DNA of 64,000 bases from Octopus vulgaris (taxonomy: Eukaryota). The stretch lies in assembly GCA_951406725.2 (NCBI GenBank), contig OX597821.1:13702001-13766000 (forward strand). Reading direction: 5' to 3'. Each line of letters opens with the position of its first letter. Within the stretch, counting starts at the first letter, position 1. The translations under genes and the position numbers were made by a program. Below are positions 1 through 64,000 of this stretch, piece after piece. The notes beneath the pieces were generated by a model that ran no database searches, was not told the origin of the DNA, and saw only the letters and a list, made by a program, of their open reading frames with translations.

Positions 1-403
1 GGTTTAAAGTTATAACTCGTAATTATTTTATGAATCTCGTAAAATTAGAATGCCAAGTATACCTGAGCGGATTTGAACTCAAAACATATGCGCGAGATTG
101 TAAGTGCGCATGCGTACTGGTTTGTGAGCGTATGCGTGTATATATGTATGTATCTGTGTGTGTTATATCTATATGAGACTATATATGTATGTGGTTGCTA
201 CTTTTAAACTATTTTCTCGCCGATTATTTATGGATTAACAGTCTATATCAGGTGAAATAACAACCATATTTGAATATATTAGGATATTCAAACATCCTCC
301 CCTTCTGTAGATACAAACTTTAATCTTATGTTTCTGTTATGGCTCGAGAAGATATCTCGTATCTCTTTTGAAATTATTATTTCCAAATTAATATAAGGGC
401 AAC

Positions 404-620
404 CAAATATTGGTCTGAAATTATGGCGAAAAGCCAGTAATTTCGGATATGTGGTTAAGTCGATTATATCGATCTCAGTGCTCAACTAATACTCGTTTCA
501 TCGATCCCCAAAAGGATGAAAGGCAAATTCTACCCTGGCGAAATTCGTACATACAATGTAATGATGGGAAGTATACTGTTTAAGCATTCTGTCCAGCGCA
601 CTAACGATTCTGCCAGCTCG
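404..620 (-). mobile_element. SINE family B, diverged copy, tail type 3
   Basis: Reverse complement matches the 12808 copy (gaaaggatgaaaggcaaa...ctaacgattctgccagctcg); tail aaatattggtctgaaatt...gccagtaattt. Confidence 0.75.
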
Positions 621-644
621 TTAATGATTCTGCCTAGGAAAGGC

Positions 645-1303
645 AAATATTGATATCAAATTCTGGCACAATGCCAGCAATTTCGGGGAAGGAAATATGT
701 CGATTACATCGACCCCACCCCAGAGTTCAACTGGTGCTTATTTTATCAACTCCAAAATGATGAAAAGCAAAGTTGAATTGGTGGAATTTGAAGTCAGATC
801 GTGAAGGTAAGCGTAGGAGTGGCTGTGTGGTAAGTAGCTTGCTTACCAACCACATGGTTCCGGGTTCAGTCCCACTGCGTGGCACCTTGGGCAAGTGTCT
901 TCTACTATAGCCTCGAGCCGACAAAAGTCTTGTGAGTGGATTTGGTAGACGGAAACTGCAAGAAGACCGTCGTATATATGTATATATATATATGTATGTA
1001 TGTGTGTGTGTGTGTGTGTCTGTGTGTCTGTGTGTCTGTGTTTGTACCCCACCAACATTGCTTGACAACCGATGCTGGTGTGTTTACGTCCCCGTAACTT
1101 AGCGGTTCGGCAAAAGAGGCCGATAGAATAAGTAGTAGGCTTACAAAGAATAAGTCTTGGGATCGATTTGCTCGACTAAAGGCGGTGCTCCAGCATGACC
1201 ACAGTCAAATGACTGAAACAAGTAAAAGAGTAAAAAGAGAGTATAGACAAAAATGCCTTTAAAACCATTTTGCCCAGCGCCATAATGATTTCGATAGGTC
1301 GCC
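645..1303 (-). mobile_element. SINE family B, diverged, interrupted by a SINE A insertion (811-1243)
   Basis: B body at 645-808 resumes at 1244-1303 (gacaaaaatgcc...cattttgcccagcg...gtcgcc); caaatattg flanks both ends as a possible TSD. Confidence 0.7.
811..1243 (+). mobile_element. SINE family A, full length (tRNA-like head, CORE-like segment, internal TA/TG microsatellite)
   Basis: Head with A-box-like tggctgtgtgg and B-box-like ggttcagtccc; accttgggcaagt resembles the start of the CORE domain; tail (gtaaaaga)n; about 20 copies in the window. Confidence 0.9.
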
Positions 1304-3596
1304 AAATATTGCCATCAAGGACAGCCATTTATATCAACAGAACTGCAGTCAAATGACTGAAACAAATAAATGGTAAAAGATGTAAGGCGAGCTTCAGTAA
1401 CTTCTTACATCAGTATATAGGCTTCATTAAGACTGTGTATCGACATCTTACGAGCTTCAACAGGACTGTACATGTCTACGTAAATGTTTCACTAAAACTG
1501 TGTTCATACAAATGTACTTCAATGGAATTGTATATGTCTATACTTCGTTGCTATTATGTTAAATTGCCGTATGTCCAAATGTGGCCAAATGCGTTTTTGT
1601 TTTTTTTGGGGGGTTTTTTCGATATTTATTTTAGCTTGCAATAGCCGGTTCTTTTGGTCAAACTATCGTATCTCCAGTTGCTTCAAATGCCAAGAGCTCA
1701 AAAATTGTCAAAGTGTAGTATAACGATTTTGCTATGGAATGGGAAAACTATTTTTTGTTTTCTGAAAATGCAACGATATGTACTTACGACACTTTTGCAT
1801 AATAGCAATGATATGTACTTCAATATCTACTTACGTGCTTATTTATCTACATGTCTACATATGTGCTTTAATAGACCTGCATGTCCATATATGTATTTCA
1901 AGAACACTGTAAGTCTATGTGTGCTTTCAATTGGGCGTGTGTCTCTCTCTATGAGTTGTAAAAGCTGACAAATGTCATAAATATGGAAGTATGAATTCTG
2001 CTAAAACATTTCGTCATAATAATCTACAAATGTTTCAAAATATATTGTAGTCATGGGTTAGTCATCTAAAACTACGTGCGTGTGTGCGTGTGTGTGCACA
2101 CATACGCAAATTGACTCACTCATAAATATATATATATATATATGTATATATATACATTGACTCACCCATATACATATGTATATATATATGTATATTTATA
2201 CATACACATATGCAAAGATATATATATGTACAGGCACACACACACACACACGCACACACACACACATATATATATAAATTTATATATATATATATATATA
2301 CATACGTATGCACTTGAGAGAGAGATGTATATATATATTTATATGTATATACAGACATCATATATATAGATGTCTATATGTATATATAGACATCACAAAA
2401 TATATATGCACATAGGCATATATACTCACACGCATATATGTTTATATACGTTTGTGTGTACATATACACACGCACATATACATTACCTACATATACATAT
2501 GCATATACATACATGTATATATACATATGTGTGTATGTATACACACACACAGCAAGAATAAATAACAAAGGTAAAAAAAAAGGATGTATACATGCATGCA
2601 TAAAAACAATATAATATACATACATGAGTATATATATGCGTGTACCTATTTATAAATACATACGTTAGACAATGAGTTTCATTGTCCATTCATTTACTGT
2701 AACCTAATTATCAACAGATGTAACACATGGTTACTAGTTATTAATAAAAACCTCTGCTGCAGCTCTTTTCTTGTATGTTTATGATTGCCTACACAGGCAT
2801 CTGTGTCGGTAGCTCTACGTTATAGCATACTGGAATATGTGTGCTGGTGTCTGTTTGTAATCAGCGTGTGTGCAAACATATATATAGATACATGTATCCA
2901 CTTATGCTTGCATTCATACTCATATACATATAGGTATAGGTATAGATACGTACGTTGGTACGTACATATATAAATGCATAACCGAGGCATACAGCAATTC
3001 ATACTACTAATCAACTCGGACATCCACAAATCCCAAGAGTTGTCTGTCTTTGACTTAACAAAAGATCTTTGCTACTTAGGTTTGAATTTTGCTAAGAAAA
3101 AAATATTAAAGACAAAACGAACTTACATACATACATACATTCATACGTGCGTACGTATATTCTTATATACGTACATACTTAAAATATACATACGTTCGTA
3201 CTTAGATACATACATACAGACATACATTCGTACTTACATGCGCACATACAATCGTACATATATTCGTACATATGTTCATGCACATGTACACGTTTATTCC
3301 TACATACATAAAAACATACATGCTTTCGTACATGTGGACATACAAGCAAAATTACATGCATACATAAAGACAGGCATAATATCTAGTGCACCTTTAGATA
3401 ATATATCTAAAGGCAACAGCTGATGCTATTTTCTAGGAATTAATATCGAAGATTCGGCTTACAAAATAAGTCGCTGTCCGTAAATGTCACTGCGATATTA
3501 TCTGCCTAAAAGCATGATGTGGAGATGAAAACCCTAGATCTAGATGATCCTTAGAATGCTGTAAAAGAACGCATAAAAACATAAATAAAAAGATTT

Positions 3597-3719
3597 ACTG
3601 GCGTGGCTGTGTGATTAAGACCCACTTTGCAGATCCTTGGGCAAAACCTGTCTACTTATAGCCCCGGATTGACTATTGTTACGTAAATGAATTTTGTATA
3701 CGCCATGTAGAAGCCCATC

Positions 3720-3773
<54 letters not shown>

Positions 3774-3902
3774 GACGGGCTTCTTTCAGTTTCCGTCTAC
3801 CAAATCCAATCACAAGGTGCCACGCAGTAGGACTGAACCCGGAATCATGTAGTTGGAAGCAAGCTTCTTACTACAAATCCACGCCTGCGCCTGCAACCAC
3901 GT

Positions 3903-3952
<50 letters not shown>

Positions 3953-4232
3953 CACACACGCACAAATGCACACACATATGCATGCATGTATGTCAAGTAT
4001 ATGTTTGTATGTTTTTGTATTTGTGTTTGTCCCACAACCACCACTTGTCAACCTTTACTGGTTTGTTTACGTCCAAGTAACCTAGTAGGTTGACAAAAGT
4101 AACCAATAAAATAAGCACCACCTTTAAATAAAAACCTAGTAAGTACCGGGGTCGATTTGTTCGACAAAACCCTTCAACGTGGTGCCCCAGATTGGCCACA
4201 GTCCATTTATTTAACCAAGTAAATGATAAAGA
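3597..4232 (+). mobile_element. Diverged SINE A (5' half 3597-3723, 3' half ~4015-4232) with an inverted SINE A 5' half (3772-3892) inside its TA tract
   Basis: Halves align to family A; the internal piece acgacgggcttctttcagtttccgtctac...cctgcgcctg is the reverse complement of the A 5' half. Confidence 0.75.
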
Positions 4233-4666
4233 ACACAGAAAGGAATCGCGATGACATTCCCACCCATAATACAAAATAATAACTGTAAAATCTAGCGGCA
4301 AAATCCCTGTGAAATTACCGTATAACAGATCAAACATCAGATTAGGAATTGTACGCTACAGTTGAAACCAGTTGTCCAGCAGACGTTAGCATGTTGTCAA
4401 AGATCAAAGAATAAGGAACATCAATAATGAACTAATGAGAAATCTGATGTCACCTGAGCAGTAGATTATTGTTTATTCCTGTAATTAATGCGGCGCTCTG
4501 GTATGTAATTAATTAACTGCTTCGAAATGCAATCTTGAGAATCTGGGATAATAATACGGCATAAGAATTACATTCATAATTACAAACATTAATGGACCAT
4601 TAGAGATATGTACAGTATTTCCCATTATATATACATATGTGTATTTATCTGAATTACGGCAATATA

Positions 4667-4718
<52 letters not shown>

Positions 4719-4720
<2 letters not shown>

Positions 4721-5101
4721 CGCAGGAGTGCTGTGTAGTAAGTAGCTTGCTAACCAACCACAAGGTTCCGGGTTCAGTCCCACTGCGTGGCATCTTGGGT
4801 AAGTGTCTTCTGCTATAGCCCCGGGCAGACCAATGCCTTGTGAGTGGATTTGGTAGACGGAAACTGAAAGAAGCCTGTCGTATATTTGTATATATATATA
4901 TGTATGTATGTGTGCGTCTGTGTTTGTCTCCCTAGCATTGCTTGACAACCGATGCTGCTGTGTTTACGTCCCCGTCACTTAGCGGTTCGGCAAAAAAGAC
5001 CGATAGAATAAGTACTGGGCTTACAAAGAATAAGTCCTGGGGTCGATTTGCTCGACTAAAGGCGGTGCTCCAGCATGGCCGCAGTCAAATGACTGAAAAG
5101 A

Positions 5102-5103
<2 letters not shown>
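4719..5103 (+). mobile_element. SINE A, full length, flanked by (TA)n
   Basis: ggcgcaggagtg...gactgaaaagagta, near identical to 811-1243. Confidence 0.9.
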
Positions 5104-5131
<28 letters not shown>

Positions 5132-5136
<5 letters not shown>

Positions 5137-5350
5137 TTTTTTTTCAATATGTGACCGCGTGTGTATCGTTGGCGATTTTCTTTCCCCATCTTCCCTTCCT
5201 TGGACCTTTCCTTTTTCTATGTTTCTGACGAAGAGCTCCGCTCGAAACGTTAAATCCTCCTTCTTTATTTCCTTTCTTGAGTGTCCAATAACACTATACT
5301 TGTTCCACGTGCTCGCGTTGTTGTGTTTTCTCTTTGTTCATGTTTGGATT

Positions 5351-5355
<5 letters not shown>
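5132..5355 (+). mobile_element. (TA)n-embedded element family P1 with hammerhead-like motif
   Basis: Between two (TA)n tracts; homologous to 45378-45590 (minus), 17982-18113 and 15459-15613. Confidence 0.7.
5221..5255 (+). ncRNA. Minimal type I hammerhead-ribozyme-like motif
   Basis: gttt-CTGACGA-a-GAGC tcc GCTC-GAAA-cg-TT-aaat: core boxes, 4-bp helix II, palindromic AACGTT helix III region, short helix I. Confidence 0.6.
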
Positions 5356-5435
<80 letters not shown>

Positions 5436-5523
5436 TACAGAGAGTGAGAGAGAGATACATACATACATACATAGGTAGATAGATAGATGTGTGTGAGTAT
5501 AAATATAAATATATATCTATAAA

Positions 5524-5583
<60 letters not shown>

Positions 5584-5606
5584 ATATATACATATATGTA
5601 TATATG

Positions 5607-5641
<35 letters not shown>

Positions 5642-6198
5642 ATGTATGTATGAACACTTACATGTTTGTTCATAAGCACACAAATGTATAGATACATAAA
5701 GACATACATACATACATGAGTACTTCATCCAACATACATATATATACACATACATAGCGTAAGCATACATGGGCAGCATATATACACAGCATATATACAC
5801 GGCTTACAGAGCATGTTTGTAGCCAGTTGATGTTTAATCTATATCTATAAAATTCTAAATAAAAGTGCCTTGTTCGTAGGTTGGAAATCGGTTTGTGCGT
5901 GCGTGTGTGTGTGTGTGTGTGTGTCTGAGTGTGCGTGTGTGTATGTGTGTGTTTGTATGAGTGTGTGTTGAGCACCTTTATGTATACGTGTTGGCTGTAT
6001 AAATGTAACTGCATGTCTATGTATGCATATGGTTACATATGTATAGAGGCATGCACACACACACACATATATATATACATATATATATACATCTGTGTGT
6101 GTGTATGTACGCATGTATATACACACGCACTCATGTATATATGAATATAGGTATATATGTATAAATATGTATAATTTTTGTGTATATATTTATCCATT

Positions 6199-6245
<47 letters not shown>

Positions 6246-6273
6246 GTGTGTGTGCTTATGTGCACATGCACAC

Positions 6274-6305
<32 letters not shown>

Positions 6306-6746
6306 TCATTTGTGCCTGGGTGTTAATCTCATCTTTTACGCTGTCATGATTTTGTATATTCAAAGCCAAAATTTATGGTGGTTTCTGTAAGAACGAAAAG
6401 TAATTTTACGTTTACTTTTCGGATTTTGGTGAAAATTGTTCAATAATTGGATTTGTGAATGTGAGTGTATGGGGGTGGAGGGTCTCAGGTGCATAAATAA
6501 TAAGATTGGTGGGGTGAAAATGCTATTTTAATATGTTCTGTGAAAAGAACTGCACCAAGGTGATAACGTCATGCATTCCGAACAGATAATTAATGAAAGA
6601 CAAAAAATAGTTATAATTTTTAGCGCTTCGATGCATTCAAATTTCATTCATAGCCTATCAAAAATTTATACATAAGATTTTGCTTATGTATTTAGACAGA
6701 TATATTTATTATTCATATGTATATGAGGATAAAGAGGGAGATAAGC

Positions 6747-6747
<1 letters not shown>

Positions 6748-6835
<88 letters not shown>

Positions 6836-6858
6836 CAGAAAGATAGGTAGATAGATAC
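6748..6858. repeat. (GATA)n microsatellite
   Basis: Direct observation; similar tracts near 24428-24680, 26843-26895, 39205-39312, 41690-41776 and 52725-52778. Confidence 0.95.
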
Positions 6859-7012
6859 ATATTTATATATATTTGTATATATATATATGTGTGTGTATAT
6901 ATATATATATGCATATATATATATGTATAGATATATATGAGTGTGTATATTTATACATATATATATATTTATGCATATATATATATGCACATATATATGT
7001 TTATGTATATAT

Positions 7013-7043
<31 letters not shown>

Positions 7044-7074
7044 ATATATATATATGTATGGACATGTATCTCTC

Positions 7075-7120
<46 letters not shown>

Positions 7121-7527
7121 CGTACGTACGTACGTATGTATGTATGTATGTATACATACTAGTCGGCTGAAAAGTTACAGAAATTATTCTTATTCAAGAC
7201 TGAAGAATTTTCTGCGTGACTCTCATCAGATTAGAGCCATGTATCTTGGCCTTCTGTCACTTTTGGTACTTTTGAGCCGATTGTGCACACGCTCGCATGT
7301 GTGTGTATGTGTGTGCAAATGCACACCTGTTTTTTGATGTGTCCAAATTCTATAATTTCTCCAGGATGAAATAATCTGGTGAACCAGGTTATTTTCTTAT
7401 ACCCCAGGTTTCGTACAGATGTCATTATTGAACCAACGTGTGAAAGAAGAAATAGAACATAAAAATCAAATGAAAATGTCTTTTTCAGTTGGAAACCAGA
7501 TTTTTCTTCATTAACTCGGATATTTTA

Positions 7528-7786
7528 TATTTTACCTGTTTCAGCCATTTGACGGCGGCCATGCTAGGGTACTGCCTTGAAAAGTTTTTAGTCAAAGGAA
7601 TCGATCCCTGTACTTAGGTTTTTAAGCCTGATATTTATACAGTCCTTCACCTTTGTCAAACTGTTAAGTTACGGAAACGTAAAAGAACCAACACCGGTTG
7701 TCATATGGTGTCAGGGAACATAAGCACAAAAATGCATAAGCATACACACATATACACACATACAAATACGTGCCTCTGTGTGTGTT

Positions 7787-7827
<41 letters not shown>

Positions 7828-7988
7828 TTGTGTGTGTGTATGTGTGTGTTTATCTGACAGGCTTCTTTCAGTTTCCTTCTGCCAAATTCGCTCAAGAGGC
7901 TTTATTCGGTCCGGGTGTATAACAACCGACACCTGAACCATGTGGTTGGAAAACAAACTTCCTACCACACATCCATGCTTGCGCCTAT
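7528..7988 (-). mobile_element. Diverged SINE A
   Basis: tgtttcagccatttgacggcggccatgct...ggcttctttcagtttcc...catgcttgcgcct aligns to the reverse complement of A. Confidence 0.75.
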
Positions 7989-8582
7989 ACACAGCCGCGC
8001 CTGTGCCTACCTCCTAGCTATAAATTTTAAAATAAAGTCACAACTTTACATATATTCTATTCACCATGTTTACCACGATCGTGTTCCTACAGCTGAATTC
8101 TTCTTTTGTGTTAACAACTAACAGGGATGACGTCATGTGTATCATGATAGCTGTTGACCCGTTGACCCGTTCTACTTCCTGTGCTTCAGCTACCACCGTT
8201 GCGAGTTCACGAAAACAGAAATAACACGAGAGAGAGATAGTAAGAGAGGTGGTTGTAAACGACATAGATACATACATTATATGCTGGTCTAATGTTTATG
8301 TTCATGTTGACTTTTCAAAGCCAACACCTAATTCGCCTGACAAAGACCATATTGTCAATGTATTACATACATGAGATGAGATGAATTTCGTTCCAAGAAT
8401 CTTCAATAAAATCTATTTAAAGTTGCCTTGTTTGTATGTGTATGTATGTTTATGTAAATTTGAACTTATGGCTCATAGTTCCGTGTATTTCTTGAAATTC
8501 ACGTCCTAACACAAATAAATCCATTCTGGTATCATCCCTGACACCACCATCTTCACTTTTGCTCTTGCACAAGCGTATACAT

Positions 8583-8629
<47 letters not shown>

Positions 8630-8653
8630 TTTGTGCGTGTGGTGTATGTGTAT

Positions 8654-8825
8654 CTCTTTACTCTTTACTCTTTTACTTGTTTCACTCATTTGACTGCGGC
8701 CATGCTGGAGTACCGCCTTCAGTCAAGCAAATCGACCCCAGGACTTATTCTTTGTAAGCCCAGTACTTATTCTATCGGTCTCTTTTGCCGACACCAGCAT
8801 CAGTTGTCAAGTGATGTTGCGGGGA

Positions 8826-8886
<61 letters not shown>

Positions 8887-9064
8887 ACATACATATATAT
8901 ACGGCGGGCTTCTTTCAGTTTCCGTCCACCAAATCCACTCACAAGGCTTTGGTCGGCCCGAGGCTATAGTATTCACTACAGTCACCACAATCATCGTTGT
9001 TGTCGTCGTCGTAGTGATCGTCTCAATCATCGCCATCAACGCTACCATCACGCACTACATCTCC

Positions 9065-9105
<41 letters not shown>

Positions 9106-9759
9106 TACTATCATCATTATCATCGACAGTAGCTGCAGCAACAAAAAATCACTTCAACGTTCACAACAGATACCTAATTCTCGAGTATCGATTAATAATG
9201 AAGTAAAAATAAAACGAAAAAAAAAAAATAAAACAAGAAAAGAAATTTAATGAATGCATAACAGGTTATATTAATCAATTATTTTTTCTACGTAATGAAT
9301 ACATAATTAGTAATAAGTCTTGCTTTACAATAAATTTTGGAGATATGATATAGCAGTAGTCAAAATACTTCAGATCATTTAGTTTATAAAAGCTAGGCTT
9401 GAGACTAAGAAATATCCCTCTGATGTAATATTATGAATTGTTTCTGTGGTCTTAAACCAACAAACGACTTTCTGCTAGATATGGCAACCAAATCTTAAAG
9501 AGTGAGTGTGTAGATTTTACAAATCCATAGAAAAATATGTTTACGGCTCGTATGTTTTTCATCATACCTCATTTGTTGGGTATCTACTCTTTTACTCTTT
9601 AGTCTTTTATTTGTTTCACTCATTTGACTGCGGCCATGCTGGAGTACCGCCTTCAGTCAAGCAAATCGACCCCAGGACTTATTCTTTGTAAGCCCAGTAC
9701 TTATTCTATCGGTCTCTTTTGCCGATACCAGCATCGGTTGTCAAGTGATGTTGCGGGGA

Positions 9760-9802
<43 letters not shown>

Positions 9803-10510
9803 ACATACATATATATACGGCGGGCTTCTTTCAGTTTCCGTCCACCAAATCCACTCACAAGGCTTTGGTCGGCCCGAGGCTATAGTATTCACTACAGTCA
9901 CCACAATCATCGTTGTTGTCGTCGTCGTAGTGATCGTCTCAATCATCGCCATCAACGCTACCATCACCACTACCACCATCATCATCATCATCATCATCAT
10001 TACTATCATCATTATCATCGACAGTAGCTGCAGCAACAACAAATCACTTCAACGTTCACAACAGATACCTAATTCTCGAGTATCGATTAATAATGAAGTA
10101 AAAATAAAACGAAAAAAAAAAATAAAACAAGAAAAGAAATTTAATGAATGCATAACAGGTTATATTAATCAATTATTTTTTCTACGTAATGAATACATAA
10201 TTAGTAATAAGTCTTGCTTTACAATAAATTTTGGAGATATGATATAGCAGTAGTCAAAATACTTCAGATCATTTAGTTTATAAAAGCTAGGCTTGAGACT
10301 AAGAAATATCCCTCTGATGTAATATTATGAATTGTTTCTGTGGTCTTAAACCAACAAACGACTTTCTGCTAGATATGGCAACCAAATCTTAAAGAGTGAG
10401 TGTGTAGATTTTACAAATCCATAGAAAAATATGTTTACGGCTCGTATGTTTTTCATCATACCTCATTTGTTGGGTATCTACTCTTTTACTCTTTAGTCTT
10501 TTATTTGTTT
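8654..10510. repeat. Tandem duplication of ~0.9 kb (about 8680-9615 and 9615-10510), each unit holding a truncated SINE A (minus) plus unique sequence
   Basis: Near-identical text (e.g. gtattcactacagtcaccacaatc...gggtatctactctttt) occurs twice; differences are mainly microsatellite length. Confidence 0.95.
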
Positions 10511-10651
10511 CAGTCATTTGACTGCGGCCATGCTGGAGCACCGCCTTTAGTCGAGCAAATCGCCCCCAGGACTTATTCTTTGTAAGCCTAGTACTTATTC
10601 TATCTGTCTCTTTTGCCGAACCGCTAAGTTACGGGGAATGAATCCAGAACC

Positions 10652-10695
<44 letters not shown>

Positions 10696-10846
10696 GTGAC
10701 GGATTTCTTTCAGTTTCCATCTACCAAATCCACTCACAGGGCTTTGTACTGCCCGAGGCTATAGAAGACATTTGCCCAAGGTACCACGTAGTGGGACTGA
10801 ACCCGGTACCATTTGGTTGGGAAGCAAGCTTCTTACCACACATCCG
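10481..10846 (-). mobile_element. SINE A with internal deletion
   Basis: Tail ctcttttactc...; 5' half ggatttctttcagtttcc...cttaccacacatcc. Confidence 0.85.
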
Positions 10847-10904
10847 CTACTGTGAAAAAAATATATATATATATAATTGGGACAATGTATATGTGCATGT
10901 ATAT

Positions 10905-10936
<32 letters not shown>

Positions 10937-11517
10937 CGTGCGTGCGTGTGTGTGTGCTGTGTGTGTGTGTGTAACATACATGCACACACACGTTGTCCCA
11001 ATTAACATTCTTTACTAGAACGATAAACGAGACGGCCATATGTTTACTAGTCATTATTTATAAAGTAGATATAATGACTGAAACGGAAATGAAGTATGTG
11101 TGTATATATATATATAATCGGGGGTATGTGCGTTTGTGTGTGGGTGTGTGTGTGTATTTCCGGGTCAGGTGTTGTCTAGTTGGAGGGGGTGGGGTTGCTG
11201 ATGAGGATGATGTCAGCTAGGTATGAGAGAGAGAGAGAAAGAGAGAGTAGGTATTTTGAAGCAAATGGTGCTTATCGAAATAGCTAGGTCCTTATATATA
11301 AAAGATATGAACAGCTGGGAAGCGAGAGAGAGATAGGGAGGATGAGTAAGAGGGTGAGAGAGAGAGGGGGGATGAGTAAGAGGGTGAGGGAGAGAGAGAG
11401 TGGCAGTGGACCCAAAAGTGATCTATTTGTTCACCTCAACCGTCCGTCAGATATTCGACATTCTGCAGGAATCACTCTGTTTTTGAACAAACAGCACCGC
11501 CGCCTCCAAAGTAACCC

Positions 11518-11665
11518 GTTGCCATAGTAATCGTTTTCTTGTCATCAATGTGTGGGCGGGTCGGCCGGCTGGCCGGTTGGTCGGCTGGTCGGTCGGCCGC
11601 CCGTCCGGCCGTCCATGATTATAAACACATGAGTTTAAATGGGAGGTTGTCACGTGATATCCAAT
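11518..11665. promoter_or_regulatory. Possible cis-regulatory island (X-box-like, GC-rich, E-box, CCAAT)
   Basis: gttgccatagtaat (11518-11531, RFX X-box-like), GC-rich (ggyc)n stretch, gtcacgtgat (11649-11658), ccaat (11661-11665). Motif co-occurrence only. Confidence 0.25.
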
Positions 11666-12335
11666 AAAGAAGTGTTGTTTGGTGCTTCTTCTCCTTCTGC
11701 TGCTGCTGCTGCTGCTTCTGTTGTTGCTGCTGTTGCTGTTTGCTATCGATGTTGGTGCGTGGTTGTGTGGGAGAAAGGACAAAAAAAACTCCCTGTCTAT
11801 CTCATGGACACATGAAACAAACAGGAGCTATGGCGTTGATGATGATGATGACGACGATGATGATGCCTTAATGGTGGACGTGGTGGTGGTGGTAATAGCT
11901 AAAGGTCGCTAATATTTGTGAAGAAATGTTTCACAAACTGAATCATTTCACGCGCCATGTTCTTTACAGAAAATAACATTTCGGTTCATTTTGCACATAG
12001 CGTGTGTGTACATGCATGTGTTCATAGGTATGTACATGTATGGGCTTATGTGTGTGTAACTATATGCGGGCATTCCTTCGATATAGCTCGACAAAAATCA
12101 AAACATTTCACTTCGGGTATTTCCGTGGAAGCAAATGACAGTTCGATTCTGTTTTCTGCTTGGAAATTTGCGGATTTTACATAGACACGTGAAACAGGTA
12201 AGAACAAATATGCAAGGCTTTTATTTTTCTTCAAGCTTAAAATGAGACATTGCTGGCATAATTTCGTTATATCTATCCTCCACAACCCACGGAAGTACCC
12301 GAAGTGAAATGTTTGGATTTTGTCGAGTTATATCT

Positions 12336-12567
12336 GTTTCTTTATTACCCACAAGGGGCTAAACACAGAGGGGACGAACAAGGACAGACAAACGGATTAA
12401 GTCGAATATATCGACCCCAGTGCGTAACTGGTACTTATTTAATCGACCCCGAAAGGATGAAAGGCAAAGTTCACCTCGGCGGAATTTGAACTCAGAACGT
12501 AGCGGCAGACGAAATACCGCAAAGTGTTTCGCCCGGCGTGCTAACGAATCTGCCAGTTCGCCGCCTT
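12336..12567 (-). mobile_element. SINE B, full length, tail type 1
   Basis: Reverse complement of the 12808-13039 copy with few mismatches. Confidence 0.9.
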
Positions 12568-12807
12568 AAATCGCTACTAAAATAATGGCTGCAATAACTT
12601 ACCTTGCCCTATTCTTTGTGTTCGGTGTTTTTAAACAAGGAATGGCTCTGGGCGCCCACCAGACAGAAATAAGGATCAAAGTGGTCCATAGATGAAAAGA
12701 TAGTTGAGAACCACTTATTTAAGAGACATCATTCGATAATGCATTCGTTGTTATATTGAATCAACTGTGATTACGTTAGACAAGGCTGGATGGTATTTGA
12801 AATATTG

Positions 12808-13039
12808 GGCGAGCTGGCAGAAACGTTAGCGCGCCGGGCGAAATGCTTAGCGGTATTTCGTCAGTCGTTACGTTCTGAGTTCAAATTCCGCCGAGGTCGA
12901 CTTTGCCTTTCATCCTTTTGGGGTCGATTAAATTAAGTACCAGTTACGCACTGGGGTCGATGTAATCGACTTAATACCTATGTCTGTCCTTGTTTGCCCC
13001 ATCTATGTTTAGTCCCTTGAGGGTAATAAAGAAATAGGA
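12808..13039 (+). mobile_element. SINE B, full length, tail type 1, with 14-bp TSD
   Basis: Head ggcgagctggcagaaacgttag, B-box-like gagttcaaattcc, body gtcgactttgcctttcatcc; TSD atttgaaatattgg at 12795-12808 and 13040-13053. Confidence 0.92.
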
Positions 13040-14006
13040 ATTTGAAATATTGGTTTATTTGATCCGGAATTACCCTGGACTAAACAATAACAACAAGAAT
13101 ACCGGCAATGTCTCAGAGATGAAACTTCAACGTACCCAACTGATCTACTAGAAATAGCAATCTTCTTCAAATCATACCTTTTATCATTTAAGGTAAGGAA
13201 TTGTGTACTGCGAGAGCCATTGTACTACGTCGCCGAGTGCAGGAGTCGATGTTTCATGAAGCAGTGAAGCAACTCTGTATGTGGTTAGAACCCACCAGAG
13301 CTGTTCAGGACCACCCACCGATGTAGACGGCAAAAGCCCCACACTTTGAATAATGTAGTCCTAGATACTCAATGTGGAAAAGTAATTTAAGATACGATGG
13401 TTACTACTAGAACGCCTCTATCAAGATCGATCTGTTATTTTAAGGACAACAACCACGGCAAGACTATTTGCTGGAGGCAAAGAATTGAGGCTCAGCGGAA
13501 TCGATTGACTTATAAACAGCAGCCGAAATCTCCTTCTGTCTATACTCCTTAAAACAACAGCAGCAACGGCTACAACGTCGCCATTATCTCGTTATTTGAC
13601 AGTGTAACTCAATACGAACAAAATAGGGGACTGTAATATCAAAGCCACCTGGTTTATAGAGAAACCCTTTAAATACAGGCAAAGGGGAAGGGAGAAGGGA
13701 CAGAAGCAATGATGTTTAAAATTAAGGGGTGAGGGAATCAGTCTTACATACATAGGAGAAAAGGGAAAAGAAGAGTCTGCTAGACCCACATTCTTTATAT
13801 TACATCTCCACTTATCTGTGACACCCACGCGTTATGATCAAGGGTAAGTATAAGACCTCCTAAACCTTGTTGATAGCTTAGGTAGGGAGGAGAATAGGTA
13901 ACTAGGTTAGGGTCAAGTTGAGTATAAATATATGTATGTGTGTACATATACATATAAGTGTGCGTATGCATGCATGTATGTATGTATTATGTATTTGAAT
14001 CTGTTT

Positions 14007-14052
<46 letters not shown>

Positions 14053-14061
14053 CATACATGA

Positions 14062-14077
14062 AGTAGTAGTAGTAGTT

Positions 14078-14147
<70 letters not shown>

Positions 14148-14160
14148 CAGCAGCAGCAGC
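14062..14160. repeat. (GTA)n/(GCA)n microsatellite
   Basis: Direct observation; another (GTA)n tract at 42267-42337. Confidence 0.95.
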
Positions 14161-14454
14161 AGGAGTGTTTCTTTAGCGTCTGCGTCTACTCCTGATATCT
14201 TTAGTAGGATTAACGAGTTATAACGATTATGGCTGCTGTGGTAATTAGTGATGATGACGACGACAACGATGATGATGATGATGATGATGATGATGAGGAT
14301 ATTGGTGGTGGTGGTGGTGGAGAGGACTATAAAGTGAATTGTGTCACTGTTGTTTTTAACAGTGGTGATGGTGATGGGGAGAACAGCCGTTGAGTGATAT
14401 AGCGATGTGAGGTAGATATGGATGGATATCTAACATACATATATGTATACATAC

Positions 14455-14502
<48 letters not shown>

Positions 14503-14970
14503 ATATGCCTGTGAGTTACGTTGGCGGCGCAAAGCAAGGAATGCAGTCTGAGAAAGCAGTGGCGTGAAACAGAATCGTTGATGCGGAAGAAAATTTGTCT
14601 ACTTGTTACTTTTTTCACACAAACAGCAACAACATCAACACTAGCAACATCATAATACGTTTACATACGTATTTACACACATATACATACAACTCTGACA
14701 GCCATCTTGGTTCCCAATTTCCAAGAAAGTGGAGAAGTGGGTAAAATGTAAAGAAAAAAAATTTAGATCTTCGATTCTTCTATTAGAGACACCAAAGTTT
14801 TTTTCTTTTTTTTTTTTTTCTGACAAATAATCTCACAAGATTAACTACCGCCTAAATATCATAAAAACTCAACAAACCGACAGAAAATAATTTCGGCACC
14901 ACAGGGTTCTGAAGCTAGACCTTCACATCACATACACACGCACGCACACACACAGATCCATATGTATTTA

Positions 14971-15007
<37 letters not shown>

Positions 15008-15008
<1 letters not shown>

Positions 15009-15119
15009 CAGGCGAAATTGCGAAGATGATCTGGTTCTTGACTGATGACTGAGAGCTGTGTGTTTTTCTGTCGTCCTCAAAATGTTTCACGTTCTTGTCC
15101 CAGTTTGTGTTTTTTTAAC

Positions 15120-15124
<5 letters not shown>
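15008..15124 (+). mobile_element. (TA)n-embedded element family P2 (hammerhead core partly deleted)
   Basis: Homologous to the reverse complement of 58473-58597; retains CTGATGA at 15041 but lacks helix II and GAAA. Confidence 0.6.
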
Positions 15125-15207
<83 letters not shown>

Positions 15208-15254
15208 GTATATATATGTATGCAAACGCACACGCGAGTGCACGCACATATACT

Positions 15255-15286
<32 letters not shown>

Positions 15287-15458
15287 GGCGCAGACGTGGC
15301 TGTGTTAAGAAGTTTACTTTCCAACCCCATGATCCTGGATTCAGTCCAAACTGCGTGGCACCGTCGGTATGTGTCTTCAACTGTAAGCTCGGATCGACCA
15401 AAGCCTTGTGAGTGAATTTGGTAGAAGGAAACTGAAAGAGGCCCAGCCACTACACACA

Positions 15459-15610
15459 TTTTTTTCTCTCCTTGTCTTTTCTGTGTCCCTTTCTGTAGAA
15501 GAGCGTAGGCTCGAAACGTAAAAGACTTTTTCTATTCTTGAGCGTTATACTAATACATCTGTTTGTTTTGTACACCACCTGTCTTCGTCTTTTGTTTTTT
15601 CGTAAACTCT

Positions 15611-15613
<3 letters not shown>
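15459..15613 (+). mobile_element. Family P1-related element with hammerhead-like motif at 15489-15524
   Basis: cttt-CTGTAGA-a-GAGC gtag GCTC-GAAA-cg-TA-aaag, followed by (TA)n. Confidence 0.6.
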
Positions 15614-15695
<82 letters not shown>

Positions 15696-15698
15696 TAT

Positions 15699-15756
<58 letters not shown>

Positions 15757-15758
<2 letters not shown>

Positions 15759-16023
15759 ATAAAATATTAGGGAATAAATCCAAACTTACAGGGAAAAATC
15801 AGATTTAGGATTGAATCCAATTTTATAGTAAAATATTATATTATATTAAATTAGAGATAAAACCACTATTAGGCAAATCATACAATGAAAAACTTAAGCC
15901 AATACATAAGATTAATTCATTTATATTATTTTAAATATATATCAAAATTATGTCGAATTCTTAAAATTTCGAGTTACAGTCATTCTTCAGGTGATTTAAA
16001 TATTTAACTTAGCTAGGTTTAAT
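15757..16023 (-). mobile_element. (TA)n-embedded AT-rich island with degenerate hammerhead core
   Basis: Minus strand cac-CTGAAGA-atgactgtaactc-GAAA-tttt (15963-15993); helices poorly paired. Confidence 0.4.
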
Positions 16024-16267
16024 CATATATATATATATATATATGTATGTGTTTGTGTGTCTCTGTTTGTCCCCCACCATCCCTTGACATCCAATGGTGG
16101 CGTATCTACGTTCCTGCAACTTAGCGGTTCGGCAAAAGAACCCGATTAAATAAGTACAAGGCTTACAAAGAATAAGTCCTAGGGCAGATTTGCTCGACTG
16201 AAGGTCATGCTCCAGCATGGCCGCAGTTAAATGATTGGAACAGATAATAAAATAAAAGAATATATAC

Positions 16268-16670
16268 AGGAGTGGCTGTGTGGTAAGTAGCTTGCTAACC
16301 AACCACATGGTTCCGGGTTCAGTCCCACTGCGTGACATCTTGGGCAAGTGTCTTCTGCTATAGCCCCAGACCGACCAAAGCCTTGTGAGTGGATTTGGTA
16401 GACGGAAACTGAAAGAAGCCTGTCGTATATATGTATATATATATATATATGTATGTGTGTGTATATGTTTGTGTGTCTGTGTTTGGCCCCCTAGCATTGC
16501 TTGACAACCGATGCTGGTGTGTCCCCGTCACTTAACGGTTCGGCAAAAGAGACCGATAGAATAAGTACTGGGCTTACAAAGAATAAGTCCCGGGGTCGAT
16601 TTGCTCGACTAAAGACGGTGCTCCAACATGGCCGCAGTCAAATGACTGAAACAAGTAAAAAAAAAAGAAT
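16268..16670 (+). mobile_element. SINE A, full length
   Basis: aggagtggctgtgtggtaag...gactgaaacaagtaaaaaaaaaagaat. Confidence 0.9.
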
Positions 16671-17652
16671 ATATGTTTCAAAATATATACGCACACAAGG
16701 GCATCAATCGATATGTGCAAGTTTGCCCACTAAACTTTGTAGCATGTAAACTATATTTATGCAGTAATTCACTTCATTGCCACTCACGCATTTACAGATA
16801 CACGTATGGACGTATTACATGTATTCATAAATGCATTTTTACATTTATATATATTTACATATCCACACATGCATACATACACACACTTCCCATTCAACCC
16901 AAAATACATACGTGCATGCACACATACATATACGTATTATAGATACACATTATTTTTCAGTTGATTTCTGTCCCAAACTGGAATTAAAAGTTTTATTTTG
17001 TTGACTATTTTTCTATCAGGTCAATCCACACTCCACAGTTCTTCCCTTAAAAAGAAGAAAAAGAGAAGAAAAAAAATTAATATCGTGCTGCGATCTTGAT
17101 TGCAGCCGGTAGCAATAATCGTTTTAATTTCTCTACAGTTGACCAAGAGCTGTAAAATTTCCCAACAGAAGCAGCGGTCAAAAGATTTAACATGCCTGTA
17201 CGTTCCAAACCTACACGATTGCCAGCATTTGAGGTTGTTATTCAGAACTAAGCGATTTTGATAGCAGCGAACCATAGATATAACGGCAAACGCGCTGTGT
17301 TTAATTATCAAGTTTTCGTAGATCGCATAATTTATTTATAGAAACCCTAAGGCTCTCGTTTCGTTTTCCACTGCAGGTTTAGCATGCTCTCCCCTCGGCA
17401 AAACGGTGTTAGATTTTGCCAGAGAATAGGGACTGAAATAGAGGTATTTAAGGGGTATGTAGGAATCACTTTGAACTTCGTGGTTATTACTGAACCATCC
17501 ACTTTATGTATCTTAATATTTGCGTTTTATAAATGATCAATCTTTTATTCCTTTTCTCTCTATCTTTTGCCTACTCACTTATTCTGTTCACACACATACA
17601 CACACACACACACACATATACATATACATATATGTTTACATATGTGTGAGTG

Positions 17653-17682
<30 letters not shown>

Positions 17683-17683
<1 letters not shown>

Positions 17684-17895
17684 TAATAAAAGGAATTCCA
17701 ACCTTGTCTGATTTTCACGTTTTATTTACAATCTTATAATGATATATTATAAGATAATATAATAGAATAGAATAAAATAGAATAAAATAGTAGAATGTTA
17801 AATGTTTATTCTGATTGAACTAGTACTTTCATGCATTGAATTCTGCAATCTTCAGGTACATGTATTAGTGGTGACAGTCATGCTTCACAATTTTT

Positions 17896-17898
<3 letters not shown>
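17683..17898 (-). mobile_element. (TA)n-embedded element carrying a hammerhead ribozyme
   Basis: Flanked by TA tracts on both sides; its 17683-17745 end is homologous to the reverse complement of 45295-45352. Confidence 0.65.
17816..17860 (-). ncRNA. Type I hammerhead ribozyme (minimal, palindromic helix III)
   Basis: Minus strand: tgtac-CTGAAGA-t TGCA gaattcaa TGCA t-GAAA-gtac-TA-gttca; helix I 4/5 bp; predicted cleavage after CUA. Confidence 0.7.
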
Positions 17899-17935
<37 letters not shown>

Positions 17936-17981
17936 CGTGTGTGTGTGTGTGTGTATACATATATACATACATACATACATA

Positions 17982-18734
<753 letters not shown>

Positions 18735-18894
18735 GATATATGTATGTTGTACATACATACATATACAGTTGCTGATACACATATAGAGAGACACATAAAT
18801 GTACGCACGGGTTCCTTTGTCTGTGTGTCTATGTCTCTACCACATGATAGCAATAAAGCCAATGAGAGAGGAATTTCTGCACAGGCATTTGATA

Positions 18895-19075
18895 TCGCTA
18901 GAAATAACAGCCAAACACCGCTCAAATCACAACCTATGTGACGTCATTCAATAATACAGTCTCCGGTACAAAAGAAGGCGTCATAATCACAGAAATAATA
19001 TCTTTCACCACAGTTTTTCTCGTTCAAAGCTGACCTTGTTGGGTGGCAAAAACTATGCAACAACAACAACAACAA
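18895..19075 (+). repeat. Old interspersed repeat family D (unclassified)
   Basis: ctagaaata(a/g)cagccaaa...tcaaatcac...gctgacc...aacaac motif series; diverged relatives near 13145-13450, 31010-31200 and 61318-61435 (minus). Confidence 0.45.
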
Positions 19076-19595
19076 CGTCAACAAATGAGAACAATGTAGT
19101 TTGAATGATTCGGTCTCTAGTTAACAAGATTGTGAACTGTTGTTTTTTTTTTTTTTTTTTTTTTCAGTTGCATCTCTGGTTACTGAAATTTCAATAATAA
19201 CAAGTATCAATTAAAAAAAAATAATAGTAACTTTATTATTCCAAAAAAAAATAAGCTTGATACTTCCTTCCATCTCCACCATCGCTACATCCAATTGTTT
19301 CTAACAACAACAACAAAAACAATAACAATGAGCAACAACAATAACAACAGCCTGAGTTTGTTCCATCTCAACCACTTCAATTTTTCTCACATGACGGAAT
19401 AATAATTCGGCTGTTGGCAACCAAACAACTCATTATTTTATCAATTCGACACCCGAGCGGCGCCATATTGTTTATCTTCTCCCATTTTTTTCTTCTCCTG
19501 CCTCTGTAAATGAGGGGTTACTATTGCTGTTGCCTGTTATTCTTGTTGCTGTTGGAGTCATTTAGCCCCGTTTCAACCCTGACTGATTACATGTA

Positions 19596-19810
19596 TTCTT
19601 TCCTACTCTAGGCACAAGACCCGAAATTTGGTGGGGAGGGAGCCAGTCGATTAGATCGACTCCAGTATGCAACTGGTACTTAATTCATCAACCCGAAAGG
19701 ATGAAAGGCAAAGTCGACCACGGCGGAATTTGAACTCAGAACGTAACGGCAGACGAAATACCGCTAAGCATTTCGCCCGGCGTGCTAACATTTCTGCCAG
19801 CTCACCGTCT
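19596..19810 (-). mobile_element. SINE B, tail type 2
   Basis: B body plus tail ttcctactctaggcacaagacccgaaatttggtgggg. Confidence 0.88.
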
Positions 19811-20116
19811 TGATTGAGTGCACATATTATCATAGGCGTTCCGACCATGACTTTTTCGTCATTTCTTTTTATTTTTATTTTTCTAGACGACTAAGACTGC
19901 GCTATTCAATGTGTTCCTTCATTTTTAAGATAATGTGTGTGTGCTGTCAGACGGATATTAGCTGTTATTTCAAATATCCACAGATTGGCTGTTATTTCAA
20001 GTAACCACATCGTAGCCTCTTTGTTGACTCATATAGAAGGAAGGAGTACTTTGGTGCTGAGTGATCGAAATCGCATCTATCATACAGATCGATTCTCCAA
20101 ACACCTACTTATTACC

Positions 20117-20487
20117 GTGGAGGCGCAATGGCCCAGTGGTTAGGGCAGCGGACTCGCGGTTTCGATTCCCAGACCGGGCGTTGTGAGTGTTTATTGAGCG
20201 AAAACACCTAAAGCTCCACGACGCTCCGGCAGGGGATGGTGGTGATCCATGCTGTACTCTTTCACCACAACTTTCTCTCCCTCTTACTTCCTGTTTCTGT
20301 TGTACCTGTATTTCAAAGGGCCGGCCTTGTCACTCTCTGTGTCACGCTGAATATCCCCGAGAACTACGTTACGAGTACACGTGTCTGTGGAGTGCTCAGC
20401 CACTTACACGTTAATTTCACAAGTAGGCTGTTCCGTTGATTCGGATCAACCGGAACCCTCATCGTCGTAACCGACGGAGTGCTTCCA
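20117..20487 (+). mobile_element. SINE family C, full length, 10-bp TSD
   Basis: tRNA-like head tggcccagtggttaggg...gtttcgattccc; TSD acttattacc at 20107-20116 and 20488-20497. Confidence 0.92.
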
Positions 20488-20702
20488 ACTTATTACCACA
20501 CGAGCTCTATACAGCGTAGTGAAGAGAATACAGTTTTGTCTTTCCTGCTATTTTCACATTGAACTGGTTTTCGCCGGTTTATTGTTATATCAGGTGATGA
20601 ATTGGTAAGGTGGTTTGAGCTGCGGATAAAATGTATTGTTGCGTGTTTGATCCAGATTTCTCTTCTCTGAGTTCAAATTCCGCTGAGATCCACATCACCT
20701 TT

Positions 20703-21088
20703 GTGGTGGAAGCACTCCGTCGGTTACGACGACGAGAATTCCGGTTGATCCGAATCAACGGAACAGCCTGCTCGTGAAATTAACGTGTAAATGGCTGAGC
20801 ACTCCACAGACACGTGTACCCTTAACGTAGTTCTCGGGGATATTCAGCGTGACACAGAGAGTGACAAGGCCGGCCCTTTGAAATACAGGTACAACAGAAA
20901 CAGGAAGTAAGAGTGAGAGAAAGTTGTGGTAAAAGAGTACAGCAGGGATCACCACCATCCCCTGCCGGAGCGTCGTGGAGTTTTAGGTGTTTTCGCTCAA
21001 TAAACACTCACAACGCCCGGTCTGGGAATCGAAACCGCGATCCTATGACCGCGAGTCCGCTGCCCTAACCACTGGGCCATTGCGCCTC
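20703..21088 (-). mobile_element. SINE C, full length, inserted in a SINE B relic
   Basis: Reverse complement of the 20117 copy; TSD ccacat(c/t)accttt at 20690-20702 and 21089-21101; flanks resemble B (ctgagttcaaattccgc). Confidence 0.92.
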
Positions 21089-21598
21089 CCACATTACCTT
21101 TATTTCTCCAGAGGCCAATAAATAAATTATCAACTACCGAATTATATTTCTCTTTCTTCTGTGTCTCTCTCGCTCTCTGCCACTCAATCTCTTTCCTTCT
21201 CTCTCTTTTTCTCTCTTTCTATTTCTCTTTCTCGTTCTTTTACAATTAGTTACGCCGCTCTGTTAGAAGGCCGTGGGAGACCACTCACAATATCTGCGAT
21301 GCCATAAAATGGTATGGAACCCTACTGATGTAATTGAATTTGCAGAAAACTCGGAAGAACCACCCACACTCCAACAGTTGGCGGTTGAAAATAATAATTT
21401 TTACAAATCGCAAATAGAAAGAGACAAAATGATACATATCATTGAATCCAGCACTATACTTCAATCACTGTTCGCGTCCACCAAACAGAAATATGTGTGC
21501 GTCATGTGATCTCCTTCTTTCCGTTATAATTCATACAGCTGAAATGTCAAAGTCTAACTAAAGGCAACAGAGACATAATAACATTACATGCAGTGAGT

Positions 21599-21864
21599 CG
21601 TGGAGGCGCAATGGCCCAGTGGTTAGGGCAGCGGACTCGCGGTCATAGGATCGCGGTTTCGATTCCCAGACCGGGCGTTGTGAATGTTTATTGAGCGAAA
21701 ACACCTAAAGCTCCACGACGCTCCGGCAGTGGGTGGTGGCGATCCCTACTGTACTCTTTCACCACAACTTTCTCTCACTCTTACTTCCTGTTTCTGTTGT
21801 ACCTGTTCCGTTGATTCGGATCAACCGGAACCCTCATCGTCGTAACCGACGGAGTGCTTCCACC
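21599..21864 (+). mobile_element. SINE C with ~120-bp internal deletion, 13-bp TSD
   Basis: TSD acatgcagtgagt at 21586-21598 and 21865-21877; deletion junction at ctgt microhomology. Confidence 0.92.
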
Positions 21865-22162
21865 ACATGCAGTGAGTGGAGGGGTAACGAAGTATGGACT
21901 GACAATTTGTAAACCTAGAAGATCGGACGATTTCTTCAATATGTCTTGATTCAGATTAGGATAAAATATAAATTTAAACCTTTATTCAGTTTAGTCTTCT
22001 TTGCACCCTATTGCTAGGATCCCTTTTGGAGAGGTGTTTGAGATCAGTGAGGGCCGGCAAATACAAAAATGAACATTAATGGCGATGGCTTGCTGTTTAG
22101 AAGAGTGGTGATTCTTCTTGGGAATAAAATTCATTAACTAGATGCGATACCTATATTCTAAA

Positions 22163-22555
22163 CTAGCAGTATCGCCCGGCGTTGCTCGGGTTTGTAAGGG
22201 AAATAACTATATAAGCATTTATAGAGTTATAGCCAAATAATAGCAAAAAAATGCATTAAAAATGGAAAACAAATGATGGTAAATTTTTTTTTAAATCGTT
22301 GACTCATCGTAGACATTTTTAGAGAGTTACTTCCCTTATATAATAGCGAAAAAATGCATTAAAATGGAAAAATGATGGTATTTTTTTTTTAAATCGTAGA
22401 CTCATCGTAGACGCGCGCTAATACCCAGAAGGGCTCGATATGAATCACGACTATAAGATACCCGGTTTTGGTTAAACTGCACCGCAAAATGTGGGAGTAG
22501 TTAGGAATCTAAATCGTAGGAGACAGACAAACAATTTGACTTTTATATATAAAGA
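22163..22555 (-). mobile_element. Non-autonomous Helitron (393 bp)
   Basis: Minus strand starts TCtttatatataaaag and ends with hairpin cccgagc-aac-gccggg followed by cgatactgCTAG; inserted between A and T with no TSD; internal ~98-bp tandem duplication. Confidence 0.85.
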
Positions 22556-23263
22556 TATATTTTCAAACGAAATCAATTATTGCCGTGAATAAAACATGAA
22601 TAGGACATTATCATCGGTGACTGATGATGCGCTAAGGCCCAAATTATTTTCAGTTCATAAGTTCTCGTCTTCTTCAGCAATTTCTATTTTTAAAAATGTA
22701 ACTTACGTGACATTTGTTCACGCAAAAGAGAGATATATGCTGGATGAGGTGTCATGAGAAAATATGGAAAAATAGGAAAAAATAAAACCACTTGGCAAAA
22801 CTGCTTAATGAAAATAATCAAATAAACTGCGCGATGTTTAGATGAGACCACTTGGTGAAAGAAGAAGCTGGGGCTATCAAATGCATCGAGCAATCGAGAT
22901 AAAATGTTGGTCCTTTGCATTCTCTTCGCTTTTACCTTCGCAACCGAACGCAGTAGGTTAGTTAATTGATTATGATTAACCCACCATTAGACAAATCGCC
23001 ATTTATCGTTATCGAGCGACGGTCAGTAATCTCTCATTTTTGTAAGCATCTCATTGATACATGCATCCATTTTACATCTTTGAGGTACTGGAAGAAAACT
23101 TCTATTTCATGTCCAGTTCATTCGTCGCAATGATAATATTCCAGTTACAGAAAGATGTTTACTCTTTTCCAATCTATGATTTCGTTTTTCTAAATGTAAA
23201 AATTACAAACAAGAATTCCAATCACGGTGAAGTGAAAAGGAATCGATTCGATTCAAATTCCTA

Positions 23264-23489
23264 TCATCAGCATCATTGTTCGACCGTGGTCGAGACAATG
23301 GAATTTACCATGCTACGCCAGACTTCCCGGTCCATCATGGCATTACGGAGGTCCTGTTGCTGGATGCCTGTATCTCTGGAGATTACATCAGGGTAGGAGA
23401 GTGTGCGCCCTCTGGTATTGCGAGTAGATGGCTTCCAGAGGAGAAGAGTAGAAATTACCCCCTTTTCAGCTCTACAACAATGTCTACAA
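23264..23489 (-). mobile_element. 5'-truncated RTE/RTEX-type LINE (C-terminal 69 codons of the RT ORF plus (TGA)n tail)
   Basis: 23482->23273 translates HCCRAEKGVISTLLLWKPSTRNTRGRTLSYPDVISRDTGIQQQDLRNAMMDREVWRSMVNSIVSTTVEQ*, matching the GH..R...LLW.P...GR...DR..WR C-terminus of RTE-like LINEs; TSD caaattccta at 23254-23263 and 23490-23499. Confidence 0.85.
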
Positions 23490-23558
23490 CAAATTCCTAA
23501 CCGGTAGATACCAAATTAGACACAATGAAAAACATACATACATACATACATACATACA

Positions 23559-23594
<36 letters not shown>

Positions 23595-23672
23595 TATACA
23601 CACACACACTGCGACCACAGTGTCATTTGTTGGCAGCTGCACAGATCCGATATATTTAAACAAAAATGTGTG

Positions 23673-23924
23673 CAGAAAGGTTTTGCCAACAGTGAAAAAA
23701 ACAACTGATCTGAACGAATATATATTTATTTATTAAGAGAAGGTTGATTTGCCTAATAATGTGGGACGCAGTGTGTATATATGTGTGTATGTATGTATAT
23801 ATATATATATATATATACATACACACTGCGTCCCACATTATTAGGCAAATCAACCTTCTCTTAATAAATAAATATATATTCGTTCAGATCAGTTGTTTTT
23901 TTCACTGTTGGCAAAACCTTTCTG
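23673..23924. repeat. Perfect inverted repeat: 106-bp arms, 40-bp TA/TG spacer
   Basis: 23673-23778 is the exact reverse complement of 23819-23924. Confidence 0.95.
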
Positions 23925-23940
23925 TTTTGTATATATATAT

Positions 23941-24104
23941 ACGACAGGACAGGCTTCTTTCAGTTTCCGTCTACAAAATGTATTCCCAAAGCTTTGGTCG
24001 GCCCAAGAATATAGTAAAATACATTTGCTCGGTGTGCCACTCAGTGAGACTGAACCCGGAACCATGTGGTTAGGAAGCAAGTTTCTTACCACACAGCCAC
24101 GCCT
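23941..24104 (-). mobile_element. SINE A 5' half
   Basis: ggcttctttcagtttccgtctac...cacacagccacgcct. Confidence 0.8.
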
Positions 24105-24427
24105 TACCTTACTGCCCCGCCCCATCTGCTACTCAACACACGAATTCAGCTGAGTCAACACTAAGGTTCTACATTTTTAGTGAAGACAGTAATTAATATT
24201 TCACTTGAAACAGTCATGAATTACCCATGGGCATAGTCACAACTGGTAAATTGAAATTACTCCAAGGTAAATTGAAACCTCGGCTTGGATTCCTCTCACC
24301 TGGAGTTTATATTGTGTTTTATGGCCAACCCCATGAAAAATAATTAATTCTTGTAGGTGTAAGTATGCATAAGTACATAGCTTGTATGCATGTATGCATG
24401 TATGTATGTTTGTATGAATGAATGAAT

Positions 24428-24507
<80 letters not shown>

Positions 24508-24520
24508 GACAGATAGATAA

Positions 24521-24583
<63 letters not shown>

Positions 24584-24612
24584 CACACACACATACACAC
24601 ACAGATAGATAA

Positions 24613-24669
<57 letters not shown>

Positions 24670-25080
24670 CAGACAGATAGACACATACATTTACAACAGT
24701 ATTTACATATATACCTACTACATACACATAAACACACACATATATATATATACATCTACATGCATCTAGATCTAATATACGTATGTGTGTGTGCGTGTGT
24801 ATTAGATGATATATAATACACACATACACATGCATACATACATAGATACACACATACATACATACATACATACATACATACATACATACATACACATATA
24901 TACGTAAACACGTGTGTATGTGTGAGTGTGCGTGTGTAATACTAGCGGAATCTCCTTGCTAAACGTCTTGAAGAAGAACAAAACAAATAAAAAAGAAGGA
25001 AGAAATTGAGAAAAGTATTTTACTGCTGACTGTGAAATTTCAAGAATGTCTTGTAAGAAGAGAGAGGGAATATGGACCTG

Positions 25081-25140
<60 letters not shown>

Positions 25141-25244
25141 GAAACTGCGATTAGTTTCCAAACTTTACAATGAACTCAAAGAATTCGATTACATTTGTAA
25201 TTCCAGGAACTTGGTGAAATACAAACTGAGCAGATCTTTTGAAA

Positions 25245-25317
<73 letters not shown>

Positions 25318-25684
25318 GCTACTTCGTTTTCTTAGCTACGATATGTACTGAAATATACAGAATGTCTAAGTAACTGAAAAACGTTTGCAACAATTCTTGG
25401 AAATCTTTTTTTTCTTTTTTTTATTTTAAAGCAGATTTAGCAATTTGGAAGCCAGAACCGTTTTATCAGCGGAAATAATTATAAAAAATACATGAAACAA
25501 AACGAGTAGGCTCGTTGAAAACATGTCATGCTCCATAGTCACTATAATTTAGATCTGTTCTCTCAGTACTGCCTCTTAGGCAAAATACCAATATGTTTAA
25601 AAAAAAAATTAACTACATTTTACTATCTTTTGTGCGCTCGCGTACATGTGTGTGTGTGTGTGTATCTGTGAGAGAGAAAGAGAG

Positions 25685-25730
<46 letters not shown>

Positions 25731-25931
25731 TGTGTGTGTGTGTGTGTGAACGTTTGAGTGAATGTGTGTGTATGTAGAGAATGTACGAATTACCAAATTC
25801 CATATGAACTTGGTTTGTGTGACTCTGAATGTGTACATACATACATACATATACATATATACATACATACGTATGCATGTATACACAGACATATACACAA
25901 ACATGTATATATGTATACATATATATGTATA

Positions 25932-26050
25932 TGGCCTGCTTGCTTAGCCAGCGGGGTGGCGTCATTCGAAGGCTAAAACAATGCGAACGCATTGTGACCA
26001 GCGATGTGTAACAACATATGATGGTCTGGTCGGTCACGTGATCACGTGAT
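25932..26050 (+). mobile_element. Isolated alternative 3' tail of SINE C (tail 2)
   Basis: Reverse complement of 58778-58898 (cctgct.gcttagccagcggggtggcgtcatt...gtcac.gtgatcac.gtgatata). Confidence 0.75.
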
Positions 26051-26717
26051 ATATGTATATGTGGGAATTTATGCGTGCGTATAAATTTGAATTTGTATAT
26101 ATATATATGACCCTTAATTTTTGTGAAGGTTTCTGATTTTGGTAGAAAAAGATGATCGGGTTTACCATCAAACTGGTGGCCTGGCCCAAATGCTTGCCTC
26201 AAAGGGAATTCAACTAATACCTTCCAAAAACATGTTGGTGACCTTATACTGGGCAATATATCAACAACCCTAGTAGCCAAAAGTTGGATGTTTAACACGG
26301 TAAGGAAATTAAAACGGATGGGGCTGGTAAATAAGGTCTGGTACCACTCCAGAAAGGTTGATTAGTGGTGTATTAAAACATTGATAGAAGTGCCTTGAGT
26401 TATCTGTTCTTGTAGTGTATGATCTGGTTACAACGGTGATGTGTTTAAGATGGTTTTAAGTGGTCAAGTACTTCGGCTGATTCCTCTAGGCCAGTACGCC
26501 AGCTAGCAGTGCGATAAGCGGCAAGGTGACGTCGAAGTCTTATGTGTTCAGAAGCAAGTGATGCATATACACACATACATGTGTAAACAATATACAAACC
26601 CACGCATGTATATGCTTATGTGTGTGTTCTTGTATTTGAGTTTTGAGTTTATGCATACACGTATATATGTACAAACACATATGTGCGTATGTATATGTAC
26701 GTGTATACATATGTACA

Positions 26718-26764
<47 letters not shown>

Positions 26765-26843
26765 CGGGAATCCGTGTGTCTATATTCATATAAAAGATAT
26801 GTACACAAATATACGTATATACAGACAGACAGACAGACAGATT

Positions 26844-26895
<52 letters not shown>

Positions 26896-27033
26896 TATAG
26901 ACATACAGACAGGCAGACATATTTCAATCCAATAACGATATTTTACGCGGTTTTATCTCTCTAATAAAGCATGTATGTATGAAAATATGAAAATATATAT
27001 GCTTTTATGTGTGTGTGTATGTATGTATGTAAG

Positions 27034-27069
<36 letters not shown>

Positions 27070-27715
27070 CACACACATTCATATTTGCATACGTGCGTAT
27101 GTACACATGCGTGTATATACATACATACATTATAATCAGGTTATGAAATTCTCAACACGACATACACCGTCTTAAAAAGATGGCTGCCTTCCCAAAACAT
27201 TCTTATAACCATATACTCCTATGTACCTTCTGCCATGCCACATCAGTGCTATAATAATTCTTTATCAAGGTAGAGCGACGTCATAGCAGCACCATTAACT
27301 CTACGTGAAGAACTCACATTCTTTTGGAGGATGGCCAACCAGCGCATGCACAAATGGCATCCTGCTAGTCAGCACCTACTTTCGATTTTAAAAAGACAAA
27401 ATAATCAGAAATGCCAAATACTAACACATATACATATATTATATGCACGCACGCACACAAATACGCACATACATATACACACAGAAATACAGACATGCTG
27501 ACGAATACAAAATCACTCATATATATACACATGTGCAAAAATTCATAAATACCACACAGAAAATTCGTGGATAATTGAGTGTATATGTATATTGTACGTC
27601 TCTCTACATGTCCCCATTTATAAATTTATGTATGAATGTATGCATGTATGTATGTATGTATGTATGTATGTATGTATGTATGTATGTATGTATGCATGTA
27701 TGTGTGTGTGTGCAT

Positions 27716-27769
<54 letters not shown>

Positions 27770-28360
27770 ATACGTGTGTGTGTGAGTGAGAGAAAGAAAG
27801 AGAGAGAACTACTGATATTTGAGTGTTCAACAAGTTACAAGTCACATTAGCTTGAAAATTATATAAACAAACGGGAGCTGGGGAATAAGAAAGAAAGAAA
27901 GAAACAAAGAAAAAAAGAAAGAAAGAAAGAAATTAGAATTAGAAGGGGTGTTGGAGAGGGGGAACAAGAGAGACAGAGTAAAGAAAGCGAGCGATGGCTT
28001 GTTTGTAGTTTCCGATTGTCTGGTGGTGTCGTGGTAGTCATTATCTTTGAGTGAGTAAGCAGACATTTTTCACACAAGTGGCCGAAAGCACCAGTTGATG
28101 CTGTTTTCGTACATAAGTGGTATTGTATGATGGAGTGCACTTTGAATGAGAGCAGAGTCCGGCTTTTTCAATTGCATGCCAAAGCATGCAGCGTCTTTCT
28201 TATTGCTTTATAGAATAACAATTTCGTATGGCATCTGACTTAGACAAGCAATTTACCCACATAGTTAGACACACACATGTACACATATAGGCATAGTCAG
28301 CACATACGTACCGGCTCTTTCTCTCTCTTCTTCTCTCTACCCCTCTCTTTGTCTCTTTCT

Positions 28361-28413
<53 letters not shown>

Positions 28414-28490
28414 GAAATTTTGTATTTGTAAGCAAAATATGTAGAGTTTATGAATTTATACTTAAATGCATGTGTTTAGGTACGCATGAT

Positions 28491-28580
<90 letters not shown>

Positions 28581-28654
28581 CATATATATATGCACACATA
28601 TATATACATATATATATGCACACGTATATATATGCACGTATATATATACGTATA

Positions 28655-28704
<50 letters not shown>

Positions 28705-28879
28705 CACAGAGAGAGGGAGAAAGAGATGAATATACTCATACAAATTATATTTACACAAAATCATATACAAACATAAATGTGTGTATACATATATGTGTAT
28801 TTGTGCTTGTGTTGGTATATATATATATATATATATATATAACACCCCCACCACCCTATATATATATATATATATATAT

Positions 28880-29022
28880 TTATTTATTATATAGAAGGAG
28901 CTTCTACAGGACTAGTACTGTTTCATTCAAGAGAAATCTTCAGGAAGCTATTTAACAAGAATTGTATAATACATAGCAGAGTACCTTACTTACTGTGGTT
29001 AACCCCGAATCAACCCGGGACC

Positions 29023-29025
<3 letters not shown>
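28880..29025 (-). mobile_element. (TA)n-embedded island carrying a hammerhead ribozyme
   Basis: ~145-bp complex sequence between two TA tracts. Confidence 0.6.
28899..28949 (-). ncRNA. Type I hammerhead ribozyme with all three helices
   Basis: Minus strand: AGCTTC-CTGAAGA-t TTC tctt GAA t-GAAA CAG tactagtc CTG TA-GAAGCT; helix I 6 bp perfect, helix III ACAG/CTGT, GUA cleavage triplet. Confidence 0.8.
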
Positions 29026-29070
<45 letters not shown>

Positions 29071-29392
29071 AGTGCGTGTGCTTGCGTGTGTGTATGAGTG
29101 TGTACGTGTATCTGTCTGTGTGAGTGTGTGAGAGAGAGAGAGAAAACGATAGTGAGAGAGGGCGAGAGTGGGGACTCTGAAGAGCAGCAAAATGTGTGTG
29201 ATGAAGCACAAACCTGTTAAGTCAATTTATAAAGAAAACTTGCGGAGAAACGGAGAGAGGATGGGAAGCGGGTTGCAAGAAAAAGATATACGAAAAACGA
29301 ATAAAAACGAAAGAAATGAGAGGTTAACACACACACACACACACCAGTAGAGAGAGGAGACAGAGCATTCGGAATATAGAGTTGGTATTTTG

Positions 29393-29457
<65 letters not shown>

Positions 29458-29474
29458 CATACTGGGAGAAAGGA

Positions 29475-29678
29475 AAGAAACGAAACGAAACGACGCGAGG
29501 GCGCTCAGTCATACAATAATGTAATAAATAAAATACATGCATACATACATATATGTACGTACCTACATCTACATGTATATATACATGCATATATAAATAT
29601 ATATATGTGAGTACAGGATACCACAAATAGACGTAGAACTCAACGAGAAACGAAAACATTAAAAACAAGGGAACGGAC

Positions 29679-29680
<2 letters not shown>
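29475..29680 (-). mobile_element. (TA)n-associated element family P3
   Basis: Reverse complement aligns to 33020-33180 and 43765-43920 (atgttttcgtttctc...acatgtagatgtaggtacgtacatat). Confidence 0.6.
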
Positions 29681-29736
<56 letters not shown>

Positions 29737-30427
29737 TGTGTGTGTTATAAGAAAAAAGACGGATGAAGCACCAATTTTAATGTACACAGAGTCAAGAACT
29801 ATTTAGGCTGCTGCTGGTCTTGATAATAAAAACAGACCTCTGCTTATCATTAACTCTCTGAAAAACTCTTTCTCACTCTCTTTCTCTCATAACTATCGAT
29901 ACATCTATCTATCTAATTTTCTCTCTGTCTTTCCATATATCTAATGTTGCCTCTCTATCCTATATAAAAATACACACACACTCATATATAACTTTCTATA
30001 CATTTTCTTTCTTCTATTTATTTTACTTCCTCTCTATCTCTTTCTCTTCCTCTCTCTCTCTCTCTCTCCCTCTCCTTCCCATACTATTTCTTTTTTTTAT
30101 CTATTTCCATTTTCCCTTTTTCTCCTTTCTTTCTTTCTGTGTATCTGTTATATTATTTATTATTCTATGTTATACTCTTACTATTTCCAACGTATTGCTT
30201 ATGACTAGGCCGAAATCATCATCACCATGAGTGTGTGTATATGAGTGACTGTGTGAGTGAGTGTGTGCTGTACTCTACCGCAGCCTTAGCGACCACATTC
30301 TTACTCTGTGGTTGAGTGGAAGTGGTTGTCTTGGAGTAAAGTAATTATCTGAGTGGTACCACACCACCGCGAATTCTGACTATGTAATGCCACCAATTCT
30401 GAGAGAGAGAGGGAGGAGGGAGGGGGA

Positions 30428-30462
<35 letters not shown>

Positions 30463-31388
30463 GAGGCAGAGACAAAGACAGAGGAAGAGAGAGAGGGAGA
30501 GATAGAGGTGGGGGCTGAGAATCAACTCCCAGTACTTGACTCATCCTTTACTTCATCGACCTCCGATGGGTTAAAGACAAGTTTGACTTCAGCGAGATTT
30601 GAACACTGACTGCAAAATTCTACAACAAATATCACCAGATATTTTATAGAACGTTCTCACCGTCATCAAAAGAAATGTTTTTTTCCATTTGCTTTTAGTT
30701 AGGATTGAACTTACGTACGTATTTTACTGTATTTCTATCACAGTGAAAAGTTTCTCTCTCGCTCTCCCTCTCTTATTGTCGTTGTCGCTCTCCTCCTCTT
30801 TCTATTTTCTTTCACTCATTCCTCCCCTTCCTCCTACTCTTAACATCCTCGAGCCAGCTGTGAAGCCTGTACGTAGACATACGGCATGCTAAAAATGACA
30901 ACCATCATTCCCTCATACCACGGTCTAAAGACTATTTCTGTCTTTAAAAGTTGAACGAAGGATCTCTAAACTGAAATATTGGGCATCCAATTCGTATAGT
31001 TGTTGTTTGACCTACTAAACTAGCAGAAAATATCCCTGTGTCTCCGGTTACCCACGACATACTGTCCTTAAAAAATAAATTGACTGACTAGATAAGTAAC
31101 TACGGTTCTACACGCAGAGCAAGAAATAAAGACGAGATGGTCATGGGTGGAATGCTTTTGATAATTTAATCATGGATGACCTGGTGCTTAATTATCTACA
31201 ATTGCAGCAACAAATAACGTCTGAGTCAGTGCAATGGAAGCTGGCCTTGCCGAAATGTGGTTTCATTTCGTGGTAAGGTTTAACGCACAGCCATAATATA
31301 AAATTTTAATGACGGCAGCGTATCACATTTACGATAAATAGGATTAATTAAAAAAAATTATATATAACAAACTAAATAATAATACTGA

Positions 31389-31389
<1 letters not shown>

Positions 31390-31467
<78 letters not shown>
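31390..31467. repeat. (AAT)n microsatellite
   Basis: Direct observation. Confidence 0.95.
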
Positions 31468-31468
<1 letters not shown>

Positions 31469-31596
31469 CTATTCGCTTAAAGATAATTAGTGAAAACATA
31501 TTATAAGGGAAGGAAATATGGACTTAATTAATTTATTAGTGAGCAAGCATTTTATTTAATGATATGCACATGTATATGCGTGTGTATAACTAACTC

Positions 31597-31652
<56 letters not shown>

Positions 31653-32035
31653 TGTGTGTGTCTGTGTGTGTCTGTGTGTCTGTGGGATTTTTTATAAGTC
31701 TCTGTTGAAATTCTGTTTTCTGAGCCTTATAGAACTGCTATGATAACTATGTATGTATGTTTTATTTATTTTTTTAAAAATTATTTTTGATTTCTTTCAA
31801 CTTATGAAGTAGTTGGTCTCCAATAAAAAAACCAAGCTTCGTCACTGAACTTTAGAAAAGTCTTGCACATTTTAATTGTTCCACTTACAACACCTTGAAA
31901 TTCAGTGAATCGATTTCATGTTGAGTTGTTCATGTTTTATTACAGCATGTTTAGGCACTTATAACAAAGAAGCCTTTAATATTTTTTTATGTTAAAAAGA
32001 GGGAGTTAGACTAGCTGATATTTTGATGTAAGACA

Positions 32036-32180
32036 AATATTGGTTACAAATGGTTTCAAATTTTGGTACAAGGCCAGCAATTTCGAGGAAGGAGTTAAGT
32101 CGATTACATCGATCGCAGAGCTCAATGTATTTATTTTATCGACCCCGAAAAGATGAAAGGCAAAGTCGACTTCGGGGAAT
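32036..32180 (-). mobile_element. SINE B fragment, tail type 3
   Basis: ggtttcaaattttggtacaaggccagcaattt...gatgaaaggcaaagtcgac. Confidence 0.75.
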
Positions 32181-32310
32181 ATCTTAATGAACGATGGATA
32201 AACCAGAGATGGAAACCATTCAATGGCTTTCAGAACAAGCAATATTTTTTTCAAAATGTATATAACAAATTATAGATTTACTAAAAGAGAGAATAAAATT
32301 ATTTTTTTAT

Positions 32311-32562
32311 CTTTTATTTGTTTCAATTTTTGGACTGTAGCATTGCTAGGGATCCCCCTTGACGGCTTTAGGCAAACAAATTGCTCCCCCCCACACACAC
32401 ACACACAGTATTTATAATTTTTAAGCCTGTCGCTAAGTTCCACGACTCTCTTTTGCCGCACTGCTAAGTTACGCACGTAAACAAGCCTGGGCTAGTGTCG
32501 TCTGCTATAGTTCGGGCCCACTAAAGTCTTGAGAGTGAATTTGGTAGACTGGAAAAAGCCCG

Positions 32563-32605
<43 letters not shown>

Positions 32606-32775
32606 TCGCCCCACCATCACTTGACAACCGATGTTGTTATGATTACGTCCCCGTAACTTTGCAGTTCGGCAAAACAGACCGATAGAATAAGTTCTGGGTT
32701 CAATTTGTTCGAGCAAAGATGGTACTCCAGCACGGCCACAGTCAAATAACTAAGACAAATAAAAGAATAAAAGAA
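32311..32775. mobile_element. Two SINE A fragments in opposite orientation (32311-32485 minus, 32495-32775 plus)
   Basis: Both align to family A. Confidence 0.7.
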
Positions 32776-32884
32776 TATATACTATATATATACATATATA
32801 TATGTGTCTAGGAGGGTAACTTTCTAGGTGCAATCCCATGGTCATTCATGACCGAAGGGGGTCTTTACCCTTTATATATGTGTG

Positions 32885-33180
32885 TATAAGGAAAGTTTCT
32901 TGAAGATACGTCTCGCTTTTATCCTTCGAAACGTAGAGTAGATGAAACCTTAGCGACTGAAGAAGGGGTTTTTTCGTTGTGTTAATTGTCCTGTACTCCA
33001 TTTTTTGCTGTTTTTAATAAATGTCCAGTTCCTTTGGTTTGTGTCTATGTTTTCGTTTCTCTTTGTGTTCGACGTCCCTTTGGTGTCCTGTACTCATATA
33101 TGCGTGTATATGTACATGTAGAGGTAGGTACGTACATATATGTTTATATATATGCATATGTTTTATTTCATTTATTAATA
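32885..33180 (+). mobile_element. Family P3 element with hammerhead relic
   Basis: gtttc-TTGAAGA-...-GAAA-cg-TA at ~32895-32935, a second CTGAAGA at 32957; ends at (TA)n. Confidence 0.55.
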
Positions 33181-33201
33181 TATATATATATATACACACA
33201 T

Positions 33202-33282
<81 letters not shown>

Positions 33283-33326
33283 GACATAGATATATATATA
33301 TGTATATATATATATATGTATATATT

Positions 33327-33381
<55 letters not shown>

Positions 33382-33949
33382 TATCAATATATAGATATAT
33401 ATATATGTATATATTATCAATATGTGTGAAGAGTAGTGATGAGAGAGCATGGTGTGAACGAATGAGTAGAAAGGAAATAATTGTGGAAAAACAGCTAATG
33501 AAGAAAAGGTAAAAATATGAAAAAATGCACGTACACAAAGAAATATGCACTCACACACCCAAGCTAACACCCACGCAAACACACACACACACACACAAAC
33601 ACATACAGACAACCGAAGTAAATACACAGATAATCAAAGGGAGAAGGACATAAGCCGCAAGAAAGTATGTCATTTAAATTATTATAAGTTAAACCAAAGT
33701 CAGAAATCCCAATAGGATAGGAAAAGCTACACAGCATGGAAGCATGCAAATAATATATTTGGAACTTTCTACTCGTTGACTCTGCTTCAGGAATCACTAA
33801 TTTGCTTTTGCTTTTGTTTCTTATGAAGAATTTGGCGAAAATTACTTCATTTTTCGAATGTTTTTCCGTTTCAAAGTAGGGCACTAGTGAAACGTGTTGG
33901 AGCTATAGAATGCCAACGGCTAAAGTAAGCGGTAGAAGCAGCAGTAGTC

Positions 33950-34445
33950 GCAGTGGTAGTGGTAGTGGTGGTGGTGGTGGTGGCTTCAGTGGTGGTGACG
34001 TTGGCACAAGAACTGGCTGTTGTATTTCTTATAGAGTGTTCGGATAAGGTGGTAGTGGTTTGGTAATGGTACCAATGACAGTGATGGTGGTGGTGGTGGT
34101 GGAGGTAGTAATGATTGCCCTTGTGTTGGAGGAGATGGAAGAGGAGGATGAAGAAGAGATGTAGATGATGCTGATTGTGATGGGAAAGTTAGTGGAGACA
34201 GTAGTGGTAATAGTATTGACAGTGGTGGTGGTGGTGGTGGTGGTGGTTGGTGGTTGGTGGTGGTGGTGGCCGTTGTGTTGGAGAAGGTGGTGATGTGAAG
34301 GCAGTGGAGATGGTGGGGATGGTGGCGGCAGTGGTAGAGATAGTTGTGGTTGTGATATTGAAATCGTTGGTTATGGTGGTTGTAACGATTCTGGTGGTGG
34401 TGGTGGTGGTGGTGGTGGTGGTGGTGGTGGTGGTGGTGGTGGCTG
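33950..34445. repeat. Degenerate (GGT)n low-complexity tract
   Basis: Direct observation. Confidence 0.85.
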
Positions 34446-34542
34446 CGGCGAGGGCTTGGGGAAAATAGCATTCGTGATGATGGTGAAGTTGTATGGTTGC
34501 ATGCGTTGCCGTGGTTTCGGCGTGAATGTGTAGATATATTTA

Positions 34543-34578
<36 letters not shown>

Positions 34579-34712
34579 TGTATGTATGTATGTATACATA
34601 TATATACATGTATGTATATAGGTATGTATACATATATATATACATTTCTCTATATATATACATGTATATACACGCGCACGCACACACATATATATTCATA
34701 TATACTACGTAC

Positions 34713-34785
<73 letters not shown>

Positions 34786-36127
34786 GTGGCGCCGCTGCCG
34801 GTGATTGTGTTGATTAGGCTGCTAGTAGTCTATCTCTATAGGAATGGCAACCGTCTTGAATTAAATACGATCCAGAGAGGAAATGAAAGAAAAGGGAAGT
34901 GTTTATTGATGGGTATGGAGTTGGAAGACGATGTGAAAAAAAAAAACTATCTGAAGGAAAGAAAGTTTTAAAATAAGAAAGAAAAGACTTGAAAAAAAAT
35001 TTTTTCGTCATAGATTAGGAACTGAAGTATGGTTACCAGAAATAGATTCTTCGTAATTCTGAAAAATAAATGTTTCTACTGCCACACAGTTGAAGGCTAA
35101 GTTCTGGCTGGCATTCATCATTAACTTCGTAGTGTTAGGAAGAATCTTTCTTTTCTCTCGCCAATTACCGCAGTCTTTCACAGCATCGCTAAAATTGTGT
35201 TTCCACCACGATGACGTTGTAATATTATCCTGCTATCAACAGCACCAACACTGCCATCACCGCTACCACCACCGCTGCCGCTACGACTACCATCGCTAAT
35301 ACAAAGTGTTCTATTACCTTCGCCACCATGCGTGCTATGTACTTTTTCGCGTTGGTCAGTAACCAAACAGAAGTAACGATACCATTGGTCTTTGCACGCT
35401 TTCTTCGATTCCTACCCTCACCGCCTATACTACCCACTCCATATCCTTCTAATTAATATTCTGTATTAAACTCCACAAGACTCGTGATGCGGTTACTACA
35501 TCCAATAGTAACAACAATAAGACAACTTAAGAAATACTAGTAATAATAATCATAATTTGTTATATATTTGCCATCAAAAATTAGGCACAAATCATAACAC
35601 ATAGTACTCTCCTCAGCTTTCTTTCTAGGCTCTTTCGCTGTTTCGACACCTTTGACAGCAATGCTACCCTAGTGGTATCAACATCTGTCGGATAGGCTTT
35701 ATGAGAACTGATACAACTAAAATCTGACACACATAAATATGTTGTTAATATAAGTAATACATTACTTTTACAAAAAAAAATTAATACAATTGTTCTTAGT
35801 ATGGCAATCATCGATGAAAAATTAATATTGTACCTTTTAAAATAGATTGTATCTTGTATTACAATAAATACTCACGTTCATTTATCTTTGTTTCGTTTGT
35901 GAGTTTTCTTTTAGACCGTTGCTATCATTTCTTGCCGCTTTGTATTTATACAAGCAGAATATTAAGAAAACTATTTTATGTCTAAAAGCACATCGTCTGA
36001 ACTTGGAATGGACAAACTTCCAAATTCACCGTAAAAGTCTCTGCATGAGAAAAATCAGAAAAAATGTTATTCGATGTGACTGTATGTGGTCAAATATAGC
36101 ATTTTGGGCTTTTTAAAAAGAATAATG

Positions 36128-36332
36128 ATCCTTTCTACAATAGAAACAAAGCCCAAATTTTGGCGGGAGAGGATTTTAGCCGATTACACCGACCCCAGTG
36201 CTAAGCTGGCAATTATTTCATCGATCCCGAAAGGATGAAAGACAAGGTCGACCTCATCGGGATTTGAACTCAGAATGTAAAAACGAACGAAAAACCGCCA
36301 AGCATTGTCTGCGTCCGCCTCTTCACCGCCTT
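36128..36332 (-). mobile_element. SINE B, tail type 2
   Basis: B body; tail cctttctacaatagaaacaaagcccaaatttt. Confidence 0.8.
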
Positions 36333-36334
36333 AG

Positions 36335-36395
<61 letters not shown>

Positions 36396-36576
36396 TAATA
36401 ATAATAATAATAATGATAAAAATAATAATAAAAATAATAATGATAATGATGATGATGATAATGATGATGATAATAATAATGATAATAATAATAATAATTA
36501 TAATAATAATAATAATAATAATGATAATAATAATAATAATAACAATAACAATAATAATAATAATAATAGCAATAAC

Positions 36577-36644
<68 letters not shown>

Positions 36645-36648
36645 CAAC
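36335..36648. repeat. Long (AAT)n tract with GAT/AAC variants
   Basis: Direct observation. Confidence 0.95.
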
Positions 36649-39204
36649 TTAGATACAAAACCTGCAATTTTGTGTGGTTGGCGTACGAACTCACTCCCAC
36701 TCACCAGTCTTTGACTACTAGTTTATTTTTTCGACTCTGAAAAGATAAAAAGTCAAGTTGATGGCGGTGGGATTTGAACTCACATCCTTAAGAGCTAGAA
36801 CACATGCTGCAAGGAATTTGCTATGTTTATCGATTCTGGCAACTTACAGCCTGATTCTATGACGCTTCTCAGTTTCATCATATCCCTAAAGTTACTTCTG
36901 TTCTAACTTTGGAGTCTCGATTACAAAATGAATATTCTTCGACATAAAACAAATGTTGAGAAACACTTATGTCATAAGATATGAATTTTCTGTGCGTGTG
37001 TGTGTGTGTGTGTTAGCTAAAGGTGAGAGAATGTTTGTACGTGCACCAGGAGATTTCTTAAGCATTAAGTTGAATAGATAAATAAATTTAGACACAACGA
37101 TAAGGTAAGATTTGCTGTAGTATTGAGAACGTCTCGAATCTGTAGCAAACTTCAGTTAATGAAAATAAGATTTTAAAACTCTTACAAGAGTAGATGAGGA
37201 AAATACTTTGGCTTCAAATGAAAGGTATTCAATCTCTAACTGGCATCCTTATCTTTGCTTTTCTATGCTTCCGCATGTTTTCATATAACAAATGTATGTA
37301 ATGTGAGTGCGATATGTATGCAGATGTACGTGTGTATGTGTGTGTGCGTGCGTGTGTGTGTGCGTGTGTGTGTGTTCAGAAAGAGATACCGACAAGGACG
37401 AAATTAAGCACAAACGATAAGAACACGTAAGACGAAACGAAAAGAGAACCTTTCCTCAGGTGTCTCTCTAAAACATTTCGCAGTTTCGACACCTTATACA
37501 CACCCACTACTCAACTGGCGTCAAAAAAAAAATAGAGGATGAGTTGTTAAGAATTTGATACAGCAATTAGAGGTAAAATACAAGAAGATGCTTTTGAAGT
37601 CTTAGTGACTGGGATAGAGAAAATATGGACTCGATACAATAAATAGTTCGTTCTTAGCGACTAAGGTAGAAAATAGAAAACCAATAGTATTTTTCAATAA
37701 AGGAAAAAACAAAACAAAAGAACACAATATAAATGTTTTCCCATGCATTGATAATCAGCACTGCACCTACCGCCAAATTGGCTTTTCGTTTTGTTGTTTG
37801 CTTTTGTTGTTGATGATGGTGATGATGATGATGATGACAACGACGACGACGATGATGATGATGATGGTAGCGGTGAGTCCTGAACAAAATTATTTTGGTC
37901 ACACGTCTCTTAGACATTTTAAGACAGTAGGGGGATGATCTGAGAGCGATTTGATTGGCATTTCTTACTAGACAAGCAACCGCGTGGAGTCTTCCTCGCT
38001 GGTTCGGTTAAATCAATAATGAGAAGAGTGAAGTGTCTTTATTCTTAGACACAAACTATACAGAGGAATTCAGGTAATATAAACTTACTGACCACTGACC
38101 GAGCGACCAACATTATTTCCACTGTTTCCACTATTTCCTCTCTTATACTGGATGTCATAGAAGTCAAAATAACGTTTAATTTATTATTCAAACGTGGTTT
38201 TATCTCGTGTAATTGAGTAATTTTCATGGTGATCTTTAGAAAGAAGTTTAATCTCAATTATCAAATGTGACATATGTCTGCTTCAGAATTAGAATGAACG
38301 ACTTTCGTTTTTCTTTCGGAAACGGTATCGATGAGGCAGAGGGGGGCGGGGAGGTCGATGGCGGAAGGGGGTCCAAAAAATTGTTCAACATGAAATCAGT
38401 TGGAACTTATTTATTTTACAAAACCTCTCGAAATCTATTGATTTACTCTTTTTCCATTGAAGATAGTCATTGCACGAATCAATCGAACGTTTTAGTAAAG
38501 GCAGATATCATGATTACCTCAAAGTAACGAAGAAATTCAAACATAGAATTGTAATTAGTCTTGCAGGAAAGAGAGAGAGAGAGAGAGGGGGTGAGAGAGG
38601 GCAAGAGAAAGAGAGAGGAGGGAAGGAAAGAGAATTAGGGAGCGAGTGAGAGATTACGCTCATGGCTGTTTGTAATTGGCTTCTGCTGTGAAGCCGATGA
38701 AAATATTCATTATGAATTAAAGAGAATTTAGCCATGACATACCTTTGAAGAACGTTTAGAATATTTTAATCGAAGATATTATGTTTATAGAGATTTTAGC
38801 TGCTAAATTTTTGAGAGTAATTAAATATGAATTTTCTGTATAATTATACATAACTACTTTAGTGACAGCTTTGGGAGCATCACGATTAAAGAACATTCCT
38901 ATATACGGCAGGATGTGCAACATGCATAACAAAATGTTCTGGACCGCCATCCTCACCACTACCACTACCATCGCCACCACCACCACCATCACCGTCATCA
39001 ACAACACGAACGACAACATATTATCGTCGTTATCATCATCAATAACATTGTGATTATCATGTGCTTATGCCGGGTTTGAAATTTTCAGTAGTTGCTAGCT
39101 TGACACTTATTTCCGCTAACTTCTTTTCATCTACCAAGTGCAAAGCCGCTGTTGTTGAACAGCCTGTGAGTCATAGCTAATTGTATTAAAACGTGATTAT
39201 CGAA

Positions 39205-39311
<107 letters not shown>

Positions 39312-39320
39312 AGTATCTAT

Positions 39321-39485
39321 AGGTGCAGGTGTGGCTCTGTGGTAAGAAGTTTGCTCCCAACCACAAGGTTCCGGCTTCGGTCCCACTGCGTGGCACCTTG
39401 GGCAAGTGCTTTCTACTATAGCCTCGGGCTGACCAATGTGCTGTGAGTGGATTTGAAAAAACGGAAACTGGAAGAAGCATGTCGT
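39321..39485 (+). mobile_element. SINE A 5' half
   Basis: aggtgcaggtgtggctctgtggtaag...gaagcatgtcgt. Confidence 0.8.
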
Positions 39486-40009
39486 TTGTGTGCGTGTATG
39501 TATGTGAGTATATGTGTGTGTGTTGTGTTAATTACAAAGATGAAGTTCATTATTAATTGCCTTAAAATGGCGGTATGTACTGAGATGTCAGTCTTCTGTT
39601 ATAATTCCATTCGCATCTAGAATAGCTTAAAGGTAACATTAGGCTCTTGCCAGTATTCGGCTGATGCTTTATTTTATCGATCCCAGAAGGCTAAAAGACA
39701 AAACTAACCAGGGTGAGACTTGAATTCAGAATATACAAAAGGAGATAACTAAATTCCGTAAGATATTTTTTTGTCTGACACAACGATTCTGTCAAACCAG
39801 AATGAAATAATTAATTAAAAATATATTCAGTTTAGCTTCAGTGCACTGATTGAAACTAGTAAAAATAAGTCAATGAATGCTACATTGCAATCGTCTCCTT
39901 AAAAAAAAAAGGCAACAAAAAAAAATAGTTTATTGTGAGTAGGAAATCAATTTTGCGTGTATGAGTTATCGTTTTTGCATGGCAAGACATCTAATGTAAT
40001 CTTCCAATG

Positions 40010-40640
40010 ACATTTATTTCATTGTTTTATTTAGTTTGAGCAATTATTCATTCCTATTCTTTCCATTCTCTTATATTTACATTCCATTATACTATATTCT
40101 CCCTTGATCCATTATGTTTTATTCAGTTTTGTTCGAATGTATTCTTGTCTATTCTCCATTTTGTTCTGTTCTATTCTTCCACGATCTTTTTCCTTAATCG
40201 TTTCTATTTTATTCTCATTCATTCTAAACTCTTCGATTCTAATCTATTCTATTTTATTACATTTATTTTTCTTCTATACTTTTGTTCGTTATTTATTTTA
40301 TATTCTTCTCTACTTATTCTGTTATGTTATCCTGTATTCTATTCCACTTATTCTGCTCTGTTATGTCTTTCTACTTCATTTCATCCTAATATATTTCTAT
40401 TCCATTTCATCCTATTCTATTCTGGTTTACTTTATTATATAATATTTACTTATTGTGCATTGTCCAATCTCATATCATTTATAATTATTTCTGTTATATT
40501 CTATAGATTATTCTAAGCCAGAGATCCAAATTCACATTTAACTTAAACACCAAATGATTGATATCTCTATTCTATTCTATTCTATTCTATTCTATTCTAT
40601 TCTATTCTATTCCATTCCATTCTATTCTGTTCTATTCCAA
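40010..40640. repeat. Decayed (TATTC)n satellite, pure only at 40567-40612
   Basis: 5-bp periodic pyrimidine-rich text grading into perfect tattc repeats. Confidence 0.7.
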
Positions 40641-40925
40641 TCTTCTTTCGTATTCTTCCACATTTCTAGTCAATTAAATCCATTTCATGGATACGAAAAA
40701 TTGAAACAACATTTATTGAAGTAAAAAGTTCAATAAAGAAGGTGTAGAGAAAAGAGCAATAACAGAGGAAGTCAATGGGGGATGGATAAGATGGGAAACA
40801 ACGGAAAAGAAATGTGAAAAGAAAGAACGAACGAACGAACGAACGAACGAACGAAAGAACGAACGAACGAACAATGAGGACAGAAAGAGAAATCAGAGGA
40901 TTTTTGAAAGTAAAATTAAAATGTA

Positions 40926-41090
40926 GGCGCAGGAGTGGCTGTGTGGTAAGTAGCTTGTTTACCAACCACATGGTTCCGGGTTCAGTCCCACTGCGTGGCA
41001 TCTTGGGCAAGTGTCTTCTACTATAGCCTCGGGCCGACCAAAGCCTTGTGAGTGGATTTGGTAGACGGAAACTGAAAGAAGCCCGTCGTA

Positions 41091-41149
<59 letters not shown>

Positions 41150-41361
41150 TTGTGTGTCTGTGTTTGTCCCCCTAGCATTGCTTGACAACCGATGCTGGTG
41201 TGTTTATGTCCCCGTTACTTAGCGGTTCGGCAAAAGAGACAGATAGAATAAGTACTGGGCTTACAAAAGAATAAGTCCCGGGGTCGAGTTGCTCGATTAA
41301 AGGCGGTGCTCCAGCATGGCCGCAGTCAAATGACTGAAACAAGTAAAAAGAGTAAAGAGTA
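40926..41361 (+). mobile_element. SINE A, full length, near consensus
   Basis: ggcgcaggagtggctgtgtgg...gagtaaagagta. Confidence 0.93.
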
Positions 41362-41427
41362 TATCAATTTGCTTAAAATGGCCGATTGTCAAATACGTGC
41401 GTGCGTACACGATCACAAACCTTCATA

Positions 41428-41623
41428 TGTATGAAGGAAGGGGTGCTGAAAGGTTCCTGGCGATAGGCCTGGTGGGAAGCCCAACCTTCCGAGTTCTTTT
41501 ACAGGGCTTAGAAAAACTGAGGGATCGCGGCAATATGTGTGTGAATCTGAGAAGTGAAATATTTTGAATTAAATTATAATTAACTGATTCCCCGATATTT
41601 TCTTTTACCCAGCATCTCCTCGT
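41428..41623 (+). mobile_element. Internally deleted mariner-type element
   Basis: TIR-like ends (ta..aaggggtgctgaaa / cagcatctcctcgta); internal frameshifted EFF.QGLEKLRDRGNMCVNLRSE.YFE resembles the mariner transposase C-terminus. Confidence 0.65.
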
Positions 41624-41715
41624 ATATGCCGCAATATGGCCGCAGTCCAATGATTAAAACAAATGAGATATATGTATACTTACATATCCATAGATAGATA
41701 GACAGATAGATAGAC

Positions 41716-41776
<61 letters not shown>

Positions 41777-41910
41777 TGTTTCTTTATTAGCCACACAGGG
41801 CTGCACACAGACAGGACAAAATTACAAGGTAGAGCTTTTCTTTTGGGGGTAAAAGAAGGGGGTTTGGTTTTCGATCAAAAGGGATCGTAAATGGAAAGAA
41901 AGAGGACAAA
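41777..41910 (-). mobile_element. Probable LINE 3' end abutting (GATA)n, resembling SINE B tail 1
   Basis: gtttctttattagccacacagggctgcacacagacaggacaaa vs gtttctttattacccacaaggggctaaacacagaggggacgaa (12337); no SINE B body follows. Confidence 0.45.
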
Positions 41911-42266
41911 AAGAGGGGGGGATAAAATAAAATTTTAAAAAAAAGAGATAGATTGATAGATAGACAGACAAATAGACTAGTGACAGACAGGCAGAAAGAC
42001 AAAGAATTAGACAGACAAGCAAACCTACGTAGAGGTAGAGAGATATATGTGGGCAGAAAACAAGCAGACGCACTAATATGAGGAGTCACTGACAGGCAGA
42101 CAGACGGTCAGACATGATGACAATCAAAGCAACGGCATAACTTCATTACTGTCAGATGAGAAGGCGGCTGGGGTTGTTTTACTACAAAACTACACTAATC
42201 ATTGTGACATTAACACTAGTGATGAGGACTGCCGATGGGGTGGGTGGCGGAGACATCAACAAGAAC

Positions 42267-42338
<72 letters not shown>

Positions 42339-42469
42339 TGCAGCACCAGCAGCAAGTAGTACAGTAAATCTGGTGGTGGTGGTGTTGATGGTAGTGGTGG
42401 AGGTGAATGTGGTGGTGGTAGTAGTGTTGGTGGTGGTGGTGGTGGTGGTTGTGACGTATGAGCCCAGTT

Positions 42470-42615
42470 ACCTCCCATAGGACAACACCCCTAGGACAAT
42501 TCCTCCCCCCTTGGTTAATTACCCATCTCTAATATATTAAGAAGTTTTTCTCCTCAGGAGTAATTGTCCTTAAGGGATTATTGTCTATGGGACAGGGGTA
42601 AATGTCCTAGACACT
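42470..42615. mobile_element. MITE-like element with internal inverted subrepeats
   Basis: Repeated aggacaa on the left and aattgtcct/ttgtcta/atgtcctag on the right. Confidence 0.4.
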
Positions 42616-42789
42616 GTGGTGAGGTGGGGTGGCGTGAATTGATGTATATGTTGTAATTGTTTAACCCTAGAATGAATAGATCTGTCGATACTCTAAGGAT
42701 CTCCAACCGTGACCATCTTGTCTTCTTTTTTTTGTATGAGATACAGACTCCTCAATGCACCTTAATATTACCTCTAATTCGATGCTAGG

Positions 42790-42980
42790 TACTTTGGGTA
42801 CTTGCGAGTCGAATTCTGGGTACAACGCGTGTTCTTGAACAAAACCCTTCACTTTACGTTGATCCATTCCACTTAGCTGTAAAGGAGTAACCCTCAACGG
42901 ACTGGAATCTTGTTCAAGGGCAATGCTATGATCTTAGTCACTTTTGTTGCTATGGAAACCGGGATAATCGGTCGTATGAA
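42790..42980 (+). mobile_element. V-domain-like SINE, diverged
   Basis: gtgttcttgaacaaaacccttcactttacgttg...acggactgg...ctatggaaaccgggat aligns to the 52781 copy; a further minus fragment at ~43228-43325. Confidence 0.6.
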
Positions 42981-43689
42981 TACTACTACGCAAAGTCCAA
43001 GAAAAATTACTACTTTTCAGTACGTGCTGGTTTTTAAATACCTGTGGATCAAAATATAACTAGTCAGCCGTCACTCGCGAGCTAGTAGAGCTTGCTAACA
43101 TGTACTCTGCTTTCATTAATCGATTTAGATGCTTAGTGATTAAACATATACACTTCCTCAGCTCTTCTTATCCTTGATCGCAGCGACTCATCCATCATTT
43201 GTCATCTGGAGAAAAAGAGAGCAGCACCAACACCCAGCTGAATAAACTGGACAACGGGAAATGAAGTGCTTTGCTCAAAGACAACACACAATCCACCCCA
43301 GCATTTGAACATTAGACCTTTTGATTGGGAGTCGAATTCTAGGTTCTAGGCTACATAGTCAAAATGTGAAACAAGTATAAGCTGGTATTTTGCTAATGAT
43401 AATGATGTACGAATCAGTCGATGTCTAGCTAATCACCGACGTTATTCTCATCACGATCACCGATACCAACCAATAGTTAATAAAGAGAGCTTCTTCTTTT
43501 AGCAAATGCTCGACTATTAATCTAACTATATCTACGTATTTATCTGTCTGCCTATCGACCTGTTTACTTTTGTCCTATTCTTCTATGCAAAGCGGCTTTC
43601 ATACATGTGTGTGTATGTGTGTATACATACATACACACTTATATATGTATGTATATATACATACACACATATATATACATACACACATA

Positions 43690-43915
43690 CAGGGACAACA
43701 GAAGAAGGGGAATATTCCTTATGTTGTATGTCTTGTACTCTGTTTTTTCGTTGTTTGAAAAAAAAAGTCCGTTTCCATGTTTTTGCTTTTAGGTTTTCGT
43801 TTCTCATTGTGTTCAACGTTTTTTTTTTTGTATATATATATATGTATATATACATATAGATGTAGGTATGTACATATATGTATGTATATATGCATATGTT
43901 TATATATTATTTTGT

Positions 43916-43920
<5 letters not shown>
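43690..43920 (+). mobile_element. Family P3 element
   Basis: cagaagaagggg...ttttcgtttctcattgtgttc...gatgtaggtatgtacatat, within TA/CA tracts. Confidence 0.6.
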
Positions 43921-43957
<37 letters not shown>

Positions 43958-44113
43958 GTATATGCACACGCACACATATTTCTATATATGTAAATGGGCA
44001 TGTTTTGTAATTAGTTACCCGGATTTGTTTGTAAAGGTTGCACATTATGCATGTGTGCGTGTATGTGAGTGTGTAACTATATGCCTGTGTATGTATGTAT
44101 ATATCTATGTATG

Positions 44114-44156
<43 letters not shown>

Positions 44157-44662
44157 CACGTATGCATTTATCTATGTATATGTATCGAATACACACAAAG
44201 AGAACCTCTTGTCTTTAAGTCTTATTTGGAAAGGATGTAAGTCATACTTTGACCTTAGCGCTTCCGGTAGATCGTAAGACTGGGCTTCGGGTATCAAACG
44301 TCTGCCTTATTGAGAGCCAAGGGATGATCTTAAGTGGACATCTGGTATTTTACATAGCAAGCTTATTACATCGTCATGACAACTAGTGATCGTATTATCG
44401 TCACGTATTTTCTTAGCTTTCTTCAACGTTCTGTCAGTCTGTTTCCTGCGACGAAATAAAATGAAAAATACTGTATGGAACACAAAACCCGCCTGCACTT
44501 AGACGCCCGCGCACAGGCACATACACACACACACACACACATATATACACACACACATGCACTGCACACACACACACACACACAATCACAATCACACATG
44601 TGCGTGCACGGTTCGTGAGCATACATATCTCTACCTATGTATCTATCTACCTATCTATCAGT

Positions 44663-44745
44663 GGCTTAGCGGGTCCTATCAAAATGTTCAACCCATGCCA
44701 GCATGAAAAGAGAGACATTAAACGACGATGATGATAGTGATGATG
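44663..44745 (+). mobile_element. RTE-like LINE 3' tail fragment
   Basis: caacccatgccagcatg...attaaacgacgatgatgat ending in (GAT)n; recognition from memory of RTE-type tails. Confidence 0.45.
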
Positions 44746-45042
44746 AGGATGATGATGAGGAGGAGGAGATGAGGATGATGAGGATGATGGTGGTGATATA
44801 TATATATATTCTTTTATTCTTTTACTTGCTTCAGAGCACGGCCTTTAGTTGAACAAATCGATTCCAGGAGTTATTCTTTGTAAGCCTAGCACTTATTTTA
44901 TCGGTAACTTTTGCCAAACCGCTAAGTTATGGGGACGTAAACACACCAATATCAGTTATGAAGCGATGTTGAGGGGACAATCACAGACACACAAATACAT
45001 ACATATACATATACATACATACATACATACAAACAAACATAC

Positions 45043-45073
<31 letters not shown>

Positions 45074-45105
45074 GTTGAAACATTGAACCCTTCCTGTTAC
45101 AAACT

Positions 45106-45149
45106 GGGACCTTGAAGATTGCTAAAGAGCAAGAAAGTATACTAGTCCC
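45106..45149 (+). ncRNA. Type I hammerhead ribozyme (one extra U in the first core box)
   Basis: GGGAC-CTTGAAGA-TTGC taaaga GCAA-GAAA-gtatac-TA-GTCCC; helix I 5 bp and helix II 4 bp perfect; palindromic AGTATACT. Confidence 0.75.
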
Positions 45150-45210
45150 TTAATATTTGAAATTCAATATTTCATCTATTCAATAAGACAATCAATACTT
45201 CATTTCATTT

Positions 45211-45260
<50 letters not shown>

Positions 45261-45377
45261 TATTTATACTATATATTCTACATTCTACATTAATATTATA
45301 AAGAATATGAATAAAACATAAAAAACAGACAGAGTTGGAATTCCTTTGAATAATATATATATATATATATATATATA

Positions 45378-45582
45378 GTTAATCCAAACAAGAAAGCACA
45401 AAAAAAAAACACAACACTAGGACGTGGAACAAATAAAGTATTATTGGACGCACAGGAAAGAAGGGAAGAAGGAGGGTTTAACGTTTCGAGTTCTTCGTCG
45501 GAAACATTGGAGAAGGAAAGATCCCGAGAAGGGAAGACAGAGGAAAAAATCGCCAGCGATACTCACGAGGTCACATATTAAA

Positions 45583-45590
<8 letters not shown>
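45378..45590 (-). mobile_element. Family P1 element with damaged hammerhead motif (45476-45505)
   Basis: Reverse complement aligns along its length to 5132-5355; gttt-CCGACGA-agaactc-GAAA-cgTT-aaac. Confidence 0.7.
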
Positions 45591-45631
<41 letters not shown>

Positions 45632-46334
45632 ACTGGCTCCTTTCGGTTTCCATCAACGAAATCCACTCACAAGGATTTGGTCGGCCTGAGGCTATAGTAG
45701 AAGACACTTGCACAATGTATATATATATATATGCGACGAACTTATAGTTTCCGTCTATCAAATCTACTTACAAGGTTCTGGTCGGCCCGGAGCTATAGTA
45801 GAAGACACCCAAAATGCTACACAGACGGACTGAACCCAGAACTATATAGTTGGAAACCAAACTTCTTACCACACATCTAAGCCTAATTATATATTATATT
45901 GCATTCTGTTACACACACACGCACAAACGCACACACACGCATGCGCATGTCTATATTAACATCTGAGGTTGATTTTTGGTGGGGAGGAGGGGGCGAAACG
46001 GACGTTTATTTTGCTTGATTTCTTTTCTTTTTTTTTTCCTACTTTCTTACTTTGCTTTTTCAATTAGTGAAAGGCGGATGAGCAACATCCTTGATGTGTC
46101 TAGATTTAGCCAATCAGAGCTGTTCGTGTGTGATTTAACCTTCTGTAGATCATGTTTACTAGTTGGGTGGGTTGTAAAAGTTTGTATCTTTGATGAAGAA
46201 TGGTTATGGGCTGGTGGGTACAGTGTCTATGGTGTCATCGGAGTGTGGCGCACAACGGAGATGAAACATAAAGATATTTGTGAGCTGGGTGTGCTTGTAA
46301 TATAACGTAGTACGTAATACAGGAGTTGTAAGAT

Positions 46335-46511
46335 ATTCTTTTCTACTCTAGATATAAGGCCCGAAATTTTGGGGGGGAAGGGGCCAATCGATTAGATCGA
46401 CCCCAGTACGCAACTGGTACTTAATTAATCGACCCCGAAAGGATGAAAGGTAAAGTTGGCCTCGGTGGAATTTGAACTCAGAACGTAGAGACAGACGAAA
46501 TACCATCTTAA
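46335..46511 (-). mobile_element. SINE B, tail type 2, 5'-truncated
   Basis: ttctactctagatataaggcccgaaatttt...gacgaaatacc. Confidence 0.85.
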
Positions 46512-47233
46512 GTTTGTCCTCCACTCCTGCAGCATTCAACCGGCATAACTTGAACACTTTGCTTGAAACAGACAAACCCGGTTTTCCTTCGGTGACGAAG
46601 GAGCTGCACACTTTGAACTAATCCGACGTGACAACTTGAGGAAAAGATACGTCAGTGTCATCTCAGACTCACCAACAAGATAATGGACAACTTCCCTGGT
46701 CATCTACGTTCAAAGACATGCCATTCCAAGATCGGACTGTTTTCATATCTATTAACTCACAAAATGTAAGATAAGACTTCTAAAGGACAACGTCGTTGTC
46801 AACATTGATGGATAGCCATAAGCAACATGTTAATTTTGATTTGTCTAGATTTCGTATGGATTATGTTTCGTACAGAAGAGACGATGGGATGGAACCAAAT
46901 AAATAGAACTGTATGTAGCTAGAAATATCAGTAAATGGACTGGGTAAGGCCTACAACAAATTAGTGATTCTACATCTAAAACGGAGCTACTGATACGCGT
47001 GGAGACCGCCTGGACTGCATCGACGGAAGGGTTACTTGAGTAATAATCGTTAAATAATTCACGGAAAGCTCCAACCTCTGAAAAACAGTTTTAGTCATCA
47101 GGCTAATGTCATCAAGCCAATATCCATGGCATTTGTTTAGGCCGCCAAGTCCAGGCCCATTACTATCCTAATAGATTTAGCCACCAAGTAAATGCTGCCC
47201 AACCGACAAGTTAGATAGTGATTCTGCTTTTGC

Positions 47234-47288
<55 letters not shown>

Positions 47289-47520
47289 AATGATGATGAT
47301 AATGATGATGATGATGATGACGACGACGACGACAAATACGATGATACAGATAATGAAGCTGTGTTGATTTTTATGTTCCCACTGTTGTCATTGCTGTTGT
47401 AGTTGTTGCTGCAGATGATGATGATGATGATGATGATGATGATAATGAAGCTGCTGTTGCTGCTACTGCTGCATTTGTTGTTGTTGTTGTTTTTTTTTTG
47501 TTCTTGTTGTTGTTGTTGGG
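47234..47520. repeat. (GAT)n/(GTT)n low-complexity tract
   Basis: Direct observation. Confidence 0.9.
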
Positions 47521-47754
47521 ACTATACTGGCGTAGTCGGCTTTCATTTGTCACTTCAGGACGATGAGGACAGTAAGGATATTCCTTCCTGTAATTGAGAA
47601 AAAAAAAAATAATCAAAGTTTGCGATAGTAATCGCTTTGTTGTTGCTGTTCTTGTTCTTGATAATAGTCAGGGCAGTGCTGTTGATAATACTGCTGCAGG
47701 TGCTTTTTAGCTTCCATATTATTTTAATTGCAACCAAAGTCATATGGGAGTATA

Positions 47755-47785
<31 letters not shown>

Positions 47786-47803
47786 ATTGCAATATATATA
47801 TAT

Positions 47804-47846
<43 letters not shown>

Positions 47847-47864
47847 TATATACATACATATATA

Positions 47865-47913
<49 letters not shown>

Positions 47914-48046
47914 TACGTGTATATATTGTAAGGTTTGCTGTCACCTGATATTGGATACAAGACCATTATTTATTTTATTTATTTCATAGTAATTTTAAAA
48001 GTTTAAAGGATGACATCAACAATGACATTTGTAGCATGCTCTAGAG

Positions 48047-48085
<39 letters not shown>

Positions 48086-48285
48086 TGTGTATGTGTGAGG
48101 GGGATGACTGTTCGTGTGGGCGTATGTGCGCGTGCGTGTGTGTGTATGTATGTATACATATATACCCTTTAATTCTGTCTTGCTTTTAAATATATTTATT
48201 TCTTTTTTCATGTTTTACTGGTATATATGTTATTACAACTATACAGATTAGTAGACATGGAAAACCGAGTAGAAAATTATGTATA

Positions 48286-48478
48286 GGCGCAGGAGTGGCT
48301 GTGTGGTAAGTAGCTTGCTTACCAACCACATGGTTACGCATTCAGTCCCACTGCGTGGCACCTTGGGCAAGTATCTTCTACTATAGCCTCGGGCTGACCA
48401 AAGCCTTGTGAGTGGATTTGGTAGACGGAAACTGAAAGAAGCCCGTCGTATATATGTATATATATATATACATATATA

Positions 48479-48517
<39 letters not shown>

Positions 48518-48938
48518 TCTCTTTTACTCTTTTACTCTTTTACTTGTTTCAGTCATATGACTGCGGCCATGCTGGAGCACCGCCTTTAGTCGAGCAACTC
48601 GACCCCGGGACTTATTCTTTTTTTGTAAGCCCAGTACTTATATTCTATCGGTCTCTTTTTGCCGAACCGCTAAGTTACGGGGACGTAAACACACCAGCAT
48701 CGGTTGTCAAGCAATGCAAGGGGGACAAACACAGACACACAAACAAACACACATACATATATATATATACATATATACGACAGGCTTCTTTCAGTTTCCG
48801 TCTACCAAATCCACTCACAAGGCTTTGGTCGGCCCGAGGCTATAGCAGAAGATACTTGCCCAAGATGCCACGCAGTGCGACTGAACCCGGAACCATGTGG
48901 TTGGTTAGCAAGCTACTTACCACACAGCCACTCCTGCG

Positions 48939-48999
<61 letters not shown>

Positions 49000-49010
49000 G
49001 TATATATGTG

Positions 49011-49047
<37 letters not shown>

Positions 49048-49260
49048 TTGTATGTCTGTGTTTGTTGCCCCCCAATATGGCTTGACAACGGATGCTGCTG
49101 TGTTTGCGTCCCCGTAACTTGGCGGTTCAGTGAAAGAGACCGACAGAATAAATGCTGGGCTTACAAAGAATAAGTCCTGGTGTCGATTTGTTCGACTAAA
49201 GGCGGTGCCCCAGCATGGCCGCAGTCAAATTACTGATACAAATGAAAGAATAAAAGAGAA
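48286..49260 (+). mobile_element. SINE A halves (48286-48452 and ~49050-49260) hosting an inverted SINE A
   Basis: The 5' and 3' halves are separated by TA tracts and the 48516-48940 copy. Confidence 0.85.
48516..48940 (-). mobile_element. SINE A, full length, nested
   Basis: actctcttttactc...cactcctgcgcc. Confidence 0.93.
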
Positions 49261-49837
49261 ATAGCTGAAAATAATGCAGATCTATTCTCTGGTTTCCATA
49301 ATGAATAACAATTAGTTCTACCCAAAAATAATAATTTGGACTATGATATTGATAGCACCGTCGTCGCCATCATCACCCCCCATTACCACCACCACCATCA
49401 TCATCATCACGATCACCATTATCAGTAGCAGCAACAAGATTATTATCACCATCATCGTTATGAGCCACAATTACAAAAGCACAGCTATAGAAGCAAGCAT
49501 AGCTCTTTGGTTAAGAATTTCGTTTCACACACTGCGTGGTTTCAGATTCAATCCCACTGCATGTCCCTTTGGACAAGTACCATCTACTATAACTTTGACA
49601 TGACCGAAGTCTTGAGAGTTAAATTCCATAGATGAAACTTTGGAAGACTGTCAGAAGCATCATTTGCGTTCTTGGAGAGCAGGAGTCTATCATCACAATC
49701 TGAAACGTAGGATGTCTTCAGTTGCAAGCATTCGGGCACGGATTCTGATAGTAGGTTAGTTTGGGGTTTTAACTTGGCGGTTCAAACAAGTATTATGGGC
49801 ACCACCATTCCTCTTCTGACTAAATTATGTAAAACTA

Positions 49838-49894
<57 letters not shown>

Positions 49895-49895
<1 letters not shown>

Positions 49896-50053
49896 ACTTC
49901 CCTACCACATGGTACGGGTTCAGTTTCACTGCTTCTCACCTTGGGTGCAAGTGTCTTCTACATTAGCCCCAAGTCGTCCAAAACCTTGTGAATGGATTTA
50001 ATAGGTGGAAACTGAAAGAAGCCAGATGCGTGTGTGCATGAGTGCGTGTGTGT

Positions 50054-50104
<51 letters not shown>

Positions 50105-50295
50105 ACAATGCTTGAAAACCAGTGTTGGTTTGTTTTAGTCACCGTAACTTAGCAGTCCGGCAAATATGACCGACAGAACAAATATCAGGCTTAAAAAAAA
50201 AACAAAAAAAAAATAGTGAGGCCGATTTGTCCGACTAAACGCCTGAAGGCGGTGTCCTAGCATGGCCGCAGTCCAATGACTGAAACAAATAAAGA
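49895..50295 (+). mobile_element. Diverged SINE A with internal (GA)n
   Basis: ccacatggtacgggttcag...catggccgcagtccaatgactgaaacaaataaa. Confidence 0.75.
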
Positions 50296-50321
50296 GATAT
50301 ATGAGAGAGAGGGGTATGGAG

Positions 50322-50334
50322 AAAGAAAGAAAGG

Positions 50335-50401
<67 letters not shown>

Positions 50402-50414
50402 AAGAAAGAAAGAG

Positions 50415-50509
<95 letters not shown>

Positions 50510-50510
50510 A
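50322..50510. repeat. (AAAG)n microsatellite
   Basis: Direct observation. Confidence 0.95.
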
Positions 50511-50832
50511 AATCGCAAAGAACAAGAACAGCTACGAAAAATCTCTCCAGATTAGCAACAAGACATTCTTTGTATGTAAAGTTGTTTACTTGAAAGTATC
50601 TTTCTAAATATAAAGGATTCTTAGTTTGAAAAGGATTCCTTCCATGCATGAAAAAACTATTTTAACTAGTACAGTTTTGCCTACATTCTGATATCTATTA
50701 ACTTACAGTTAGTTACTCAGCCCCGCCATCCAAGTTGATGATTATTGACGACGAGTAATAACCTACTCCGTTTAAAATACCTTCATGCTTTCCTTGTGCT
50801 GGCTGTAGGCACCAACGGAAGATACAACGTGA

Positions 50833-51170
50833 CTGAGACCGCCCACGGTTCTTATGATACAAACTAAATTAAATCTTTACATAAAACTTTCATCTTGATT
50901 TATATTCCGAATACAAGCTTAACAATGACAAATGTATATTGATAAACTCTTCATTATTTTAAAAATAAACCCGCCTGAGACCGCCGTTGGTTCTGTAATT
51001 CAAATCGTTTTAAAATGGTCTAAATGAAAACCTTCCATAAATATTTCTTTGTGATTTATATTTCAAACATGAACTTAACAATGGCAAAGTTATTTTACAA
51101 AAATTCCCGATTATTTTCTAAATTAATTGAAACAAATACAGTGTGTTCCAACAGAAATATGGTAACAAAA
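50833..51170. repeat. Two diverged ~140-bp direct copies (50833-50968, 50975-51125), probably MITE-derived
   Basis: ctgagaccgcc...ggttct...gatttatatt...cttaacaatg.caaa...attatttt occurs twice. Confidence 0.65.
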
Positions 51171-51295
51171 TACGTTATGTCTCATATTTTTGTGATTCCA
51201 GTTTTTGCTTCAGACGCTAAACTGAGTTCCTTAGCATCATGTTCTTTGATACTAAATATTCTGCAATAGTTCACTGAGAAGAAGTTTTGAATAAT

Positions 51296-51689
51296 CTTCC
51301 CTACATGGCCTGAAATTTATGGGGCCGGAGTCTAGTGGATTATATCGACCCCAGTGCATAACTGGTACTTATTCTATCGACCTCGAAAAGATAGAATTTG
51401 AACTCAGATTGTAAGCATTTAGCTGGCGTGCTAACGATTCTGCCAGTTCGCCGCCTTATAATTCTTAAATATTGATTTCAAAATTTGGCACAAGGCCATC
51501 AATTTTAGGGGGCAGGAGTTAAATCGATTATATCACCCCCAGTACTCAGCTAGTACATATTTTATCGATCCCGATAGGATGAAAGATAAAGTCGACTTCT
51601 GCGGAATTTGAACTCAGAACGTTAAGACGGACGAAACACTGCTAAGCATTTTGCCCAGCGTGCTAACGATTCTGCCAGCGTGGCACCTT
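51296..51689 (-). mobile_element. Two adjacent SINE B copies (51296-51457 tail 2; 51474-51689 tail 3)
   Basis: Both carry the B body; aattcttaaa(t/c)att at 51460-51473 and 51692-51705 is a likely TSD of the second copy. Confidence 0.85.
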
Positions 51690-51713
51690 AGAATTCTTAA
51701 ACATTACTAAATA

Positions 51714-51972
51714 CAGAAGTAACTCGCCATATTGCGGTTCATCATCGCAGATTTTTCTGGCAAATACATGTAAATTTATATCGCGGACTCCTCAGTATAT
51801 CGCTCGTTTCTGCGACCGATAGGTATTTATAATTTTTTAGATTCTAATTATTTCAGTGGTAAAATAAGCCTTTTCACGCCAAAAAAATCAATAAATTAAT
51901 AAATAAAAATAGAGTACAGTACTGCGCGGGAGGTTTTGGTACGTAACAGCCACGATAGTCGAGGGGTTGCTG
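51714..51972. mobile_element. pogo/Tigger-like MITE
   Basis: TA|CAG...ctcgccatat at left and atagtcgaggggttgCTG|TA at right (imperfect TIR, TA TSD). Confidence 0.55.
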
Positions 51973-52023
51973 TATACTGTAATGTTTCATTAAGCTGTCT
52001 GCCTTTAAAACAAAATCCACCAC

Positions 52024-52245
52024 TCTTTTTTCTTTTACTCTTTTACTTGTTTCAGTCATTTGACTGCGGACATGCTGGAGCACCGCCTTTAGTCGAGCAA
52101 ATCGACCCCGGGACTTATTCTTTGTAAGCCCAGTACTTATTCTATCGGTCTCTTTTGCCGAACCGCTAAGTGACGGGGACGTAAACACACCAGCATCGGT
52201 TGTCAAGCGATGTTGGTGGAAACAAACACAGACACACAAACATAT

Positions 52246-52284
<39 letters not shown>

Positions 52285-52449
52285 TACGACAGGCTTCTTT
52301 CAGTTTCCGTCTACCAAATCCACTCACAAGGCATTGGTCGGCCCGGGGCTATAGCAGAAGACACTTGCCCAAGATGCCACGCAGTGGAACTGAACCCGGA
52401 ACCATGTGGTTGGTAAGCAAGCTACTTACCACACAGCCACTCCTGCGCC
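52024..52449 (-). mobile_element. SINE A, full length
   Basis: ttttactcttttacttg...cactcctgcgcc. Confidence 0.93.
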
Positions 52450-52723
52450 TATTAGTTAGTTGAATAATGGAATCTAGACATGCTTATTCATACACATTCA
52501 TTTACACGTGTGCAACGCACAAAAACACACAATGTTGTGTGTATTAATAAATGTATTTGTGCAATGTGCATGTTTCTGTGTGTGTAAGGGAATGAGTGTG
52601 TATGTTTGTGTGTGTGTGTACATGTATATGTATGTAGGTATGTATATATAGAGATGTATGTATACATATATACGAACATACACATACACACTCACATACA
52701 TATATATGAATACACACACACAT

Positions 52724-52779
<56 letters not shown>

Positions 52780-52780
52780 A

Positions 52781-52989
52781 TGATCGTAAGATTGTGGTTT
52801 CGATTCCTGGACCGGGCGACGCGTGGTGTTCTTGAGCAAAACACTTCATTTCACGTTGCTCCAGCCCACCCAGCTGGGAAAAATGAGTAACGCTGCGATG
52901 GACTGGTGTCCTGTCCTGCTGGGGAACACATATGCCATAGAAATCGGGAAACCGGGCCCATGAGCCTGGCTAGGCTTTAAAAGGGCGCA

Positions 52990-52992
<3 letters not shown>
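52781..52992 (+). mobile_element. V-domain-like SINE
   Basis: B-box-like gtttcgattcc; ctgcgatggactggtgtcctgtcc resembles the V-SINE central domain; homolog at 62125-62347 (minus). Confidence 0.65.
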
Positions 52993-53042
<50 letters not shown>

Positions 53043-54959
53043 TATACGTGTATAAATATACACAAACACACACACATATATATGTAGGTATATGTAGATA
53101 GGTAGGCATATGTAGGTAAATATCTATATATGTATGTAGGTATGTTACGTATATCTCTGTGTACGTACGTATGGATGGACGTATGCATCATGTAATATTA
53201 CATATGAATTCATTCATACAGTAACCGGCATGTCGATTAACGCTCTTTTAATGCGATTGGTTAAACAACATCACGGGCAGACTTAATTAAATATATTACT
53301 AGCAATAAAACAATTATGTAACAAGCCGTTTGAAATACTACATCCATACACGACTGGTTTCCGCTTAGTTTTGAGGTTTATTTCTTCTTTTTTGGGGACT
53401 GAGTCATCCTCCTAACGATTTCAGTACTTTGGACCTGGCCAAGTAGCAGCTGTTTGTATTCTTCGAATTATAAAACGCTCTGGTTATAGTCTCACCTCAG
53501 TTTGACTCACCAGCTGAGATACTTAGCTAGTTATAAAATTTAATTGAATACAAATGGTGAAACTTTTTAATTAACACACACAAAAAAAAAAAAATGTGGT
53601 TCCACTTTGAATATAATTGTATTACAGAGATGTCTGTCTGCTGGAGAATTTGTAAGCATGTTTTTGAATGTGTGTGTGTGTGTGTATTTCTTTATACTTG
53701 GGTACACATGTGTGATTAGAGTGTACATATATATATATATGTGTGTGTGTGTGTGCGTGTGTATGTGTGTATCTATATATATATATGTATATGTATATAT
53801 ATATATGTATATATGTATATGTATATGTATATATGTATATATATGTATGTATATATATATATATATATATGCATATATATATATATGCATATACATATAC
53901 ACACACATACACACACACATATATATATATATACATATATATATGCATATACATATACACACATACATATATATATATGTATATATATATATACATATAT
54001 ACATATATATGCATATACATACACACACACACACATATATAAGCTTGTGTGTGTGCGTGTGAATGTTTTAGGTGTGTATGTGTATATATGTGTGTAGGGT
54101 ATAAATATGTGAATGCATGGGTAGAAGGGAGGAAGAGTGAGACTTAAAAACAGGGAGGGGGAGATTGAACGGGAAAAATGAGTAAGCGTGAAGGAAAGGA
54201 ATGAAGAAGACAGATAAATAATTGAAGAAACTGAAAGAGATTGAAAGAGAGAGAGAGATGAAGTGAACGTGGATTGTATAACTGAATAAGAAGACGTGGA
54301 CAGTCTTTATATTATCGCATTTTATCTGGAATAACGGTATAACTGATGTTGAATTATGGTGTGCGTGTGTGTGAGTATGATGTGTGTGTGTGTGTGTGTC
54401 AGTATGTGTGTGTGTGTGTGTTGCTTCAGTCATTGGATTGCGGCCATATTGGGACACTGCCTCGAGGATTTGAAACAGAAAAGATTAAAACAATGTTAAT
54501 AAGAGATCGTAAATCAGAGGAAGAGAATATCAAGATGGAAAGAAAGATAGCTTAGAATATCTGGAGTGAGAGAGAGAAAGAAAGAGATAGACAGACAGAG
54601 AAAGCTAGAAAGGATACAGAAAGAGAGAAGGGGAAGAGAGAGAGAAAGAGAAAGTGAAAGTAGGAAATTAAGAATTTACAATGAGAGGGCGGCGGAAGAC
54701 AAGATACATTAAAAAAATTGTAAAAGTAAATGACTAAGAAATTTTTAGGTGTGGTGCTGGCGCTGGTGTTGGTAATTAGGGTATAGGGGCAGTAGTCGAT
54801 GATGATGGTGATAGTAGTGATGATGATAATAGCAACAGTGTCCCGGGGTTATTGTGGACGTTGAACGAGATTGTGATGATAATGATGATATTGTTTCTTG
54901 CGATGGAACTCATAGTGATCGTCATCAACGACGATTATGATAAAAAGGGGTTTGGACTA

Positions 54960-55530
54960 AGAGCGATGATGCTGATGATGATGATGATGAGGAGGAGGAG
55001 GAGGATGATGGGGAAGAAGGGGGGAGGAGCGGAGGAGCCGAAGCCTGAATATGATGAGCAAGTTCGTGGTCATGATGTCGTTGGCGGTGGATGTGGCAAG
55101 TGACACTGACGAGACAATTATAATATCCATAATAATAATAATAATAATAATAGTAATAGTAATATCCATTATCAGCATCATCATCTCAATAGTCATAACG
55201 ATGATGATGCTGATGAGGATGATGATAACGATGATGATGATGATGATGACGATGACGATGATGATGATAACGATGACGATAATGACGACGATGATGATAA
55301 CGATGACGATGATGATGATGATGATGATGATGATAACGATGATGATGATGATGATGATGATGATGATAGCGATGATGATGATAGCGATGATGATGATAAT
55401 GTTGTTGTTGTTGGTGGTGGTGATGGTGGTGCAGTGACAGTAATGATGATGATTATGATACCCAGTATCATCATAATCATAATCCTCGTCATCGTCGTCG
55501 TCATCTCAGTTATCATAATGATGATGGCAG
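54960..55530. repeat. (GAT)n/(AAT)n low-complexity tract
   Basis: Direct observation; explains the poly-M/poly-S ORFs. Confidence 0.9.
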
Positions 55531-56151
55531 GGGGGGCGGCGGCGAAGATGGTGTTGGGGAGGGGAGATGTTGGGTGGGAGTTGAAGAGGAAGAAGACACG
55601 CAAGATAGGGAAGATGTAGAAGTCTACCTAACAAAGTCACTTTGTTATCGCCAAGGCATGCTCAAAATGTACGTAGGTTGATAAAATGAATGAAAACTTT
55701 TGAGCGAAAGCAAAACAATCATTTGCCTCTCTCTTTTCCACCTCCTCTTCCTATCACCTTCTTCTCTCTCACACTCTCTATATTTCTCTCTCTCTCTCTT
55801 TCTCTCCCAAACTAACAAACTGATTCCTTAATCTGATACCACGCACAAAATGTCTGTCATGATAAGTAAGATAACAAGGTTTAGATGTAGATGAGGTCAA
55901 AAGGGCAAGACCCCTGTGACTCTTATAAAGGCCTTGAAAATCTTCGATCTTCATCTGGTAAGCTAAACATGGCGGAAGAATGGGTTGAAAGAGGAAGAGA
56001 GTGAGAAAGATGGCGGGGGGTTCCTAGTTGTATTGGTATTTTGGTTTAACAACAAAACACTTTTTGATGAAGGTAGTAAGAAAAGGAAAGAGAGAAAGCA
56101 GGTCCCACGCGCATAGCACATACATGTACAATATATATAGATGTGTGTGTG

Positions 56152-56182
<31 letters not shown>

Positions 56183-56293
56183 TCTATTTCAGCAAGGTCT
56201 AACAAACACAAGAGAAATGTGAAGTTTTGACGGAGTGAATCATCAGCTTCAAATAGATAAAAAGCTAAATAATGCATCACTACACATGATATA

Positions 56294-56388
<95 letters not shown>

Positions 56389-56673
56389 GTATATATGCAT
56401 ATATAAAGATAAGTACATTTACTATATATATATAAATACATATACACATACATATATACGTACATATACATACACATAAATATACACATTTACATATATA
56501 TGTATGTATGTATATGTATATGTGTGGGGAGGGGGAGTTATGTGTTAGGAAAAGGTTTTGGAATGGACATGAAAGAATCAGATGGACTGCATATTTGTCA
56601 GGCTGTAAAAAATATGATGAAGCAAATACTAAGAAAATGTAAACAAACAAATGAACAAAGAAAGAAAGAAAGA

Positions 56674-56920
56674 AAACGAGAGCACTTAGAGAGCGCAAAC
56701 CTCCGCCAAGGCAACACCAACGTCGTCTCAATGATTAGCCAGGGAAGAGTTTTAAACTCGACCGCTCTCACAAATGAGAATACTAAAAAGGAACCCGAAT
56801 GCTCTCAAAAATTAAGTTTTAAAAAAAGACGGATAAATAATCCAGAATCCTTGTCCGGTACCGGATCAATCCCAAAATCTAATTAGTTCGTACCATGATG
56901 ATGATGAAAGAGAGAGAGGG

Positions 56921-56977
<57 letters not shown>

Positions 56978-57203
56978 TGAAAGTAGGAAATTAAGAATCT
57001 ACAATGAGAGGGCGGCGGAAGACAAGATACATTTAAAAAATTCGTAAAAGTAAATGACTAAGAAATTGTTGGGTGTGGTGCTGGGCCAAACATCCTTGAA
57101 TGTTTCATCCGAATCCATCCAGCGGTTTTTGAGATATATTGTCCACGAACAAACAAACACGACTGAAAACAATACCTCCGATTTCGCTAAAGCGGAGGTA
57201 ATA
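56674..57203 (-). mobile_element. Helentron/HINE (DINE-1-like) non-autonomous element with an insert
   Basis: Sub-terminal IR acctccgc (56699-56706) / gcggaggt (57192-57199); extra IR tacctccg...cggaggta at one end; short hairpin gcact-tagag-agcgc at the other; lies in A/T runs. Confidence 0.65.
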
Positions 57204-57652
57204 AGAGAAAATAATGTGAAGGAGTTTAATAGAAGATAGTTTTAGAAACTGAAACAAGTAGAAAGAATTTATTTAGGAATGGGATTTCAAGAGAGAAACG
57301 AATTCAACAAAGATTTATAGAAGAAACAATAGAAGATAAAACAGCTACCACCGCTCTCTAATAGATGCGTTTGGAGACGTTTGCGTTTGTGTTGTTATGT
57401 GTTGTATGTTCGGCGAATTAATGAATCGTCTAAGTGGTTTCACTTTCTGTTTTTCCTCCACCGACTTTGTACCAAAGCTTAAGACCTTTCTAATGGATCA
57501 GATGTTTGGCGCTGAGCGTGCTTCGATGTAATGTGTGTGTGTGTGCAGGGGGTTGTTTGGTTGGTGTGGCTGTTTTTGCTTGTTAATTTGTTAGAAGTCT
57601 TATATAAATAGGACTATGTCGATGTGGGTGTATATGCATGTATGTAAGTGTA

Positions 57653-57700
<48 letters not shown>

Positions 57701-58426
57701 AGACTGAACGAAGAATAAGAAAAAGCAGGCGAAAGCAACAGTCAATCTGTGAAAGAAGGAAAAAAAGAAAAAAAAGAACGAATGAAAGAAAGGGCATGTC
57801 GGGGGAGAGACAGACAGACAGACAAAGGCTTACATGCATACAGACAGACAGACAGATAGATAGGCAGACTGAGGGAGTATCTTTAACCTACACAGAATCA
57901 ACTAATTTTCTGATTGATACAACGATAGAAATATCAATCAGTATGGATGACTTAAACGGCACAATTTTCTGGTTGGTTTCTGTTTCAAGTCCATTCGATT
58001 TCGATGAACTTTACGAATTTCTAAGGCCACATTATCGATGTAAGATATTGGGAAAAGAAACAGATTTAGGTCGTATGGATATCATTTCGTTTTTAGCCGT
58101 TTCTTGTGTGGTCATTCATTCTTAGATTTTTTTTTGTCTTTTAATGCTTCTGTATCGACAATGATTGCTACTAAAAGAAAAGGTTAAAAACAGAATAATT
58201 TCCATCCACCAAGACTTGCTCAATATTCCTTTGTTCATAAATTCTTCAATATTGAATAACAAACGACTGTGTTTTGGGATTGAACTGGTTTGACGCCGCA
58301 TTTTGTGTAATCCAGACAGTTTCACTAAGTTTAACTCTTAAAGCATCTAATGGCATACACACACACACACACACACAAACACAGCATACACACGTATATA
58401 TGCAAGTATATCTATATATATATCTA

Positions 58427-58472
<46 letters not shown>

Positions 58473-58473
<1 letters not shown>

Positions 58474-58774
58474 GAAAAATACAAACTGGGACAAGAACGT
58501 AAAACATTTAGAAGACGATACAAAAAACACAGACGGGACATTCGAAGCCTTCAATCTTCAGTCAAGAACCGGATCATCGTAGCAATTTCGGCTGATTAAT
58601 CTTGAGATTGCTCTGATCCGGCCAGCCCCAAGGAAAAGCTAAGCTACGAGCATTAGATTTCTTGGAAAAAGGATCGAATGTATACGAAACAGGGACAGAA
58701 AAACGGACGATGCCACACGAATATAAAATGCAAAAAACAATAAAGTAAAAACAGGACAAAAACAGCGGGTGTCA
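58473..58774 (-). mobile_element. Family P2 element with hammerhead relic
   Basis: Minus strand ttga-CTGAAGA-ttgaaggcttc-GAAtgtc (~58537-58565); abuts (TA)n; homologous to 15008-15124. Confidence 0.6.
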
Positions 58775-58777
58775 TAT

Positions 58778-59079
58778 ATCACCGTGATCACCGTGACCGA
58801 CCAGGCTATCAGATGTTGCTACACATCGCTGGTCAGAATGTGCTTCGCATTGTTTTAGCCTTCAAATGACGCCACCCCGCTGGCTAAGCGAGCAGGTCAA
58901 CAGAAGAAAGAGTGAGAGAAGGTTGTGGCGAAAGAGTACAGCAGGGATCGCCACCCCCACCCCCTGCCGGAGACTCGTGGAGTTTTTAGGTGTTTTCGCT
59001 CAATAAACACTCACAACGCCCGGCCTGGGAATCGAAACCGCGAGTCCGCTCTTTTAACCACTGGGCCATTGCGCCTCCA
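58778..59079 (-). mobile_element. SINE C head and body with alternative tail 2
   Basis: 58900-59079 matches C; 58778-58898 is unrelated to the 20117 tail but matches 25932-26050. Confidence 0.85.
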
Positions 59080-59088
59080 CACACACAC

Positions 59089-59176
<88 letters not shown>

Positions 59177-59180
<4 letters not shown>

Positions 59181-59340
59181 CAAAACAGAGAGTGGAAGAA
59201 TTATCCGTATTATTTATTCACCATTACACATGTTTCATTTGCTAACAGGAATTTCAGTTTTGTAATATTAGATAGAGATTTAAAGAATTTTCTACTAGGT
59301 ATTCTTCAGAGAAGTTTAATAATATTCTGTCTTAAGATTT
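59177..59340 (-). mobile_element. (TA)n-adjacent island with widely spaced CTGAAGA...GAAAcatgT
   Basis: Core boxes at 59303-59309 and 59233-59236 (minus); helices not convincing. Confidence 0.3.
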
Positions 59341-59388
59341 TATATGCATGTTTGTGTGGATGATTATGTGTATGTGTATACATGTGTG

Positions 59389-59436
<48 letters not shown>

Positions 59437-59545
59437 CTCTTTTATGTGTGTATACGTGCTGATATGAACATGCGTTCGAAAGGAGAGGAAGGAGAAACTA
59501 GTAATTAATTTGCCAACGTGAGGACGATACATAGAGAGAATAATA

Positions 59546-59807
59546 CTCTCTTTACTCTTTTACTCTTTTACTCTTTTACTTGTTTCAGTCAGTTGACTGT
59601 GCCCATGCTGGAGCACCACCTTTAGTCGATCAAATCGACATCAGAACTTACTCTTTGTAAGCCTAGTACTTATCATATCGGTCTCTTTTGCCGAACCGTT
59701 AAGTTACGGGGACCTAAACACACCAGCATTGGTTGTCAAGCGATGTTTGTGGTACAAACACAGACACACAAACATACATACAAACATATATATATATATA
59801 TAAATAA

Positions 59808-59853
<46 letters not shown>

Positions 59854-60015
59854 GACGGGCTTCTTTCAGTTTCCGTCTACCAAATCCACTCACAAGGCAT
59901 TGGTCTGCCCGAGGTTATAGTAGAAGACACTTGCCCAAGGTTCCACGCAGTGGGACGGAACCCGGAACCATGTGGTTCGTAAGGAAGCTACTTACCACAC
60001 ACCCACTCCTATGCC
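59546..60015 (-). mobile_element. SINE A, full length
   Basis: (ctctttta)n tail...cactcctatgcc. Confidence 0.92.
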
Positions 60016-60411
60016 TATATATTAAAAAAGAAACATGTTGAAAGAGATTAAGTCAGAGAACACGAGAGAGTGAGAAAGACAGAGAGAGAGAGGGGGAGAG
60101 AGGGACAGAGAGAGAGTGTGAGTGAGTGAGTGAGTGAGTGAGTGAGTGAGTGAGTGAGAGATGAAGGAAGGGAAGAGAACCAGAAGGCGATAGAATGATC
60201 CCCTGTATTTCTTTGTATGAAAATAGTGATAGACAAATACGTCATTCAATTCACGGTGTATTGTATATATGTGTGTACTATTACATTCTTAGTGATTTCA
60301 AGCAGATGGCTATGACCGATTATAGGATCAGAAAATTCTTAAGAGGTTATCAAAACAATACATATTTGGGGAATGTTTTTGTTATTTATATATTTATTTG
60401 GAGTTTTTTTT

Positions 60412-60468
<57 letters not shown>

Positions 60469-60607
60469 CGTACGTATTTCCATTTCTGATTTCCACCATG
60501 GTACAGGAATGTAAAGAGTTGCCTTTTCTTCCCTCTGTGATTTGCTTATGGAGGTTATAAGCGGTATAGTGACGAATGAATAGCTGCAAAATGTTTGTGC
60601 GTGTATG

Positions 60608-60667
<60 letters not shown>

Positions 60668-60800
60668 CATGTATATATGTATGTATGTATGTATGTATGT
60701 GTATATGTTGTATAGAGTTTGAAGGATAACTTCTACATATGTATGATATATATATATATATAACATAAAGTATATCTCGTTCAGAGATTTATTATTGCTA

Positions 60801-60853
<53 letters not shown>

Positions 60854-61607
60854 GTATGTATACATATAATTGTATATATATGTGTGTGAATAAAATACAG
60901 AGTTATATATGTTAAATACATATACGTACATATAGTATGTGTATGTGTGTATGTGCGTATGCGTGAGAGAGAGAGAGAGAGAGAGAGAAATAAAAAGAGT
61001 GAGAGAGAGAATTCCATCGTTTGCTCTTAGTATATTTGGTTCAAAGCAATTTGGGTATTTCCAAATTTCTAGCCTGAATGAAGGAGAAAGTAAAAGCTAC
61101 AGAAGCTATTGCATGTAAGATGTAAGTGAGGAGAATTAGAGGAGGAAGGGCAGGATTAAAGAAATTGTTTGTCTTCTTTTTTTTGTTTTATTTAATTATG
61201 TATTTATTTATTTTTTAGTTTAGACAGGAATGGAATCCAATTTCTTGTGGCTTGTTGGTTGTTTTTATAAATATGTGACCAGTGATAGAAGATACGTTAC
61301 ATAGTAATGGACTGTGGTATTGTCGTTTAGCCCAAGCCTGCTCTGATTAAGCAGGTCTATGATCAAGGGCATTCCAACCATGACCACCCCATCTCTTATT
61401 TAATCACATTATATCCAGGACTATATTATCTAATATGAGATTTTTATTGCAAGGTTGTTTAGTTTACTTCTCACTTGGAGTGGAGAGTTTAATGCTTCGG
61501 GACTTTACTCTGAGTTTGACAGAAAACACAAATGGTAAAGGAGTTATATCGGCAGTGAGAGGTGAGAATACCGAGTTGCCTTGAATTCTGTATGATCTGT
61601 ATTTATA

Positions 61608-61771
61608 GGCATAGGAGTAGCTCTGTGGTAAGTAGCTTGCTTACCACCACATAGTTCCGGGTTCAGTCCTACTGCGTGGCACCATGGGCAAGTGTCTTCT
61701 ACTATAGCCTCGGGCCAACCAAAGCCTTGTGAGTGGATTTGGTAGACGGAAACTGAAAGAAGCCCGTCGTA

Positions 61772-61849
<78 letters not shown>

Positions 61850-62061
61850 CGCGTGTGTGTGTGTATGTTTGTTGTCTGTGTTTGTCCCCCCAGCATCGCT
61901 TGACAACCGATGCTGGTGTGTTCACGTGCTCGTAACTTAGAACGATAGAATAAGTACTAAGCTTACAAAGAATAAGTCCTGCGGTCGATTTGCTCGACAA
62001 ACGGCAGTGCTCCAGCATGGCCACAGTCAAATTACTGAAACAAGTAAAAGAGTAAAAGAGT
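61608..62061 (+). mobile_element. SINE A, full length
   Basis: ggcataggagtagctctgtgg...gtaaaagagtaaaagagt. Confidence 0.92.
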
Positions 62062-62124
62062 ATCTAATATTAAAAACAAAATAGTTAAGGCAACGCCTGG
62101 ACTTTGCTGTTTCGAGTCCTTGAA

Positions 62125-62347
62125 CTCTTAGGGCCGGTTGCCGGATTCTATGGCATATAAGTGAGCGGGAACCCAACTTTATACCCTGGACGAGAAAACC
62201 AGTCCGTCGCAGGGTTACCCATTACATTTGAATGGACATAGAAATTTGAAAAGGAATCGTTTTCGCCGAAAACAGAACTCCCGCCCGCTCCGGAAACCGA
62301 AACCACGATGTTGTGATCGCGAGTGCAACGTCTTAACCACTAAGCCA
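62125..62347 (-). mobile_element. V-domain-like SINE
   Basis: ccagtccgtcgcagggttac and head gaaaccacgat...ttaaccactaagcc are reverse-complement matches to the 52781 family. Confidence 0.6.
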
Positions 62348-62821
62348 GACTTTTTTCCTTTTTTTGTTTATGACAGAAGGCTATGATTTGAAGGATATTT
62401 GTTGTAGCTGTTGTTGTTTTTCCAACAGGCCATACAGATACTGCTTCATTGCATCGAAATAGACTGTGAGTTCTTTGTAGAGGAATGCCATAGATATGTA
62501 GTAAAATAAATATAAATATTCTGAAGAATGAATATGTGGGTATTATATTTGAGTCCTCCTCGTTGTAAAGTCATGAATAGGAGTTTTGTTAGAAAATGAG
62601 GTTACTATAAGATAAACTTCTCAGAATTAAACCAAAATGGTGGGTGGTGAGGAGAGACTTAGAGAGAATAATACAAAGCAGTGTGTGAACAGAAGGGAAG
62701 TGGATATAGTTTAGGGGTAGGTTAGTTTGTGAAGAAGGAAGTTAGCCTTCCAAGATGATGGTTTCTTGTTAAGTTGGTGGCACGGATACAGGATAAGGTT
62801 TGTGGCTAGCGGATGAAGGTC

Positions 62822-63585
62822 GGTTAGAGAGAGGTGGGGTGATGTTGTGAGTGATGATGAGAGTTGGTTAGAGAGGGAGAATAGGAGAGTCAGAGTGGCG
62901 GTGAGAGTTGGTTAGAGAGAGGTGGGGTGATGTTGTGAGGGATGATGAGAGTTGGTTAGAGAGGGAGAATAGGAGAGTCAGAGTGGCGGTGAGAGCTGGT
63001 TAGAGAGAGGTGGGGTGATGATGAGAGTTGGTTAGAGAGAGGTGGGGTGATGTTGTGAGGGATGGTGAGAGTTGGTTAGAGAGGGAGAATAGGAGAGTCA
63101 GAGTGGCGGTGAGAGCTGGTTAGAGAGAGGTGGGGTGATGATGAGAGTTGGTTAGAGAGAGATGGGGTGATGTTGTGAGGGATGGTGAGAGTTGGTTAGA
63201 GAGGGAGAATAGGAGAGTCAGAGTGGCGGTGAGAGTTGGTTAGAGAGAGGTGGGGTGATGTTGTGAGTGATGATGAGAATTGGTTAGAGAGGGAGAATAG
63301 GAGAGTCAGAGTGGCGGTGAGAGCTGGTTAGAGAGAGGTGGGGTGATGATGAGAGTTGGTTAGAGAGGGAGAATAGGAGAGTCAGAGTGGCGGTGAGAGT
63401 TGGTTAGAGAGAGGTGGGGTGATGTTGTGAGTGATGGTGAGAGTTGGTTAGAGAGGGAGAATAGGAGAGTCAGAGTGGCGGTGAGAGTTGGCTAGAGAGA
63501 GGTGGGGTGATGTTGTGAGTGATGGTGAGAGTTGGTTAGAGAGGGAGAATAGGAGAGTCAGAGTGGCGTGAGAGCTGGTTAGAGA
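62822..63585. repeat. Purine-rich higher-order minisatellite of 44-, 44- and 32-bp units
   Basis: Units share gagag(t/c)tggttagagag; order A B A B C A B C A B A B C B A B A B. Confidence 0.92.
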
Positions 63586-63896
63586 TTGGGAGCTGCGTTG
63601 GTAATTGATTAGAGAGATAGAGATATATAGAGAGAGTATTGACGGGAGTAGACTAGAGAGAGAGTGGGAGTGAGCTTCATAGTGGTGGTAAGAGTAGGGT
63701 ACTGTGTAGTAAAGTTTAAAAAATGAGATAAATTTCAGGAAAAATCATGACTATACTTCATGTAGATCCTGTGTGTGTGTGAGTGAGGGAGGGAGGGGAG
63801 AGAGGGAGGGAGAGAGAGAGATTTGAGAAATAAGGAGAGAGATAGAATAAATGAGGAAATCTGAACGTGATAGAGAAATTTACTAAATGATGGCAA

Positions 63897-64000
63897 GTGG
63901 AGGCGCAATGGCCCAGAGGTTAGGGCAGCGGACTCGCGGTCATAGGATCGCGGTTTCGATTCCCAGACCGGGCGTTGTGAGTATTTATTGAGCGAAAACA
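63897..64000 (+). mobile_element. SINE C 5' end (runs off the window)
   Basis: gtggaggcgcaatggcccag...ttgagcgaaaaca. Confidence 0.9.

What the first reader, a model, noticed from the sequence alone, without database searches (positions are those of the whole stretch)
28899..28949. Best hammerhead candidate: all three helices formed, GUA site
Seen (minus): AGCUUC CUGAAGA u-UUC-ucuu-GAA-u GAAACAG uacuaguc CUGUA GAAGCU. Helix I is 6 bp and helix III 4 bp, so monomeric folding is possible; the loop also contains palindromic ACUAGU. The non-canonical feature is U-U at the base of helix II, also seen at 17816. Inference: potentially active ribozyme that could cut a minus-strand host transcript.
Basis: partly seen in the sequence, partly recalled or inferred. 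Interest (0 to 1): 0.75.

Follow-up and report, generated by a model that had tools for sequence, protein, structure and literature searches.

The report
Hammerhead scrap of Hydra-clade retrotransposon
This hammerhead-shaped RNA motif is one of about 1,400 identical copies left by a young jumping gene of a known kind (a Hydra-clade Penelope-like element), not a host regulator; the ends of its sister copies suggest that the element's RNA likely starts at the motif's first letter and is mostly copied uncut.

Summary
The type I hammerhead pattern at 28949-28899 (-) is real, but it is not special to this locus. It has 1,402 exact copies in the genome. It lies in a 148-bp two-armed scrap, inserted in (TA)n, of a young Penelope-like retrotransposon; full-length parents have an intact 713-aa RT/GIY-YIG ORF with the Hydra-clade motifs. 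The 'non-canonical' U-U pair is published in 14 of 25 Hydra-clade families. The 8-nt loop 3 is longer than theirs (1-3 nt). Helix II is weak and a downstream hairpin competes. No host gene was found. The 17816 site belongs to another family. One thing I did not find in print: at least 1,647 of 3,882 arms end at the first base of helix I, mostly with an extra G, 29 nt below TATAAA. This suggests a capped start there and copying of uncut RNA. The scan has already reported Hydra-clade hammerhead ends and the short-end/long-end rule elsewhere in this genome. Cleavage and the start site are untested.

The parts
28899..28949 (-). Type I hammerhead pattern (element positions +1 to +51); predicted cut between 28905 and 28904; U-U at 10.1/11.1; 8-nt self-complementary loop 3
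   Evidence: identical to the motif in both pLTRs of full-length copy L113; 1,402 exact genomic copies
28882..28967 (-). Sense arm: pLTR piece from -18 to +68, ending at the short 3' end (cut+23); begins below the TATAAA box at -29
   Evidence: 100% identical over 86 nt to full-length copy L118
28890..28908 (-). Predicted competing hairpin that takes the cut site and the 3' strand of helix I
   Evidence: -5.9 kcal/mol; helix I probability falls from 1.00 to 0.41-0.46 once 11-20 further bases are present
28968..28983 (-). Flipped loop of the hairpin in the tail (+75 to +90), at the joint between the two arms
   Evidence: 16 of 16 identical; flanked by a 5-bp inverted repeat
28979..29029 (+). 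Inverted arm: last 51 nt of the tail (+91 to +141), the long 3' end (cut+96), ending in ATAT shared with the target
   Evidence: 100% identical
28857..28893 (.). (TA)n target, left side (its right edge overlaps the A/T-rich arm end)
29026..29067 (.). (TA)21 target, right side
17816..17860 (-).
   Evidence: (1,009 candidates, 40 scored)

Best explanation
This is a 148-bp, likely promoterless and likely inert scrap of a young Hydra-clade Penelope-like retrotransposon, and the hammerhead pattern in it is the element's own terminal-repeat motif, predicted to cut its RNA only weakly. Shown: identity with full-length parents, copy number, two-armed layout in (TA)n, one long and one short end. Inferred: the element's endonuclease cut both strands of a TA tract; reverse transcription began at two fixed sites 23 and 96 nt below the hammerhead cut, one per DNA end; both cDNAs stopped early and were joined head to head. 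Inferred for the parent: RNA polymerase II starts at the first base of helix I, 29 nt below a TATA box, so the hammerhead would be the first 51 nt of the capped RNA. Most copying uses uncut RNA. Cutting, likely limited to a short time during transcription or helped by protein or a second copy, would remove a 45-nt capped leader from part of the transcripts. My odds: identity 0.95, start site at helix I 0.7, measurable cleavage of the 51-mer in Mg2+ 0.6, an effect of this copy on a host RNA 0.05.
For: 1,402 exact copies, control 0. Full-length L113 has pLTR-ORF-pLTR with the identical motif, and L112 also has an intact ORF. The ORF has RWR, DKT, YRDD, CxCx5C, a GIY-YIG-like VYKC...YIG, CxxC and CxH, matching the Hydra diagnostics. 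Of 98 copies read on contig C1, 47 end at cut+91/+96, 50 at cut+17 to +27 and 1 at +6; 30 of 30 opposite-strand pairs have one long and one short end, as expected from two RT start sites (PMC11167929). Start site: 22 of 98 arms end at the 5' edge of helix I against 9 in the next 150 nt; genome-wide 1,341 + 306 such arms against 2,235 with the genomic T at -1; G at -1 in 20 of 24 arms of 12 spacer-type joints, with +1 changed in 10 of 24; TATAAA at -29 in 89 of 95 copies. An extra G marks the cap in full-length L1 insertions (PMC11702581). Uncut template: only 47 copies have a non-A just before the cut, against 96 at a control position 5 nt upstream; junction shares are 19 of 30 and 12 of 30. 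In 100 ungapped copies the frequent changes fall on N7, loop 2, loop 3 and +1.
Against: No cleavage or 5'-end data exist for this family. The G at -1 could also come from the cDNA folding back on its own helix I copy (several joints go on with the matching CCT), although 8 of 10 arms with a changed +1 still have G. In four putative RNA runs the loose ends at this same place have C, not G, at -1; I cannot explain this. The spacer-type joints came from searches that excluded T at -1 or A at +1 on one arm. The family is young, so the few variable positions are weak evidence of selection, and there is no compensatory change within it. Clade placement rests on motifs and similarity, not on a tree. 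Pfam gave no RT or GIY-YIG hit on a 602-aa part of the ORF.
Confidence: 0.75

Rival explanations
1. The junction hot spot marks a 3' splice site (UAG|CUUC at +1/+2) or cDNA snap-back on helix I, not a transcription start.
For: An intron ends at helix I in D. virilis Penelope (PMC4209133). UAG is present in both subfamilies and a CUAAU lies 22 nt upstream in one of them. RNA-run loose ends read CAG|CUUC in 4 of 4 runs. Some joints continue with the snap-back sequence CCT.
Against: No common upstream exon appears in any joint, and no CAGGAG donor lies in the 3' UTR/pLTR of 5 full elements. The CUAAU is changed in the other subfamily while TATAAA is kept. Changes at +1 occur at joints (306 arms; 30 of 30 read have non-pLTR sequence upstream), which fits a modified first nucleotide (from general knowledge).
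Confidence: 0.25
2. The ribozyme is fully active in the parent and, as a monomer or dimer, cuts unit-length RNA out of tandem transcripts; the cut RNA is circularised and copied.
For: This model is proposed in PMC4209133. The core is invariant and GUA is a working triplet in natural hammerheads (PMC1636495). Loop 3 allows a homodimer of -15.2 kcal/mol against -1.4 for the hairpin. Two insertions have both arms ending exactly at the cut (L267/268, L282/283).
Against: Arms ending at the cut are no more frequent than at a control position, while over 1,600 arms stop at +1, which a circle does not offer. 161 of 1,680 loop permutations dimerise as well. The Anolis PLE hammerhead is dispensable for insertion in vitro and cuts only with protein. 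A religated circle would leave no mark at the cut, so longer copies do not exclude this route.
Confidence: 0.2
3. This copy works as a host element that cuts a minus-strand host transcript.
For: The motif is intact. Domesticated intronic hammerheads exist in amniotes (PMC6155905). Hammerhead/tail sequence is far deeper than ORF sequence in contigs of four putative RNA runs.
Against: It is identical to 1,401 other copies, so its intactness reflects youth. No Pfam family reached its cut-off in 150 of 195 window ORFs scanned. The hammerhead fold is 0.2-1.2% of the ensemble in its own flanks. The depth is summed over all copies and the runs are only guessed to be RNA.
Confidence: 0.05

Closest known systems
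Hydra clade of C-terminal EN+ Penelope-like elements (Craig et al. 2021, PMC8557442), e.g. Hydra-1_Amil, Hydra-1/2_Ajap, Hydra-1_Obim, Penelope-1_NV, Penelope-1_SK
   Same: RWK-type, DKT, CxCx5C, CxxC and CxH motifs; C-terminal GIY-YIG-like domain; (TA)n target; type I hammerhead near the 3' end; U-U at 10.1/11.1 (14 of 25 families); ACAG/CUGU helix III with GUA (3 families).
   Different: Unit about 5.1-5.6 kb with a long microsatellite-rich 3' UTR (published: mostly under 3 kb); loop 3 of 8 nt (published 1-3); helix II of 3 bp; tail about 73 nt (30-40 bp is quoted for PLEs). By eye it is not Hydra-1_Obim (different protein and hammerhead).
Poseidon element of Anolis (Frangieh et al. 2024, PMC11167929)
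   Same: Two 3' end classes (tail), AT-rich target, copying of uncut RNA.
   Different: There the ORF starts inside the hammerhead; here it starts at +183, 138 nt below the cut. No start site is given in the parts I read.
Penelope of D. virilis (PMC2377424, PMC4209133)
   Same: Promoter in the pLTR; hammerhead in the 5' leader.
   Different: TATA-less internal promoter with an intron ending at helix I; here a TATAAA at -29 and a predicted start at helix I.
Animal non-LTR retrozymes (bioRxiv 10.64898/2026.07.22.740005)
   Same: Type I hammerhead related to PLE pLTRs.
   Different: Retrozymes are tandem non-coding units; this is a single truncated piece of a coding element.

Membership tests
Type I hammerhead ribozyme | Core CUGANGA, GAAA, UH with three helices, helix I open | tested here: met
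Type I hammerhead ribozyme | Standard pair (usually G-C) at 10.1/11.1 | tested here: not met
   U-U; shared with 14 of 25 Hydra-clade families. G10.1-C11.1 is called highly conserved in PMC4209133.
Type I hammerhead ribozyme | Match to an Rfam hammerhead model | tested here: not met
   no hammerhead family up to E 10
Type I hammerhead ribozyme | Loop 1/loop 2 tertiary contact of canonical type I motifs | not tested
   Helix I is 6 bp; no extension was sought by comparison
Type I hammerhead ribozyme | Site-specific self-cleavage | not testable with these tools
   Only contigs were available
EN+ Penelope-like element | pLTR-ORF-pLTR with RT and C-terminal GIY-YIG in one ORF | tested here: met
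   L113 and L112; YRDD and VYKC...YIG; PF01541 on homologues P0001 and P0037; no Pfam hit on the 602-aa part itself
EN+ Penelope-like element | 5' truncation, inverted arm, tail at one end only | tested here: met
   30 of 30 opposite-strand pairs; window copy
Hydra clade | RWK and DKT motifs, CxCx5C linker, CxxC and CxH around E and N | tested here: met
   RWR38, DKT116, C567-C575, CDLC667, CMH695 against section 11
Hydra clade | No CCHH motif in the endonuclease | tested here: met
   By eye in alignment A1: no conserved cysteine pair inside the GIY-YIG core
Hydra clade | N-terminal GxKF/Y not conserved | tested here: inconclusive
   The ORF has GFKS at that place, as do its homologues
Hydra clade | Insertion into (TA)n and a canonical hammerhead near the 3' end | tested here: met
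Hydra clade | Placement in the clade on an RT tree | not tested
   No tree built. Homologue P0050 (41% identical, E 1.4e-164) is by eye nearly identical to published Hydra-2_Amil
Non-LTR retrozyme | Tandem non-coding units, each with a hammerhead | tested here: not met
   Single motif in the window copy; parent is coding

The most novel reading that the evidence does not exclude
In this Hydra-clade element the hammerhead is the first 51 nt of the capped transcript and acts as a self-decapping switch. Uncut capped RNA is what gets reverse transcribed, and over 1,600 genomic arms record the cap as an extra G. Cutting removes the cap and a 4-codon upstream ORF, and a hairpin that forms about 10 nt later closes the time window for cutting. 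TATA-like boxes about 26-34 nt above helix I in 3 of 6 published Hydra consensus sequences (read by eye) hint that the layout is shared across the clade.
Probability: 0.35. Interest if true: 0.6.

Novelty: new member of a known kind. Interest (0 to 1): 0.33.

Why it matters
The motif itself is ordinary for its clade. What could matter is the family record. The role of hammerheads in Penelope-like elements is stated to be unclear (PMC8557442). Here thousands of young insertions point to a start site at helix I and to uncut templates in vivo, and intact ORFs exist. That makes the question directly testable with 5'-end mapping and a small set of transcripts.

Tried and rejected
Rfam on the whole window at E 1 was swamped by microsatellite matches to miRNA families (150 of 432 rows shown, none a hammerhead); on 28890-29030 it gave no hammerhead. 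Neptune or Nematis for the parent: rejected, the linker is CxCx5C and the motif DKT. Retrozyme: rejected, the parent is coding. A short spliced first exon ending CAGGAG: no such donor in 5 full elements. Enrichment of arm ends at the cut: not found against a control position. A DNA search with the 92-bp tail returned nothing, which the tool says shows nothing. No RNA holder was listed on record; the contigs laid cannot show starts, ends or strand. Transcription and presence/absence of the window insertion could not be read and stay open. PDB sequence search gave nothing below E 0.09. No other piece of this family or its ORF is in the window. Lunse et al. (PMC5785218), which bears on dimers and stem II variants, is not held. 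In one search the helix III slice for the dimer was off by one; one search gives the corrected values. In one search the promoter filter caught one subfamily only; one search replaces it.

Full report
1. The observation. A descriptor scan finds it as the only complete type I hammerhead pattern in the window, and 0 of 200 local shuffles give one as strict. The predicted cut is at 28905/28904. The fold is not strongly favoured: helix II has 3 bp with pair probabilities near 0.1, the hammerhead fold is 1.2 kcal/mol above the minimum, and it makes up 2.5% of the ensemble for the 51-mer and 0.2-1.2% with window flanks. The model ignores core contacts, so these are low estimates. A hairpin that forms once about 10 more bases are present takes the cut site and lowers helix I from 1.00 to 0.41-0.46. 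Rfam has no hammerhead match here.

2. What it belongs to. The window lies in a 2.8-Gb, microsatellite-rich genome; earlier scan notes call it octopus-like, which I did not test. The 51-mer has 1,402 exact copies, control 0. Of 20 copies extended upstream, 4 reached pieces of one ORF, and an ORF-anchored search gave full-length units. L113 is pLTR, tail, 713-aa ORF, long 3' UTR, pLTR, with the window's motif in both repeats; L112 carries a sister subfamily with an intact ORF; 2 of the 10 fetched had an unbroken ORF. The protein has 1,080 homologues at E <= 1e-20 among 7,993 candidates scored. It shows RWR, DKT, YRDD, CxCx5C, VYKC...YIG, CxxC and CxH, the diagnostics of the Hydra clade (PMC8557442 section 11). 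I built no tree.

3. Anatomy of this copy. It spans 28882-29029 between two TA tracts. One arm is element -18 to +68 (A1 of helix I = +1), the other is the inverted end of the tail, +91 to +141, and a flipped 16-nt hairpin loop joins them; all three pieces are 100% identical to full-length L118. I read 98 of the first 100 exact copies listed, all on contig C1 (two tandem copies were left out). Of these 47 end at cut+91/+96, 50 at cut+17 to +27, 1 at +6, and 30 of 30 opposite-strand pairs have one long and one short end. This fits two internal RT start sites and priming from both DNA strands, shown in vitro for the Anolis element (PMC11167929). Earlier scan notes report the same rule (e1-8669363); I had found it before seeing that note.

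4. The U-U pair and loop 3. File S2 of PMC8557442 lists hammerheads for 25 Hydra-clade families in 26 rows. By my count 14 have U at both 10.1 and 11.1 (13 of 24 if the two identical Hydra rows count once); three have the same ACAG/CUGU helix III and GUA; all have a loop 3 of 1-3 nt. So U-U is common in the clade and the 8-nt loop is the departure. The loop keeps a dimer possible (-15.2 kcal/mol against -1.4 for the hairpin), but 161 of 1,680 loop permutations do as well. In 100 ungapped copies the frequent changes are at N7 (13), loop 2 (10 and 4), loop 3 (one position, 68) and +1 (6); core and helices II and III are nearly invariant. The family is young, so this is weak evidence of selection. 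The site at 17816-17860 is a minimal hammerhead of another family (1,009 candidates); ORF pieces lie upstream in 3 of 7 loci extended, two showing a CX4CxxC linker, and the window copy has a helix I substitution.

5. Where the arms stop. 22 of 98 arms stop at the 5' edge of helix I and only 9 in the next 150 nt. Genome-wide, 2,235 arms have the genomic T at -1, 1,341 have another letter there, and 306 have a changed +1: at least 42% of 3,882. Of the first 100 non-T arms listed, 49 have G, 48 A (38 of them in perfect fold-back pairs) and 3 C (counted by eye); many of those G could come from the partner arm. In 12 joints where both arms can be read, -1 is G in 20 of 24 arms and +1 is A 14, T 6, G 4; TATAAA starts at -29 in 89 of 95 longer copies. 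An extra G at the 5' joint marks the cap in full-length L1 insertions (PMC11702581, one passage). I infer a capped polymerase II start at A1, with RT primed in the 5' repeat running off the cap. Two of 30 ORF-bearing copies also begin there (L090, L110). Against: snap-back of the cDNA could supply a G, and loose ends in four putative RNA runs have C at -1, which could mean that the AG at +1/+2 serves as a splice acceptor. The second family shows a similar pile-up 32 nt below TATTTAA (that search began at this point, so it is biased). Searches returned no paper that maps a start site to helix I in this clade; subscription papers and PMC5785218 were not visible.

6. Cut or uncut. Arms that stop at +1 were copied through the GUA site, so their template was uncut. 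Arms that begin at the cut are rare: 47 copies with a non-A before the cut (19 of 30 read are joints, 7 of them explained equally by helix I microhomology), 37 at +3 (21 of 30), against 96 at a control site 5 nt upstream (12 of 30). Joints preceded by A by chance are missed. Two insertions have both arms ending exactly at the cut with filler between, a hint that some RNA is cut. This agrees with low in vitro activity of metazoan PLE hammerheads (PMC4209133) and with the Anolis result that uncut RNA is the main template.

7. Mechanism. Most likely the window copy is an accident of insertion, with no promoter and no role. In the parent the hammerhead likely forms the first 51 nt of the capped RNA, with AUGs at +24 and +84 and the main ORF at +183 (the first two are closed by stops after 4 and 2 codons, read from the sequence). 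Cutting would remove the cap. Whether that silences the RNA, feeds a circle or promotes cap-independent translation, as shown for viral 5' hammerheads (PMC13725137, passages), is open. A plant retrozyme also has its start removed by its hammerhead (PMC12029980, passages).

8. Host transcript. No Pfam family reached its cut-off in 150 of the 195 complex ORFs of 55 aa or more. Short exons would be missed, so an intronic position is not excluded. The locus could not be checked in RNA data.

9. Papers seen. PMC4209133 and PMC11167929: parts 1-2 of 4. PMC8557442: passages, section 11, supplement parts 1, 2, 52, 53 and two searches. bioRxiv 10.64898/2026.07.22.740005: part 1 of 5. PMC6765202, PMC2377424, PMC11702581, PMC1636495, PMC6155905, PMC13725137, PMC12029980: passages. 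PMC5785218: nothing. TATA spacing and misreading at cap-adjacent nucleotides are from general knowledge.

10. Verdict. New member of a known kind. Interest 0.33, carried by the start-site and uncut-template record.

Noticed in passing
window 17684-17900 (-); L062-L081, L122-L128: A second Penelope-like family with a minimal U-U hammerhead; many arms start 32 nt below a TATTTAA box, with CCAAT-like boxes further up, about 40 nt above helix I.
   Followed up: partly
window 5225-5260 (+), 15498 (+), 17987 (+): Three minimal-hammerhead-like ends of a further repeat; 32 similar motifs in 1.29 Mb of fetched loci, many with an altered core.
   Followed up: partly
window 28968-28983; element +73 to +95: The hairpin between the two 3' end classes resembles by eye the tails of published Hydra consensus sequences; a candidate binding site for the element's protein.
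   Followed up: no
L267/L268, L282/L283, L288: Insertions whose arms begin exactly at the hammerhead cut, joined by A/T-rich or palindromic filler; 6 of 30 loci have small indels right at the cut.
   Followed up: partly
L113:7830 in runs X1, X4, X8, X10: Loose ends give CAG before CUUC in all four runs, although C at -1 is 3 of 100 in the genome listing: possible use of the AG as a splice acceptor.
   Followed up: no
L114, L116-L121: Seven of ten full-length copies break frame at the same C run just after the RT region, leaving a 225-aa endonuclease piece in another frame; shared descent, assembly error or frameshifting were not told apart.
   Followed up: no
window 23723-23873: A 150-bp near-perfect inverted repeat around a TA tract, probably another two-armed insertion.
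   Followed up: no
L048:2341-4755: An 805-aa RT-type ORF of an unrelated LINE-like element lies just upstream of a truncated copy.
   Followed up: no
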